Shown here piece by piece: positions 1-64,000 of a stretch of DNA of 64,000 nucleotides. The stretch is taken from contig JAXHUG010000025.1 of assembly GCA_034189785.1 (NCBI GenBank), positions 4,447 to 68,446 of the forward strand, in the 5' to 3' direction. Under the pieces are notes generated by a model, which had not been told where the DNA came from, made no database searches, and saw nothing but the letters and a program-made list of their open reading frames with translations. Position 1 is the stretch's first letter, and every line of letters starts with the position of its first letter. A program made the position numbers and the translations under genes. Source of the stretch: Actinomycetota bacterium (GTDB lineage Bacteria > Actinomycetota > Actinomycetes > Mycobacteriales > Mycobacteriaceae).

Positions 1-860
1 ACCAGCGTCTGCTCAAGATTGCGGTTGTAGCGCTTGAGCATGTCGGTGACCACCGCGAGGTTCGCCAGGGTCTGCGGCAGTGACCCGCGGACATCGCCGA
101 ACACGGCGTTGAGCTGATCGGCGGTGGGGGCGGCTTGCTCAAGGCCGCCGCGCAGCGCCTCGTCCTGGGCGGCTGACTGCGCAGCAAGGGTGTTGAGGTC
201 GGCCGCCCAGCGCTCGATAGCGTCCCCGGAATTCGTTTGGCTCTCGAGGATCGGCGCCGAGTTCACGATGAGGTCGTTGACCGCCGGCAGGTTGTCTTTG
301 AAACCCCGCGCCACGTTCGTCGTCGAGTCGACCAGTCGCTGCAATGCCGGACCCAGTCCGCCGACGGCAGTCGATGTCTCGGTGAGCAGGGAGTCGATCT
401 TGTCCTGGGGCAGCACGGCGAGTGCTCTGTTGGCGGCGTCGAGTGCGGGTCCCACCTCGCTGGGTACTGTGCTGTCGACGATGGTTTGCCCGTCGCGGTA
501 GTACTGGTCGGGGTTGCCGGTCGACACCAGGTCGAGGTATTGCTCGCCGATCGCCGAGACGGAGTGTACGTTCGCCGACGCGTCGATGGGAATCCTATAG
601 CCGCTGTCAATACTCATCTCGGCACGCGCGCCGTCATCGGTGGGTTCCACCGCGGTGACCTTGCCGATCTGTATGCCGCGGTAGGTGACGTTGGCGGTGT
701 CGTACAGGCCGCCGGACCGGGGCAGCTCCGCATACAGCGTGTACTGGCCGATGCCGAGCAGTGTGGGCACCCGCAGGTAGTACCAGCCCAACGCCACGAT
801 CGCGACGATCGTCAGAATGGTGAAAAGCACCAGCTGGATCTTGATGAAACGGGTCAGCAC
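1..860 (-). CDS. mce1F: MCE family protein Mce1F-like (3' end runs off the window)
   Basis: GTG at 860 reads MLTRFIKIQLVLFTILTIVAIVALGWYYLRVPTLLGIGQYTLYAELPRSGGLYDTANVTYRG, the Mce1F N-terminus. The frame stays open to base 1. Not in the ORF track because it has no stop in the window. Confidence 0.9.
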   Translation of the reverse strand, partial: MLTRFIKIQLVLFTILTIVAIVALGWYYLRVPTLLGIGQYTLYAELPRSGGLYDTANVTYRGIQIGKVTAVEPTDDGARAEMSIDSGYRIPIDASANVHSVSAIGEQYLDLVSTGNPDQYYRDGQTIVDSTVPSEVGPALDAANRALAVLPQDKIDSLLTETSTAVGGLGPALQRLVDSTTNVARGFKDNLPAVNDLIVNSAPILESQTNSGDAIERWAADLNTLAAQSAAQDEALRGGLEQAAPTADQLNAVFGDVRGSLPQTLANLAVVTDMLKRYNRNLEQTL

Positions 861-863
861 TGC

Positions 864-2051
864 TCACTCACCCCTTTCGACCAGCGGCCCGTTCGGGGCG
901 TCCAGGGGGTTCGGGGTGAACCGCACATCCGGGATCATGGTGGCCGGGTCGCGGCCCCAGGCCTGCTCGAGCGCGCGTAAGGCCCCGGAAAACCCGGTGC
1001 CGGTAAGCAGTGCGTTGTCCACCGTGGACAGGGTCAGGTCGATCGTCGCCGACACGTTGAGGTAGTCGCCGCGAACGATCTTCGGGACGTTCTCGATGGA
1101 GAAGGGCGCGGTCATGAGCAGTTTGAGCGCGCCGATCAGGTACGGCGACGCCTTGCCCAGCTGCTTGAGTGGGCGTTGCAGGCTGACCAGGTTCGTGTGC
1201 AGGTCGTCGCTGGCCGGCGCGAGTGCGTTGTCGGCCGCAACGCTGAGCCGGCCCAGCGCCTCGACGGCGTCGGCGAACAGATCGCGGGTGTCGGCGAAAT
1301 GCCGGATCAGCGGAGGGAATTCAGTGAGCACCCGGTCCAGGGTGTTGTTACGCTGCGCGACGATGGCCAGCAGCCGGTCGGTCGACTCGATCGCGCGGGC
1401 GATGTCGTGGCGCTGCTTGTTGAGTTCGTCGGTGAAGGTGTCCAACTGGTGGAGGAACTCGCGGACCTGGTCGGCGCGACCGGTCAGCGCATTGTCGATC
1501 TCGGTCTGGATCACCTCGAGGTTCGGAATGCCGCCGCCGGTCAAGACGGTGGCGATGCTGGCCTGTACGTGTTCGGTGGTGGGAAACGCCGAACTGTTTC
1601 GCAGCGGAATGGTGTCTCCGGTTTTCAGCAGTTGCGGTGAGGGCTGCGGTGGGAGATCCAGCTGCACGTGCTGGCTGCCCAGCAGGCTGGTCTGCCCGAT
1701 CCTGGCCAGCGCGTTCTCCGGCAGCGTGACGTCGGGCTGCAGGTCCAGGGTCAGGGTCGCGACCCAGTTCTTCAGCTCGATTGACCGCACCCGGCCGACA
1801 TAGACGTCGGCGACCCGTACCCGGCTGTTGACATTGAGCGCCAACGTGTTCGGCGTCTGCACGTAGACCGTCATCCGCTCTGCCCCGGTGCCCGGCCCGC
1901 CCGGCAGCGCGACATTGCCGATGCCAGCCCAGCTCCCGCACGAGGTGAGCACCGCCGCCACCGCGATGAAGGAGACGGTACGGCGGGCGATTGTGATCGC
2001 GCTGCGCCGCTTCATCGCGGTTCCTTTTCTGCGCGTCAGCAGCTCCATCAT
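864..2051 (-). CDS. mce1E: MCE family lipoprotein Mce1E/LprK-like
   Basis: Lipobox LTSC followed by GSWAGIGNVALPGGPGTG, then an MCE domain. ATG at 2051 overlaps the mce1D stop (ATGA); ATG at 2015 is an alternative start. Confidence 0.9.
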   Translation of the reverse strand: MMELLTRRKGTAMKRRSAITIARRTVSFIAVAAVLTSCGSWAGIGNVALPGGPGTGAERMTVYVQTPNTLALNVNSRVRVADVYVGRVRSIELKNWVATLTLDLQPDVTLPENALARIGQTSLLGSQHVQLDLPPQPSPQLLKTGDTIPLRNSSAFPTTEHVQASIATVLTGGGIPNLEVIQTEIDNALTGRADQVREFLHQLDTFTDELNKQRHDIARAIESTDRLLAIVAQRNNTLDRVLTEFPPLIRHFADTRDLFADAVEALGRLSVAADNALAPASDDLHTNLVSLQRPLKQLGKASPYLIGALKLLMTAPFSIENVPKIVRGDYLNVSATIDLTLSTVDNALLTGTGFSGALRALEQAWGRDPATMIPDVRFTPNPLDAPNGPLVERGE

Positions 2052-3682
2052 CCTGCTCCTGCTTCGGCCGGCAGTGGGGCAGGCCGCGGTCCGGCGGGGA
2101 CCGGTGCGGCCGCCACCGGCGGCGCGGTTGCTGTGAGTGGGTCGCCGGGTATCACCCCAGGGGCCGGGGCAGGTGGCGGCGCGGGTTGTGGGTACCACGG
2201 CGGCGGCAGCGGGTTGTTCTCGTCGTAGGCGTTCGGCGGGCCAGGCAGGTTCCCGCCGGGCGGCACCCCGAACGCGGGCGGTGCCGGCGGCGGCACGATG
2301 TCCGGGCCGCCCATCAGCTCCGCCAGCGAGTCGGGGGTGAGCATGTTGGCGGTGAACGGCTGCACCTCGACGCCCCGCATGCCGGGCGCGACGACCCATC
2401 CCGGTTCGTGGTTGCCGTGGCTGAACAAGGTGTCACGCGACCAGATCCCGGGCACGGTGGTGTCCTTGTATCCCGGCGGCGGTCGCAGCCGTTCCTCGGA
2501 GTAGGCGATCTGCTTGGGCAGCGTGCTCGCGGTGCTGATGGCATTGAAGCCGAAAGGGGGGAAGTTGAATTTGATCGCGTCGAGGATCGGCGCCAGATAC
2601 TGCGCGCACAGCTCGGCCGAGTCCTGGTAACCCAAGCGGCTGCCGGCCTGGATGGCGCTGCAGAGAAACTGCATGGGGTTGGCGAAGTTGGCGATCACCG
2701 GCAGACCGGAGAGATTGCTGTGCGTCGGTTCGTACATGTTCAGCACATTGGACCCGTAGGTCGGAACCACATGGAGGATGTTCTCCAGACCATCCTTGGG
2801 CTCGGGCTGCAGAATCGCGGTGGTGGCCTGGGCGAGGTTGTTGACGTCGTGGGTGAGCACGTCGCCGTTGTCGTCGAGGAACTGCCGGGTGGTCGACAGC
2901 AGTTGGTTCAGGTCGGTTAGGGCGGTGGCCAGTTCCTGGTCAGTGTTGGTGAACGCGTCGGTGAACTGCGCGAGGTCGTTATTGAGTGCGACGAACTGCT
3001 GATCACTTCGGTGTAGCGCGTTGACGAACAGTGCCAAACTCTTGATCACGCCGAACAGGTCGCCGCGGCCCTCGTTGAGGGTGTGCACCGCGTCGGACAG
3101 CGAACCCAGCGTCGTGTTGAGCTGCTCGCCCTTGCCGGCGAGTCCGTCTGCGGCCGATTCGACGATGTCGCCGAACGGACCCTTGGGCTGCTCGGGTGTC
3201 GGACCCAGGTCGGTCAGGATGCGGTTGATGGAGTCCCGCAGCTCGTCGTACTCGACCGGTACCTGGGTGCGGTCGATCGGGATCACCGCGTTGTCCTCCA
3301 TCACGGGCCCACCGGTGTAGGGCGGGGCCAGCTGGATGGCGCGCGACGCGACAAGGCTGGGGTTGAGGATCGATGCGGTGGCGTTGGCCGGGACCTTGTA
3401 CGTGCTTTCGTAGTGGAAGGTGACCTTGAGTTTGTCGCCGGCGGGTTCGATGCTGTCGATCGAACCGACCTTGACCCCCATGATCTGCACCCTGTCGCCC
3501 GAGTACAACGCCAGCGTGTCGGAGAAGTAGGCGACGACCGTGTTGGTGGTGAGCCTTTGATAAAGGTTCCACCCCATGAAGGCGGACACGACGGCCAGCA
3601 CCGCGATCAGTGTGCCGGTGATCACCGACGCGCGAGAAGCGTTGGGCAGCCGCAAGTTTCGCAGGTCAAAGATTGTTGACAT
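2048..3682 (-). CDS. mce1D: MCE family protein Mce1D-like, Pro-rich C-terminus
   Basis: 544-aa ORF starting MSTIFDLRNLRLP, with MCE domain motif GDRVQIMGVKVGSI; fourth gene of the operon. Confidence 0.92.
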   Translation of the reverse strand: MSTIFDLRNLRLPNASRASVITGTLIAVLAVVSAFMGWNLYQRLTTNTVVAYFSDTLALYSGDRVQIMGVKVGSIDSIEPAGDKLKVTFHYESTYKVPANATASILNPSLVASRAIQLAPPYTGGPVMEDNAVIPIDRTQVPVEYDELRDSINRILTDLGPTPEQPKGPFGDIVESAADGLAGKGEQLNTTLGSLSDAVHTLNEGRGDLFGVIKSLALFVNALHRSDQQFVALNNDLAQFTDAFTNTDQELATALTDLNQLLSTTRQFLDDNGDVLTHDVNNLAQATTAILQPEPKDGLENILHVVPTYGSNVLNMYEPTHSNLSGLPVIANFANPMQFLCSAIQAGSRLGYQDSAELCAQYLAPILDAIKFNFPPFGFNAISTASTLPKQIAYSEERLRPPPGYKDTTVPGIWSRDTLFSHGNHEPGWVVAPGMRGVEVQPFTANMLTPDSLAELMGGPDIVPPPAPPAFGVPPGGNLPGPPNAYDENNPLPPPWYPQPAPPPAPAPGVIPGDPLTATAPPVAAAPVPAGPRPAPLPAEAGAG

Positions 3683-3693
3683 CAGCTATCGTC

Positions 3694-5175
3694 CTATCCT
3701 TGCTGCGATCCTGGCGGCGCCGGCGGTAACGGAGCGATAGCCGGTGTGAAGTCCCGCGCGGAAGGCTGCGGAACCGTGCGCGCACCGGGCGGGCCGGGGG
3801 CCGTTGACGGTGGGGGCGCCCCTGGCACGTCGGGTGGCGGCTGGCCCGGGATCGCCGCGCCGGGTACACCCGGCGACGGCTGCGGACCATGCGCGTTTGG
3901 TGGCGAAGTCGCCACGTCCGGCGCCCCATGGCCACCGGGCAGCGGCCCGTACGGACCCTGGGTCAGACCGGCGCAGGGCAAGGGGTCCCCGGGACGCGGC
4001 AGGCCGTCGGGCGGCGGGGTGTACGAGCAGGGCGAACCGGGGGGCACAGCAGGGCCGGGATGCTCCGGTGTTCCCTCCAGCGGAGACGGCGCCGGCGGCG
4101 GCGCCCCGTTGGAGAACCTGTCGCCGTTGGGATCAGGGAACCGGAATGCCGGCAGGCCGGCGTTGCGCCAGAACTCCTCGGGGTCGATGCCGCGCTTCTT
4201 GAAGGCGGCGTCGACGAACGGCTGCAGGATCTGGTAGGGCAGCAGGTTGGCCAACAGCACTTTGAAGTAGGGCCCGGAGCCCAGCGCCTCGGCCAGCGAG
4301 GCGATGAAGCTGCTCACCGTGGTGAGCGCGTCTACCAGGTCGGTCTGGCGCGCAACCAGAATGCCGCTGACGGTGCGCAGCTGCTCAAGTACCCGGTTGA
4401 GGTTCGGGTTCTCGTCGATGAGGCCCCTCACCTGCTGTGATACCGCCGAAACCCGTTCGAGCAGCAGGTCGATCGCCTGGCCGCGGTCATTGATCGCGCC
4501 GAGCAATGCCTGCGCGTTGACCAATAGTGCGTTGATCTGCTCGCTGCGGTCACCCAGGACAGTGGCGATCTTGTTGGCGTTTGCCAACAGGTGTTTGATG
4601 TCGCCGTCGCGCTCGCCGATGGTGTCGGAGAACCGGGCCACCCCGTCAAGCGCGGCGCTCAGGTGGGGATAGGTTTGGTCGATCGTTTCCGACAGCACGT
4701 TCAGCGACCGCTTGACGGTCTGGGTATCCCAGCCCGAGGCCGCCTTGGTGAGGTCGAAGAACGCGTCGTAGATCTGATACGGCGTGGTGGTCTGCCCCAA
4801 TGGCAGCATGCCGTTGGCGCGCAGTGGTTGCGAGCCGCGTGGCTCGATCTGGATGTTACGCCGACCCAGGATGGTGTCGGTGCGGATCGCCGCCCGGCTT
4901 TCGGTGCCGATCCGGGTTCCACCCAGCGAGTAGCCGATCACGACCTTGTCGCCGTCGATGACCATCGACCGCACCGAGCCGAGGTCCACACCGGCGACGC
5001 GCACCTTGTCGCCGGTGTTGACGCCGCCGGTATCGGAGAACTCGGCGTAATACGTCGGCGTCGCGAACAGCACCGGCACGCCGACGAAACTCTGACCCAC
5101 CCCGACGACGAGGATGAGGATGATGATGCCCTTCAACCCGTTGCGAGCCCGGTTGGACCCCTCCAGCGTCCTCAT
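3694..5175 (-). CDS. mce1C: MCE family protein Mce1C-like
   Basis: Starts MRTLEGSN; contains RTDTILGR, TPYQIYDAFFD and a Pro-rich tail matching Mce1C. ATG overlaps the mce1B stop. Confidence 0.92.
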   Translation of the reverse strand: MRTLEGSNRARNGLKGIIILILVVGVGQSFVGVPVLFATPTYYAEFSDTGGVNTGDKVRVAGVDLGSVRSMVIDGDKVVIGYSLGGTRIGTESRAAIRTDTILGRRNIQIEPRGSQPLRANGMLPLGQTTTPYQIYDAFFDLTKAASGWDTQTVKRSLNVLSETIDQTYPHLSAALDGVARFSDTIGERDGDIKHLLANANKIATVLGDRSEQINALLVNAQALLGAINDRGQAIDLLLERVSAVSQQVRGLIDENPNLNRVLEQLRTVSGILVARQTDLVDALTTVSSFIASLAEALGSGPYFKVLLANLLPYQILQPFVDAAFKKRGIDPEEFWRNAGLPAFRFPDPNGDRFSNGAPPPAPSPLEGTPEHPGPAVPPGSPCSYTPPPDGLPRPGDPLPCAGLTQGPYGPLPGGHGAPDVATSPPNAHGPQPSPGVPGAAIPGQPPPDVPGAPPPSTAPGPPGARTVPQPSARDFTPAIAPLPPAPPGSQQG

Positions 5176-6203
5176 TGCGGCGTGCACCGACCTGACGGCT
5201 GCGAGGTGATCCTGACAGTGCGAACCGGGCCGCCGGGCTGCAAGCCGTTGAGCTGCAACGCGATATCGCAAATGTAGAAGTTGAAGAAGTCACCATAGAC
5301 GCCACCGGCGCGTCCGATGATCTTCAACGCGGACGGCACCCGGACAAGCAGGTCGTTGAGTTGCACCTGCTGGTCGATCAACGGCTGCTGGACACCCTCC
5401 AGATAGCCCACGGTGCTCTGCAGCAGCGGGCGGTTGTCGGCGAGCAGATCGCTCAGCGTGCCGGCGGCGTCGCTGAAGCCGGCGACCGAAGTGGCGATTG
5501 GGTCGGCCCGGTTCTTCAGGCCGGTGATCAGCGCCTCGAAATTCTGCAGGGTCTCATCGAACTGCTGCTGGTGTTTGACGGTCGTGTCGAGCACGGTGTT
5601 GAGATTGCGGATCACTTCACCGATGGCCTGGTCGCGATCGGCCAACGCAGTGGTGAGTGAGGCGGTCTGGTCGAGGATGTCGTTGAGGGTGCCGCCCTCG
5701 CCTTGAAAAATCGTCAGCAGCGACTGCGCGATGTTGTTGACCTTGGCCGGGTCCAGCGCCCGGAACACCGGCCGGAACCCGCCGATCAAGGCGTCGAGAT
5801 CGAGGGCGGGCTGGGTACGTTCGATCGGGATGGTGCCGCCACCGGACAACGGCTTGCCGCTATCGCCGCGAGTGAGTTCCATATAGCGGTCGCCGATCAG
5901 GTTCAGATAGCGGATCGAGGCCGTAGTGCCCTCGAACAGCGGCAACGAGCGGTCCACCCTGAAGTCGACCTTCGCCTGCGTTCCGCCGTTGATCAGTTCG
6001 ACCTTGGCGACCTTGCCGACCTCGACCCCCGACGCGCGCACGAACTGACCGGCTCGCAGGCCGCTGGCGTTGGAGAAGATGGCCGAGTACCCGGTGGTGC
6101 GGTTGAACCGCATCTGGCCGAACACCACGACGATGAGCGCGGTGAACAGCAGCAGCACCAGTGAGGCGGCGCCGAGCCTGAGGGCGGTACCGGTGATTTT
6201 CAT
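5172..6203 (-). CDS. mce1B: MCE family protein Mce1B-like
   Basis: Starts MKITGTALRLG; contains GLRAGQFVRASGVEVGKV and YLNLIGDRY. ATG overlaps the mce1A stop. Confidence 0.92.
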   Translation of the reverse strand: MKITGTALRLGAASLVLLLFTALIVVVFGQMRFNRTTGYSAIFSNASGLRAGQFVRASGVEVGKVAKVELINGGTQAKVDFRVDRSLPLFEGTTASIRYLNLIGDRYMELTRGDSGKPLSGGGTIPIERTQPALDLDALIGGFRPVFRALDPAKVNNIAQSLLTIFQGEGGTLNDILDQTASLTTALADRDQAIGEVIRNLNTVLDTTVKHQQQFDETLQNFEALITGLKNRADPIATSVAGFSDAAGTLSDLLADNRPLLQSTVGYLEGVQQPLIDQQVQLNDLLVRVPSALKIIGRAGGVYGDFFNFYICDIALQLNGLQPGGPVRTVRITSQPSGRCTPQ

Positions 6204-7414
6204 GGGTTGATCGTGTTCTCCCCGACCTGGCGCCCCCACACGTATTCGATCAGGAGCGGCTGGCCCAACTCGAAGTGGTTGTAGGGCGCGATCGTGGCCC
6301 CGTTGTCCATCACCAGGGCAGGAGCGGGCCACAGCTCGCGGGTGATCGGCTGCCAGCAGCCCGGCCGGCCTCCCGGACCACCGCGCGCGTTCACGCGCGG
6401 CAGGTTGTCCGGATACACATAGGGGTTCTCCGATCCCGTCAGAGATGCTGCAACGTTGATGGAGTAGCCGTTAAAGCCGCCCTCTGCCACTGCGACCTTG
6501 CGTTCGACGTCGTGAAAGTTGCGGACGGTGCAGAACAGCGCGGGACTGTACGTGTCCAGCAACTGCGAGGTAGGCACAAGATCTTCGGCCGCGCGGACCA
6601 GATACGGCCCGCCGCGCTCGAAGATGTCGGCGCCGGTGTTGCCGAAGCCGACCGCGGCCATCAATGCTTGGTCGAGATCGCCGCGCTGCCCGTTGAGCGT
6701 CTGCGCGGTGGTGGCGGCGTTCTCCAGTCCGTCGAACAGGTCCGGGGCGGCTGTGGCGTACACGTCGCCAAGGTCGGCCAGCAGTTGGTTGTCGCGCCGG
6801 ATCTGCGGCATCCGTGGGTTGAGGTCGGCGAGGATCGCGTTGCCGTCGACGATCGACTGCCCGAATCGGTCGCCCAGCCCGTCGAGGGCCTCGGCGGTGG
6901 CGGTCAGCGTCTGGTTGAGCTTGATCGGGTCGACCTTCTCGGCCACCGACACGATCGTTTCGAACAGCGTGTTGAACTCGGTGGTCACCGCCGTCACGTC
7001 GATGACGTCGGAGGGACTGATCCGCTCGGCCACAGGGCTTTTCGGCGACAAGAAGTTGACGTACTTGTTACCGAACACGGTGGTGGCGTCAACGCTGGCA
7101 TCGACGTTTCTGGGAATCAGCCCGAGGTATTTGGTGTCCACCGCCAGCGTGATCCTGGCTCGGGGTTCCTGCCCGATGGTGACCGCATCCACTGCGGCCA
7201 CGCGGCCGATCTCCACCCCGTTGTAGGTGACCTTGGCGCCGGGCTCCATCGACAAACCCGCGCGCGCACCCATCAAGGTGAGCTGCGTGCGATCGAGGAA
7301 CACTCCACGGAACTGCAGATAGACCAGGCCCAGCACGAGGGCGGCGACCAACGACAGCGCCAAGCCGGCCCGCTTGTACGACGGGATTCGGGGATCGTTG
7401 AGCGGCGCGGTCAT
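6200..7414 (-). CDS. mce1A: MCE family protein Mce1A-like
   Basis: 404 aa; contains GAKVTYNGVEIGRV and ATTVFGNKYV; ends EYVWGRQVGENTINP, typical of Mce1A. Confidence 0.92.
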   Translation of the reverse strand: MTAPLNDPRIPSYKRAGLALSLVAALVLGLVYLQFRGVFLDRTQLTLMGARAGLSMEPGAKVTYNGVEIGRVAAVDAVTIGQEPRARITLAVDTKYLGLIPRNVDASVDATTVFGNKYVNFLSPKSPVAERISPSDVIDVTAVTTEFNTLFETIVSVAEKVDPIKLNQTLTATAEALDGLGDRFGQSIVDGNAILADLNPRMPQIRRDNQLLADLGDVYATAAPDLFDGLENAATTAQTLNGQRGDLDQALMAAVGFGNTGADIFERGGPYLVRAAEDLVPTSQLLDTYSPALFCTVRNFHDVERKVAVAEGGFNGYSINVAASLTGSENPYVYPDNLPRVNARGGPGGRPGCWQPITRELWPAPALVMDNGATIAPYNHFELGQPLLIEYVWGRQVGENTINP

Positions 7415-7577
7415 GTCGCCACAGCCGAACCGGCTACGCGCTCAGGGGCGGATTCACCAGTGACCGAGAACGTGAACGACTCTGGGTTGGAAGGCGGCCC
7501 GGGAGGCCGCCGTCGCACCTTCACCATCAGACACTGCTTCACGGCATCGAGTGTCCATACAGCTCCAGTGCTTTACC

Positions 7578-7597
7578 TATGCGTAGAAGTACGCATA
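7578..7597. promoter_or_regulatory. 20-bp inverted repeat, candidate regulator binding site upstream of mce1A
   Basis: TATGCGTA-GAAG-TACGCATA, perfect 8-bp arms, intergenic, about 160 bp upstream of the mce1A start. Confidence 0.5.
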
Positions 7598-7626
7598 CCA
7601 AGGCGCGGTCAAATTTCAGGGGGTGG

Positions 7627-7725
7627 TGTATCGAGCCGAGTCGGCTTGTCCGGATCTTGGTCATGACGTCCGTCGAAGGAGCCGCGTCCGTGCCGAAGCG
7701 ATATCCCGAGGAGTTCCGCCGCAGG
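7627..7725 (+). mobile_element. IS3-family insertion sequence left-end remnant
   Basis: Begins TGTATCG (IS3-type TG end). RBS GAAGGAG precedes GTG at 7690 encoding MPKRYPEEFRRR, resembling an IS3 OrfA N-terminus. Similarity then stops and no right end is recognisable. Confidence 0.55.
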
Positions 7726-7868
7726 CGCGTCTACGACACCCCGGCCGCCCCGTGCAGCACCTACAGTGATCGACACACCATGCCATTCCGCGAGACCGGT
7801 TGCGCGGAAATGATATTCACATTCGCCGCCCACAATGGCGGGTCAAGGAATCACACGATGACCTTCGA

Positions 7869-8690
7869 TCACCCGGCTACGACACTGGACCTCATGTGAT
7901 CTGGCCGAGTTCGTGGTCCACCCCTGCTGGACGCAACCCCGGGGACTGTTTCGCGGTCTGTCGTGGTCGTGTGCAGCATTCCGAGCGACTGTGCCCGTCG
8001 TACGGCGAGGAGTCTGTCGTGTGCATCGAGCTTCCGGTAGAGGCTGCCGAGATGCTTGTGCACGGTCCGCTCGGAAACCTCCAGCCGCGCCGCGATCGAT
8101 CGGGCCAGAAGCCCCTCACTGAGCATCTCCAGCACCTCGTGTTCGCGGGCAGTGAGAGGCACGGTGCAGTCTTGCGGTGCGTCGGAGGGCGCGGCATGCC
8201 ACGGGAACAGGCGGTCGACGAGTGCCTCGATGAGCAGCAGCGCGGATCGGGAGCGCGCCAGCGCCTCGCTGTCGGAGTCCTCGAATGGCTGCTGCCGCTT
8301 CAGCACCATCAGACTCGGCGAGGCCGCGCTGGTGCGCAGCGGCAACTCGGCCAGGTGACCGGCGCCCAGCTTGTCATAAACGCGGCGTCTGGTGACGCTG
8401 ACGATCCACCATTCCTGCCCCGCCGGCACCGGGTTCTCCTGCTGGTGCTGCAGGACGGTGTGGGCCGACGAGTGTCTGGACCATGCGCACCAGCAGGCCT
8501 CGGTGGCGCCTCCCCGCAGATCGATGTAGCTGCCGGCATCAGCTTTCACAAGGTCGGCGCCAAACTGGCACAAGATCCTCAGGCCGTATGTCCGCGCCGA
8601 CGCACCGGCCTGGATGCCGAGCAGATCTTGTATGCACTCGAGTGCGGGTGCGGAAATCCTGTCCGCCGACCATTGTGGACCAGTCGCCAT
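7869..8690 (-). CDS. LuxR-family transcriptional regulator with N-terminal sensor-like region
   Basis: C-terminal LTAREHEVLEMLSEGLLARSIAARLEVSERTVHKHLGSLYRKL is a LuxR HTH. The start is uncertain and the N-terminal domain may itself be shortened. Confidence 0.8.
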   Translation of the reverse strand: MATGPQWSADRISAPALECIQDLLGIQAGASARTYGLRILCQFGADLVKADAGSYIDLRGGATEACWCAWSRHSSAHTVLQHQQENPVPAGQEWWIVSVTRRRVYDKLGAGHLAELPLRTSAASPSLMVLKRQQPFEDSDSEALARSRSALLLIEALVDRLFPWHAAPSDAPQDCTVPLTAREHEVLEMLSEGLLARSIAARLEVSERTVHKHLGSLYRKLDAHDRLLAVRRAQSLGMLHTTTTDRETVPGVASSRGGPRTRPDHMRSSVVAG

Positions 8691-8925
8691 CCCGAGCCTA
8701 AACCGTCGACCCGACTAGGCGTGCTGCCGGTTCGGCTGCCGCATCTCACCCTTGCCCGTCCTCACCGACAACCTCCCCGTCGACGGTCCCGACTTCCCCG
8801 GTAAACGCTACAACACCTCCCTCGAGAAGATGTCCGGTCCGCAGGATTGCCTCCATGCGACGAGCAATTCGCATGCAGCCGCACCATCAGGGAAGCCCTA
8901 CGCCTGACGAAACATGTCAAAGGTG

Positions 8926-9400
8926 ATGTCGCCGGTCGAGCGGCGCAGTCCCCCGGGTCGTCACGGATGTTCGCCTTCGGCGTAGTCACCACCCCGACGC
9001 GGGTGTCTACGACTCCGACCACCACACCGCGCCGGTCGTCGGTCTGGACGACGTGCGGCGCGCCCAGCACGTGGTGCGCGGCGTCCACATGGCTCCGGTA
9101 CTCGCGCAGTACTCGAGCCGCCTCGTCGAGGTGACGCGCCAACCCGACCAGTACCTGCCGAAGCAGATCGGGCGGTTCGTCTCCTGCGGGGCCAGTCCGC
9201 GCGCCACCATTGCGCTCTGTCAGGCCGCCCGCGCACGTGCCGTGCTGGCCGCGCGCGGACATGTGCTGCCGGAGGACATCGCCGCGGTGACCCACCGAGT
9301 CCTACGGCACCGGCTGATCCTCGGATTCGAGGCGGCCAACGCCGACGTCAGCGCGGACCGCGTCGTCGACGCCGTGCTGCAGGCCGTGCGGGTGCCCTGA
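8926..9400 (+). pseudogene. moxR: MoxR AAA+ ATPase remnant (C-terminal third only)
   Basis: DAGVYDSDHHTAPVVGLDDVRRAQ...GASPRATIALCQAARARAVLAARGHVLPEDIAAVTHRVLRHRLILGFEA is the MoxR C-terminal lid. No Walker A/B motif remains. A possible original ATG with RBS is at 8926. Confidence 0.8.
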
Positions 9401-9403
9401 CCC

Positions 9404-9635
9404 GTGGGCAAGCACCTCAACCGGGCGCGGGCGCACTTCGGCAAGGACACCCGCGGATTGCTCGACGGCGGACGGTACGCGCGGTTGCACACACGCAGCC
9501 CTCGCGGACAGCATCGTGGGCGCGGCCGCGCCGGTGCTCGCCGATCTGGGCGAGGCGCGGTTCGCCGACGAACCCCGCGCCGACGTCGGGCAACTCGGCG
9601 CCCGCGCGCAGGAGTTGGTGCGCACATGGACCTGA
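9404..9635 (+). pseudogene. DUF58 N-terminus fused out of frame to the C-terminus of the next operon gene
   Basis: MGKHLNRARAHFGKDTRGLLDGGRYARLHTRS resembles the DUF58 start in moxR operons. A frame switch follows into LADSIVGAAAPVLADLGEARF...AQELVRTWT*, whose stop overlaps the next ATG. Confidence 0.6.
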
Positions 9636-10696
9636 GGTGGTGGCCGATCGCGGTGATCGGATTGCTCAGCCTGCTGGTGTGTTTCGCGCTGGCGCTGCTG
9701 CGCCACTTCGCCCGGCAGGCCGGCACGTTCGAGAACGAGCGCATCGGGCTGACATCGCAGAACACCCGCAGATCAACGTGATCACTTCGGGTGAGGATGC
9801 AGCGCTGCGCGCACTGACCGAGCGGACCGACGGGCAATACGCGGTCTCGACAACGGAATCAGCCCTCACCGCAAGCCTGGATCAGATCGAGGGGCGCGAG
9901 GAGCGCCACCGCCACGACAGTGAAGATCGCGGCGCCCGCCTGGTGACGTTACGCCAGGCCCTCACCGCAACCGGCGCGCACCGCAGGAGCGCGCTGGCGC
10001 GTTGGGGGGGGCAATGACCCTCGCGGCCACCCTTCTACTCCTGGCCACCACCCGCCCGGCCCTCACGGCGAGCGGCCACGACGCCGGCGAGCGCGGGAGC
10101 GGCGCCGACACCAACGTATTCGTCGTACTCGACCGGACCGTGGACGCGCGGTCGGATATCGACGCGCTGCTCGACCGGTATCCCCAGGCCCGCTTCGCAG
10201 TGATCACGTTCGCGCCGGAGCCCACGCTCACGTGGCCGCTCTCGCGGGATGTGTGGAGCCTGCAGCCCGAGGTGGACGCGCTGACCGCCCTGCCGCCCGG
10301 CGACCCTGCTCTCGCCGATGCGGCCGCGCCGGTGCGGGCGCCCCCGGCGCGTCCACCGCCCAGGGTGATATCGACTTTCCGGCCGATTCGGTAAGCGGGG
10401 GAGCGGTGCTGGGTCACTCCGCCGACGGCGCGATCGACGAGGCGTCGCTGCGTCGCATCGCCGGCGACCTCGGGGTGGCGTACTTCGACCGGAGAGCCGG
10501 CGGTGCTCTCGCGCCGCTCGAGACCCGCCCGGATGCGGCCGAGGCGACCGACCCCGTCCCCGCCGCGGCGGGTACCGAGCTGTACTGGCTGCTCTGCCTG
10601 CTGGCCGCGGGCCTGCTGCTCGGCGAGATCTGGCTCAGCGTGCGGGAAGTGCGGTTCCCGGCGCTGGATGCGGCGCTGAACACATTTGCTGAATGA
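9626..10696 (+). pseudogene. Two fused and fragmented vWA-domain (BatA/BatB-like) genes
   Basis: Pieces in different frames: MDLRWWPIAVIG, FENERIGLTSQN, QINVITSGEDAALRALTERTDGQY, TNVFVVLDRT (MIDAS-like strand), DALLDRYPQARFAVITFA, AIDEASLRRIAGDLGVAYF and TELYWLLCLLAAGLLLGEI. Confidence 0.7.
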
Positions 10697-10728
10697 CATT
10701 CGCACGAATCGGGTACCTAGTACGCATT

Positions 10729-11343
10729 ATGAGTTCGTCGAGTCTCCAGCCAGACGGGGCCACCCTGCGTTTCCACCGCATGGCCGCGGCCGACGCGCAT
10801 GCCGTGGCCCGCCTGCGGGAAGAGTTCACGCGCTGGCTCGCCGAGGAGTTCGAGCTCGACGACGTCCGCTCGAGCGACATCGTGCTGGTCGTCAACGAAG
10901 CACTGTCCAACGCCGCCGAGTTCGCCTACCCCGATCGTGAGGTGGGTGACAACATCACCCTGCAGGGCTCCTACGCGGTTGACACCGGTACGCTGGCCAT
11001 CACCGTCGCCGATCGCGGCCGGTGGCGCGGGAGTGACACGTCCAACCAGAAGCGCTCCCGCGGACGCGGCATCCCGCTGATGCGGGCGCTGGGCGACCGG
11101 GTCGACATCGACAAGACACCGCAGGGCACCCAGGTGCACCTGTACTTCGACCGCTGCCAGCGCCGTGCTCCGGTACAGGTCGAGGCGGCCGCCCCGTTTC
11201 CCGCAGTCCGACATCGTCTACGACACGGCACAACGACTACAACACAGCACAACGACTACTACCACAACGACTACGACACAGCACAACCCGCGCCGACCTC
11301 CACGGTGCGGGGCTGGGAGAGATTACGGATCGTCCTGAGATGA
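10729..11343 (+). CDS. RsbW-like anti-sigma factor / Ser-Thr kinase (HATPase_c_2) with aberrant C-terminal extension
   Basis: DIVLVVNEALSNAAEFAY (N box), TVADRG (G1), SRGRGIPLMRAL (G2), GTQVHL. About 50 aa after the domain come from a tandem repeat and amidase-remnant DNA. Confidence 0.82.
   Translation: MSSSSLQPDGATLRFHRMAAADAHAVARLREEFTRWLAEEFELDDVRSSDIVLVVNEALSNAAEFAYPDREVGDNITLQGSYAVDTGTLAITVADRGRWRGSDTSNQKRSRGRGIPLMRALGDRVDIDKTPQGTQVHLYFDRCQRRAPVQVEAAAPFPAVRHRLRHGTTTTTQHNDYYHNDYDTAQPAPTSTVRGWERLRIVLR
11218..11289 (+). repeat. A/C-rich 19-bp minisatellite, about 4 copies
   Basis: Units ctacgacacggcacaacga / ctacaacacagcacaacga / ctactaccacaacga (15 bp) / ctacgacacagcacaaccc. Confidence 0.85.
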
Positions 11344-11704
11344 CCGACGCCTTCGCCGACCTGATGGCCGAGGACGTCGAACTCGATGTCAGCGAGGGCG
11401 ACATGTCGGCGAGGGCGACCGGGCCGGTGGGCATGGACGTCGGTGGCGATTCGGCCGACCTCGGGTGGAGCAACGGGGTGGGGGTGTGCAACGGCAACCT
11501 CGTACCGCCCCGTCTCGGCATCCCGACCGCGACGGTGCCGATGGGCGCGATGGCCGACACCGGGATGCCCGTCGGGCTCACCTTCGCCGGCCGCGCCTAC
11601 AGCGACACCGCGTTGCTGCGGTGGGCGAGCGCTTTGACTGCACAGCGTTCGAGGCGACCGGGGCCCGGCGCACACCGCCGCCCCGCATACCGTCGTTGGC
11701 ATGA
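11290..11704 (+). pseudogene. Amidase C-terminal remnant
   Basis: SADLGWSNGVGVCNGN...LGIPTATVPMGAMADTGMPVGLTFAGRAYSDTALLR, then a frameshift to AFEATGARRTPPPRIP. The amidase signature region is absent. Confidence 0.75.
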
Positions 11705-11737
11705 TGGTCGCCAGTACTCACAAGGGACGAGGTGGCC

Positions 11738-11997
11738 GTGAAGCGCGATCTGTTTGGCATCGAGGTGGTCTGGTGACCACGAACCTCGACGCGATGGTGG
11801 CCTTCTACGAGGACTTCCTCGGACTGGAACTCCAGGGCGACGTCGAGTTCCCGGGCGGATCGCAGCGGCGCTGCACCCTCGGCGACGGGGCGCTCAAACT
11901 CGTCACGTACTCACCGCCGCCGTCGCGGCCCGTCGCACCCGGCGGCGACCGGGTCGAACTGTTCGGCACCCTTGACGGAGTGGACACGGCCCAATGA
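11738..11997 (+). pseudogene. VOC/glyoxalase family remnant
   Basis: GTG at 11738 reads MKRDLFGIEV, then a 1-nt frameshift into GLVTTNLDAMVAFYEDFLGL. Ends GGDRVELFG with the second beta-alpha-beta unit apparently deleted. Confidence 0.65.
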
Positions 11998-12863
11998 GCT
12001 ATCCCCAGTACCCGCAGTCACCCGCACGGGCGCCGACCTGCTACCGGCACCCCGACCGCCAGACCTACGTGCAGTGCACCCGGTGTGGGCGGTTCATCTG
12101 TCCGGAGTGCATGCGGTCGGCCGCCGTCGGGCACCAGTGCCCGGACTGCGTCGGCGAGGCGGCCCGGTCGGCGCCGCAGGCCCGCGCCCCGTTCGGCGGT
12201 CGGCTGTCGACCTCCAAACCGGTCGTGACCTACACGCTCATCGCGGTCAACGTGCTGGCGTTCCTGCTGCAGACGACGTCAGGACAGCTGGAGCGCGAAT
12301 TCGTGCTGTGGACACCAGGGGTCGCCGACGGCGAGTGGTACCGCCTGGTCACCTCCGCGTTCCTGCACTACGGGGCGATGCACCTGCTGTTCAACATGTG
12401 GGCGCTCTACGTCGTCGGGCCGCCGCTGGAGATGTGGCTGGGCCGGCTGCGCTTCGGCGCGCTCTACGCACTCAGTGCGCTGGGCGGGTCCGTGCTGGTC
12501 TACCTGCTCTCACCGATCAACGCCGCGACGGCGGGCGCGTCCGGGGCGGTGTTCGGCCTGTTCGGGGCGATGTTCGTGGTGGCCCGCAAGGTGAACCTGG
12601 ACGTCCGCGGGATTGCCGCGATCATCATCCTCAACCTGGTGTTCACGTTCGTCTACCCGCTGATCAGCTCACAGGGCATTAGCTGGCAGGGCCACCTGGG
12701 CGGGTTGGTCACCGGTGCCGCGACCGCCGTCGTGTACGCCTATGCGCCCGCCGGCCGCCGCAACCTTGTGCAGGGCGGGGTGACGGCCGCGGTGCTGGTG
12801 TTGTTCGGGGTCTTGGTCTTGTGGCGTACGGAGGAAATCCTCACGCTGTTCGGCGTGCGCTGA
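11994..12863 (+). CDS. Rhomboid intramembrane serine protease with N-terminal Cys/His zinc finger (Rv0110-like)
   Basis: CYRHPDR...CTRCGRFICPEC...CPDC zinc finger, HLLFNM, catalytic GASG and HLGG motifs. Confidence 0.93.
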   Translation: MSYPQYPQSPARAPTCYRHPDRQTYVQCTRCGRFICPECMRSAAVGHQCPDCVGEAARSAPQARAPFGGRLSTSKPVVTYTLIAVNVLAFLLQTTSGQLEREFVLWTPGVADGEWYRLVTSAFLHYGAMHLLFNMWALYVVGPPLEMWLGRLRFGALYALSALGGSVLVYLLSPINAATAGASGAVFGLFGAMFVVARKVNLDVRGIAAIIILNLVFTFVYPLISSQGISWQGHLGGLVTGAATAVVYAYAPAGRRNLVQGGVTAAVLVLFGVLVLWRTEEILTLFGVR

Positions 12864-12867
12864 CGCG

Positions 12868-13116
12868 TCAGCTGTGCGGGGTGGGGCTTTGCTCGGAGTC
12901 CCACTTGGACTCCAGTGACCGGGTCACCCTGGTCCCCGCGGCGAACTCCCGCTCGAAGGTCTCACCGTCGGCGCCTTCCATCGTGACCAGGTAGGAAGCG
13001 TCCCCGTCGTTCTTGTGGACGACCTTGTACGGCTGCGGCCCGGACCCCCGATCCACCGCGATGATGTCGCCCGGGGCGACTACGTCGATCGACTCATCGG
13101 CGAACACGTTGCTCAT
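12868..13116 (-). CDS. Small acidic hypothetical protein (82 aa)
   Basis: MSNVFADESIDVVAPGDIIAVDRG...; GC-rich third codon positions; SigF-type promoter ends 10 nt upstream of the ATG. Confidence 0.7.
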   Translation of the reverse strand: MSNVFADESIDVVAPGDIIAVDRGSGPQPYKVVHKNDGDASYLVTMEGADGETFEREFAAGTRVTRSLESKWDSEQSPTPHS

Positions 13117-13126
13117 GCGCCCGGCG

Positions 13127-13152
13127 TACCCCGGGTGCGCGATCGGCCAAAC
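13127..13152 (-). promoter_or_regulatory. SigF-type promoter GTTT-N17-GGGTA
   Basis: Minus strand reads GTTT ggccgatcgcgcacccg GGGTA, matching the mycobacterial SigF consensus GTTT-N15-17-GGGTA. Confidence 0.7.
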
Positions 13153-13422
13153 CCTAGTCAGCTGCGTGCGTTCGTGACCGAACGGCGGAGCGGCGGTGGT
13201 CAACCGGCTGGTCCACCACGATCCCGAGGTCGGATCCCGGCTCGGCCGGCCGGCGAAGGCCGAACACTGGATCAGGTTCGGTGATGTCGAGATGGCGTTC
13301 GTCGAACCACCCGACAAGCCGGCACCGAAGAAGGCCCCGCCGACGAGGAGGCCCAACAAGGAGGCTGCCTCCGAGCGTGGGGCGCGCGAAAGGGCCAGGA
13401 GGAATAACCGCTCCTGTCGAGT

Positions 13423-13438
13423 GGCAAACGTGTTTGCC
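13423..13438. promoter_or_regulatory. Inverted repeat upstream of mmpL (candidate operator)
   Basis: GGCAAAC-GT-GTTTGCC, perfect 7-bp arms, 100 bp upstream of the mmpL ATG. Confidence 0.4.
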
Positions 13439-13537
13439 CAGAGAGTTTGAAAGTGGTACTTATCATGCTTTTTGGGGTGGGGTGTCGTTCCCTACAAGTG
13501 ATAGCCGAGTCTCCGAGCGCGCGCGTACTGTAGTCTC

Positions 13538-15856
13538 ATGGCGGTCTTCCTTCATCGAATCGGCCGGTTCGCGTTTGGCCGTCCTTGGCCGGTCATCGCC
13601 GGCTGGTTCGCGCTGATCGCGGTGGTGGCGGGGATTCTCGCACTCAACCCGCCGAAGATCTCGAATGAGATGCGGATCAATGGCACCCCCGCCCAGGAGG
13701 TCATCGACCAGCTGGCCGAGCGGATGCCGCAGTTCTCCGGCGGGCAGGGCAGCATCGCTTTCGCCGCACCGCAGGGCCACCGCATCGATGACGGCGCCAA
13801 CCGCGACGCCGTGCTGGCCGCGGTCGACGCGATCTCGCGGACAGAGCATGTGATCGATCCGCGGCAGCTGGCTCAGGACGAACTGGCCAAGGGGCCGGCC
13901 AGCCCGACGCTAGCCGCTTCGGCGGCAGTGGCCCGCGCCCGGGCGGACGCCCCGCCGTCACCGGACGCGCCGCAGCCGCTGACCGTCGACGGCCGGCCGG
14001 TGCCTGGCGTGATGGTCTCCGCTGACGGTGCCGTCGCGCTCTACCAGTTCCAATTCGACAGGCAGACCCCCGAGCTGCCCACGGGCGCGGTCGAGCGCAC
14101 CGTCGATGCGGCGCGGGAGGCAGTCGCCGACCGCGGCATCGAGGTGCTGCCGTCGGCGAGCATGGCGGAGATGCCCGAGATCGTGGGCGCCGCCGAGGTC
14201 ATCGGCGTCATGGTGGCCGCGGTCGTGCTGATCGTCACCCTCGGCTCCCTGATCGCCGCCGGCCTGCCGTTGGTCACCGCGCTAATCTCGGTGGCCGTGG
14301 GTGTCGGCGGCACCTTCCTGTTCTCGCATCTGTTCGATATGCAGTCGATGACGGCGGTGCTCGCGCTCATGCTCGGCCTCGCGGTCGGCATCGACTATTC
14401 GATGTTCATCGTCAACCGGCAGCGGCGGCTGATCCTCGATCGCGGCTTGAGCGCTGGCGACGCCGCCGCCCGCGCGATCGGCACCGCGGGCAGCGCGGTC
14501 GTCTTCGCCGGAACGACCGTGGTGATCGCGCTCGTCGCGCTGACGGTCGTAGGCATCTCGCTGCTCACGCCGATGGCGCTCGCGGCCGCAGCCACAGTTG
14601 TCGTCGCCGTCGTCGCCGCCATCACCCTGCTGCCCGCACTGCTGGGCCTGGTGGGCGAGCGTATCGCCTCGCCGAATGCCCGGCGCAGCGCCGCGACCCA
14701 GGAGAGCAACCACCGCTTGGCTACGGCGTGGGTGGGCGCAATCCTGCGCAACCGCGTCCCGGCCGCGCTGGCCGGCATCGTGGTGACCGGTGTGATCGGC
14801 TTGCCCGCGCTGACGATGACGCTCGGCATGCCGGACGGCACGAGCTACAACGAGGGCACCCCGCAGCGCGAGAGTTATGACGTGATCGCCGAGCACTACG
14901 GCAAGGGCTACAACGGACCGCTCGTCGTCGCAGCCGAACCGGCGGCGGGCGGGCAGCTGAGTGCAGCGGACATCGCCGGTGCCTACAGCGACCTGCGCCG
15001 GATGCCGGGTGTGGCCGATGTGGCCTTCGGCGGCGTCAACGACGCCTCCGACACCGCGGTGTTCTCTGTCGTGCCGGAGAACGGGCCGACCGAGGAGGCC
15101 ACCGCACAACTCGTACGCGACATCCGCGCGCAGACCGGCGCGCTGGCGGGGCTCGACAACGTGAAACTCGGGGTCACCGGCATCACCGCTATGGGCATCG
15201 ACATGTCCGATCGGCTGGGCGAAGCGATCCCCGTGTACGTCGTCATCGTGATGGGCCTGTCGATCCTCGTGCTGATGGTGGTGTTCCGTTCGGTCGCCAT
15301 CCCGCTCAAGGCGACCGCGGGGTTCCTGCTTACCGTGTTCGCGGCGTTCGGCGCCACCACCGCACTGTTCCAGTGGGGCTGGTTACAGCAGCTGATCGGA
15401 CTGTCGGCGACCGGGCCGATCGTGTCGATGCTGCCCATCATGGTGGTCGGCGTGCTCTATGGCCTGGCGATGGACTACGAGGTGTTCCTGGTCTCCTCGA
15501 TGAAGGAGGCGCACGTGCACGGTCACCGCGGGGAAACGGCGGTGACGCACGGCTTCACCCAGGCCAGCCGCGTCGTGGTGGCGGCCGCGCTGATCATGAC
15601 GGCGGTGTTCGCGGGTTTCGTGTTCAACGCCGACCCGATCGTCAAGCAGATGGGCTTCGCGCTGGCCTTCGGTGTGCTCGTCGACGCGTTCGTAGTGCGG
15701 ATGACCGTCGTGCCGGCGGTGATGTCCATGCTCGGCGACCGCGCGTGGTGGCTGCCGAACCGGCTGGAGCGGGTTCTACCCGATCTCGACATCGAGGGCG
15801 ATAAGCTCAACCGCCGACTCGAGCAGGAACGGGCCGGGCATTCGGTGTCCATCTGA
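13538..15856 (+). CDS. MMPL/RND family transporter
   Basis: 772 aa, two sets of TM helices, conserved GIDYSMF and LAMDYEVF proton-relay motifs. TACTGT -10 element 6 nt before the ATG suggests a leaderless transcript. Confidence 0.93.
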   Translation: MAVFLHRIGRFAFGRPWPVIAGWFALIAVVAGILALNPPKISNEMRINGTPAQEVIDQLAERMPQFSGGQGSIAFAAPQGHRIDDGANRDAVLAAVDAISRTEHVIDPRQLAQDELAKGPASPTLAASAAVARARADAPPSPDAPQPLTVDGRPVPGVMVSADGAVALYQFQFDRQTPELPTGAVERTVDAAREAVADRGIEVLPSASMAEMPEIVGAAEVIGVMVAAVVLIVTLGSLIAAGLPLVTALISVAVGVGGTFLFSHLFDMQSMTAVLALMLGLAVGIDYSMFIVNRQRRLILDRGLSAGDAAARAIGTAGSAVVFAGTTVVIALVALTVVGISLLTPMALAAAATVVVAVVAAITLLPALLGLVGERIASPNARRSAATQESNHRLATAWVGAILRNRVPAALAGIVVTGVIGLPALTMTLGMPDGTSYNEGTPQRESYDVIAEHYGKGYNGPLVVAAEPAAGGQLSAADIAGAYSDLRRMPGVADVAFGGVNDASDTAVFSVVPENGPTEEATAQLVRDIRAQTGALAGLDNVKLGVTGITAMGIDMSDRLGEAIPVYVVIVMGLSILVLMVVFRSVAIPLKATAGFLLTVFAAFGATTALFQWGWLQQLIGLSATGPIVSMLPIMVVGVLYGLAMDYEVFLVSSMKEAHVHGHRGETAVTHGFTQASRVVVAAALIMTAVFAGFVFNADPIVKQMGFALAFGVLVDAFVVRMTVVPAVMSMLGDRAWWLPNRLERVLPDLDIEGDKLNRRLEQERAGHSVSI

Positions 15857-15961
15857 CCCGACTCTGCGACGATGGCCGCCGCGAATGGCTTCGGCGGCCG
15901 TTAGCCACATCGTTACTCGGCGCGGCGGAGGCCTCCCAGCCCGGATCCCGCTGACTCACGC

Positions 15962-15977
15962 AGTGATGTACATCACT
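15962..15977. promoter_or_regulatory. Perfect 16-bp palindrome matching the CRP/GlxR site
   Basis: AGTGA-TGTACA-TCACT fits GTGA-N6-TCAC; 90 bp upstream of the ORF at 16067. Confidence 0.55.
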
Positions 15978-16066
15978 ACATGATGTGATCTGCGACACAA
16001 CTCAACTTCACGGGCGGCAACTGCGCCGGTAGTGTTGGGCAAGCACTCACGACGGGGAGCAGGCAT

Positions 16067-16327
16067 ATGAGGTACCGACTGATGCCGTACGTCACTCTCG
16101 ACGTCGACGACCGCCTGCGCAGGCGGGTCCGGTCCCTCGGTGAACACCTGCGGGTGACCGTGCGCGCCTACCTGCTGAGCGCAGCCGACGACGTCGACAC
16201 GGCCGGAGAACGGGTCCGCGGGATGTGCGACAAGGCGGTCAACCGGGTGGACACCGTGGTCGCGTCGGTGAACGACAAGATCGCTCCATCCTCGACTGCG
16301 CCACCGTCCAGCCGCGAGGCCAGCTAG
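16067..16327 (+). CDS. Hypothetical protein (86 aa)
   Basis: RBS GGGGAG upstream and strong GC3 bias; no recognisable domain. Confidence 0.6.
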   Translation: MRYRLMPYVTLDVDDRLRRRVRSLGEHLRVTVRAYLLSAADDVDTAGERVRGMCDKAVNRVDTVVASVNDKIAPSSTAPPSSREAS

Positions 16328-16472
16328 CGTCGACGCGGCGTCCAGCCGTACGCGTTGGACACGTCATGGAACCGGCCCGGGTTGTCCGAGACGGCGTAGA
16401 CGTTGTCCGAGACGGCGTAGACCACGTCGAATCCCCGTGTTCCTGCGCGCCGGTGACCGCCACGGTGATCAT
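16324..16472 (-). pseudogene. NAD-dependent epimerase/uronate dehydrogenase-like gene collapsed to about 150 bp
   Basis: ATG at 16472 gives MITVAVTGA (Rossmann beta1). It is joined out of frame to GTRGFDVVYAVSDN(VYAVSDN)PGRFHDVSNAYGWTP*, resembling the C-terminus of this family. Confidence 0.6.
16381..16422. repeat. Perfect 21-bp tandem duplication
   Basis: gttgtccgagacggcgtagac twice (VYAVSDN x2 on the minus strand). Confidence 0.95.
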
Positions 16473-16578
16473 CGGTTCGGGAGTATCCCCGATGGCCCGC
16501 CGATAAGGCCGAACGTATGCACTCCCTCTACGGTGGTGGGTGCTGTCTGTCGTCAGCATCGGTCCGGTGTGCAAAGGG

Positions 16579-17481
16579 GTGTCCGGCTTGGTCGGCCATG
16601 GGTTCGCGGTGTTCTTCGCCTCGCTTGCGGCGATCTTCATGGCGATCGGCATCGTCGTCCGTCAGCGCGCCACCATGGACGTACCGCTTGAGAAGGGCGT
16701 CAGCACGGTCATGCTGATGACGCTGCTGCGCCGGCCGGTGTGGTGGGCGGGTACCGGCGCCGCGGTGGCGGGCTTCGTCTTCCAGGCGCTTGCCCTCGGC
16801 TACGGGTCGCTGCTCCTGGTGCAGCCGGTGCTGATCTCGGCGCTGCTGTTCGCCTTGCCGTTGAGCGCACGCCTCTCCGGTCGCCGCGTGACCCGGGCGG
16901 AGTGGCTGTGGGCGCTGTTGCTGACGGTCGCGCTGACCGTGTTCGTCGCGTTGGCCAAGTCCAGCGCCGGTGACTACGACATCCCGGTCGCGCTGACGGT
17001 CATCGTGGTCGCAGTCTGCCTGGGCGTCGTGCTGGCCTGCGTGCTGATCGCGATACGCGCCACGAACTGGCGTCGGGCGGTGATGCTCGCGGCGGCGGTC
17101 GGGGTGTTGTTCGGCCTGGTCGCGGTGCTGACCAAGATCGTCATGCACATGATCACCGAGGGTCACGTGCGTACCGCGTTGACCACCCCCGCTCTGTACC
17201 TGCTGGTGCTGCTCGGCGTCGGGGCGACGCTGCTGCAGCAGTCGGCGTTCCATGCCGGGTCCCTGCAGACGTCGGTGCCGACGATGCTTGTGCTCGAACC
17301 CGTGATCGCCGTCGTCCTGGGCGCTGTCGTCCTCAACGAGCACATGCAGATCAGCGGACTGGAACCGATCGCGCTGGCCGCCGCCGCTGCCGCCATGATC
17401 GCCGCGACGGTCGCACTCGGCCGCGACGAGGGCGCCTACGAGGAGGAGCTGGAAGCAGAACTGGCCGAACGGGTGGCGTGA
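16579..17481 (+). CDS. DMT-superfamily membrane transporter
   Basis: About 9 hydrophobic helices; RRPVWWAG, QALALGYGSLLLVQP, QQSAFHAGSL; GTG with RBS AAAGGGG. Confidence 0.82.
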   Translation: MSGLVGHGFAVFFASLAAIFMAIGIVVRQRATMDVPLEKGVSTVMLMTLLRRPVWWAGTGAAVAGFVFQALALGYGSLLLVQPVLISALLFALPLSARLSGRRVTRAEWLWALLLTVALTVFVALAKSSAGDYDIPVALTVIVVAVCLGVVLACVLIAIRATNWRRAVMLAAAVGVLFGLVAVLTKIVMHMITEGHVRTALTTPALYLLVLLGVGATLLQQSAFHAGSLQTSVPTMLVLEPVIAVVLGAVVLNEHMQISGLEPIALAAAAAAMIAATVALGRDEGAYEEELEAELAERVA

Positions 17482-17900
17482 CGCAAGGGCACCGGCCATC
17501 TGAAAGGCGTAGTCCGACGAATCCACGCTGTGCGCCTTCCCGTCGACCAGCGGCTCCGCCCACCCGGAGAGTCCGGTCCGGGTGCTGGTGCTGCACGGCG
17601 GTGGCGGGCACGTCGGTGCCCTGTGGCCCCTGGCCGCGATGGCGGCTCGCGAGGGCGTCGACGTCTTCGTGCCCGACCTCCCGATCTACGGCCGCGCCGT
17701 CGAACCGCATCCGCGCGACGTGCGGTACGGCGACTGGCGGCGACCCGCGGCCGCTGATGGTGTTCGGCGCGAGTACGGGCGATGGCCGGTTCCGTGACGA
17801 GGTGGCCGCCCGCGCACGGGTGAGGTCGCCCATGTGGTCGCGTCGTGTCTGTTCGATCCGGCCGACCCCGCGGCGCGGTGGGCCCGCGGTGCCAGGCGGT
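17478..17900 (+). pseudogene. Alpha/beta hydrolase remnant
   Basis: Segments in three frames: VLVLHGGGGHVGALWP...VPDLPIYG, RPLMVFGASTG (nucleophile elbow GxSxG) and VAHVVASCLFDP. The C-terminal half is missing. Confidence 0.65.
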
Positions 17901-17966
17901 GCATCAGCCGACGCAGACCGGGACGTCGCTAACGCCCGACCAAACCACCCTTCTGAGGGCGGTGGC

Positions 17967-18374
17967 TCAGGCTTTCCACGACGACCAGCGATGCACCCCG
18001 ACGGTGATGACCGGCCCCTCGAGCGCGAGACGCCGATACTGCGGATACTTCTGCCGCAGGTGCGCGTGCCCGGTGGCCATCTCGTCTCCGCTTTGGTGCA
18101 CGGCGGCCATCCCGTCGGCGCGCACCCACCACAGCTGACCCCAGTCGTCGGCGTAGTGGTCGACGAGCAGGCAGACGCGTGGATCGGCTTCGATGTTGGC
18201 CAGCCGCCGCAACCGCTGGGTCGACTTCCGTTTGGCGTCCACCGCCGTGTACACGGTCTCGTGGTGTACGGCGAACACCACCGGCACGAGATGCGGCGCA
18301 CCGTCGGGGTTGACCGTCGCCAGCGTCGCCGCGGGGGCGGCGGCGAACATCTCGACCGCGTCGAATTCGGCCAT
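17967..18374 (-). CDS. PPOX-class F420-dependent oxidoreductase (TIGR03668 / Rv0121c-like)
   Basis: [62 protein letters not shown]. Confidence 0.88.
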
Positions 18375-18409
18375 ACCGTCACCCTATTGGCGATCGGCCG
18401 GCCCGTGGG

Positions 18410-19048
18410 TCAATCAGGCTCGCGCGGATTGTCCGGTTTACGGATCGCGGGGCTCTTCGTCACGTCGATCCGGGGCCTGTTCGTCTGGCTCGGACGCTGC
18501 GTCTGCCGCCACGTCGGCCCGCTGTTGGCCGGTGCCTCCGCCGACGGAGGTGGTGGCGGCGGCGCAGCGGGAGGCGGCGGCGGTGGAACTTCGCTCGTGC
18601 GCGACGGGGCCGGCGCCACCGTCGACGACGGCGTGGGTGCGACCGTCGACTCCTCGTCGCTATCCGCGCCGTCGAGGCCACCGAGGAGCAGCAGCACCGC
18701 GGACACCACGAGCGCGATCAGGGCCAGCGCGACGATCATCAGCGCCGTGACGGCCTGCCGCGTCCGGTACCACGGTGTAGGCGGGGGACGGAACGTCCAG
18801 GTGGTGGAGTTGAACGCATCGAAGCGGTCGTCGGGCAACGGCGCGGTGTACTCGGGTTCAGTGAATTCCGGTTTGGTGTACTCGGGTTCGGTGTACTCCG
18901 GTTCGCCGGCGTACTCCGCGACGGTCGGCTGGTAGACCTCGTCGTAATCCGGTTCCACCGTGGCGCCCTGTTCGGAACGCGCGCCGCCGACATGGGGCGG
19001 TACATCCCAGCGGTAGTCGAAGTCCCCTGGGGCTTCGCGTTCGGCCAC
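18410..19048 (-). CDS. Pro-rich single-pass membrane protein
   Basis: Acidic N-terminus with 5-aa repeats (EPEYT/KPEFT), one TM helix, Pro-rich C-terminus. Confidence 0.65.
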   Translation of the reverse strand: MAEREAPGDFDYRWDVPPHVGGARSEQGATVEPDYDEVYQPTVAEYAGEPEYTEPEYTKPEFTEPEYTAPLPDDRFDAFNSTTWTFRPPPTPWYRTRQAVTALMIVALALIALVVSAVLLLLGGLDGADSDEESTVAPTPSSTVAPAPSRTSEVPPPPPPAAPPPPPPSAEAPANSGPTWRQTQRPSQTNRPRIDVTKSPAIRKPDNPREPD

Positions 19049-19201
19049 GGTCCGATGCTATCCCCGCGACCAGCACGAATGCGCGCGCACGGGCAGCGTT
19101 GTCCTGATCTTGATCAACGTCTCGGATTCGTTCACCACGGTGACCGGGGGCGGTAACCACCGTGTCACCGGGGCGTTTCCTGACCATCGGAAGGTTCGGC
19201 A

Positions 19202-20329
19202 ATGACCACTTCACGGCTGCTGGCAGCCTGCACGTCCGCGCTTCTTCTCACCGGTCTGGTGGCCTGCGCGCCCCCGGAGAAGGAGTCGGGCGGCGGCGAG
19301 ACCGACTCCGGCGTCCAGGTCAGCGAGGCCACCTCGGCGGCCGACTTCGGCGGCATGGACAAGCTTGTCGAGGCGGCCAAGGCCGAAGGCGAACTCAACG
19401 TCATCGCGCTGCCCCCGGACTGGGCCAATTACGGCGCGATCATCGACACGTTCTCGAAGAAGTACGGTATCAAGGTGAACTCCGCACAGCCGGACGCCGC
19501 CAGCCAGGAGGAGATCAACGCCGCCAACCAGCAACGCGGTAGGTCGACGGCCCCCGACGTATTCGACCTCGGCCAGTCCGTGGCGCTGGCCAACACCGGC
19601 ATGTTCGCGCCATACCGGGTCGAGACGTTCGACGACATCCCGGCCGAGTTCAAGGCTCCCGACGGCACCTGGGTCAACGACTACGGCGGCTACATGTCCA
19701 TCGGCTACGACTCCGCAGAGGTGCCGCCCATCACGAACGTCGACGACCTGCTCAAGCCCGAATACCGCGGCAAGGTCGCGCTCAACGGCGACCCGACGCA
19801 GGCCGGCGCCGCTTTCTCCGGCGTGATGATGGTGGCGCTGAGCCAGGGCGGTTCCGCCGACGACATCGCCCCGGGCGTCGAGTTCTTCGGCAAGCTCAAG
19901 GGCGCCGGCAACTTCCTGCCCGTCGACCCGACCCCGGCCACCATCGAATCCGGCCAGACCCCGGTCGTCATCGACTGGGACTACCTCAACGCCGCGGAGG
20001 CCGGGAAGCTGCCGAGCTGGAAGGTCGTCGTGCCGCCCGGACAGGCCGTCGCGGGCTACTACTACCAGGCCATCAACAAGGAGGCCCCGCATCCGGCCGC
20101 CGCGCGCCTGTGGCAGGAGTTCCTCTACAGCGACGAGGGGCAGAACCTCTACCTGGCCGGCGGGGCACGCCCCGTACGGGCCGAACCGATGCAGCAGGCC
20201 GGAAGGATCGACCAGGTGGCGTGGGATGCCCTGCCACCGGTGATCGGTGAGCCCGTCATCGTCTCGGTGGAGCAGAACAAGAAGGCCACCGATTACCTGG
20301 CCGGCAACTGGGCCAGCGCGATCGGCTGA
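19202..20329 (+). CDS. ABC transporter substrate-binding lipoprotein (PotD/AfuA-like family)
   Basis: Lipobox LVAC; EGELNVIALPPDWANY; HPAAARLWQEFLYSDEGQ. Confidence 0.88.
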   Translation: MTTSRLLAACTSALLLTGLVACAPPEKESGGGETDSGVQVSEATSAADFGGMDKLVEAAKAEGELNVIALPPDWANYGAIIDTFSKKYGIKVNSAQPDAASQEEINAANQQRGRSTAPDVFDLGQSVALANTGMFAPYRVETFDDIPAEFKAPDGTWVNDYGGYMSIGYDSAEVPPITNVDDLLKPEYRGKVALNGDPTQAGAAFSGVMMVALSQGGSADDIAPGVEFFGKLKGAGNFLPVDPTPATIESGQTPVVIDWDYLNAAEAGKLPSWKVVVPPGQAVAGYYYQAINKEAPHPAAARLWQEFLYSDEGQNLYLAGGARPVRAEPMQQAGRIDQVAWDALPPVIGEPVIVSVEQNKKATDYLAGNWASAIG

Positions 20330-20337
20330 CGGGCACC

Positions 20338-21189
20338 GTGAGCACCCTGGGCCGACGGCTGCGCGACGGGGTGCCGCTGCTGCCGTTCTTCGCCGTCCTG
20401 ACGATCTTCCTGCTGATCCCGACGGTGACGGTGGTGGTGAACGCCTTCGTCGCCGACGGCACCTTCTCGCTGGACCGCATCGAGGCGTTGTTCTCCGCGA
20501 CCGCACTGTCGGCGTTGTGGAAGAGCGTGCTGCTCTCCAGCAGCACCGCGCTGATCGGAGCGATCCTCGGCGCGCTGCTGTCCTGGCTGATCGTGAGCAG
20601 CCCGCCGGAGTCGATGGTGCGCCGCGCGGTGCTCGCGCTGTGCAGCGTCCTCGCCCAATTCGGCGGTGTCGCACTAGCATTCGCGTTCCTGGCGACCGTC
20701 GGCCTCAACGGAGTGCTGACGCTGTGGATCCAGCAGGCGCTGGGCTGGAACCTGGCCGGATCGGGCTGGCTCTACAGCCTGTCCGGGCTGATCCTGGTCT
20801 ACACCTACTTCCAGATCCCGCTGATGGTCATCGTTTTCATCCCCGCGCTGGAGGGGCTTCGTGAACAGTGGCGCGAGGCGGCAATAAACCTGGGCGCCTC
20901 GACCTGGCAGTACTGGCGGGAGGTCGGCTTCCCGCTGCTTACACCGGCGTTTCTCGGATCGCTTCTGCTACTGTTCGCCAACGCCTTCGCCGCGTACGCG
21001 ACGGCCGCGGCGCTGGTCAGCCAGGGCAGCCCGATCGTGCCATTGCTGATCCGCTCCGCGCTGACCAGTGAGGTGGTGCTCGGCCAGTCCGGCTTCGCCT
21101 ACGCGCTCGCGTTGGAGATGATTGTCGTGGTGGCCGTGGTGATGGTCGCCCACAACGCGCTGGTGCGCCGCACTGCGCGGTGGCTCTAG
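20338..21189 (+). CDS. ABC transporter permease
   Basis: TM helices and EAA motif REAAINLGAS. Confidence 0.9.
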   Translation: MSTLGRRLRDGVPLLPFFAVLTIFLLIPTVTVVVNAFVADGTFSLDRIEALFSATALSALWKSVLLSSSTALIGAILGALLSWLIVSSPPESMVRRAVLALCSVLAQFGGVALAFAFLATVGLNGVLTLWIQQALGWNLAGSGWLYSLSGLILVYTYFQIPLMVIVFIPALEGLREQWREAAINLGASTWQYWREVGFPLLTPAFLGSLLLLFANAFAAYATAAALVSQGSPIVPLLIRSALTSEVVLGQSGFAYALALEMIVVVAVVMVAHNALVRRTARWL

Positions 21190-21202
21190 TTAAAAGGCTC
21201 TA

Positions 21203-21979
21203 GTGAAAAGGGTTGTGCGCCTGGTGCTGTGGGTGGTGTTCGCGCTGTTCTTCCTGTTCCCGCTCTACGCGATGGCCGACTTCTCGACCCGCGACCTCAT
21301 CAACGGCGGTCGCACCCTGCAGGCGTGGCAGAACCTCGTCGCCGACCAGGCGCTCTACCAGGCCATCATCATCTCGCTGCTGCTCGCCGTGTTCACGGTG
21401 ATCGCGATGCTCGCCGTGCTGGTGCCGACGATGATCTGGGTGCGGCTGCGGGCACCGTGGGCGCGGCGGCCCGTCGAATTCCTGTGCCTGCTGCCGCTGA
21501 CGATCCCCGCACTGGTGATCGTCGTCGGGTTGAAGAACGTCTACCTGTGGGTGACGTACTTCGTCGGGGAGTCCGCTCTCACACTGACATTCGTCTACGT
21601 CGTGCTGGTGCTGCCGTTCGCCTACCGCTCGATCGACGCGGCGCTGTCCGCCATCGACCTGCAGACGCTCTCGGAGGCGGCCCGTTCGGTCGGCGCCGGG
21701 TGGACCGCGACGGTCCTGCGGGTGGTGGTGCCCAACATCTGGTCGGGCATCTTGTCGGCGGCGTTCATCTCGATCGCCGTCGTCCTCGGCGAGTACACCA
21801 TCGCGTCACTGAGCGGCTTCCAGACGCTGCAGGTGCAGATCGTCGCGCTCGGCAAGACCGACGGACCGACCTCGGTCGCGGCGTCGCTGGCCGTTCTGCT
21901 GTTCGGATTCGCACTGCTGCTGGTGCTTTCGCTCGTCACCCGTGGCCACCGTCGCCCCACCACGCCAGGGGCCGCATGA
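21203..21979 (+). CDS. ABC transporter permease
   Basis: TM helices and EAA motif SEAARSVGAG. Confidence 0.9.
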   Translation: MKRVVRLVLWVVFALFFLFPLYAMADFSTRDLINGGRTLQAWQNLVADQALYQAIIISLLLAVFTVIAMLAVLVPTMIWVRLRAPWARRPVEFLCLLPLTIPALVIVVGLKNVYLWVTYFVGESALTLTFVYVVLVLPFAYRSIDAALSAIDLQTLSEAARSVGAGWTATVLRVVVPNIWSGILSAAFISIAVVLGEYTIASLSGFQTLQVQIVALGKTDGPTSVAASLAVLLFGFALLLVLSLVTRGHRRPTTPGAA

Positions 21980-23016
21980 CCGCCGGAGTCGCCGTCGAAC
22001 TCAACGACCTGACGCGGGTCTACGGAACAGTCCATGCGCTCGACGGGCTGACGCTGCACATGCAACCGGGTGAACTGGTCGCGCTGCTCGGCCCTTCGGG
22101 GTGCGGGAAGACCACCGCTCTGCGCATTCTCGCCGGCCTCGACGAGGCCACATCGGGTTCGGTGTCGGTCGACGGCCGCGACGTCAGCCGGGTGCCCGCC
22201 AACAAACGCGATATGGGCATGGTGTTCCAGGCCTACAGCCTCTTCCCCCACCTGACCGTGCTCGACAACGTTGCGTTCGGTCTCAAGATGCGCGGAAAAG
22301 CCAAGGCGGACCGGCTGTCTCGCGCCGCCGACATACTCGACCTGGTCGGGCTGTCGGCGCACAAGCACAAGTACGCCAACGAATTGTCCGGCGGTCAGCA
22401 GCAGCGGGTCGCGCTGGCGCGCGCGCTGGCCGTACAGCCGCGGGTACTGCTGCTCGACGAACCGCTGTCCGCGCTGGACGCGAAGGTCCGCGCACAGTTG
22501 CGCGACGAGATCCGGCGCGTTCAGCTCGACGTGGGGACGACGACGCTGTTCGTCACCCACGACCAGGAGGAGGCGCTGGCGGTCGCCGACCGGGTCGGTG
22601 TGATGAACCAGGGCCGCCTCGAACAGCTCGCCGTGCCCGCCGACCTGTACGCGCATCCCGCGACGCCGTTCGTCGCGCAGTTCGTCGGGCTCAGCAACGA
22701 GGTGCCGGCAACGGTGAGCGCGGGACGCGCGCGGCTGCTCGGCACCGACGTGCCCGTGCTGGACGGATCGGTCACCGGCGGCGACGGGGTGGCGCTGGTG
22801 CGACCCGAATCGGTCACCGTCACCACCGACGGCACCCCGAACGCGACGGTCAGTTCGGTGGCGTTCCTCGGGTCGATCTCACAGGTGTACTGCACCCTGT
22901 CCGACGGAACCGTGCTGTCCGCCCAGCTGCCCAGCTCGCAGGCGACGAGATTCACCAGCGGTGACGCCGTCACTGTGGGTGTCGAACCCACCGCGGTGCT
23001 CGTCAGACCGCTTTGA
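21976..23016 (+). CDS. ABC transporter ATP-binding protein (PotA-like, C-terminal TOBE)
   Basis: Walker A GPSGCGKT, signature LSGGQQQR, Walker B LLLDEP, H-loop VTHD. Confidence 0.93.
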   Translation: MTAGVAVELNDLTRVYGTVHALDGLTLHMQPGELVALLGPSGCGKTTALRILAGLDEATSGSVSVDGRDVSRVPANKRDMGMVFQAYSLFPHLTVLDNVAFGLKMRGKAKADRLSRAADILDLVGLSAHKHKYANELSGGQQQRVALARALAVQPRVLLLDEPLSALDAKVRAQLRDEIRRVQLDVGTTTLFVTHDQEEALAVADRVGVMNQGRLEQLAVPADLYAHPATPFVAQFVGLSNEVPATVSAGRARLLGTDVPVLDGSVTGGDGVALVRPESVTVTTDGTPNATVSSVAFLGSISQVYCTLSDGTVLSAQLPSSQATRFTSGDAVTVGVEPTAVLVRPL

Positions 23017-23581
23017 TCGGTTCGATCCCCAGATCGCGGTAGGTCACCAGGGCGGCGAACGGCACGCCCCGTTCGGCGAACAGCGTCGCCGCGACGTCAC
23101 CGCGGTCGACCATCGGGATCACCCCGGTCACCACCGCGCCGGCCGCGATCACCCGGTCGAACGCCAGCGCCGTCGACCCGCCGGTACTGATCACGTCGTC
23201 GACGAGCAGCACCCGCATCCCGGGTTCGATACGCGTGCCCTCGATCCACTGTTCGCGGCCACGCTGCTTCTGCTCCTTGCGCACCGAGAACCAGGCTGCA
23301 CCGGTGACCATCGCGACGCCGTGGGCGAGCGGGTCGGCGCCCATCGTCAGACCGCCGACGGCGTCGAACTCGATACCGGTGCGCGCGGCGAGATCCGCGA
23401 CCGCGCGGCTCACGATCTTCAGCCGCTCACCGTTGTCGACGGCGTACTTCCCGTCGATGTAGTCGTGGCTGAGTTGTCCGCTGGCGAGGCGGAACGGCTT
23501 TTCACGGTGTTCGTATCCGCGTGTGCGGATCAACTCGAATGCCGCATGCCACGATTCCGGACGGTCGCTCTGCGCAGACAT
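23003..23581 (-). CDS. pyrE: Orotate phosphoribosyltransferase-like type I PRTase
   Basis: FRLASG..S..YID, GGLTMGADPL, VRKEQKQRG, PRPP motif LLVDDVISTGGS. Confidence 0.85.
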   Translation of the reverse strand: MSAQSDRPESWHAAFELIRTRGYEHREKPFRLASGQLSHDYIDGKYAVDNGERLKIVSRAVADLAARTGIEFDAVGGLTMGADPLAHGVAMVTGAAWFSVRKEQKQRGREQWIEGTRIEPGMRVLLVDDVISTGGSTALAFDRVIAAGAVVTGVIPMVDRGDVAATLFAERGVPFAALVTYRDLGIEPIKAV

Positions 23582-23605
23582 ACCGCAGATCGTATGGGAC
23601 ACCGG

Positions 23606-24406
23606 TCAGCCCTGACGGGCCCGCCGCGCCAACTCCACGGCGGCAGGCCGCAGTTCAGCGGGCGAACCGAGCGGCGCGGCATATCCCATCCGGGTGTAGG
23701 CGATCCCCCGTCCGGTCTCGAGCCGGAGGTCCAGGCCGTAGCGATCCGCCCCGGTGCACATCGCGGTGGTGGCGTCCGGATAGCCGCCGAGCACGCGCGC
23801 CATCGCCAGCAGCGATTCGGCGTGGTCGGCGTTGAGATGCGCGACCGCGCCGGAGGCATGCGGCGCCACCGGATCAGGTTCGGCGGCCGCATAGTCCGCA
23901 CCGCTGCACGAATCCATCCGGCCGTAACCGCCGACCCACCGGACCCGGTGCACCCGCAGCACCCACACGGTGAAATCGCTGTAGTCGATGTAGTACTTCG
24001 CCGCCGACACCGCGGCCAGGTGCGCATCGCGCGCCGCGCCGGCCTCCGCACCGTCGGGGCGCTCGACCACCCCGGCCAGCGTCACCCGCCCGCTGGCCAG
24101 CGGATCGGATCCCGACGCCGGCGCGACGATGGCGAGGCTCGCCCGCGGATCAGCGGCCAGATTGCGGCCGTGCTCGGCGAGGTTCGACACGCACAGCACC
24201 GGGGCGCCGTCGAGTAGACCGTAGGTGACAAACGACGCCCACGGATCCCCGTCGGCGGTCAGCGTGGCCAGCGTACCGGTATTCGTGGAGGCCGCGATGG
24301 TGCGGGCCTCCTCGGCGGCCGACGGTCGCACAGCCTCGGCGGCAGGACGCAGCGGCGGAGGCACCGACGGCGCGTCGCCGGGGTCGCCGTGATCACGGTT
24401 GGCCAC
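23606..24406 (-). CDS. HugZ/PNPOx-like split-barrel protein with C-terminal DUF2470
   Basis: GTLATL..DGDPWASFV..SNLAEHGRNL..DPRASL, and VAHLNADHAESL..GADRYGLDL. Confidence 0.85.
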   Translation of the reverse strand: MANRDHGDPGDAPSVPPPLRPAAEAVRPSAAEEARTIAASTNTGTLATLTADGDPWASFVTYGLLDGAPVLCVSNLAEHGRNLAADPRASLAIVAPASGSDPLASGRVTLAGVVERPDGAEAGAARDAHLAAVSAAKYYIDYSDFTVWVLRVHRVRWVGGYGRMDSCSGADYAAAEPDPVAPHASGAVAHLNADHAESLLAMARVLGGYPDATTAMCTGADRYGLDLRLETGRGIAYTRMGYAAPLGSPAELRPAAVELARRARQG

Positions 24407-24458
24407 TCCGGCACCATACCGCTGCGCTACGGTCGCACGGCGGCCCGTACTGGGCCAC

Positions 24459-24483
24459 GATTCAGGTGTCCCCATGATGGGTA
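24459..24483 (+). promoter_or_regulatory. SigF-type promoter of treS-mak
   Basis: GATT-N16-GGGTA ending 13 nt upstream of the treS ATG. Confidence 0.6.
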
Positions 24484-24496
24484 GGACTGGATATCG

Positions 24497-26287
24497 ATGG
24501 ACCACAGCAGCGGCTCACCCGCCCACCCCGATCACGATCCTGCGGAGGGCAGCCATGTCGAGGACGGAGTGGTAGAACATCCGACCGCCGGGGACTTCGG
24601 CCACGCGCGGATGGTCCCCGAGGACCGGACCTGGTTCAAGCGGGCGGTGTTCTACGAGGTGCTCGTGCGGGCATTCCACGACTCGGACGCCGACGGTTCC
24701 GGTGACCTGCGCGGATTGACCGAACGCCTGGACTACCTGCAGTGGCTCGGCGTGGACTGTCTGTGGCTGCCGCCGTTCTACGATTCACCGCTGCGCGACG
24801 GCGGATACGACATCCGCGACTTCTACAAGGTCCTGCCCGAATTCGGCACCGTCGAGGACTTCGTCACGCTGCTCGACGCCGCCCACCGCCGCGGCATCCG
24901 GGTGATCACCGACCTGGTGATGAACCACACCTCGGATTCCCACCCCTGGTTCCAGGAGTCGCGCCGCGACCCCGACGGACCCTACGGCGACTTCTACGTC
25001 TGGAGCGAGACCAGCGACAGGTACGCCGACGCGCGGATCATCTTCGTCGACACCGAGGAGTCCAACTGGACGTTTGACGCAGTGCGCAAGCAGTTCTATT
25101 GGCACCGCTTCTTCTCCCACCAGCCGGATCTGAACTACGACAACCCGGCCGTGCAGGCGGCGATGCTCGACGTGCTGCGCTTCTGGCTCGACCTCGGAAT
25201 TGACGGGTTCCGGCTCGACGCCGTGCCGTACCTGTTCGAACGCGAGGGCACCAACTGCGAGAACCTGCCGGAGACCCATGCGTTCCTGCGGCACTGCCGC
25301 AAGGTGATCGACGACGAATACCCGGGCCGGGTGCTGCTCGCCGAGGCCAACCAGTGGCCGGCCGACGTGGTCGCGTACTTCGGCGACCTGGACACCGGCG
25401 GCGACGAATGCCATATGGCGTTCCACTTCCCGCTGATGCCAAGGATTTTCATGGCCGTCCGACGCGAGTCGCGGTTCCCGGTCTCCGAGATCCTCGCGCA
25501 GACACCGGAGATCCCGGACATGGCACAGTGGGGGATCTTCCTGCGTAACCATGACGAGTTGACACTCGAGATGGTCACCGACGAAGAGCGTGACTACATG
25601 TACGCCGAATACGCCAAAGACCCCCGGATGAAAGCCAATGTCGGTATCCGGCGGCGCCTGGCCCCGCTGCTGGAGAACGACCGCAACCAGATCGAGTTGT
25701 TCACCGCGCTGCTGTTGTCGCTCCCCGGGTCGCCGGTGCTGTACTACGGTGACGAGATCGGCATGGGCGACATCATCTGGCTCGGTGACCGCGACGGTGT
25801 CCGCACCCCGATGCAGTGGACACCGGACCGCAACGCCGGTTTCTCGAAGGCCACCCCCGGCCGCCTGTATCTACCGCCCAACCAGGATGCCATCTACGGT
25901 TACCAGGCGGTGAATGTCGAAGCGCAGCGGGACAGTTCGAACTCGCTGCTGAACTGGACGAGGACCATGCTCGCCGTGCGTAGACGCCACGACGCGTTCG
26001 CGATCGGCACGTTCCGTGAACTCGGCGGGTCCAACCCGTCGGTGCTCGCGTTCGTGCGTGAGGCGGCCACCGACACCGTGCTCTGCGTCAACAACCTGTC
26101 CCGCTTCCCGCAGCCCATCGAGCTGAATCTGCAGCAGTGGAACGGTTTCACGCCGGTCGAGATGACCGGCTACGTCGACTTCCCGAGTATCGGGGCGCTG
26201 CCCTACCTGCTGACCCTGCCCGGCCACGGGTTCTACTGGTTCCAGCTTCGCGCCCCCCACCCCGAACCCGAAGGAGTGCAGCCATGA
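24497..26287 (+). CDS. treS: Trehalose synthase (maltose alpha-D-glucosyltransferase)
   Basis: [40 protein letters not shown] (GH13 TreS motifs). Confidence 0.97.
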
Positions 26288-27618
26288 ACCTACCCTTCGA
26301 CGACTGGCTCCCGCAGCAGCGGTGGTACGCCGGACGTGGTCGTGAATTCTCCTCCGCCACGCCGGATGTGGTGGTGCCCTTGCGCGACGACATCGACCTG
26401 GTGCTGCTCACGGTGGGCTACGCCGACGGCGGGCCGGAGCACTACCAGATCCTTGTGCGCTGGGATGCGGCCCCGATCGACGAGTACAGCGCGGTCGCGC
26501 GGATCGGCACCGACACCGAACACGGCGAACGTACCGGCTACGACGCGCTCTACGATCCCGCGGCGGCGCATTTCCTGATGACGCTGATCGACTCCTCGGC
26601 GCAGGTCGGCGACGTCCGGTTCGTGAAGGAACCGGAGGTGACCCTGCCGCTGCAGGCGGCGCCTCGGGTGTCCAGTGCCGAGCAGAGCAACACCAGCGTC
26701 ATCTTCGACCAGGACGCGATCCTCAAGGTGTTCCGGCGCATCACCCCCGGGATCAATCCCGACATCGAACTGAACCGGGTCCTCGCCCGCGCCGGCAACC
26801 CGCACGTCGCGCGGCTGCTCGGCTCGTTCGAGACGACGCTCGACGGGGAGCCCTACGCGCTGGGCATGGTCACCGAATTCGCCGCGAACTCCGCGGAGGG
26901 CTGGGATATGGCCCTAACCAGCACCCGTGACCTGTTCGCCGAGGGTGACCTGTACGCCGACGAGGTGGGCGGCGACTTCGCGGGGGAGTCGCACCGGCTC
27001 GGCGAGGCGGTCGCGTCGGTGCACTTGACGCTCGCGGCCGAACTCGGCACCTCGGAGGTGCCGTTCCCGCTCGAGACCGTGCTGGAGAGACTGCGGTCGG
27101 TGGCAGATGCGGTGCCCGAACTGCAGCCGCACGCCCTGTCGATCGAGGAGCGCTACCGCAAACTTGCCGACCAGGAGATCGCCGTCCACCGGGTGCACGG
27201 CGACCTGCACCTCGGGCAGGTGCTGCGCACCACGGAGGGGTGGCTGCTGATCGACTTCGAGGGCGAACCGGGGCAACCGCTCGACGAACGCCGCCGACCA
27301 GACTCCCCGATGCGCGACGTCGCCGGCATGCTGCGGTCCTACGAATACGCCGCCTACCAGCGGCTCGTCGAACGCGGCGGCGACGCCCAGCACGACAAAC
27401 AGCTCGCCGCCAGGGCCCGGGAGTGGGTGGACCGCAACGTCAGCTCGTTCTGCGACGGGTACGCCGCCGCCGCCGGCACCGATCCGCGTGACCATGCCGA
27501 GCTGCTGGCCGCCTACGAACTCGACAAGGCGGTCTACGAGGTCGGCTACGAGGCGCGGTACCGGCCGAGCTGGCTGCCGATCCCGATGAAGTCCATCCTG
27601 CGCATCGTCGGGGCCTGA
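26284..27618 (+). CDS. mak: Maltokinase
   Basis: [41 protein letters not shown]; translationally coupled to treS. Confidence 0.95.
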
Positions 27619-28725
27619 CTAGACGGTGACGACCTCGTAGTCGCCCAGGCCGCCCATGAGTGCGTGCAGCTGATCCTGTGCCGACCCCAGCGTGTTCTCG
27701 ATCGCGGTGAGCCGTGCGGCGTAGTGGCCGACCGGATACTCCGCGGTCACACCGATACCGCCGTGCAGCTGGATCGCCTCCTGGGCGATATGCCGGCCGG
27801 AGCGGCCGATCTGCAGCTTGGCGCGCGCGGCGATCGCCGGGTCGAAGTTGCCGTCGGAGATCGACATCGCCGCGTAGAAGCTCATGCTGCGGGCCAGTTC
27901 CAGAGACACGTACATGTCCGCCGCGCGCTGCGTCAGCGTCTGAAACTTGCTCAGCGTGACCCCGAACTGCTTGCGGTTCTTGAGGTAATCGGTGGTCAGC
28001 CGCAGCGCCTCCTCCATCGCGCCGAGCGCCTCGGCGCACAGCGCCGACTGCAGCCGGACCAGGGCGCGGGAGATCGCGTCGGTGGCGTCCCCGCCGGCGC
28101 CGAGCGGTGTGGCGGCCACCCCGTCGAGGTCGATCTCGGCACCGCGGTGACCGTCGAAGGTGCGGTAGGGCTTACGCGAGACCGCATCGCCCTCGACGAG
28201 GAACAGGCCAGCCCCGCCGTCGGGCAGGGCGGCGCTGACGATCAGCGTGTCGGCGCTGTCACCGGCGATCACCGGGTTCTTGCGGCCGGTGAGCGTCCAC
28301 GAATCCCCTTGCTGGGCGGCAGTTGTCGAGAGCTTCGCGCCGGCCCCGCGCATGCCGGGTTCGGTGTGGGCGAACGCGAGCAGACGCCGGCCGGCAGCCA
28401 CCTCGTCGAGCACCTGCTTCTGCTCGTCGCTGCCGACCTCGGCGATCAGGGCGCCGGGGCCGAGCGCGGCGGAGAGCACCGGCTCGGGCGCGAGCCGGCG
28501 ACCGATCTCGGTGGCGACCACCATGATCTCGAGCTGTCCGCCGGCGTCCTCCTCGAAGCCGAGGCCCAGGATGCCGATCTCGGCCAGCTGATTCCACACC
28601 TCGCGGCTCCAGCCGAGCTCGGATTCGACGACCTTGAGCCGGGTCTCGATGTCATAGGTGCGTGAGAGCACCTCGCGGCTGGTGTCGCGGAGCAGTTCCT
28701 GCTCGTCGGTGAAGTCGAAATCCAT
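27619..28725 (-). CDS. Acyl-CoA dehydrogenase family protein (non-catalytic-type partner subunit likely)
   Basis: MDFDFTDEQELLR, RKQFGVTLSKFQ, AIQLHGGIGVTAEY. Confidence 0.9.
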   Translation of the reverse strand: MDFDFTDEQELLRDTSREVLSRTYDIETRLKVVESELGWSREVWNQLAEIGILGLGFEEDAGGQLEIMVVATEIGRRLAPEPVLSAALGPGALIAEVGSDEQKQVLDEVAAGRRLLAFAHTEPGMRGAGAKLSTTAAQQGDSWTLTGRKNPVIAGDSADTLIVSAALPDGGAGLFLVEGDAVSRKPYRTFDGHRGAEIDLDGVAATPLGAGGDATDAISRALVRLQSALCAEALGAMEEALRLTTDYLKNRKQFGVTLSKFQTLTQRAADMYVSLELARSMSFYAAMSISDGNFDPAIAARAKLQIGRSGRHIAQEAIQLHGGIGVTAEYPVGHYAARLTAIENTLGSAQDQLHALMGGLGDYEVVTV

Positions 28726-28732
28726 GACTACC

Positions 28733-29893
<1,161 letters not shown>

Positions 29894-30055
29894 GTTGGAC
29901 TCCCTGATCGGTGACTGAGGGCCTGAATTCACCCTAACTCACCGGTTGGTCGGGCCGGCTACTGGTCAGGAGTGAATGCCGGTCAGCGACGTTGGGCTCG
30001 GTCGTTGTCGACGTCGGCGATGGCGCGCAAGCGCTCGTAGCGGCCGTCGCGTCGG

Positions 30056-30080
30056 GTTTAACGCCCAGCAGGGCCGGGCA
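30056..30080 (+). promoter_or_regulatory. SigF-type promoter
   Basis: GTTT-N16-GGGCA ending 11 nt upstream of the ATG at 30092. Confidence 0.6.
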
Positions 30081-30091
30081 ACCGACCCGAC

Positions 30092-30418
30092 ATGAGCGAC
30101 AACATCGACTTCGAGTCCGCCAACGACGCGGACGGTACCGGCGACACCCTGCGGCCGACCGAGGCGCTGGACCCCGACGACATTCGCAACGACGACGGCG
30201 ACAACGTCGTCGACCCGCCCGAGGACTGGAGCGAGGCGAACCGGTCCGACCAGTTGCCGCGCGGCGAGGTGGGTGGCGGGGAGTCGCTCGACGACAAGCT
30301 CGCCGCCGAGGTGCCCGACGGAGCGGCCGGTGCCGAAGTGGACCATCACGGTACCGATGCCGGTCGGGTCAGCGGCACCCCAGACGACAGCGACTCGTTC
30401 TTCACCGTCGTGGAGTGA
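30092..30418 (+). CDS. Highly acidic hypothetical protein (DUF5709-like)
   Basis: 108 aa, D/E-rich, with motif GESLDDKLAAEVPD. The family assignment is tentative. Confidence 0.7.
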   Translation: MSDNIDFESANDADGTGDTLRPTEALDPDDIRNDDGDNVVDPPEDWSEANRSDQLPRGEVGGGESLDDKLAAEVPDGAAGAEVDHHGTDAGRVSGTPDDSDSFFTVVE

Positions 30419-30424
30419 TCCGCG

Positions 30425-32569
<2,145 letters not shown>

Positions 32570-32721
32570 CGTGCACGCTCCTGAGCTTCGGGTATGGACG
32601 AGGGAGACGATACGGGCGACTGGGGCGCGGGCAGCACGGCCGGAGCCCGTAGCGGCGTCACGGAGCTATACCCACTTCGCGTTTTCTCAACGGTGCGCCC
32701 GGTCACATGGCCGCGGCCGCC

Positions 32722-33276
32722 TCAGACAACTGCGACGCCGGCGCCGCGCAGCGCCCGGACCGCGTCGGCGGTTGAGTCCTCGGCAACCCCGGCGGTGAGG
32801 TCGAGCAGGACCCGGGTGGTGAAACCGGCCGCCGCCGCATCGGCCGCGGTGGCCCGGACGCAGTAGTCGGTGGCGATTCCGACGATGTCGACCTCGTCGA
32901 CGCCGCGGTCGCGGAGCCAGTCAGCCAGCGGCATACCCGACGCGTCGCTGCCCTCGAACCCGCTGTAGGCCGCGGAGTACTCACCCTTGGTGAACACCGC
33001 CTCGACCGGGGACGGGTCCAGGTCGGGGTGGAACTCCGCGCCGTCGGTGCCGACGACGCAGTGGCGGGGCCAGGACACCCGGTAGTCCGGCGTATCGGAG
33101 AAGTGTTCGCCGGGGGCGATGTGGAAATCCTTGGTCGCCACGATGTGGTCGTAGCGATCGGTGCCGTTCGCGAGGACGTCGCTGATCCGCCGGGCGACGG
33201 CGGCTCCGCCGGTCACGGCCAGCGAGCCGCCTTCGCAGAAGTCGTTCTGGACGTCGACGACGATGAGCGCGCGCAT
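32722..33276 (-). CDS. pncA: Nicotinamidase/pyrazinamidase
   Basis: ALIVVDVQNDFCEGGSLAV, DFHIAPGEHF, WPRHCV, KG..AYSGFEG, GIATDYCV. Confidence 0.94.
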   Translation of the reverse strand: MRALIVVDVQNDFCEGGSLAVTGGAAVARRISDVLANGTDRYDHIVATKDFHIAPGEHFSDTPDYRVSWPRHCVVGTDGAEFHPDLDPSPVEAVFTKGEYSAAYSGFEGSDASGMPLADWLRDRGVDEVDIVGIATDYCVRATAADAAAAGFTTRVLLDLTAGVAEDSTADAVRALRGAGVAVV

Positions 33277-33280
33277 GAGA

Positions 33281-33588
33281 TCACGGTAGCGCCGAGCGGC
33301 GCATCACACACCCGGCAAAGGTGCGCAGCTGCACGCCGGAATCGGCGGCGGCCATCTCGTGGGTGGACTCGTCGAGTCGGCTGAAGGTCCGCCGGATGTC
33401 GTCGGGCGTCGCCGCGATCCCAGCGGCCGTCCGCGATGTGATGGCGGAACCATCGCGACATGCGGGGCGACCCACGCGGTCGTGTGCGGCCACGACGCCC
33501 GCCACCGGACGTCAAGGCGTCCGTCGGCTCCTTGATGATGGGATCCGGCACCCGGGTGTCGGAGTCAGCGTGCCCGCGCTGTGCCGGG
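33281..33588 (-). pseudogene. Possible remnant of a Zn-dependent (formaldehyde-type) alcohol dehydrogenase
   Basis: Only VPDPIIKEPTDA (33516-33551) is recognisable, matching the N-terminus of this family. The rest cannot be assigned. Confidence 0.35.
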
Positions 33589-34395
33589 TCAAACGCCGTG
33601 TTCGCTCCACTGGGTGACCGGCCGCTCGGCCCGCACGCCGTCGACGATGACGTCGACGAGTTCATCGAAGAAGCAGATGTGGTCGCGCACGGGCTCGCCG
33701 TCGTGCAGCGGATCGCGGTAGGTCCACGCGATGTCGCGGGGTCCGTCGGGCAGGGCGTAGTACGAGGCGCGGCCCTTGTATGCGCAGTAGGACACCGTGT
33801 TGCTCGGCGCCAATTCTGTGACATCATCGGGCGGTAGGTAGCAGCGCATCGGCAGATTCGTTTCGAACAGCAGCAGCGGCCGCGACGACTCCGCCAGCAG
33901 CCGGCCCTTGTACTCGACGCGCACGTGGCGCGCGCTGCGGAGCACGTCGATGCGGTGGAACGGGTCGCGGGGATGGCTGACCACCGGATCGGATTCCTCG
34001 TGCCAGTGGAATGCCGCGAAGTCCAGCACCACGTAGTCGGCGAGGTCGGCGTCGTCCGGACGGAACGCGGCAGCCGGGCCGGTCTCCTCCCCGGCGACCA
34101 CGTCGTACTCGGTGCCCTCGCACGAGTGGCTGGTGAACGGCAGGGTCGGGTCGAGTGCGCTCCGGGTGGCCTCCTCGGCACCCGATACGGCGCCGGCCGG
34201 AACCAGATGGGCGCTCAGCGCGTCGAGTGGTACGGCGTAGGTCGGCACCATCCGGCGCGGCTCCCACACCAGCCGGGCCCGGTCGGTCTCGGCGACCGGT
34301 TCGCCGGCGAGCGTCACGCGGATCCGCTTGGACGTCGGCTCGTAGCGCAGCGTGCCGAATGCGGCGCGCATGATGCCGTTCATCTGCTGGGCCAT
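33589..34395 (-). CDS. Tandem DUF427 domain protein
   Basis: Two repeats: KRIRVTLAGEPVAET..LVWEP..PTYAVP, and RHVRVEYKGRLLAES..LFET..CAYKGRASYY..IAWTY. Confidence 0.85.
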   Translation of the reverse strand: MAQQMNGIMRAAFGTLRYEPTSKRIRVTLAGEPVAETDRARLVWEPRRMVPTYAVPLDALSAHLVPAGAVSGAEEATRSALDPTLPFTSHSCEGTEYDVVAGEETGPAAAFRPDDADLADYVVLDFAAFHWHEESDPVVSHPRDPFHRIDVLRSARHVRVEYKGRLLAESSRPLLLFETNLPMRCYLPPDDVTELAPSNTVSYCAYKGRASYYALPDGPRDIAWTYRDPLHDGEPVRDHICFFDELVDVIVDGVRAERPVTQWSEHGV

Positions 34396-34658
34396 CCCGC
34401 CTCCTCGGTCACTTCCGCGTCGCGGTACCACTCCTCGGACCGGGCCGGACCGGACCGCAACCCCAGAACAGCTCCTCCATGAACATCGGCAGCGAACATC
34501 GGCAGAGAGAGCCCGGTCGGATACCCGATCAGGTCGCGGTGGAACAGCGGGCTGTGGAACCCGCATCGGGCCACCGGATGGATGCACTGCTCGGCGAACT
34601 CGTGCGTGTGTCGAGCGGGATCGTGCTGCGCCTCGGTGGGCGTGAGGTCGAAGGTCAT
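34380..34658 (-). pseudogene. Acyl-CoA dehydrogenase collapsed to about 280 bp
   Basis: N-terminal MTFDLTPTEAQHD..THEFAE..IHPVA and GFHSPLFHRDLIGYPTGLSLPMF joined to the C-terminal motif EEWYRDA. Confidence 0.7.
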
Positions 34659-34901
34659 CGAGCGATCGGATAGCCCGTGGCAGGCGGCGTAAAACCCCCC
34701 GGCGATGATGGTGGCGAACCCGAGCCTGTTCGTGTCCGTGCTTCTTTCTGTCCCTCAGGTGTGTGCGGGCCGTGGCCCCTGGTGTGGATTCGTCGCGGTT
34801 CGTACCTTCTTTTCGACCGTTCCGGAGGTTCCCCGTTCCGATCTGAATGTGTGAACCCGCTGGTCAGCCGTTTGATTCCGGTGGCGGTAGTTGCTTGACG
34901 G

Positions 34902-35256
34902 TTGGCAGGATCTTGCGGTTGGACCGATAACGCAGCTTCGTCCTGTGGACAGTTCGGGATCGGTTACAACGGGCAGCCCGTACCGCCCGCGTTCCGGCGG
35001 GTGGACCTTCCGGTCGCCGTGCTCGTCGATCTCGCGGTGCTGTTTCCGCGCGAACCGCACCGGCACGGCGGCTACACCCCGGCCGGGCTGCAGATGCACG
35101 CCGTCGTCGAGGTCCGCCTGACGGGCTGGGGAATTGTGTGAACAGGGCTACTGGTGGGGCCTGGTCACCTACGGCATCGCCTACGGCGCGCGGCGGAAAT
35201 CGGTCACCCACTGGGTGCCCGCTTGGGTGCTCAAGCGGCGGACCGACCCTCGCTGA
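34902..35256 (+). pseudogene. Hypothetical gene interrupted by a +1 frameshift
   Basis: GQFGIGYNGQPVPPAFRRVDLP...MHAVVEVRLTGWGI continues as CEQGYWWGLVTYGIAYG...THWVPAWVLKRR* if one extra G near 35136 is removed. Both parts have coding-like GC3. Confidence 0.55.
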
Positions 35257-35385
35257 CCGCCTCGGCGATGCCTCCACGGCGTCCATCGCATCCAGGGGGA
35301 GTCCGCTGAAGAAGACAGGTCGTCCCCGGCTGTGATAGTCAGGCACGAGCGGACGCGTTGCGCCCCCCAGCACGTCAAACTATAG

Positions 35386-35403
35386 TCTGGACACATGTCC
35401 AGA
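35386..35403. promoter_or_regulatory. Palindromic operator at the manT promoter
   Basis: TCTGGACA-CA-TGTCCAGA, perfect 8-bp arms, abutting a TATAGT -10 element (35381-35386). Confidence 0.72.
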
Positions 35404-35479
35404 AGGTTTGGAGTCTCTGCGTGACGCGATTCGATCAGTTCAGCGCGGCCCGGCCCGCCGTTCTCGGATTCATCTGAGC

Positions 35480-36706
35480 ATGCGTATCGCGTTGCTGTCG
35501 TACCGCAGCAAGACGCACTGCGGGGGCCAGGGTGTGTACGTCCGTCATCTCAGTCGGGGGCTCGTCGAACTCGGTCACGACGTCGAGGTGTTCTCCGGTC
35601 AGCCGTACCCCGAGGGACTCGATCCGCGGGTGCGCCTGACCAAGGTGCCCAGCCTCGACCTCTACCGCGAGCCCGATCCGTTCCGGGTGCCGCGGCCCAG
35701 CGAGATCCGCGACCGGATCGACCTGCAGGAGCTGTTGACGACGTGGACCGCCGGATTCCCCGAACCCAAGACCTTCACCATGCGGGTGGCGCGGATCCTG
35801 GCCGGACGCCGGGGTGACTTCGACGTCGTCCACGACAACCAGAGCCTCGGCACCGGTCTGTTGAAGATCGCCGCGACGGGGTTGCCCGTGGTGGCCACGG
35901 TCCACCACCCGATTACCCGGGACAAGGTGCTCGACGTGGCGGCCGCCCGCTGGTGGCGTATGCCGCTGGTACGCCGCTGGTACGGCTTCGCCGAGATGCA
36001 GAAGCAGGTCGCCCGCCAGATCCCGGAACTGCTCACCGTCTCGGCGTCGTCGGCCACCGACATCGCCGATGACTTCGGCGTCTCGTCCGAACAGTTGCAC
36101 GTCGTACCGCTCGGGGTGGACACCGCGATGTTCCGCCCCGTCGAGAACCGGGTGAGCGGCCGCGTCATCGCGATCGCGAGCGCTGACGTGCCGCTCAAGG
36201 GCATCAGCCACCTGTTGCACGCCGTCGCCCGGCTGCGGATCGAGCGCAACCTCGACGTCCAGTTGGTCTCCAAGCTCGAACCGAACGGGCCGACCGAGAA
36301 GCTGATCGCCGAGCTCGGCATCTCCGACATCGTGCACAGCTCCAGCGGGCTGTCCGACGAGGAGCTCGCCGCGCTGCTGGCGTCCACCGAGGTCGCCTGT
36401 ATCCCGTCGCTCTACGAAGGGTTCTCGCTGCCCGCGGTGGAGGCGATGGCCAGCGGTACGCCGATCGTGGCCAGCCGGGCCGGCGCGTTGCCCGAGGTGG
36501 TGGGTGCCGACGGCGAATGCGCCCGCCTGGTGCGGCCCGGCGACGTCGACGAGATCACCCGGGCGCTCGGCGAGCTGCTCGACTCGCCGGCGCAGCGGCA
36601 GCGGCTCGGGGCCGCGGGCCGACGCCGTGCGCTCGAGGTGTTCAGCTGGGAATCGGTTGCCGCGCAGACCGTCTCGGTATACGAGCGGGCGATGGCGATA
36701 TGCTGA
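35480..36706 (+). CDS. manT: GT4 alpha-(1,4)-mannosyltransferase of MMP biosynthesis
   Basis: MRIALLSYRSKTHCGGQGVYVRHLS and GT4 motif PSLYEGFSLPAVEAMASG. Closely resembles M. hassiacum ManT as recalled and shares its cluster context. Confidence 0.88.
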   Translation: MRIALLSYRSKTHCGGQGVYVRHLSRGLVELGHDVEVFSGQPYPEGLDPRVRLTKVPSLDLYREPDPFRVPRPSEIRDRIDLQELLTTWTAGFPEPKTFTMRVARILAGRRGDFDVVHDNQSLGTGLLKIAATGLPVVATVHHPITRDKVLDVAAARWWRMPLVRRWYGFAEMQKQVARQIPELLTVSASSATDIADDFGVSSEQLHVVPLGVDTAMFRPVENRVSGRVIAIASADVPLKGISHLLHAVARLRIERNLDVQLVSKLEPNGPTEKLIAELGISDIVHSSSGLSDEELAALLASTEVACIPSLYEGFSLPAVEAMASGTPIVASRAGALPEVVGADGECARLVRPGDVDEITRALGELLDSPAQRQRLGAAGRRRALEVFSWESVAAQTVSVYERAMAIC

Positions 36707-37431
36707 CCGTCGACTTGGAACGGCTGGGAATCGGGCCGGGCTCCACCGTGATCGACGTCGGCTGCGGCGCAGGCCGACACACCTTCGCGGCGTACCGGCG
36801 TGGTGCCGACGTCATCGGCTTCGACCAGAACGCGGAGGACCTCAACAACGTCGACGAGATCCTGCAGGCGATGAAGGCCAAGGGTGAGGTGCCGCCGGCG
36901 GCGAAAGCCGAAGTGGTCAAGGGTGATGCGCTCGACCTGCCCTACGCCGACGGCACCTTCGACTGCGTGATCGCCTCGGAGATCCTCGAACACCTACCGC
37001 AGGACACGGAGGCCATCGCGGAACTGGTGCGGGTGCTCAAACCCGGCGGCAAGCTCGCGATCACCGTGCCCCGGTGGCTGCCGGAGCGGATCTGCTGGCT
37101 GCTGTCCGACGGGTACCACGCCAACGAGGGCGGCCACCTCCGCATCTACAAGGCCGACGAACTGCGTGACAAGGTGCTTGCGCACGGGTTGATGGTCACC
37201 CACAGCCACCACGCCCACGCCCTGCACTCGCCGTTCTGGTGGCTCAAATGCGCTGTCGGCACGTCGAACAACGATCATCCCGCCGTCGCGGCGTACCACA
37301 AGCTGCTGGTGTGGGATATGACCGCCGCCCCGTGGCTGACCCGTCGTGGTGAGAAGCTGCTCGACCCGTTGATCGGTAAGAGTGTCGCGCTGTACTTCGA
37401 GAAGCCGACGGTTGCCGATGCTCGCCGCTGA
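36700..37431 (+). CDS. meT3: Class I SAM methyltransferase, MMP 3-O-methyltransferase
   Basis: VIDVGCGAGRH SAM motif, DALDLPY..FDCVIASEILEH; lies between manT and mmpH. Confidence 0.8.
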   Translation: MLTVDLERLGIGPGSTVIDVGCGAGRHTFAAYRRGADVIGFDQNAEDLNNVDEILQAMKAKGEVPPAAKAEVVKGDALDLPYADGTFDCVIASEILEHLPQDTEAIAELVRVLKPGGKLAITVPRWLPERICWLLSDGYHANEGGHLRIYKADELRDKVLAHGLMVTHSHHAHALHSPFWWLKCAVGTSNNDHPAVAAYHKLLVWDMTAAPWLTRRGEKLLDPLIGKSVALYFEKPTVADARR

Positions 37432-38488
37432 CCTGCCCGGGATACCCGGTGTCCTCACGCCGGATCAGTGCCGGCAGACGGCCGAATCGATTGCCGCCGA
37501 GCAGGAGTCGTCGGGCGCGATCCCGTGGTTCACCGGTGGGCACACCGACCCGTGGGACCACGTCGAGTCGGCGATGGCGCTGACCGTCGCCGATCTGCTC
37601 GAACCGGCGCGCGCGGCGTACGAGTGGTGCCGGATCACCCAGCGTCCCGACGGGTCCTGGCCGATCCAGTTCCGCACCGGTGTGATCGAGGATGCCAACA
37701 GCGACAGCAACTTCTGCGCCTACATCGCCACCGGTGTGTGGCACCACCTGTTGATCACCGGGGACCGCTCCTTCGCGGAGACGATGTGGCCGGTGGTCGC
37801 CAAGGCGATCGACTTCGTGCTGGGCATGCAACGGGCCAACGGCGAGATTTACTGGGCGCAAAGCGAAGACGGCCCGATTCCGGAGGCGCTGCTGACCGGG
37901 TGCGCCAGCATCCACCACAGCATCCGGTGCGCGCTCGCGCTCGCGGACTACATCGATGAGCCGCAGCCCGAATGGGAGGTGGCCGTCGGGCGGCTGGGGC
38001 ATGCGATCGTCGCGCATCCCGGATCGTTCGTGCCGAAGGACCGGCACGCGATGGAGTGGTACTACCCGGTGCTGTGCGGTGCGATTCGGGGCCCGGCCGC
38101 CCACACCCGCATCCACGAGCGCTGGGACGACTTCGTGGTCCCGGGGCTGGGCATCCGGTGCGTGGACGACCGCCCCTGGGTCACCGGCGCGGAGACCTGC
38201 GAGCTGGTGATGGCGCTCGATGCGATCGGCGATTCGGCACATGCGCATCAGCAGTTCGCCGCCATGCACCATCTGCGTGAGTGCGACGGATCCTATTGGA
38301 CTGGACTGGTTTTCGCCGACGGGAAGCGTTGGCCCGAGGAGCGCACCACGTGGACCGGCGCCGCCGTCATCCTGGCCGCGGACGCCCTGACGGGCACCAC
38401 GCCGGCCAGCGGGATCTTCCGCGGCGCGGACCTGCCGCGCGGCCTCGAGGATGACTTCGACTGCGCCTGTGCCGTCAGCGAGCGCTAG
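37418..38488 (+). CDS. mmpH: MMP hydrolase (alpha/alpha barrel, often annotated prenyltransferase-like)
   Basis: GGHTDPWDHVE, DANSDSNFCAY, MEWYYPVL, DDRPWVTGAETCEL, ERTTWTGAA resemble MmpH as recalled. Confidence 0.83.
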   Translation: MLAADLPGIPGVLTPDQCRQTAESIAAEQESSGAIPWFTGGHTDPWDHVESAMALTVADLLEPARAAYEWCRITQRPDGSWPIQFRTGVIEDANSDSNFCAYIATGVWHHLLITGDRSFAETMWPVVAKAIDFVLGMQRANGEIYWAQSEDGPIPEALLTGCASIHHSIRCALALADYIDEPQPEWEVAVGRLGHAIVAHPGSFVPKDRHAMEWYYPVLCGAIRGPAAHTRIHERWDDFVVPGLGIRCVDDRPWVTGAETCELVMALDAIGDSAHAHQQFAAMHHLRECDGSYWTGLVFADGKRWPEERTTWTGAAVILAADALTGTTPASGIFRGADLPRGLEDDFDCACAVSER

Positions 38489-38502
38489 CCGCGTCTTCGG
38501 CG

Positions 38503-38826
38503 TCAGGACAGGGCGGCGATCAATTCGCCTACGGTGTGCGACGATTCGAGCGCATGCCGGAGCTGGCCCTTCGTGTTGACGGTGTAGCTGTTGCGACGGC
38601 CCACCTTCGACTTTTTCAGATAGCCGTCGGCGATCAGGTCGGCCACGATCGTCTGCACCGAGCGCTCGGTGATCCCGATGCGCAGACTGAGTTCCCGGGC
38701 CGTCAGCGACTCACCGTGGGCCAGACACAGCAGGACATGCGCGTGGTTGGTCAGGAACGTCCATCCGCGGCCGGTGCCGTCGGCTTGCGGTACCGCCGTG
38801 TTCGCCGCCCGCTTGGGAGTCGCCAT
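38503..38826 (-). CDS. Small winged-helix (MarR/AsnC-like) regulator
   Basis: GWTFLTNHAHVLLCLA..TARELSLRIGITERSVQTIVADL..GYL...VGRRNSY..LRHALE. Confidence 0.8.
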   Translation of the reverse strand: MATPKRAANTAVPQADGTGRGWTFLTNHAHVLLCLAHGESLTARELSLRIGITERSVQTIVADLIADGYLKKSKVGRRNSYTVNTKGQLRHALESSHTVGELIAALS

Positions 38827-38852
38827 GAGCAACGATGATAGTAGGCGGTTTC

Positions 38853-39126
38853 ACTAATCGGCGCCAACAGCAGCGTCGCCACCCGCCTGCCGTTGACGTG
38901 GATGAACAGCCGCCCGCCGTGGTGGTGGGGATCAGGAAGGCGCCGAACAGGCAGGCCGTCCAGAAGAACGTCTCGAGCATCTCGGCGCCGACGAAGATGG
39001 AAGACCAGGCGGAACAGCAGCGCGCCGACGACTCCGAGGAACAGCACCCGGTGCTGGTAGCGGTCGGGAATGGCGACATAGGTGAAGATCAGCGCGAATA
39101 CGAAGAACGTTGTCCACCGACAGCGC
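38853..39126 (-). pseudogene. terC: TerC/Alx family membrane protein remnant
   Basis: Across frameshifts: LSVDNVFVFALIFTY..IPDRYQHRVLFLGVVGALLFRLVFIFVG..FGAFLI, then HGGRLF..VNGRRVAT. Both ends are deleted. Confidence 0.75.
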
Positions 39127-39128
39127 CC

Positions 39129-40425
<1,297 letters not shown>

Positions 40426-40487
40426 CCGCCGAGCAGCGCGGTCGACGCCGAAGGCGGCGGCAGGTCGCCCTGCGCCGCCGGCCCTGA

Positions 40488-41003
40488 TCAGCCTTTCGCG
40501 TCGGCCCGCTTCGGCAGCTTCCAGTCCGGGCGTGGGAAGTGGCAGGTGTACCCCCACGGCATCCGCTCCAGGTAGTCCTGATGTTCGGGCTCGGCCTCCC
40601 AGAACTCTCCGGCCGGAGTCACCTCGGTGACCACCTTGCCCGGCCACAGCCCGGACGCGTCCACGTCGGCGACGGTGTCGAGTGCGATGCGCTTCTGCTC
40701 GTCGTCGACGTAGAAGATGGCCGACCGGTAGCTGGTGCCGATGTCGTTGCCCTGACGGTTCTTCGTCGTCGGATCGTGGATCTGGAAGAAGAACTCGAGC
40801 AGCGCCCGGTAGTCGGTCTGCGCCGGGTCGTAGGTGATCTCGATCGACTCGGCGTGGCCCGGATGACTCCGGTAGGTGGGGTGGTCGTTCTGCCCGCCGG
40901 TGTAGCCGACTCGGGTCGACACCACACCCGGTTGCTTGCGGATCAGATCCTGCATACCCCAGAAGCAGCCGCCCGCCAGGATGGCCTTCTTGTAGTCGCT
41001 CAT
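40488..41003 (-). CDS. msrA: Peptide methionine (S)-sulfoxide reductase
   Basis: [31 protein letters not shown]. Confidence 0.96.
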
Positions 41004-41134
41004 CGGATGTCCTCCTTGGTGGTGTCGAACAGAGTCTTGTACAGCCCATATCCTTCCGCTTCCGCTCTCGAACTTGTCGACCGAGGCGAACAGCGGTTCA
41101 CCGCGGCGGGACTCCTGTTGTAGCCCTGTGCCAC
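41000..41134 (-). pseudogene. msrB: msrB collapsed to 135 bp by two internal deletions
   Basis: RBS GAGGAGG and GTG give [11 protein letters not shown]. An alternate frame reads [16 protein letters not shown] (MsrB motif). The end reads [20 protein letters not shown], with the stop overlapping the msrA ATG. Confidence 0.8.
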
Positions 41135-41420
41135 ATGACCTCCTCGTGTGCGCCCTCTACAACCGTAGGCCGCATCGGGATCATCCCTGTTCGGCACGTG
41201 TACACCCTCGACAAATACGGATACAACGTGTTTCAGTTCTCAGATGACGCATGGGCGCTGCCAACTTCACGCGCCGGGTGGGAACCCGCTGCGTTGGCTC
41301 GGCCGGCTCGCCGACCTGATCACCGGCCGTCCCTAAGCCTGGATCCCTCCTGAACGCAACATTCAAGCGGCCGCGCGCACCCGGCGTCTTTGCGCCGGTC
41401 GGCGAACGCGCGACCCGGTC

Positions 41421-42437
41421 TCACTGTCGGTTGAGCCGCGAGCGCACTGCGTAACGGCGCTCCGCGTACGCGAGATCGTCGCGCCACAGCTTCGTCGCCG
41501 CATGCCGCATGAACGGCGTGATCAACGGCGCGACCTTCTTCCCGTAGCCGAACCGGCGCCGATCCGAATGTGCGACAACGGCTTCGATCACCGCGGTGCG
41601 CGGCCGCCCGTCCGGACCCGGACCGACGGGTGTCGCGTGGGTTTCCACGACACTGCCCGCGCCCTCACCGTCGATGATCCGCATGACGATCGTGCGCGGT
41701 CCGGGCGCGATGAACTCGGCGACCACCGGCACGCCCAGGCGGCCGATGCGGAACGTGACCGCCACGAGGAACCGGTCCTCCGGCTCGGACACCTCGCCGG
41801 TCGCCGGGGCGCTGAGCACTTCGAGGCGGGTGAACGAGTACGGGTGGAACCAGGCGCCGTGCCACGGGTCGAGCCGGTTGGCGATCACATCGTCCGGTTC
41901 GCAGACGCCGACCAGGCTGGTCACCGCGTGCAGCGTGGGTTCCTCCGGGCGCACCGGGATGATCGGGTGCTCCGTCGGCTGTTCCCCGCCGACCCGGTCG
42001 AGACGTACCCAGGTCAGCACACCGTCGTCGAAGGCGGGCAACGGTTTCCACCCGAACTCACGGTGCTCCCCGGACAGCCGCAGGCCGTGCCAGGGGCAGA
42101 TGAGCGCGCCGCGGTCGACGGTGCCGGTGGACAGGTCCGCACCGAGATGCGGACAGCTCGCCGGGCCGACGTGCAGTTCGCCACCGGCGCCCCGCCAAGC
42201 GACGAGTTCGACGCCGGCCACCGAGGCGCCCACCGGTTTGCCCCGGATGGTGTCGCTGGCCGCGAACGGGAACCAATTGCCGCTCGGACGGGACTTCGCG
42301 CGGGCCAGCGCACCGTTGATCAGCGCCGGCTGCGCATCCTGGTAGGTTGGTTTCTGCTCCGCCCAGTCGATATGCGGAAGCACCTGGAACGGTGACAATT
42401 TCGCCCACTTGGCCTTGACGTCCGCGAGCACGTTCAT
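41421..42437 (-). CDS. crtV: Rieske [2Fe-2S] + DUF5914 protein of carotenoid clusters (CrtV-like)
   Basis: CPHLG...CPWHG Rieske ligands; NRLDPWHG; last gene of the crt operon. Confidence 0.72.
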   Translation of the reverse strand: MNVLADVKAKWAKLSPFQVLPHIDWAEQKPTYQDAQPALINGALARAKSRPSGNWFPFAASDTIRGKPVGASVAGVELVAWRGAGGELHVGPASCPHLGADLSTGTVDRGALICPWHGLRLSGEHREFGWKPLPAFDDGVLTWVRLDRVGGEQPTEHPIIPVRPEEPTLHAVTSLVGVCEPDDVIANRLDPWHGAWFHPYSFTRLEVLSAPATGEVSEPEDRFLVAVTFRIGRLGVPVVAEFIAPGPRTIVMRIIDGEGAGSVVETHATPVGPGPDGRPRTAVIEAVVAHSDRRRFGYGKKVAPLITPFMRHAATKLWRDDLAYAERRYAVRSRLNRQ

Positions 42438-43954
42438 GACCGCAGTTGCCTTCCTCGCTCGGCGAGTCGCCGCAGCGTCGGGGATCGGCCGGTGATCGGC
42501 ACCGTGGTGACGGCGTGCCCCGCGACACCGAAGTGCGCGAGCAGGCGGTTGGCGGCCGCCCAGCCCGTCGTCGCCGCGCGCTCCATCAACGCCACCGGAA
42601 GGTCGATGCGGATGCCGTCGCCCGCCAACGCCAGACCGTCGACCGGGGTGCCCACCGTGGGCCGGACGGCGAAGTCGCCGGGCGCGAACCGTGGGCAGTC
42701 GCTGCGCAACAGCAGCCGTTCCCCGACGATGTTCGCCTGCGCCGTCTCGGGGAAGATCGCGTGCAGCCGTGCCAGCAGTCGCCGCGGCACCTCCTCGGAG
42801 GTGTCGGTCACCGCATACGAGTGCAGTTCGACGACCGACCCGTTGGTGCGCCGGGCCCAGTCGGCGGCCTGATGTTCGTAGCGTTCGAGCACGCTGACAT
42901 TGTCCAGCGGCGTCAGCCCCCCGGTGCCCAGGAACGCCGGCCGGTCGGGGGCCACCGGACGGTCCAGCCAGACGCGGTGCACCAGGAACGGCGGTGCGGT
43001 GCCCAGCCCGTCGACCGCCGCCCGCCACGGGTCGTCCCCCAGTTCGGCTGAGCCGGCGACGATTCCGCGCAGACCGGCGACATCGGTAGCCAGCACCACC
43101 CCGTCGGCGGACAAGGTCTGTCCGGAGTCGCAGTGCACGGCGAAACCGGGCTCGACCGCCGTCACCGACACACCGGTGTGGAAGCGGACACCGCGGCCCT
43201 CGAGGTAGCGCCGCAGCGGATTCCACAGCGCCACGTCGAAGTTGTCGTTCGCGACGTCGAACACCAGCCCTTCGCTGGAGCCGAGGAAGTAGATGTGGAA
43301 CATCGTCGCCAGTTCCGCCGCCGACAGGTCCGGCGGCTGGGCGAAGAAGCTGCGGGAGAACACCTCGAACGCCAGATGCCGGGCGGCCTCGGGGAAGTTG
43401 ATGTCGCGCAGGAACTGGTCGGCGTCGACGTGGTCGAGCCGGTCGTAGATGTCGGGCACCGATACCGTCGCCAGCGGTGCGGCCGCCCTGGCGTTGAGCC
43501 GGGCCAGATCCCGCAGCCGGAACGTGGGGCTGCGCAACGCGAACGCCACGGCGTTGAACGGCGGGGTCTGCGGCAGTCCGCGGAACGTGTCGCGGCGGCC
43601 CCGGCCGTCGATCAGCGGATAGTCCGCGACCGGGATGAGCATCGACAGCTGTGGGTCGACGCGGCGCAGCAGGTCGCGCAGGTTGTAGTACTGGCGGAAG
43701 AACGCGTGGAAGCCGCGGTTCATCGCCGCCGCACCGACGCCGTCCACCTCGTCCGCCCAGCCGCCGACCCGGCCGCCCAGGTAGGGCTCACGCTCGACGA
43801 CGTCCACCTCGACGCCGCGTTCGGCCAGTCCGGTCGCGGCGGTCAGCCCGGCGATACCGCCGCCGACCACCACCGCGCGCGGGCGGGCGGTCAGCGAGGT
43901 GGCGTCGGGCAGGCCCGGGGACCCCGGATGGACCACGCGTCGGGGGTCCTTCAC
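42434..43954 (-). CDS. crtU: Isorenieratene synthase (beta-carotene desaturase/methyl-shift)
   Basis: VVVGGGIAGL FAD motif, LGGRVGGW, RGFHAFFRQYYNL, LMERAATTG. Confidence 0.88.
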   Translation of the reverse strand: MKDPRRVVHPGSPGLPDATSLTARPRAVVVGGGIAGLTAATGLAERGVEVDVVEREPYLGGRVGGWADEVDGVGAAAMNRGFHAFFRQYYNLRDLLRRVDPQLSMLIPVADYPLIDGRGRRDTFRGLPQTPPFNAVAFALRSPTFRLRDLARLNARAAAPLATVSVPDIYDRLDHVDADQFLRDINFPEAARHLAFEVFSRSFFAQPPDLSAAELATMFHIYFLGSSEGLVFDVANDNFDVALWNPLRRYLEGRGVRFHTGVSVTAVEPGFAVHCDSGQTLSADGVVLATDVAGLRGIVAGSAELGDDPWRAAVDGLGTAPPFLVHRVWLDRPVAPDRPAFLGTGGLTPLDNVSVLERYEHQAADWARRTNGSVVELHSYAVTDTSEEVPRRLLARLHAIFPETAQANIVGERLLLRSDCPRFAPGDFAVRPTVGTPVDGLALAGDGIRIDLPVALMERAATTGWAAANRLLAHFGVAGHAVTTVPITGRSPTLRRLAERGRQLRS

Positions 43955-43982
43955 CGGGTGCCTCTGCTCTTCGCGCAAGCGC

Positions 43983-44702
43983 TCATGGGCGGTGAGCCCT
44001 CCCGGTGAACGTGTGCACCACGTTGCGCTGCCAACCGGGCACGGTCTCGCTGTGGACGTCGGTGAACCCGTTGCGCTGCAACCTGTCCCGAAACGCCGAC
44101 GCCCCGTCGAAGTCGAGGACGCTGCGCCGCAGATACGTGTACAGCGATGCGTCGCCGGTGCGCAGGCGACCGGCCGGGATGATGATCGCCCAGCACACCG
44201 CATTCCACACCGCGGTCGCGACGGCGGAGTCCCGCACCGAGTATTCGTGCACGGTCAGCGGTGCGCCGGGGTTGAGCATGTCGTGGAAGGCGCGCAGCTG
44301 GGTGTCGGGGTCGGGGAGATTGCGCAGCAGATAGGCGGCGAAGATCCCGTCGAACGGTCCGGTCACGCCGACGTGGGCGATGTCCTCGATGTGGCTGTGG
44401 ACGAAGCGCACGGAGCCGGGCCACGCCTTCGACCGCGCCTCGGCGAGCATCCCGGCCGAGGCGTCGACGGCGACGATCTCGGCGTGCGGGGCGGCGGCGA
44501 GCAGCGCGGCGGTCGATGCGCCGGTGCCGCAGCCCGCGTCGAGCAGGCGCTTACCGCGTCCGCCCTCGGGCAGGCCCATCCGCTGTGCGGACAGCCGGAG
44601 ATGTTCGTGATAGCCGGGGTTGGCGCCGACGAGCTTGTCGTAGGCGACCGCGCCGACGTCGAACGCGGCGGGCACCTGGGCGTGGCGCAGCGCGTCACTC
44701 AT
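43983..44702 (-). CDS. crtT: Class I SAM methyltransferase of carotenoid clusters (CrtT-like)
   Basis: AFDVGAVAYDKLVGANPGYH, LLDAGCGTG; position between crtY and crtU. Confidence 0.75.
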   Translation of the reverse strand: MSDALRHAQVPAAFDVGAVAYDKLVGANPGYHEHLRLSAQRMGLPEGGRGKRLLDAGCGTGASTAALLAAAPHAEIVAVDASAGMLAEARSKAWPGSVRFVHSHIEDIAHVGVTGPFDGIFAAYLLRNLPDPDTQLRAFHDMLNPGAPLTVHEYSVRDSAVATAVWNAVCWAIIIPAGRLRTGDASLYTYLRRSVLDFDGASAFRDRLQRNGFTDVHSETVPGWQRNVVHTFTGRAHRP

Positions 44703-45036
44703 CGTGGACCCGTTCGCCGGCCTTCACGCTCCTGGTCCGCTGACGCTCCCAGAGCATCAGCACTCCGGTCACCAACGCGAACCCGAACAGGAAGTCCTCG
44801 ACCGGGATGTCCCAGGGGAACCGGATGCCACTGGTGTGCTCCTCGTTGTAGATGACGATGGGGGCGCCCAGCTTCGTCAGCCATCCGTCGACCGGGATCT
44901 GGAAGCCGACCACGATGGCCATCGAGATCCAGTACGCGGGCCGCCGGAACAGGCCGGTGCGCAACCACAGGATCTCCCAGGCCACCACCACGATCACCGC
45001 GACGATCGCGGGCAGGGTGTAGCCGGGACCGATCAT
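44695..45036 (-). CDS. crtYd: Heterodimeric lycopene cyclase subunit
   Basis: Hydrophobic 113 aa; FQIPVDGWLT, IPVEDFLFGF. Confidence 0.82.
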   Translation of the reverse strand: MIGPGYTLPAIVAVIVVVAWEILWLRTGLFRRPAYWISMAIVVGFQIPVDGWLTKLGAPIVIYNEEHTSGIRFPWDIPVEDFLFGFALVTGVLMLWERQRTRSVKAGERVHDE

Positions 45037-45377
45037 GACGACTGCGCCGATCGCGCGCGCAGCCGCCGTTTGAGGTGGGTGAGGATGGTGTCGACGGCGT
45101 TGTAGGTGAACAGCCCGCACAGCGGGATCACGATGAAGAACAGCAGTTCCTCGATCGGCACGCCCGGGAACCCGATGCCGGTGACGAACCGCGGGTTGTA
45201 GCCCCAGACGTCGGCGAAGATCGCGATCAGATCCCAGACGACGAAGACCGCGGCTATCGGCAGGATCGCCGCGGCGGCCCGCCTGGCCTGGCGGTACACC
45301 CCGGCGCCGAAGACCTCCAGCGGCAGGGTGACCAGCAGGCACGCGCCCAGGACCAGCAGGTAGTGGAAACGATCCAT
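45033..45377 (-). CDS. crtYc: Heterodimeric lycopene cyclase subunit
   Basis: FVVWDLIAI..VWGYNP..PIEELLFFIVIP. Confidence 0.85.
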   Translation of the reverse strand: MDRFHYLLVLGACLLVTLPLEVFGAGVYRQARRAAAAILPIAAVFVVWDLIAIFADVWGYNPRFVTGIGFPGVPIEELLFFIVIPLCGLFTYNAVDTILTHLKRRLRARSAQSS

Positions 45378-45379
45378 GC

Positions 45380-46330
45380 CTAGACCTTCGCAGGGTGGGC
45401 GATGCGGGCGTGCCAGGCCCGCAGCAGCCCGGCGGCCGCCACCTGGAGCCGGCGTCCGTTCCCGACGGTGGCGCGCTGGTTGAAGATGTCGAAATCGATG
45501 GCCTCGATGCGGTCCAGTATCTCAGAGTAGAGCACGGCCGCGACGCCGGCACAGGCCCGCGACCGCGGATGCAGCAGATCGACCCCGTGTCGGGCGTAGT
45601 CGTACATGCGCCGGGTGACCGCGTGCTGTTCGGCCAACGCGTTGCGTACCCGCGTGTCGGTGCGCTCAGTGGTGTGACACCACATCAGCAGATCGCGGTC
45701 GACCCCGTGCGCGGCCAGTTCGTCGGCGGGCAGGTACACCCGCCCCCGGTCGAGGTCCTCGTCGACGTCGCGCAGGAAGTTGGTCAGCTGGAAGGCTTTA
45801 CCGAGGGCCGCCGCGTACGGCGCGGCCTCCTCGCGCGGGACCACCGTGCCCAGGACCGGCAGCAACTGCAGCCCGATGACCTCCGCGGAGCCGTACATGT
45901 AGCGGTCGATCGACGCCCGGTCCGGATAGTCGGTGACGGTGAGGTCCATCCGCATCGACGCCAGGAAGTCGTCGAACAACTCCCACGGGATCCCGTAGCG
46001 GCGGGCGGTGTGCACCACCGCGGCCAGCGCCGGGTCGCCGCCGGTGGCACTGCCCTGCACGAGACCGTCGAACAACCGGGTGGCCAACCGGTGCAGGCGG
46101 TCGGCACGTTCGGCGGTGGTGGCCGCGGAGTCCAGATCGTCGAGGATGTCGTCGGCGCGGCGGGCGAACGCGTACAGGGCGTGCACCGCCGGCCGCTGTT
46201 CGGGCGCCAGCAGCCGGGTCGCCAGGTAGAAGGTCCGGCCGTGTTCGGCGTTGAGCACCCGGCAGCAGCGGTAGGCGTTGCGCAGCGCGGGGTCGCGTAC
46301 CCCGGCGGCGTCGAGTTCTGATCCGATCAT
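45380..46330 (-). CDS. crtB: Phytoene synthase
   Basis: HGRTFYLATRLL, LYAFARRADDILDD, AFQLTNFLRDVDED..GRVYLP. Confidence 0.94.
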   Translation of the reverse strand: MIGSELDAAGVRDPALRNAYRCCRVLNAEHGRTFYLATRLLAPEQRPAVHALYAFARRADDILDDLDSAATTAERADRLHRLATRLFDGLVQGSATGGDPALAAVVHTARRYGIPWELFDDFLASMRMDLTVTDYPDRASIDRYMYGSAEVIGLQLLPVLGTVVPREEAAPYAAALGKAFQLTNFLRDVDEDLDRGRVYLPADELAAHGVDRDLLMWCHTTERTDTRVRNALAEQHAVTRRMYDYARHGVDLLHPRSRACAGVAAVLYSEILDRIEAIDFDIFNQRATVGNGRRLQVAAAGLLRAWHARIAHPAKV

Positions 46331-47856
46331 GACAGCCCGTTCCTCGTTCTGGTCGGGGCCGCCGGGGGGGTGGACGAGGTGACGGTCCCGGTGATTCTAT
46401 CTGCGGCCAACCGGCCGGACAGCAACGCGGTCGGCACCCCGACGCCGGGGACCGTGGACGATCCGGCCAGCACGACGTTCTCAGCGCCGCGAATCGTGTT
46501 CGCGGGCCGGAACGGGCCGGTCTGGCCGAAGGTGTGTGCCAATGCGAACGGGGTGCCCGCCGCCATGTCCTGGCGGGCCCACCCGTCGGGGTCCACGACG
46601 TGCAGCAGTTCGAGGTCGTCACCGACCCCGGGCATCCGCCGGCGCACCATGGCCAGCATCCCCTCGACGTAGGCGTCGCTCGTCCGGGACCAGTCGACCT
46701 GTCCCACGGCCGTGTTCGGTGCGGGCGCCAGCACGTAGAGCAGATCGCGACCCGGTGGGGCGAGGCCCGGATCACCGGCGGTGGGCCGGGTGACCAGCAG
46801 CGACGGATCGCTCATCACCCGACCCTCGTCGATGATGTCGCGGAACGTCTGCTCCCACGCGCCACCGAACAGGATGTTGTGGTGCGCCACAACGGGATCG
46901 ACGGCGGCGCACCCGACATGCGCGACCACCGCCGACGGCGCCGGCCGTAGCGGTAGCAGGCGCCGGGGTGTGCGGCCGAGCAGGCGATAGGTGGTCGGCA
47001 ACTCCGTGGTGAGGACGACGGCGTCGGCCGGGATGCGGTCACCCGCGTCGGTGCGCACCGCCGTCACCCGGCCGTCGGCGCTGCGTTCGAGCACAGAAAC
47101 CGCCGAACCGTAACGGAATTCGACTCCGGCGTCGGCGGCGGCGGCCGCCATCGCGTCCGGTACGGCGCGCATGCCGCCGCGGGGGAAGTACACCCCCGCC
47201 ACGGTGTCCATGTAGGCGATCACCGCGTAGGCGGCCAGCGCCTTGTGCGGTGGCACGCCGGCGTAGAGGGCCTGGAAGGTGAAGATGCGGCGCAGGCGCT
47301 CGTCGGCGATGTAGTTCCGCACCACGCGATCCCACCGCCGGAAACCGCCCATTGCGGCCAGCCGGGCCAGCTGCGGTGTCACCAGAGACAGCGGTGAATC
47401 GAAGTTGGAGGCGATGAATCCGTTGAACTCGGCCTGGTACAGCCGGGTCAACCAGGTGCGCAGCCGCAGATAGCCGTCGGCGGCGTCGGAGCCGGCGAAG
47501 CGTTCGACCTCGGAGGCCATCGTGGTGGCGTCGGTGTGTACGTGCAGGCCGCTGCCGTCGGCGAACGACGCGTGGTAGGCGGGGTCGACGCGGTCGAGCT
47601 CGAGGCGCCCGTTCATCGAATCACCCACGGCGGCGAAGGCGTCCTCGATGATGTCGGGCATCGTCAACACGGTCGGTCCGGTGTCGAGCCGGTAACCGTT
47701 GATGTCGAGCCGGCCCATCCGGCCGCCCGGCAGCGTCTCGCGTTCGAGCACCGTGACGGAGCGGCCGCGCCCGGCCAGCTGCAGCGCGGCCGACAGGCCG
47801 GACAATCCGGCGCCGACGACCACCACGCGGTCTGTTCGCCCCCCGACGGTACGCAT
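46327..47856 (-). CDS. crtI: Phytoene desaturase
   Basis: VVVGAGLSGL, PGGRMG, DTGPTVLTMP, FGQTGPFRP, GVGVP. Confidence 0.94.
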   Translation of the reverse strand: MRTVGGRTDRVVVVGAGLSGLSAALQLAGRGRSVTVLERETLPGGRMGRLDINGYRLDTGPTVLTMPDIIEDAFAAVGDSMNGRLELDRVDPAYHASFADGSGLHVHTDATTMASEVERFAGSDAADGYLRLRTWLTRLYQAEFNGFIASNFDSPLSLVTPQLARLAAMGGFRRWDRVVRNYIADERLRRIFTFQALYAGVPPHKALAAYAVIAYMDTVAGVYFPRGGMRAVPDAMAAAAADAGVEFRYGSAVSVLERSADGRVTAVRTDAGDRIPADAVVLTTELPTTYRLLGRTPRRLLPLRPAPSAVVAHVGCAAVDPVVAHHNILFGGAWEQTFRDIIDEGRVMSDPSLLVTRPTAGDPGLAPPGRDLLYVLAPAPNTAVGQVDWSRTSDAYVEGMLAMVRRRMPGVGDDLELLHVVDPDGWARQDMAAGTPFALAHTFGQTGPFRPANTIRGAENVVLAGSSTVPGVGVPTALLSGRLAADRITGTVTSSTPPAAPTRTRNGLS

Positions 47857-47884
47857 CAGTTCGATTCTCCTGCCTGTTTGCCGG

Positions 47885-48898
47885 TCACGCAGCCCGCTGA
47901 GTGCAGACGGTGGCCGTGTTGACCAGTGCGGTTCGCACGGTGTCGTCGAGTGGGCTGGTGTGGATGCGCTCCAGCGCATGGGAGAGCCGCCGGTCGATCA
48001 GCTGCTCGATCCACTGCACGGCGCCGGTTGCCGCGGTCAGGTGTTGCCGGCGGGTGATGTCACTCGCGTCGAGGTCGCGTCGCGACATCAACTCGGTGAG
48101 TTGGTTGCGCACCGACGGTTCGGACAGGTCGCCGCCGGCGGGTTTACCGGTCACGGTCGGGGCCCCGAAGATGCCGAGGAGGTCGTCGCGCAGCTGGAAC
48201 GCCTCACCGACGGCCGCGCCGTAGTGCCCGAGCAATCCCAGCGTCGCCTCCGGGCAGCCCGCCAGTGCACCGCCGATCTCCAGGGGGCGGCGCACGGTGC
48301 AGTTACCGGATTTGCGGCGTGCGACGTCGAGCACGTCCTCCAGTGTCGGCCGTCCGCCCGCATCATTGACCAGATCGGCGAACTGGCCCACCGCGAGTTC
48401 CGTGCGCATTGCGTCATACCGCGGCCACGCCCGGCCCAGCGCGCGGTCACCCAGACCGCTCTCCCGCATCATCTGTCCTGCCCACACCAGGCAGAGGTCG
48501 CCGAGCAGCACCGCCGCCGACGCTCCGAACCGCTCCGCCGATCCGTTGAGTCCGTTGTCCCGGTGCCACTGCGCGAAGCGCACATGCGCCGCCGGCCGGC
48601 CCCGGCGCGGCGGTGAATCGTCCATCACGTCGTCCTGCAGCAGCGCGAACACATGCAGCGGGTCGAAACTCGCCGCGGCACGCAGTGCGGCGTCGTCGGG
48701 TGCCGCACCGGCCAGCCGGCCGAGGTAGGCGAACGTCGAGCGCAGGCACTTACCGTCGCTGACGAAGTCGGAGAGCACGTCGACGGTGACGTCGACACCC
48801 GTGAGCCGCAGGTCGTCGGCGCACCGGTCGGTGACGAACTCCGTCACCGCATCGATGGCCGCGCGGCGCACGTCCTCGCGATCGTCGGCACCGCTCAC
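47885..48898 (-). CDS. crtE: GGPP synthase, possibly degenerate
   Basis: GKCLR, QDDVMD..RRG and FQLRDDLLG are present. The helix after GKPAGGDLSE looks deleted, and the ELLH, KSGNY and LGW consensus positions are substituted. Confidence 0.75.
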   Translation of the reverse strand: MSGADDREDVRRAAIDAVTEFVTDRCADDLRLTGVDVTVDVLSDFVSDGKCLRSTFAYLGRLAGAAPDDAALRAAASFDPLHVFALLQDDVMDDSPPRRGRPAAHVRFAQWHRDNGLNGSAERFGASAAVLLGDLCLVWAGQMMRESGLGDRALGRAWPRYDAMRTELAVGQFADLVNDAGGRPTLEDVLDVARRKSGNCTVRRPLEIGGALAGCPEATLGLLGHYGAAVGEAFQLRDDLLGIFGAPTVTGKPAGGDLSEPSVRNQLTELMSRRDLDASDITRRQHLTAATGAVQWIEQLIDRRLSHALERIHTSPLDDTVRTALVNTATVCTQRAA

Positions 48899-48955
48899 CC
48901 GAAACCTTCCGCCGGACCCTGTCTGTGATCACCGAACTAGGGTTCTGGTTGTCCG

Positions 48956-48979
48956 TACCCGTGATCGTGGAAACCAATC
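48956..48979 (-). promoter_or_regulatory. SigF-type promoter of the crt operon
   Basis: Minus strand GATT-N15-GGGTA upstream of crtE. The crt genes are SigF-dependent in M. smegmatis. Confidence 0.5.
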
Positions 48980-49032
48980 GGTATCCGATGTAACGATGCG
49001 TCATCACTTCGCTCATCCGTCGGGAGGCCGCC

Positions 49033-49956
49033 GTGCGGGCTGACCAGGCCCTTCGTCGCAGCGTCGGGTTCAGCGGTCCGGTCAGCCCGGCGCTCACCCT
49101 CGCGCCGCTGCGGCGTGGTCGCGGTGACCCCTGTTTCCACCGTGCCGCCGACGGGGCGATCTGGCGCACCAGCCTACCGCCGAGCGGCCCGGTGACGGCT
49201 CGAATCACCGGCGCGGCGGCGAACGCGGTCGACGTCGATGCCTGGGGTCCCGGCGCGGCCGAATTCCTCGACGACGCGCCGGGGCTGCTCGGCGCCGCCG
49301 ACGACAACACGGGATTCGCCCCGCAGGAGCCGACGATCGCCCTGGCGCACCGGCGGGTGCCTCACCTGAGGTTGGGACGTACCGGCCGGGTGCTCGAGGC
49401 GCTGATCCCAGCCGTGCTCGAACAGCGGGTCACCGGCATGGACGCGTTCCGTGCCTGGCGGCTGCTGGTCACCGAGTACGGCACACCGGCGCCCGGGCCC
49501 GCCCCGGGGCACATGCGGGTGCCGCCGAGCGCGCGGATCTGGCGGAGCGTCCCGTCGTGGGAGTTCCACCGGGCCAACGTGGATCCGCGGCGTGCGCGCA
49601 CGGTGGTGCTGTGCGCGCAGCGGGCCGAGTCGATCGAGCGACTGTCCGCCCGGCCGGCCGAGGAGGCGCGCGCGGCGATGATGTCGCTGCCGGGGCTCGG
49701 GGAGTGGACCGCCGCGGAGACCGCGCAGCGGGCGTGGGGTGACCCCGACGCGCTCTCGGTCGGCGACTACCACCTCGCGAAGACAGTCGGGTGGAGTCTG
49801 CTCGGCCACCCGATCGACGACCAGGCGATGGTCGGGCTTCTCGAACCGATGCGCCCGCACCGTCATCGGGCGGTGCGCCTCCTGCTGGCCAGCGGGCTGG
49901 CCCGCAACCCGCGATTCGGCGCCCGGCTGGTGATCCCCGAGCTTGCCGAACTGTGA
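49033..49956 (+). CDS. AlkA/HhH-GPD family DNA glycosylase-like protein
   Basis: LIPAVLEQRVTG, HhH motif LPGLGEWTA, GDPDALSVGDYHL. Confidence 0.85.
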   Translation: MRADQALRRSVGFSGPVSPALTLAPLRRGRGDPCFHRAADGAIWRTSLPPSGPVTARITGAAANAVDVDAWGPGAAEFLDDAPGLLGAADDNTGFAPQEPTIALAHRRVPHLRLGRTGRVLEALIPAVLEQRVTGMDAFRAWRLLVTEYGTPAPGPAPGHMRVPPSARIWRSVPSWEFHRANVDPRRARTVVLCAQRAESIERLSARPAEEARAAMMSLPGLGEWTAAETAQRAWGDPDALSVGDYHLAKTVGWSLLGHPIDDQAMVGLLEPMRPHRHRAVRLLLASGLARNPRFGARLVIPELAEL

Positions 49957-49971
49957 CGTACATCGGTCTCT

Positions 49972-49996
49972 GATTACGCCGCGACGGTGAGGGGTA
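49972..49996 (+). promoter_or_regulatory. SigF-type promoter of dps
   Basis: GATT-N16-GGGTA upstream of dps. Confidence 0.62.
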
Positions 49997-50043
49997 AGTG
50001 GCAGATTGGAAGACTTGATCGCGCGCAAGAAGGAGATGTTCCA

Positions 50044-50583
50044 ATGGCGTACACCGTTCCCGGCATGACCGACAAAGAGGGCGCACAGGTCGCGGAGCTG
50101 CTGCAGAAGCAGCTCAGCCGGTACAACGATCTGCACCTGACGCTCAAGCACATCCACTGGAACGTGGTCGGCCCGAACTTCATCGGTGTGCACGAGATGA
50201 TCGATCCGCAGGTCGAGTTGGTGCGCGGCTACGCCGACGAGGTGGCCGAGCGCATCGCGACCCTGGGCGGCTCCCCGAAGGGCACCCCGGGGGCGATCAT
50301 CAGCGACCGTAGCTGGGATGACTACTCGTTGGAGCGCGACACCGTCCAGGCGCACCTGGCCGCGCTCGACCTGGTCTACGACGGCGTCATCGAGGACACC
50401 CGCAAGAACATCGAGGAGACTGAGGAGCCCGACCCGGTCACCAACGACATGCTGATCGGCCAGGCCGCGGAGCTGGAGAAGTTCCAGTGGTTCGTGCGCG
50501 CCCATCTTGAGAACGCCGGCGGCGATCTCAAGCACGGCGGCGAGTCCACCGAGAAGGGTGCGGCCAAAGCGGCCAAGCGCTGA
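50044..50583 (+). CDS. dps: DNA starvation/stationary phase protection protein
   Basis: LHLTLKHIHWNVVGPNFIGVHEMID..DEVAERIATLG. Confidence 0.96.
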   Translation: MAYTVPGMTDKEGAQVAELLQKQLSRYNDLHLTLKHIHWNVVGPNFIGVHEMIDPQVELVRGYADEVAERIATLGGSPKGTPGAIISDRSWDDYSLERDTVQAHLAALDLVYDGVIEDTRKNIEETEEPDPVTNDMLIGQAAELEKFQWFVRAHLENAGGDLKHGGESTEKGAAKAAKR

Positions 50584-50595
50584 CCTTCCGAATAC

Positions 50596-50637
50596 CACGA
50601 ACACGGCCCGCGTCCGAGGATGCGGGCCGTGTTCGTG
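50596..50637. terminator. Long hairpin between convergent genes (bidirectional terminator)
   Basis: cacgaacacggcccgcgtcc-ga-ggatgcgggccgtgttcgtg, about a 20-bp stem with one G-U pair. Confidence 0.75.
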
Positions 50638-50643
50638 CCTGGA

Positions 50644-50916
50644 TCAGCCGCCGTTGGTGACCGGGTTCGACGACAGCGTGATGAAACCTCCGTTGATCCA
50701 CACACCCCAGCGACCACCCCACGCCGACGTCCACACGACGGGCTGTCCTTCCCAGAACTCGGCCGGCTTGGGCGGTGCCCAGACCGGTACCGGTTCGCCC
50801 TGAGCGGGCGGCGGCGGAGGGGGAGCCGGCTGGGCGGCTGCGACCGGTACGCCGAGGCCGAGCGCGCCTGCGGTGAGGCCGACGGTGATCGCGACGGCGG
50901 ACAGAGTCGACTTCAT
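50644..50916 (-). CDS. Small secreted Pro/Trp-rich protein
   Basis: Signal peptide ending AAA|QP, poly-Pro linker, Trp-rich C-terminus; start overlaps the upstream stop. Confidence 0.72.
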   Translation of the reverse strand: MKSTLSAVAITVGLTAGALGLGVPVAAAQPAPPPPPPAQGEPVPVWAPPKPAEFWEGQPVVWTSAWGGRWGVWINGGFITLSSNPVTNGG

Positions 50917-51383
50917 CGTTGGTTGTATCCCCAGTTCCACACCGACGGGTCCACCGGCGGATAGTTCATGCAGACGTCGGTGGCATGTGCGACCACGCCC
51001 TTGTTGTTGAAGAACAGCTTCGCCCAGTTACCCCAGCGCGTGGCCATCTGCTCGTAGTAGACGTTGGTCGCCGTGGCCTCGGAGTACTGCCGGCGGGCGG
51101 GGTAGTCCAGCGAGAAGAACCAGTAGATCCGGTTGCGGGCGCCGTCCTGCACGTCGACCGGCCGGTTGTTGTAGTCGATCATGTACCGCTCGTAGTAGAC
51201 GGGCGAGGTGTCGCGCGCCGCGGCCATGTACTGGTCGACCGTGCAGGTGGTCTTGAGGATCCGGTTCGGGATCGGGTAGTCGTCGGTGGCGTCGGCCGAG
51301 GCGACCGCGGGGGTGGCCACCACGCCCATGGCGACGGCAGCGCTGAGCGCGCCCGTCCAGAGTGCTTTCAGGCGCTTGGCCAT
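50913..51383 (-). CDS. Secreted DUF5078-like protein
   Basis: Signal peptide ASA|DATDDYPIP..TTC..QYMAAARD..YYERYMID..W.NWAKLFFNNKGV..C. Confidence 0.78.
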   Translation of the reverse strand: MAKRLKALWTGALSAAVAMGVVATPAVASADATDDYPIPNRILKTTCTVDQYMAAARDTSPVYYERYMIDYNNRPVDVQDGARNRIYWFFSLDYPARRQYSEATATNVYYEQMATRWGNWAKLFFNNKGVVAHATDVCMNYPPVDPSVWNWGYNQR

Positions 51384-51427
51384 GATGCTCCCTTTGCCTT
51401 CGGTGGATCTCGGTTGGGTGAGGGCGC

Positions 51428-51763
51428 TCACGCGGGCTTCTCCGCAGCCTGCTGCAGCAGCGCCTGATGGACCGGGCAGTAGGTGGGGTACGCCAGGCCC
51501 AGGAACTGCCACGCCTGTTCGGTGCTGCTGCCCTTCGGAAGCTGCATGGAGACGAAACTCGCTGACTCGTAGGCGTTCTCGTCGACACCGCGATCGATAC
51601 GCTCACACGCGATCTTGGCGATCCAGGCGTTGTAATCCTTCTGCCCGTAGATCCCGATCGTGTGCAGCGCGTTCGCGAAATCGGTGTCGGGGTCGGCGTG
51701 TGCGACGGCCGGCGTGGCGAGCGCCAGGCCAGTGAAGGCAACCGCCAGGATCGCTCTCTTCAT
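51428..51763 (-). CDS. Secreted DUF732 family protein
   Basis: AHA|DPDTDFANAL..GI...IAC...FLG.A...YCP. Confidence 0.82.
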   Translation of the reverse strand: MKRAILAVAFTGLALATPAVAHADPDTDFANALHTIGIYGQKDYNAWIAKIACERIDRGVDENAYESASFVSMQLPKGSSTEQAWQFLGLAYPTYCPVHQALLQQAAEKPA

Positions 51764-52333
51764 GGCGAGGATGTTAGCCTGCCTAATTCTGCTTGTCACG
51801 GCCACCCCTGCCTCCGATCGGGGTGTTGAGCGGGTGTGACATCACGCTCAGCATGCGGGATGGCGACGTGGGCGAGGTGGGATCGACATCGCGGTGGCCG
51901 GGATTTGCCGTGGGACTCGGCAATCGACGGTTCAGCGGCTTCATGTCGCGCGTCGCGACGCCCGTTTGGGCGCAGATCGGCGATGTCTAAGAATCTGACG
52001 AGGCTTTCTGCAAACGTCACACAGTCAACAACACCAGCCAAATGACCTCGAGATCTGCCTGTAGCAAACTGCTGGAATGTGACAGCAATCTCTCGGCCGG
52101 ATAGCGTTTCGGGCGCCGACCCGTGGGGCTTCGGTGAATCAGCTTACTTTGCAAGGGTTTTCGCGCAGCGGATGATCGCCGCGCGACGGCCTCGGTAACG
52201 TGGGACGTAGGTATAGATTAGGTGGGACTAAGTTGGCATATCAGCCGGTGTTTGACCTATCGTTTTCTTCACTTGTGGCGAGTGGAAAAAAGGCCGCTGT
52301 TCAGTGCTGCACAGAGGACCGCCTCCGCCCCGT

Positions 52334-52366
52334 CAGCTGGCTGCCGTCGCAGACGGCAGCCAACTG
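52334..52366 (+). other. Strong hairpin in the gltB leader
   Basis: tggctgccgtc-gca-gacggcagcca (11-bp stem) flanked by cag/ctg, about 45 nt upstream of the gltB start. Confidence 0.5.
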
Positions 52367-52409
52367 AAACTTCGCCGAAGGTTCGAGAGTAAGGGTCAGG
52401 TGGGATCCA

Positions 52410-55400
52410 GTGGGACCAGTGCCCAGCGGGCTGTACAACCCCGCGTACGAGCACGACTCGTGTGGAGTGGCGATGGTGGCCGACATGCGCGGGCGCCGCA
52501 GCCGCGACATCGTCGACAAGGCCATTACCGCCCTGCTCAACCTGGAGCACCGCGGTGCCCAGGGCGCCGAACCGAACACCGGCGACGGTGCGGGCATCCT
52601 GCTGCAGGTTCCCGACGGTTTCTTCCGCGCGGTCGTGGACTTCGATCTGCCCGAGCCGGGCAGCTACGCCACCGGCATCGCATTCCTGCCGCAGTCCTCC
52701 AGGGACGCCGCGACGGCCTGCGAGCAGGTGGAGAAGATCGCCGAGGCCGAGGGGCTGACGGTGCTCGGCTGGCGCGACGTGCCGACCGACGACTCCTCGC
52801 TCGGTGCACTGGCCCGCGACGCGATGCCCACGTTCCGCCAGGTCTTCCTGGCGGGGGCACAGGACATGGAGCTCGAGCGCCGCGCCTACGTGGTCCGAAA
52901 ACGCGCCAAGCACGAGCTGGGCACCAAGGGCCCGGGTCAGGACGGTCCGGGCCGGGAGACGGTCTACTTCCCGAGCCTGAGTGGTCAGACATTCGTCTAC
53001 AAGGGCATGCTGACCACCCCGCAGCTGCGGGCCTTCTACCTCGACCTGCAGGACGAGCGGCTGACCAGCGCGCTGGGCATCGTGCACTCCCGCTTCTCCA
53101 CCAACACCTTCCCGTCCTGGCCGCTGGCGCATCCCTTCCGCCGCGTCGCCCACAACGGTGAGATCAACACCGTCACCGGTAACGAGAACTGGATGCGGGC
53201 ACGCGAGTCGCTCATCAAAACCGACCTGTTCGGCACCCAGGCCGACCTCGACAAGATCATCCCGGTCTGCACGCCCGACGCCTCGGACACCGCCCGCTTC
53301 GACGAGGTGCTCGAACTGCTGCACCTCGGGGGCCGCAGCCTGCCGCACGCCGTGCTGATGATGATCCCCGAGGCGTGGGAACGCCACGAATCGATGGACC
53401 CGGCGCGACGGGACTTCTACCGCTACCACGCCTCACTCATGGAACCGTGGGACGGCCCGGCAGCGATGTGCTTCACCGACGGCACCGTGATCGGCGCCGT
53501 GCTCGACCGCAACGGCCTGCGCCCGTCGCGAATCTGGGTCACCGAGGATGGCCTGGTCGTCATGGCGTCGGAGGCCGGGGTACTCGACCTCGACCCGTCG
53601 ACCGTCGTGAAGAAGATGCGCCTGCAGCCCGGCCGCATGTTCCTGGTCGACACCGGGCAGGGCCGAATCGTCTCCGACGAGGAGATCAAGGCCGAACTCG
53701 CCGCCGAACACCCGTACGGTGAATGGCTCGAGGCCGGCTTGTTCCAGCTCGAGGAACTGCCGCCGGGTGACTACGTCCGGATGCCGCACCACCGGGTGGT
53801 GCTGCGCCAGCAGGCGTTCGGATACACCTACGAAGAGCTCAACCTGCTCATCGCCCCGATGGCACGCACCGGCGCCGAGCCGATCGGGTCGATGGGCACC
53901 GACACGCCCGTCGCCGTGCTCTCGCAGCGCCCGCGCATGCTGTTCGACTACTTCCAGCAGCTCTTCGCCCAGGTGACCAACCCGCCGCTGGACGCCATCC
54001 GTGAAGAGGTGGTGACCAGCCTGCAGGGCGTCATCGGCCCGGAGGGCGATCTGCTCAACCCGAGCGCCGAATCGTGCCGCCAGATCGTGCTGCCCCAGCC
54101 GATCCTGCGCAACGCCGAACTCTCCAAGCTGATCTGCGTCGACCCCGACCATGAGATCCGCGGCCACAGGCACGGCATGCGCGCGGCGGTGATCCGCTGC
54201 CTGTACCCGGTCAACCGGGGCGGACATGGGCTGCGCGAGGCGCTCGACAAGGTCCGTGCCGAGGTGTCGGCGGCCATCCGCGACGGGGCGCGCATCATCG
54301 TGCTCTCCGACCGCGAGTCCGACGAGCAGATGGCGCCGATCCCGTCCCTGCTGAGCGTGTCCGCGGTGCACCACCACCTGGTTCGGGAGCGCACCCGCAC
54401 CCAGGTCGGGCTCGTCGTCGAAGCCGGCGACGCCCGCGAAGTGCACCACATGGCCGCTCTGTGCGGTTTCGGCGCTACCGCCATCAACCCCTACATGGCG
54501 TTCGAGTCGATCGAGGACATGGTCGACAGAGGCATTCTCGGCGGCTCCGCCACCGATGGCGCCAGCGCCCTCACCAGCGACCAGGCCAAGGCCAACTACG
54601 TCAGGGCCGCGGATAAGGGCGTGCTGAAGGTGATGTCCAAGATGGGCATCTCGACGCTGGCCTCCTACACCGGCGCGCAGCTGTTCCAGGCCATCGGCAT
54701 CGACCAGAAGGTGCTCGACGAGTACTTCACTGGGTTGAACTGCCCGGTCGGCGGTATCGACCTCGACGACATCGCCGACGAGGTCGCCGCCCGCCACGCG
54801 CTGGCCTACCTCGACCGGCCCAACGAGCGGGCGCACCGCGAACTCGAGGTCGGCGGCGAGTACCAGTGGCGGCGGGAAGGGGAGTATCACCTCTTCAACC
54901 CGGACACGGTGTTCAAGCTGCAGCACTCCACCCGGACCGGTCAGTACTCGGTGTTCAAGGAGTACACTCAGCTCGTCGACGACCAGTCCGAGCGGATGGC
55001 CTCGCTGCGCGGCCTACTGAAGTTCAGAAATGGCGTGCGTCAACCGATTCCGATCGACGAGGTGGAACCCGCCAGCGAGATCGTCAAGCGGTTCTCCACC
55101 GGCGCGATGAGCTACGGCTCGATCTCGGCCGAGGCGCACGAGACGCTCGCGATCGCGATGAACCGCCTCGGCGGCCGGTCCAACTCGGGCGAGGGTGGCG
55201 AGGCCGTCTCCCGCTTCGACCGCGACGACAACGGCGACTGGCGGCGCAGCGCGATCAAGCAGGTCGCGTCGGGCCGCTTCGGGGTGACGAGCCACTACCT
55301 GAGCAACTGCACCGACATTCAGATCAAGATGGCGCAGGGCGCGAAACCCGGTGAGGGCGGGCAGCTTCCGGGTCACAAGGTCTACCCGTGGGTCGCCGAG

Positions 55401-57017
55401 GTGCGGCACTCCACACCGGGTGTCGGGCTGATCTCGCCGCCGCCGCACCACGACATCTACTCCATCGAGGATATCGCGCAGCTGATCCACGACCTGAAGA
55501 ACGCCAACCCGCAGGCCCGCGTGCACGTGAAGCTGGTCAGCGAGAACGGTGTCGGGACGGTCGCGGCGGGGGTCTCCAAGGCCCACGCCGACGTGGTGCT
55601 GATCTCCGGCCACGACGGCGGCACCGGCGCGACCCCGCTGACGTCGATGAAGCACGCGGGCGCGCCGTGGGAGCTGGGCCTGGCCGAGACGCAGCAGACG
55701 TTGCTGCTCAACGGTCTCCGCGACCGCATCGTGGTCCAGGTCGACGGTCAGCTCAAGACCGGCCGCGACGTGGTGATCGCCGCGTTGCTCGGCGCCGAGG
55801 AGTTCGGCTTCGCGACCGCGCCGCTGGTGGTCTCGGGCTGCGTCATGATGCGGGTCTGCCACCTCGACACCTGCCCCGTCGGCGTCGCCACCCAGAACCC
55901 GGTGCTGCGCGAGCGGTTCAACGGTAAGCCCGAGTTCGTCGAGAACTTCTTCATGTTCCTCGCCGAGGAAGTGCGCGAGACCATGGCGCAGTTGGGTTTC
56001 CGCACCGTCAACGAGATGGTCGGCCAGGTCGGCGTGCTCGACACCACGAAGGCGGCCGAGCACTGGAAGGCGCACAAGCTGGACCTGTCGCCGGTGCTGC
56101 ACGAGCCCGAGTCGGCGTTCATGAACCAGGACCTGTACTGCAGTTCGCGTCAGGACCACGGACTGGACAAGGCGCTCGACCAGCAGCTGATCGTGATGTG
56201 CCGGGAAGCACTGGATTCCGGCACGCCGGTCAAGTTCTCGACCACCATCGCCAACGTCAACCGCACGGTCGGCACCATGCTCGGTCACGAGGTGACCAAG
56301 GCGTATGGCGGCCAGGGACTCCCGGACGGCACGATCGACATCACGTTCGACGGTTCGGCAGGCAACAGCTTCGGCGCATTCGTCCCCAAGGGCATCACGC
56401 TACGCGTCTACGGCGATGCGAACGACTATGTGGGCAAGGGTCTCGCGGGCGGCCGGGTGGTGGTCCGTCCGGCCGAGAACGCCCCGGCCGACTACGTGGC
56501 CGAGGACAACATCATCGCGGGCAACGTGATCCTGTTCGGGGCGACCAGCGGTGAGATGTTCCTGCGCGGCCAGGTCGGGGAGCGCTTCGCGGTCCGCAAC
56601 TCCGGGGCCGTCGCCGTCGTCGAGGGTGTGGGCGACCACGGTTGCGAGTACATGACCGGTGGCAAGGTCGTCATCCTCGGCCCGACGGGCCTCAACTTCG
56701 CGGCCGGGATGTCCGGCGGAATGGCCTTCGTCTACGACCCCGTGGGCGAACTCCCCGACAACCTCAACGGCGAGATGGTGGAGCTCGACGCTCTCGACGA
56801 CGAGAACGTCTCGTGGCTGTACGGCATGCTGCAGGCCCACCTCGACGCCACGGATTCGGCGGTGGGACAACGCATCCTGAATAACTGGGAAGAAGAGTTG
56901 AAGTATTTCGTCAAGGTCATGCCGCGCGATTTCAAGCGTGTGCTGGCCGCAATCGCCGAGGCGGAACGCACCGGCGCCGACAAGGACGAGGCAATCATGG
57001 CGGCCGCAAGTGGCTGA
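52410..57017 (+). CDS. gltB: Glutamate synthase large subunit
   Basis: HDSCGV (catalytic Cys), [47 protein letters not shown]; 1535 aa. Confidence 0.98.
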
Positions 57018-58479
57018 TCCGCGCGGCTTTCTCAAGTACACCCATCGGGAACTCCCGTCGCGTCGGCCGGTGCCGCTGCGCCTGCGCGACTGGAAAGAGG
57101 TCTACGAGGACTTCTCCCACGATACGCTGCAGACCCAGGCAGTCCGCTGCATGGATTGCGGGATCCCGTTCTGCCACAACGGGTGTCCGCTGGGGAACCT
57201 GATTCCCGAGTGGAACGACCTGGTCTTCAAGGACCGGTGGCGCGACGCGATCGAGCGCCTGCACGCGACCAACAACTTCCCGGAGTTCACCGGGCGGCTG
57301 TGCCCGGCGCCGTGCGAGGCCTCGTGTGTGCTCGGCATCAACCAGGACGCGGTCACCATCAAGCAGATCGAGGTCGAGATCATCGACAACGCCTTCGACG
57401 AGGGCTGGGTCGTGCCGCTCCCGCCGGATTGGCTGACCGGCAAGAAGGTCGCCGTCGTCGGCTCCGGCCCGGCCGGGCTGGCCGCCGCCCAGCAGCTCAC
57501 CCGCGCCGGTCACACCGTGACTGTGTTCGAACGCGCCGATCGGATCGGCGGCCTGCTTCGCTACGGCATTCCCGAGTTCAAGATGGAGAAGCGCCACATC
57601 GACCGCCGGCTCGAACAGATGGAGGCCGAAGGCACTCGGTTCCGCACCGGCGTCAACGTCGGCGTCGCCATCAGCGTCGCGCAGCTGCGTTCGGAATTCG
57701 ACGCGGTGGTGCTCGCCGGCGGTGCGACCGCATGGCGTGATCTGCCGATCCCCGGCCGCGAGTTCGACGGCATCCATCAGGCGATGGAGTTCCTGCCGTG
57801 GGCCAACCGCGTCCAGCTTGGCGATCCGGTGACCGACGAGGACGGCCAGCCGCCGATCACCGCGAAGGACAAGAGGGTCGTCATCATCGGTGGCGGCGAC
57901 ACCGGCGCGGACTGCCTGGGCACCTCCCACCGGCAGGGTGCGGCGAGCGTCTACCAGTTCGAGATCATGCCGCGGCCGCCGGAGACGCGGGCCGACAGCA
58001 CCCCGTGGCCGACCTATCCCCTGGTGTTCCGGGTTTCCCCGGCGCACGAGGAGGGCGGTGAGCGGGTCTTCTCGGTCAACACCGAGGAGTTCTGCGGCGA
58101 CGAGAACGGCCACGTGAGGTCGCTCAAGGTGCACGAGGTCGCGATGAAGGCCGGCACGTTCGAGAAGATCGAGGGTTCGGACTTCGAGCTGGAGGCCGAT
58201 CTGGTGCTGCTCGCCATGGGCTTCGTCGGGCCGGAGAAAGACGGCCTGCTGACCGACCTCAAGGTGGAGCTGACCGACCGCGGCAACGTCGCCCGTGACG
58301 ACAACTTCGCGACCTCGGTGCCCGGCGTGTTCGTGGCCGGCGACATGGGCCGCGGACAGTCGCTGATCGTCTGGGCGATCGCCGAGGGGCGGGCGGCCGC
58401 CGCGGGTGTCGACCGGTACCTGATGGGTAAGAGCGCGCTGCCGGCTCCGATCAGGCCGACGGCGGTTCCGCAGCGCTGA
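57010..58479 (+). CDS. gltD: Glutamate synthase small subunit
   Basis: [49 protein letters not shown]. Confidence 0.97.
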
Positions 58480-58545
58480 CGCGCCGCCGGCGGCACAGTC
58501 GGAGTTCGGACCGCAGCACCCCGACCACACCGATCACGTCCGCCA

Positions 58546-58564
58546 CACCCCGAAACTCGGGGTG
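58546..58564 (+). terminator. Hairpin downstream of gltD
   Basis: caccccga-aac-tcggggtg, 8-bp stem with no U-tract. Confidence 0.45.
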
Positions 58565-58639
58565 GTGTCGTCGGCGCGCCTCGTGGCGTTTGCCGCGGGG
58601 GCGAACTCTAATGACCCGATGTGGGTTTCGCGATACTGT

Positions 58640-58684
58640 GGCCCACGATCAGCAGGCCCACGATCAGCAGGCCCACGATCAGCA
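58640..58684. repeat. Perfect 15-bp tandem repeat x3
   Basis: ggcccacgatcagca three times. Confidence 0.95.
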
Positions 58685-58710
58685 ATTGAGTTACCGCAGG
58701 AGTGATCACT

Positions 58711-58851
58711 GTGTACATCAACCCTATGTCCCGGTCATGGGCGGGTCGAATCGCCTGGTCATTGTTCCGTCACCCCGTCAAGAGCCGCGAGTTCCCCGCC
58801 AAGAACGAACGGCTCATCACCGCCGCCGAACTGGTGCGCTACGGCGTCTAG
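58711..58851 (+). CDS. Small protein of 46 aa (below the ORF-track cutoff)
   Basis: RBS AGGAG 8 nt before GTG; reads MYINPMSRSWAGRIAWSLFRHPVKSREFPAKNERLITAAELVRYGV*; mostly G/C third positions. Confidence 0.55.
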   Translation: MYINPMSRSWAGRIAWSLFRHPVKSREFPAKNERLITAAELVRYGV

Positions 58852-58916
58852 CTAATCTAAGCGGTGGACCGCTGGGCAGGTGGTCGGCGCACTCCGCCCC
58901 TGCATTCTGCTTGACG

Positions 58917-59774
58917 TTACGCTTTCGTGACCCTCAGCCCGGAGTCCCTGATCGCCTCCGCGAGCGGTTCCAGCACCGCGGTGTCGTACGGCGACGGCAG
59001 GTACACGATCGCGAGGTCGAGACCCTCGGCGCCGAGCGCCGCCGCCTCGTCGACCACCTTCGCGTAGTCTCGGTCCGCGCCGAGCCGGACGTGCGCCGAG
59101 AGCATGATCTCCCTGGGATCGCGACCGATGTCCGCGCAGTGCGAGGCCAGCACGTCGCGCTTGCGGGCGAACTCCTCGGGCGGTCCGCCCACGTAGTTCC
59201 AGTGCTGCGCCCAGCGGGCGGTGCTGCGCAGCGTCCGCTTCTCGCCGCTGCCCCCTATGCAGATCGGCGGATGCGGCTGCTGGGGACCCTTCGGCTCGTT
59301 GCGCGCATCCTTGAGCCGGTAGTACTTCCCGTCGAAGCTCGTCGTCTCCTGGGACAGCAGGCCGGTCAGCACCTCACAGGCCTCTTCGAAGCGGTCGAAC
59401 CGCTCCCTGACCGAGCCGAGCTCGATGCCGTAGGCACCCGACTCCTCTTCATTCCAGCCGGCGCCGATGCCGAGTTCGAGCCGGCCGTTCGAGACGATGT
59501 CGAGGGCAGAGGCCATGTTGGCCAGGACCGCGGGATGGCGGTAGTGGATGCCGGTGACGAGCACCCCGACGCGTAACCGATTGGTGGCCTGCGCCAATGC
59601 GGTCAGGGTGATCCAGCCCTCCAGGCAGGGGCCGGTCGGATCGGAGAAGATCGGATAGAAGTGGTCGAACGTCCAGCCCGACTCGTAGACGTCGATGTCG
59701 TCGGCGGTCTGCCAGATCGGCAGCATCTCGGCCCAGGTGGTGTTCTGCGGTGAGGTCTTGAAGGCGAATCGCAC
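58917..59774 (-). CDS. LLM-class F420-dependent oxidoreductase
   Basis: GWTFDHFYPI, LEGWITLTALA, LELGIGAGW, PPICIGGSGEKRTL. Confidence 0.9.
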   Translation of the reverse strand: MRFAFKTSPQNTTWAEMLPIWQTADDIDVYESGWTFDHFYPIFSDPTGPCLEGWITLTALAQATNRLRVGVLVTGIHYRHPAVLANMASALDIVSNGRLELGIGAGWNEEESGAYGIELGSVRERFDRFEEACEVLTGLLSQETTSFDGKYYRLKDARNEPKGPQQPHPPICIGGSGEKRTLRSTARWAQHWNYVGGPPEEFARKRDVLASHCADIGRDPREIMLSAHVRLGADRDYAKVVDEAAALGAEGLDLAIVYLPSPYDTAVLEPLAEAIRDSGLRVTKA

Positions 59775-59958
59775 GTCCACCGACGGTAGTCCGGTTCCCC
59801 GGAAGCGCACGATGAAATCGGCGCCGACCGGTGGTCAGTATCGCCATGGAGGATTCGACCGACGCACGGCGCACAAGGAGTTCGGACCGCTGACCGACAC
59901 CGCAGGCTCAACGGCCGCGACCCCCGGGTGGAGTCCGCGCTGCGGGCACACTGGGGAC

Positions 59959-60963
59959 ATGGACCCCGTGACCGCGCTGCGCCGGATCGCGTACTACAAG
60001 GACCGTGCCCGCGAGGACACCCGACCGGTGATGGCCTACCGCAACGCCGCCGACATCGTGGAGCGGCTCACCGAAGCCGAACGTGACCGCCACGGCGTCG
60101 CCGACTCGTGGCAGTCGCTGCCCGGTATCGGGCCCAAGACGGCGAAGGTGATCGCGCAGGCGTGGGCCGGCCGCGAGCCCGACGTGCTCGTCGAATTGCG
60201 GGAGAACGCAGTCGATCTCGGCGGCGGTGAGATCCGCGCGGCGCTCAAGGGCGATCTGCACGTGCACTCCAACTGGTCGGATGGTTCGGCGCCGATCGAG
60301 GAGATGATGCTCGCCGCCCGCGACCTGGGGCACGAGTACTGCGTGTTGACCGACCACTCACCGCGGTTGACCATCGCCAACGGACTGTCCCCGGACCGGC
60401 TGCGCAAACAGCTCGACGTCATCGACGACCTTCGGGAAAGCGTCGCGCCCCTTCGCATTCTGACCGGGATTGAAGTCGACATCCTCGAGGACGGCTCCCT
60501 CGATCAAGAGGAGGACCTGCTCGAGCGTCTCGACGTGGTGGTTGCCAGCGTGCACTCCAAACTGGCGATGGATGCGCCGGCGATGACACGCCGTATGCTC
60601 AAGGCCGTCGCCAACCCGCACACCGACGTGCTCGGCCACTGCACCGGGCGGTTGGTCACCGGCAACCGCGGTATCCGGCCGGAGTCGACATTCGACGCCG
60701 AGAAGGTGTTCACCGCGTGCCGCGCCAACGGTACCGCCGTCGAGATCAACTCCCGCCCCGAACGGCGGGATCCACCCACCCGGTTGTTGAAGCTCGCGCT
60801 CGAGATCGGTTGCGTGTTCTCGGTCGACACCGATTCGCACGCGCCGGGTCAGCTGGACTTCCTCGGCTATGGCGCACAGCGGGCGCTGGACGCCGGGGTG
60901 CCCGTGGAGCGGATCGTCAACACCTGGCCGGCCGACGATCTGCTGGCGTGGACCACCTCGTGA
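59959..60963 (+). CDS. PHP-domain protein with PolX-like N-terminal HhH (Rv3856c-like)
   Basis: LPGIGPKTA HhH; GDLHVHSNWSDGS, TDHSP, GIEVDI, VHS, LGHCTGR, DTDSH. Confidence 0.88.
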   Translation: MDPVTALRRIAYYKDRAREDTRPVMAYRNAADIVERLTEAERDRHGVADSWQSLPGIGPKTAKVIAQAWAGREPDVLVELRENAVDLGGGEIRAALKGDLHVHSNWSDGSAPIEEMMLAARDLGHEYCVLTDHSPRLTIANGLSPDRLRKQLDVIDDLRESVAPLRILTGIEVDILEDGSLDQEEDLLERLDVVVASVHSKLAMDAPAMTRRMLKAVANPHTDVLGHCTGRLVTGNRGIRPESTFDAEKVFTACRANGTAVEINSRPERRDPPTRLLKLALEIGCVFSVDTDSHAPGQLDFLGYGAQRALDAGVPVERIVNTWPADDLLAWTTS

Positions 60964-60986
60964 AATCCCACCTGGCGGTCCGCCGC

Positions 60987-61011
60987 GTTTAACCACCCGT
61001 GCGGTAGGGAA
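60987..61011 (+). promoter_or_regulatory. SigF-type promoter of the catalase gene
   Basis: GTTT-N16-GGGAA upstream of katE. Confidence 0.58.
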
Positions 61012-61082
61012 AGGCGGGGGACGCGTGACGAGGGGCCGTTTCGGCGGCCCCGGACGCCGACCGAGCTGACGAAGGGGACCTC

Positions 61083-63317
61083 ATGGCCCAAGATCGCGGA
61101 GCCACAGAAACCATCAAGAGCGTCGTCAAGGACGCCAAGGACAAGATCGTAGAAGCCGCCGAGCGGATGCAGCAGCACAGCCCGAGCTACATCCCGGGCG
61201 CACCCGGACCGGAGAAACCGTCCTTCGACGAGCCGACCGCCCCGCGGGAGCCGCTGCCGCCCAAACCGGATCAGGGTGGACCCGATCTCCGCACGGCCAC
61301 CGGCCTTCCCGTCGGCGGTGGACAGACCGCGCGCGGGCAGCAGGGCGAGTACCTCACCACCGCACAAGGCGCGCGGCTGTACGACACCGACCACTCGCTC
61401 AAGGCCGGCAAACGCGGGCCGACGCTGCTGCAGGACCACCACCTGCGGGAGAAGATCACCCATTTCGACCACGAGCGCATCCCGGAACGCGTGGTGCACG
61501 CCCGCGGCGCCGCGGCCCACGGCGTGTTCCGCGGTAACGGTGCCGGCGAGAAGATCTGCAAGGCAGGCTTCCTCAAGTCCGGTTCGGAAACCGATGTGTT
61601 CGTCCGCTTCTCGACGGTGCTCGGATCGCGCGGATCGGCCGACACGGTCCGCGACACCCGCGGATTCGCCACCAAGTTCTATACCGACGAGGGCACGTTC
61701 GACCTCGTCGGCAACAACATCCCGGTGTTCTTCATCCAGGACGGCATCAAGTTCCCGGACATCATCCACGCTGGTAAGCCGCATCCGGACCGCGAGATTC
61801 CGCAGGCCCAGAGCGCGCACGACACCTTCTGGGACTTCGTGTCCCTGCACACCGAAGCCTCCGCGCACACGATGTGGAACATGTCCGACCGGGGTATTCC
61901 GCGGTCCTACCGGATGATGGAAGGCTTCGGCGTTCACACCTTCCGGCTGACCGGGCCGGACGGTTCTACGTCGCTGGTGAAGTTCCACTGGAAGCCGCGT
62001 CTGGGTGTGCATTCGCTGGTCTGGGAAGAGGCGCAGATCGCCGCGGGGATGGATCCGGACCTGCACCGCCGCGACCTGGCGGACGCGATCGAGAAGGGTG
62101 CCTATCCCGAGTGGGAACTCGGTGTGCAGGTGATGCCCGACAACCCGGATCAGGTGTTCGAGGGCATCGATCTGCTCGACCCGACGAAGATCGTACCCGA
62201 GGAGCTCGCCCCGGTTCAGGTGATCGGCACCATGCAGCTCAACCGCAACCCCACCAACTTCTTCGCCGAGACCGAACAGGTGGCGTTCCACCCGGGCCAT
62301 CTGGTGCCCGGTATCGACGTCACCGACGACCCGCTCCTGCAGGCGCGGTTGTTCTCGTACCTCGACACGCAGCTCACCCGGCTGGGCGGACCGAACTTCG
62401 GTCACATCCCGATCAACCGGCCGCACGCACCCGTCAACGACATGGTGCGCGACGGGTTCCACCAGCACGGCGTGCACCCGGGTGCCGCGCCGTACCGGCC
62501 GAACTCGCTCGACGGGGGATGCCCGTTCCTCGCGGGCGCGGACACCGGTGCGTTCATCGAGGCGCCCGCCGTCGTCGCCGAGTCGACGAAGGTCCGTGAC
62601 GCACCGGCCTCGTACGACGACCACTTCTCGCAGGTGGCGATGTTCTACCGGAGCCTGAGCCCGGTCGAGCAGACCCACGTGGCTGAGGCCTACACCTTCG
62701 AGCTGGGCAAGTGCTACGAGCAGACGGTCAAAGAACGCCAGCTTTCCGTCCTGGCCAAGATCGACGCAGAACTGTGCGCGACGGTGGCCGCGGGTCTGGG
62801 CCTTGAACCGCCCGCACCCCCCGTCACCCCGGCCGAGCCGGCGGTGCTCAGCCCGGCGGTGTCACAGGTGGGCAAGAGCTGGCCGGTGGAGGGCCGCAAC
62901 ATCGGCATCCTCACCGGACCGGACTCCGACAACGGCGTGGTGAGGGCTGTGGTCGAGGCGCTGGGGGCGGCGAAACTGGTACCCCTGGTGATCGCCCCGC
63001 ACGGCGGGACCCTCGACCACGAGAGTGGCAGCATCCCGGTCTCGCGCACGTACGCGACCGCGCGTTCGATCGAGTTCGACGGCCTCGTCCTCGCCGGCTC
63101 GCCCGCCACCGTGCAGGCGAAGATCCTCGTCGACGAAGCGTTCCGGCACTTCAAGACGCTCGGCGTGCTCCCGCACGGGTCGGATCTGCTCGCCTCGTCC
63201 GGCGTCCGCACCGCTTCCGAGGGCGTACTCAGCGCGTCGGACCCCGCGGGCCTGACGGTGTCGCTGATCGAGAGCCTCGGCGCACATCGGGTGTGGGGGC
63301 GCGCCGTCCCCGCCTGA
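61083..63317 (+). CDS. katE: Large-subunit monofunctional catalase (HPII) with C-terminal GATase-like domain
   Basis: [36 protein letters not shown]; 744 aa. Confidence 0.95.
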
Positions 63318-63469
63318 TGATCGGTCCGGCAGCATCGGCATCTCCAATCCCCGGATCGCGCCCGGGCAGCACCCCGCGGGTGACCGCCGCGTTGCCGTAG
63401 GGTGCTGGCCTGAGCCTGACCTCGAGCCGGAGCCGACACGGCCACATGTTCGCATGAAAGTCCGACGTG

Positions 63470-64000
63470 TCAGCGGCGTTCCCCGTACACCGCACACGTC
63501 CACACGTGCACCAGGGAGTCGAGGACCCGGTCGGGCGCGATACCGGGTGTCTCGGCGGCGAACGCCGCCAGCAGGGTGCGCTCGTTCATCAAGTTGAGCG
63601 CCGTGGCGATGTCGTGGGCGGGCAGCGTGTGCGGGGCCGCCCCGCGCCTGCGTTCGGCCTCGATGGTTGCCGCGGTGAAATCGATCCACTTCTGCATGAA
63701 CTTCGCGAAGACGTCGCGGACCTCGGCGTTGCCGGATCCGGATGCCGCGACGGTGACGCCTCGGTGGGCGCCGAACGTATCGAAGAACACCTTGATGCCT
63801 GGCCGCCACACGTCCTGCAACGTCGCGTTGGACGCGGCGTTCTCGAGCGCCGCATCGGCCTCCCGGATGACCCGCTCCCACAGCGTCAGCAGCACCGCTT
63901 CCTTGGAGCCGAAATAGAAGTAGAAGGTCGGGCGGGAGATACCCGCACCCTTGGCCAGGTCGTCGACGGAGATCTCGGCGAACGGGCGCACGTCGAGTAG
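63470..64000 (-). CDS. ethR: TetR-family repressor EthR-like (5' end outside the window)
   Basis: ISVDDLAKGAGISRPTFYFYF.SKEAVLLTL...FMQKWI...ALNLMNERT...HVW..VYGE. Confidence 0.88.
   Translation of the reverse strand, partial: LLDVRPFAEISVDDLAKGAGISRPTFYFYFGSKEAVLLTLWERVIREADAALENAASNATLQDVWRPGIKVFFDTFGAHRGVTVAASGSGNAEVRDVFAKFMQKWIDFTAATIEAERRRGAAPHTLPAHDIATALNLMNERTLLAAFAAETPGIAPDRVLDSLVHVWTCAVYGERR

Follow-up and report, generated by a model that had tools for sequence, protein, structure and literature searches.

A complete six-gene mce1-type cassette without linked yrbE permease genes in a small Mycobacterium genome

The left end of the window (the whole 64,000-nucleotide stretch that was analysed, lying on contig C39) carries six consecutive minus-strand genes, all of which were found by Pfam to encode the MlaD and Mce4_CUP1 domains. 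Their order, A to F, was supported by best matches to canonical mce operons. The genes are mceA (6200..7414, 404 aa), mceB (5172..6203, 343 aa), mceC (3694..5175, 493 aa if begun at the ATG overlapping the stop of mceB, or 521 aa from the upstream start called by gene callers on related contigs), mceD (2048..3682, 544 aa, the C-terminal tail being proline-rich), mceE (864..2051, the lipoprotein subunit) and mceF (860..<1). The start ATG was found on the stop codon of the preceding gene (ATGA) at the A/B, B/C and D/E junctions, while C and D are separated by 11 nt and E and F by 3 nt. The first 286 of the 516 codons of mceF lie within the window; the full open reading frame was read on the contig, where it is complete and ends at C39:3756, and its product is 93% identical in amino acid sequence to the orthologue of the sister species G005. 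The original prediction had described six intact, translationally coupled genes, and this description was correct for the coupling and, on the contig, for intactness, with mceF being incomplete within the window. An N-terminal hydrophobic helix was observed in MceA, MceB, MceC, MceD and MceF, and a lipobox (LTSC) in MceE. The whole length of MceA aligned to M. smegmatis Mce1A (8FED chain A, E = 4.9e-193). About 60 bp past the mceF stop lies a convergent mmpS-mmpL pair, and no mas/mam accessory genes were found downstream of the cassette; such genes are usual, but not universal, behind mce operons.

Mycobacteria import lipids and sterols mainly through Mce transporters, the textbook unit of which comprises eight genes. 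The mce operon has been defined as a yrbE permease pair plus six mce genes (Casali and Riley 2007, PMC1810536), and both yrbE genes were located upstream in all of the approximately 80 canonical mce1-type loci having upstream sequence. At the present locus, a gap of 455 bp separates mceA from the LuxR gene above it. No similarity to YrbE/MlaE was detected in this gap, in the 2 kb beyond the LuxR gene or anywhere on contig C39, and tblastn and tblastx searches for yrbE in the gap and upstream of the cassette gave no match. The claim that yrbEA and yrbEB are missing above mceA was therefore upheld.

The host is an environmental Mycobacterium with a small genome (3.6 Mb). Only four MlaE matches were present in this genome, on contigs C53 and C108, and there are two yrbEAB pairs, each accompanied by six mce genes of its own. 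The separate canonical mce1 operon whose presence was to be checked was found on C108 (the resident mce1); mce1R and fadD5 have been lost from it. Homologues of mas are positioned behind the C108 and C53 operons, not behind the cassette. A single copy of mceG (C55:113241-114377, E = 3.6e-185 to 8FED chain G) adjoins ribosomal-protein genes, as is the case for the single mceG of the mycobacterial Mce1 system. No single orphan mceA was found in this genome. In G005, a single yrbEAB pair was counted against 12 mce genes.

The part of the gap next to mceA (7415..7665, minus strand) is a conserved leader and promoter region, the identity to G005 and to four metagenome contigs being about 90-95%; conservation is absent from the remainder (7666-7868). 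The palindrome that had been noted above mceA is present and perfect at 7578..7597 (TATGCGTA-CTTC-TACGCATA, an N4 spacer between operator-like arms), with a TTGACC hexamer just upstream of it. It occurs once in the 3.6-Mb genome and is identical in G005 and the four metagenome contigs. The putative 5' untranslated region contains a GC-rich hairpin, GGCGGCC-N5-GGCCGCC (7485..7519, minus strand), the stem of which is kept in G005. A riboswitch or other known RNA was rejected because the leader gave no Rfam match at E <= 1, and inheritance of the leader from a canonical mce1 promoter was rejected because it has no similarity to canonical mce1 upstream regions. A scan for sigma-70-type promoters and intrinsic terminators found none, a scan that is uninformative for mycobacterial promoters. 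The insertion sequence stub that had been reported in the gap did not materialise: the gap is single-copy and not a genome repeat, has no blastn or tblastx match beyond its orthologues, and gave no Pfam match in six frames.

The gene above the gap (7869..8690, minus strand) encodes a LuxR-family protein of 273 aa, as had been proposed, with a GerE domain (PF00196, E = 2.1e-17) and a dN/dS of 0.34 relative to G005. In the predicted structure, the C-terminal GerE helix-turn-helix is preceded by an N-terminal GAF-like alpha/beta/alpha domain (model pLDDT 84). The best fold matches of the model were QscR, RhlR, LasR, TraR and SdiA; Foldseek aligned it with QscR and TraR-family receptors at E = 2.5e-8 and also with GAF domains. 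Sequence identity to the solved receptors was 12-18%, and a difference in domain orientation kept the whole-chain TM-scores low (0.25-0.35). Judged from this model, the protein looks like a two-domain regulator resembling ligand-sensing LuxR receptors. Its distant homologues are located before an unrelated S8-peptidase cluster, with no copy of the palindrome found near them. The palindrome was therefore rejected as a conserved operator of this LuxR family, to which it cannot be assigned. Control of the cassette by the LuxR protein is unproven, and the adjacent gene is put forward as a candidate regulator at well under even confidence.

Farther out, at 8691..10692 and outside the cassette, are decayed remnants of a MoxR(AAA)-DUF58 cluster, recognised as patchwork blastn matches to the intact genes of G005. 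Only an AAA_lid_2 fragment is left here; G005 and the metagenome contigs (L143-L146) have the genes intact. Decay in this genome has affected these neighbours and spared the cassette. The synteny expected of an mce1 locus (TetR/SDR ... mce1R-fadD5-yrbE1AB-mce1A-F-mas) was not found in the window, and such flanks match contig C108 instead. The flanks of the window, mmpSL, LuxR and a rhomboid gene, lie near no canonical mce1 locus. Deletion of yrbEAB in situ was rejected, as blastn, tblastx and tblastn detected no remnant and the site differs from the mce1 site. An empty-site comparison was also attempted by way of the mmpL orthologues in two further genomes (G015 and G001), which have no mce cassette adjoining. 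The boundaries of the insertion were not delimited by it because, after rearrangement, these neighbourhoods retain only weak synteny.

The same layout (LuxR, gap, mceABCDEF and convergent mmpL) was observed in G005 at 92.8% nucleotide identity and in the four metagenome contigs at 97-98%. It is thus kept in at least three lineages and is older than the species split (dS about 0.19). Across the approximately 7.9 kb of the cassette, no stops or frameshifts were found in three lineages. The dN/dS values of this genome against G005 were 0.16 for mceA, 0.10 for mceB, 0.24 for mceC, 0.18 for mceD and 0.29 for mceE. The estimate over the six genes that had been proposed as a check gave 0.175 for the concatenated cassette (bootstrap 0.144-0.209), compared with 0.241 (0.206-0.277) for the resident mce1 in the same species pair. 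Purifying selection on the cassette is no weaker than that on the resident mce1. It also keeps 1262 of the 1303 near-invariant positions (97%), defined as those at least 95% conserved across 70 canonical mce1-type operons. Extra conservation of the N-terminal membrane helices, which was considered as a sign of a common permease, was rejected, since the helices (51-83%) were no better conserved than the rest. Lineage-specific changes in these helices affected 5 of 86 conserved positions, which is slightly more but not significant. From the layout in relatives, the dN/dS of 0.175 and the retention of invariant positions, it was concluded that this is not a decaying, recently decapitated operon, the recent form of the deletion offered as an alternative in the original prediction. 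No relative carries yrbEAB at this position.

In concatenated trees of 76 and 38 loci, MceA-F fell within the mce1-type clade, and the cassette was placed at the base of a clade with the mce1 of M. elephantis, M. celeriflavum and others. By these trees, it branches among the mce1 operons of other Mycolicibacterium species. All six genes have a common phylogenetic history that is distinct from that of the resident operon, and the subunits share 72-80% identity with their resident Mce1 counterparts. A recent origin by tandem or segmental duplication of the resident mce1 was rejected, as forcing the orphan pair to group with the resident pair lowered the log-likelihood by 180 units (AU p = 1.8e-5). 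Faster evolution after permease loss was likewise rejected, the root-to-tip distance of about 0.24 being within the canonical operon range of 0.11-0.25. The stem branch is long (0.18-0.20) because close relatives are missing. Since the cassette descended from a canonical mce1-type operon, its yrbE genes were lost or left behind at some time. The source may have been such an operon of another Mycolicibacterium lineage, or an old paralogue. The cassette would have come, or been relocated, without yrbEAB and without mas genes, and would have acquired a new promoter region with its unique operator-like palindrome.

The cassette is like the mycobacterial Mce1 (8FED/8FEE/8FEF) in its six genes in A-F order, its domain plan and its mce1-type clade; it is unlike Mce1 in having no yrbEA/yrbEB, mas/mam, GntR regulator (Mce1R) or fadD5, and in lying at a non-syntenic site with an unrelated promoter region. 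The E. coli PqiABC and LetAB systems are also MCE-domain tunnels without linked MlaE/MlaF-type genes. However, PqiB and LetB are homohexamers of multi-MCE-domain proteins that work with the dedicated PqiA and LetA, and no such partner was seen here. The M. tuberculosis mce2 operon, a close mce1 paralogue, resembles the cassette in having no mam genes downstream (PMC13492129); unlike the cassette, it keeps yrbE2A/B and a GntR regulator (Mce2R), and orthology of the cassette to mce2 is not implied. The functional precedent for motor sharing is the orphan Mce1A paralogue of M. smegmatis (oMce1A, MSMEG_6540), a Mce1-type protein encoded apart from permease genes that joins YrbE1AB-MceG in place of Mce1A, changes uptake and carries most fatty-acid uptake (PMC10517005, PMC9882608). 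That case concerns one gene and one subunit at 80-84% identity, compared with a six-gene set at 72-80% here, which could stand in for all six subunits of the hexamer. In M. smegmatis, entry into the complex was seen for a paralogue at 80-84% identity and not for one at 60% (PMC10517005); the identity of the cassette subunits to the resident Mce1 falls between the joining and non-joining cases.

Because it has no permease genes of its own, the cassette most likely shares the permease and ATPase that serve a different Mce transporter. The reading that we favour, at slightly better than even confidence, is that it encodes a functional alternative MCE hexamer using YrbE/MceG in common with another Mce transporter. 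The six proteins would form their own MceA-F heterohexamer, with a ring and helical tunnel like those of the M. smegmatis Mce1 complex. This hexamer would use a YrbEA/B pair and the single MceG encoded elsewhere, most likely with the resident YrbE1AB as the pair. The cassette would then be a second, alternative "needle" on a common ABC motor and would probably differ in its range of lipid substrates or in the conditions of its expression, and the ligand-receptor-like LuxR protein would be its candidate regulator. An exchangeable module had been suggested in the original prediction; the intact, selected and permease-less gene set and the presence of mceG and yrbEAB elsewhere agree with it, and assembly, docking, substrate and regulation are the parts that we infer. 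Counting against this reading are the intermediate identity to the resident Mce1 subunits, the N-terminal helices, which would be expected to touch the permease yet show no extra conservation, and the lack of accompanying mas/mam genes. Purifying selection establishes that the proteins matter; it does not imply a route via YrbE/MceG. A wider proposal is held tentatively, with somewhat less than even confidence: two MceA-F hexamers would compete for one YrbEAB-MceG motor, the second being switched on by its own operator, possibly via LuxR, and permease-less cassettes would serve mycobacteria in general as modules that broaden the substrate range of a few ABC motors.

The six proteins might instead mix singly with the resident Mce1A-F to give chimeric hexamers on YrbE1AB, with no hexamer of their own. 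This was judged rather unlikely. The sole experimental case of an orphan Mce protein, oMce1A, is a single-subunit swap of this kind, relatives often carry a lone orphan mceA (loci L109-L117), and the identity to the resident subunits is consistent with mixing; but six genes that are together, coupled and co-conserved in three lineages fit a co-assembling set better, and their one shared history, distinct from that of the resident operon, also argues for such a set. Independence from any permease, whether as a passive lipid conduit, as an envelope or adhesion structure on the proteins' own membrane helices or with an unrelated membrane partner, was considered decidedly improbable. It would be consistent with the lack of a linked permease, ATPase or mas gene, with the MCE proteins without ABC partners known in Gram-negative bacteria (PMC10517005) and with the mmpS-mmpL pair that always adjoins the cassette in three lineages. 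Against it, mmpL is transcribed convergently, and no mce cassette lies beside the mmpL orthologues of G015 and G001. Moreover, five other yrbE-less cassettes of the genus have no common membrane-protein neighbour, and YrbE and MceG are needed by all actinobacterial Mce systems studied so far.

A decapitated relic, functionless and heading to decay after the permease genes had gone, was regarded as hardly credible. Descent from an eight-gene operon is required in any case, and the small genome, the visibly decaying MoxR-DUF58 genes next door and the loss of mce1R and fadD5 from the resident mce1 would suit such a relic. Set against these are the uninterrupted reading frames, a dN/dS with a bootstrap upper bound of 0.21, the retained family-invariant positions, the conserved 250-bp leader and the absence of yrbEAB from the site in every relative.

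A selected, complete and permease-less six-gene set suggests that the whole periplasmic tunnel can be exchanged as a module on a common motor; the exchange tested previously involved a single orphan Mce1A subunit only. Substrate specificity and the exchange of parts are the wider question. The sister species, in which two hexamer sets are encoded alongside a single permease pair and one ATPase, offers a simple test system and would be the cleanest natural case of needle swapping.

Four further genomes of the genus contain the five other yrbE-less six-gene clusters, and a canonical operon of the matching type is present in each of these genomes as well. Permease-less six-gene cassettes often adjoin P450, monooxygenase or aldehyde-dehydrogenase genes. 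They were confirmed in six of the approximately 57 genomes of the genus with unsaturated counts. The survey showed, too, that mce operon counts made from Mce genes overestimate the complete transporters in some genomes.

The original observation, a complete six-gene mce cassette without permease genes beside a LuxR regulator, is real but for two details. The window (G000:C39:4447-68446) comes from a 3.6-Mb genome (G000; 68% G+C, 120 contigs, completeness rating 100%) and carries seven minus-strand genes at positions 1-8690, six with MlaD and Mce4_CUP1 domains and the seventh a GerE/LuxR-family regulator recognized by its domain match (8690..7869). The six are mceA (7414..6200), mceB (6203..5172), mceC (5175..3694), mceD (3682..2048), mceE (2051..864) and mceF (860..<1). 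Since the A/B, B/C and D/E junctions are ATGA overlaps and the C/D and E/F gaps measure 11 nt and 3 nt, respectively, the predicted translational coupling holds. The predicted intactness of mceF is correct for the contig, where the gene has 516 codons, but not for the window, whose edge cuts it. Roughly 60 bp downstream of mceF lies a convergent mmpL, itself preceded by mmpS, and mas/mam genes are therefore absent from the cassette. In alignment, the cassette MceA matched Mce1A from the solved M. smegmatis complex over the full length (E = 4.9e-193).

The absence of yrbEA and yrbEB above mceA was confirmed. No yrbE similarity was found in the 455-bp gap above mceA or in the 2 kb beyond the LuxR gene, and the only four MlaE (YrbE) matches in the genome are a pair on contig C53 and a pair on C108. 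Six mce genes follow each pair; with the cassette, this makes 18 MCE genes in three clusters. The gap and the same 2 kb also had no similarity to other sites in the genome and no Pfam family in six frames; the "IS stub" predicted above mceA is therefore unsupported. In the mce1-type loci of other species with upstream sequence, yrbEA and yrbEB stood directly before mceA in all (~80 loci). Loci L109-L117, which had seemed to be further yrbE-less cases, proved to be lone orphan mceA genes like the known oMce1A. Contig C108 holds the separate canonical mce1 operon (the resident operon), and C53 a third, canonical mce1/2-like operon (G000:C53:31174-40845) that adjoins infC-rpmI-rplT and is 56-65% identical to the cassette. 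The latter is absent from the sister species G005, where only two MlaE matches, one YrbE pair, are available for 12 mce genes. mceG is single copy in G000, beside rplL, and matched the MceG chain of 8FED, the M. smegmatis structure, at 618 bits (E = 3.6e-185).

Close relatives share the layout of LuxR gene, gap and mceABCDEF. The order, including the convergent mmpL, is identical in G005 (4.0 Mb, one contig), with 91-95% amino acid and 92.8% nucleotide identity over the cassette, and the same layout was found at 97-98% nucleotide identity in four metagenome contigs from different samples. Per-gene dN/dS against G005 was 0.10-0.29 (dS, 0.14-0.25), and the concatenated value was 0.175 (bootstrap, 0.144-0.209), compared to 0.241 (0.206-0.277) for the resident mce1 genes of the same species pair. 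Of 1303 alignment positions at least 95% conserved across 70 canonical mce1-type operons, the two orphan copies keep 1262; their shared departures number 41, against 13 in the resident pair, and are slightly enriched in N-terminal membrane segments (5/86) and C-terminal tails (16/403, nine in MceF), numbers too few for significance. Adjoining the cassette, at 8691-10692, a MoxR(AAA)-DUF58 cluster survives as patchwork remnants in G000 and is intact with 5-6 genes in G005 (L021:4246-8804) and the metagenome contigs (L143-L146). Gene loss is ongoing right beside the cassette, while the cassette remains intact. With a dN/dS of 0.175 and 1262/1303 positions kept, the alternative raised in the original prediction, an operon decapitated by deletion, was not borne out in its recent, decaying form: the cassette is not such an operon. 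That it is a functionless relic is very improbable against the same values.

The mechanism considered most likely, by a modest preference, is a second MceA-F hexamer sharing YrbE/MceG with a resident transporter: the cassette proteins would assemble into their own hexamer and use the permease and ATPase of that transporter. The nearest precedent is MSMEG_6540 (oMce1A) of M. smegmatis, which is 80-84% identical to Mce1A, with which it competes, copurifies with YrbE1B and MceG and accounts for most palmitate uptake, while a Mce1A paralogue at 60% identity did not copurify (PMC9882608, PMC10517005). The orphan subunits are 72-80% identical to the resident subunits. This precedent, a swap of one subunit, would also fit a subunit-by-subunit mixing of cassette proteins with resident Mce1 subunits, but the six orphan genes are kept together as a coupled set, and mixing is deemed rather unlikely. 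A permease-independent role would fit the lack of yrbE genes at the locus and is judged less probable still. The permease-less cassette is of interest to specialists, and the proposed sharing can be tested directly in G005.

The origin of the cassette was examined with concatenated MceA-F trees (2561 columns; FastTree, 76 loci; IQ-TREE, 38 loci). The resident operon and its G005 orthologue clustered with mce1 of M. litorale, M. hippocampi and relatives, while the orphan pair formed the base of a different clade with mce1 of M. elephantis, M. celeriflavum, M. austroafricanum and others. Grouping orphan and resident operons together was rejected (delta lnL 180, AU p = 1.8e-5). Synteny agrees with this separation, as the usual mce1 flanks (TetR, SDR, small ORF and four mas genes) match C108, and at none of the canonical mce1 loci were the window flanks (mmpSL, LuxR and rhomboid) found nearby. 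The orphan genes have a slightly lower GC3 (0.83-0.88) than the resident operon (0.88-0.92). The stem of the orphan pair is long (0.18-0.20), but measured from the base of the clade the whole path, ~0.24, lies within the canonical range (0.11-0.25), so that nothing indicates accelerated evolution following permease loss. Tree and synteny together point to a mce1-type operon whose permease genes were left behind when it was moved or copied; the cassette would be an old paralogue of such an operon or a copy gained by horizontal transfer. In both small genomes the resident mce1 lacks the GntR regulator mce1R and fadD5 (G000:C108:13308-13791; G005) and keeps the flanking TetR/SDR genes and four mas genes; mce1R and fadD5 stand before yrbE1A in M. 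litorale, M. elephantis, G001 and G024. A second mce1-type operon of G001, complete with yrbEAB, mceA-F and mas, occupies a nonsyntenic site (L023, G001:C1:3509000-3528000) and clusters with mce1 of other species, which suggests whole-operon duplication or transfer.

The LuxR gene had been proposed to encode a sensor inducing the cassette. Its predicted structure (51 homologues, pLDDT 84) comprises an alpha/beta/alpha N-domain and a helix-turn-helix, and its best structural matches were the two-domain receptors QscR, RhlR, LasR, TraR and SdiA (E down to 2.5e-8), with GAF domains ranking next; "LuxR sensor" is thus fair for the protein. Control of the cassette is a candidate role, suggested by adjacency. 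Full-length orthologues occur only in cassette-carrying lineages. More distant homologues (62-66% identity, e.g., in Mycolicibacterium sp. XJ662) are followed after ~50-70 bp by an S8 peptidase gene and a row of uncharacterized genes, with no mce genes; in L140 (L140:10001-20759), L141 and L142 they head a conserved same-strand cluster of the S8 peptidase, six large genes without a Pfam family and a phage-lysozyme-domain protein. In the gap, only the 250 bp beside mceA are conserved between lineages, the remainder being full of indels. This leader contains a GC-rich hairpin and, after a TTGACC hexamer, the predicted palindrome, which is perfect (TATGCGTA-CTTC-TACGCATA, 7578-7597), occurs once in G000 and is identical in 5/5 related sequences. 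The palindrome was not found at the more distant LuxR homologues, and the leader matched no Rfam family and no canonical mce1 upstream region. Nearby, at 10693-11343, is an HATPase_c_2 anti-sigma-factor-like gene whose counterparts in related contigs adjoin a STAS protein gene, with a SpoIIE phosphatase gene next in L144 and a gene without a Pfam match at the equivalent place in L143; together these genes make up a partner-switching module (L143:1349-3817, L144:1506-3938).

For Casali and Riley, the permease pair "almost always" comes before mce genes (PMC1810536), and a full-text phrase search of the literature found no description of yrbE-less six-gene clusters. MlaD and MlaE counts were compared in 121 genomes of the genus, ~57 being informative (counts below 41 MlaD and 22 MlaE). 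An excess of at least six MCE genes above three times the YrbE count was seen in seven: G000, G005, G024, G045, G064, G096 and G101. Position mapping and tblastn in G024, G045, G064 and G096, with an 18-kb stretch fetched around each cluster, yielded five further six-gene clusters without yrbE within the fetched 18 kb: G024:C1:5078602-5084617 (in L147, G024:C1:5074000-5092000), G045:C2:496377-502919 (in L148, G045:C2:488000-506000), G064:C8:32487-38667 and G064:C25:69103-75150 (L149 and L150) and G096:C1:56958-63073 (in L151, G096:C1:53000-71000). The G045 cluster is mce1/2-like (~60% identity to the orphan genes), and the other four are of another type (33-40%). The five clusters sit beside rnhB-lepB-rplS, a P450 with a luciferase-like monooxygenase, an AveC-like gene with a P450, an aldehyde dehydrogenase, and TetR; no membrane-protein neighbor is common to the five. 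For the four distant clusters, canonical operons of their type were found in all four genomes (G024, G045, G064 and G096), with MceA ~52-54% identical. The reverse imbalance was seen in G122 (3.3 Mb, one contig), where there are five MlaE matches against only six MCE matches, as if permease gene remnants had stayed behind when a reduced genome lost mce genes.
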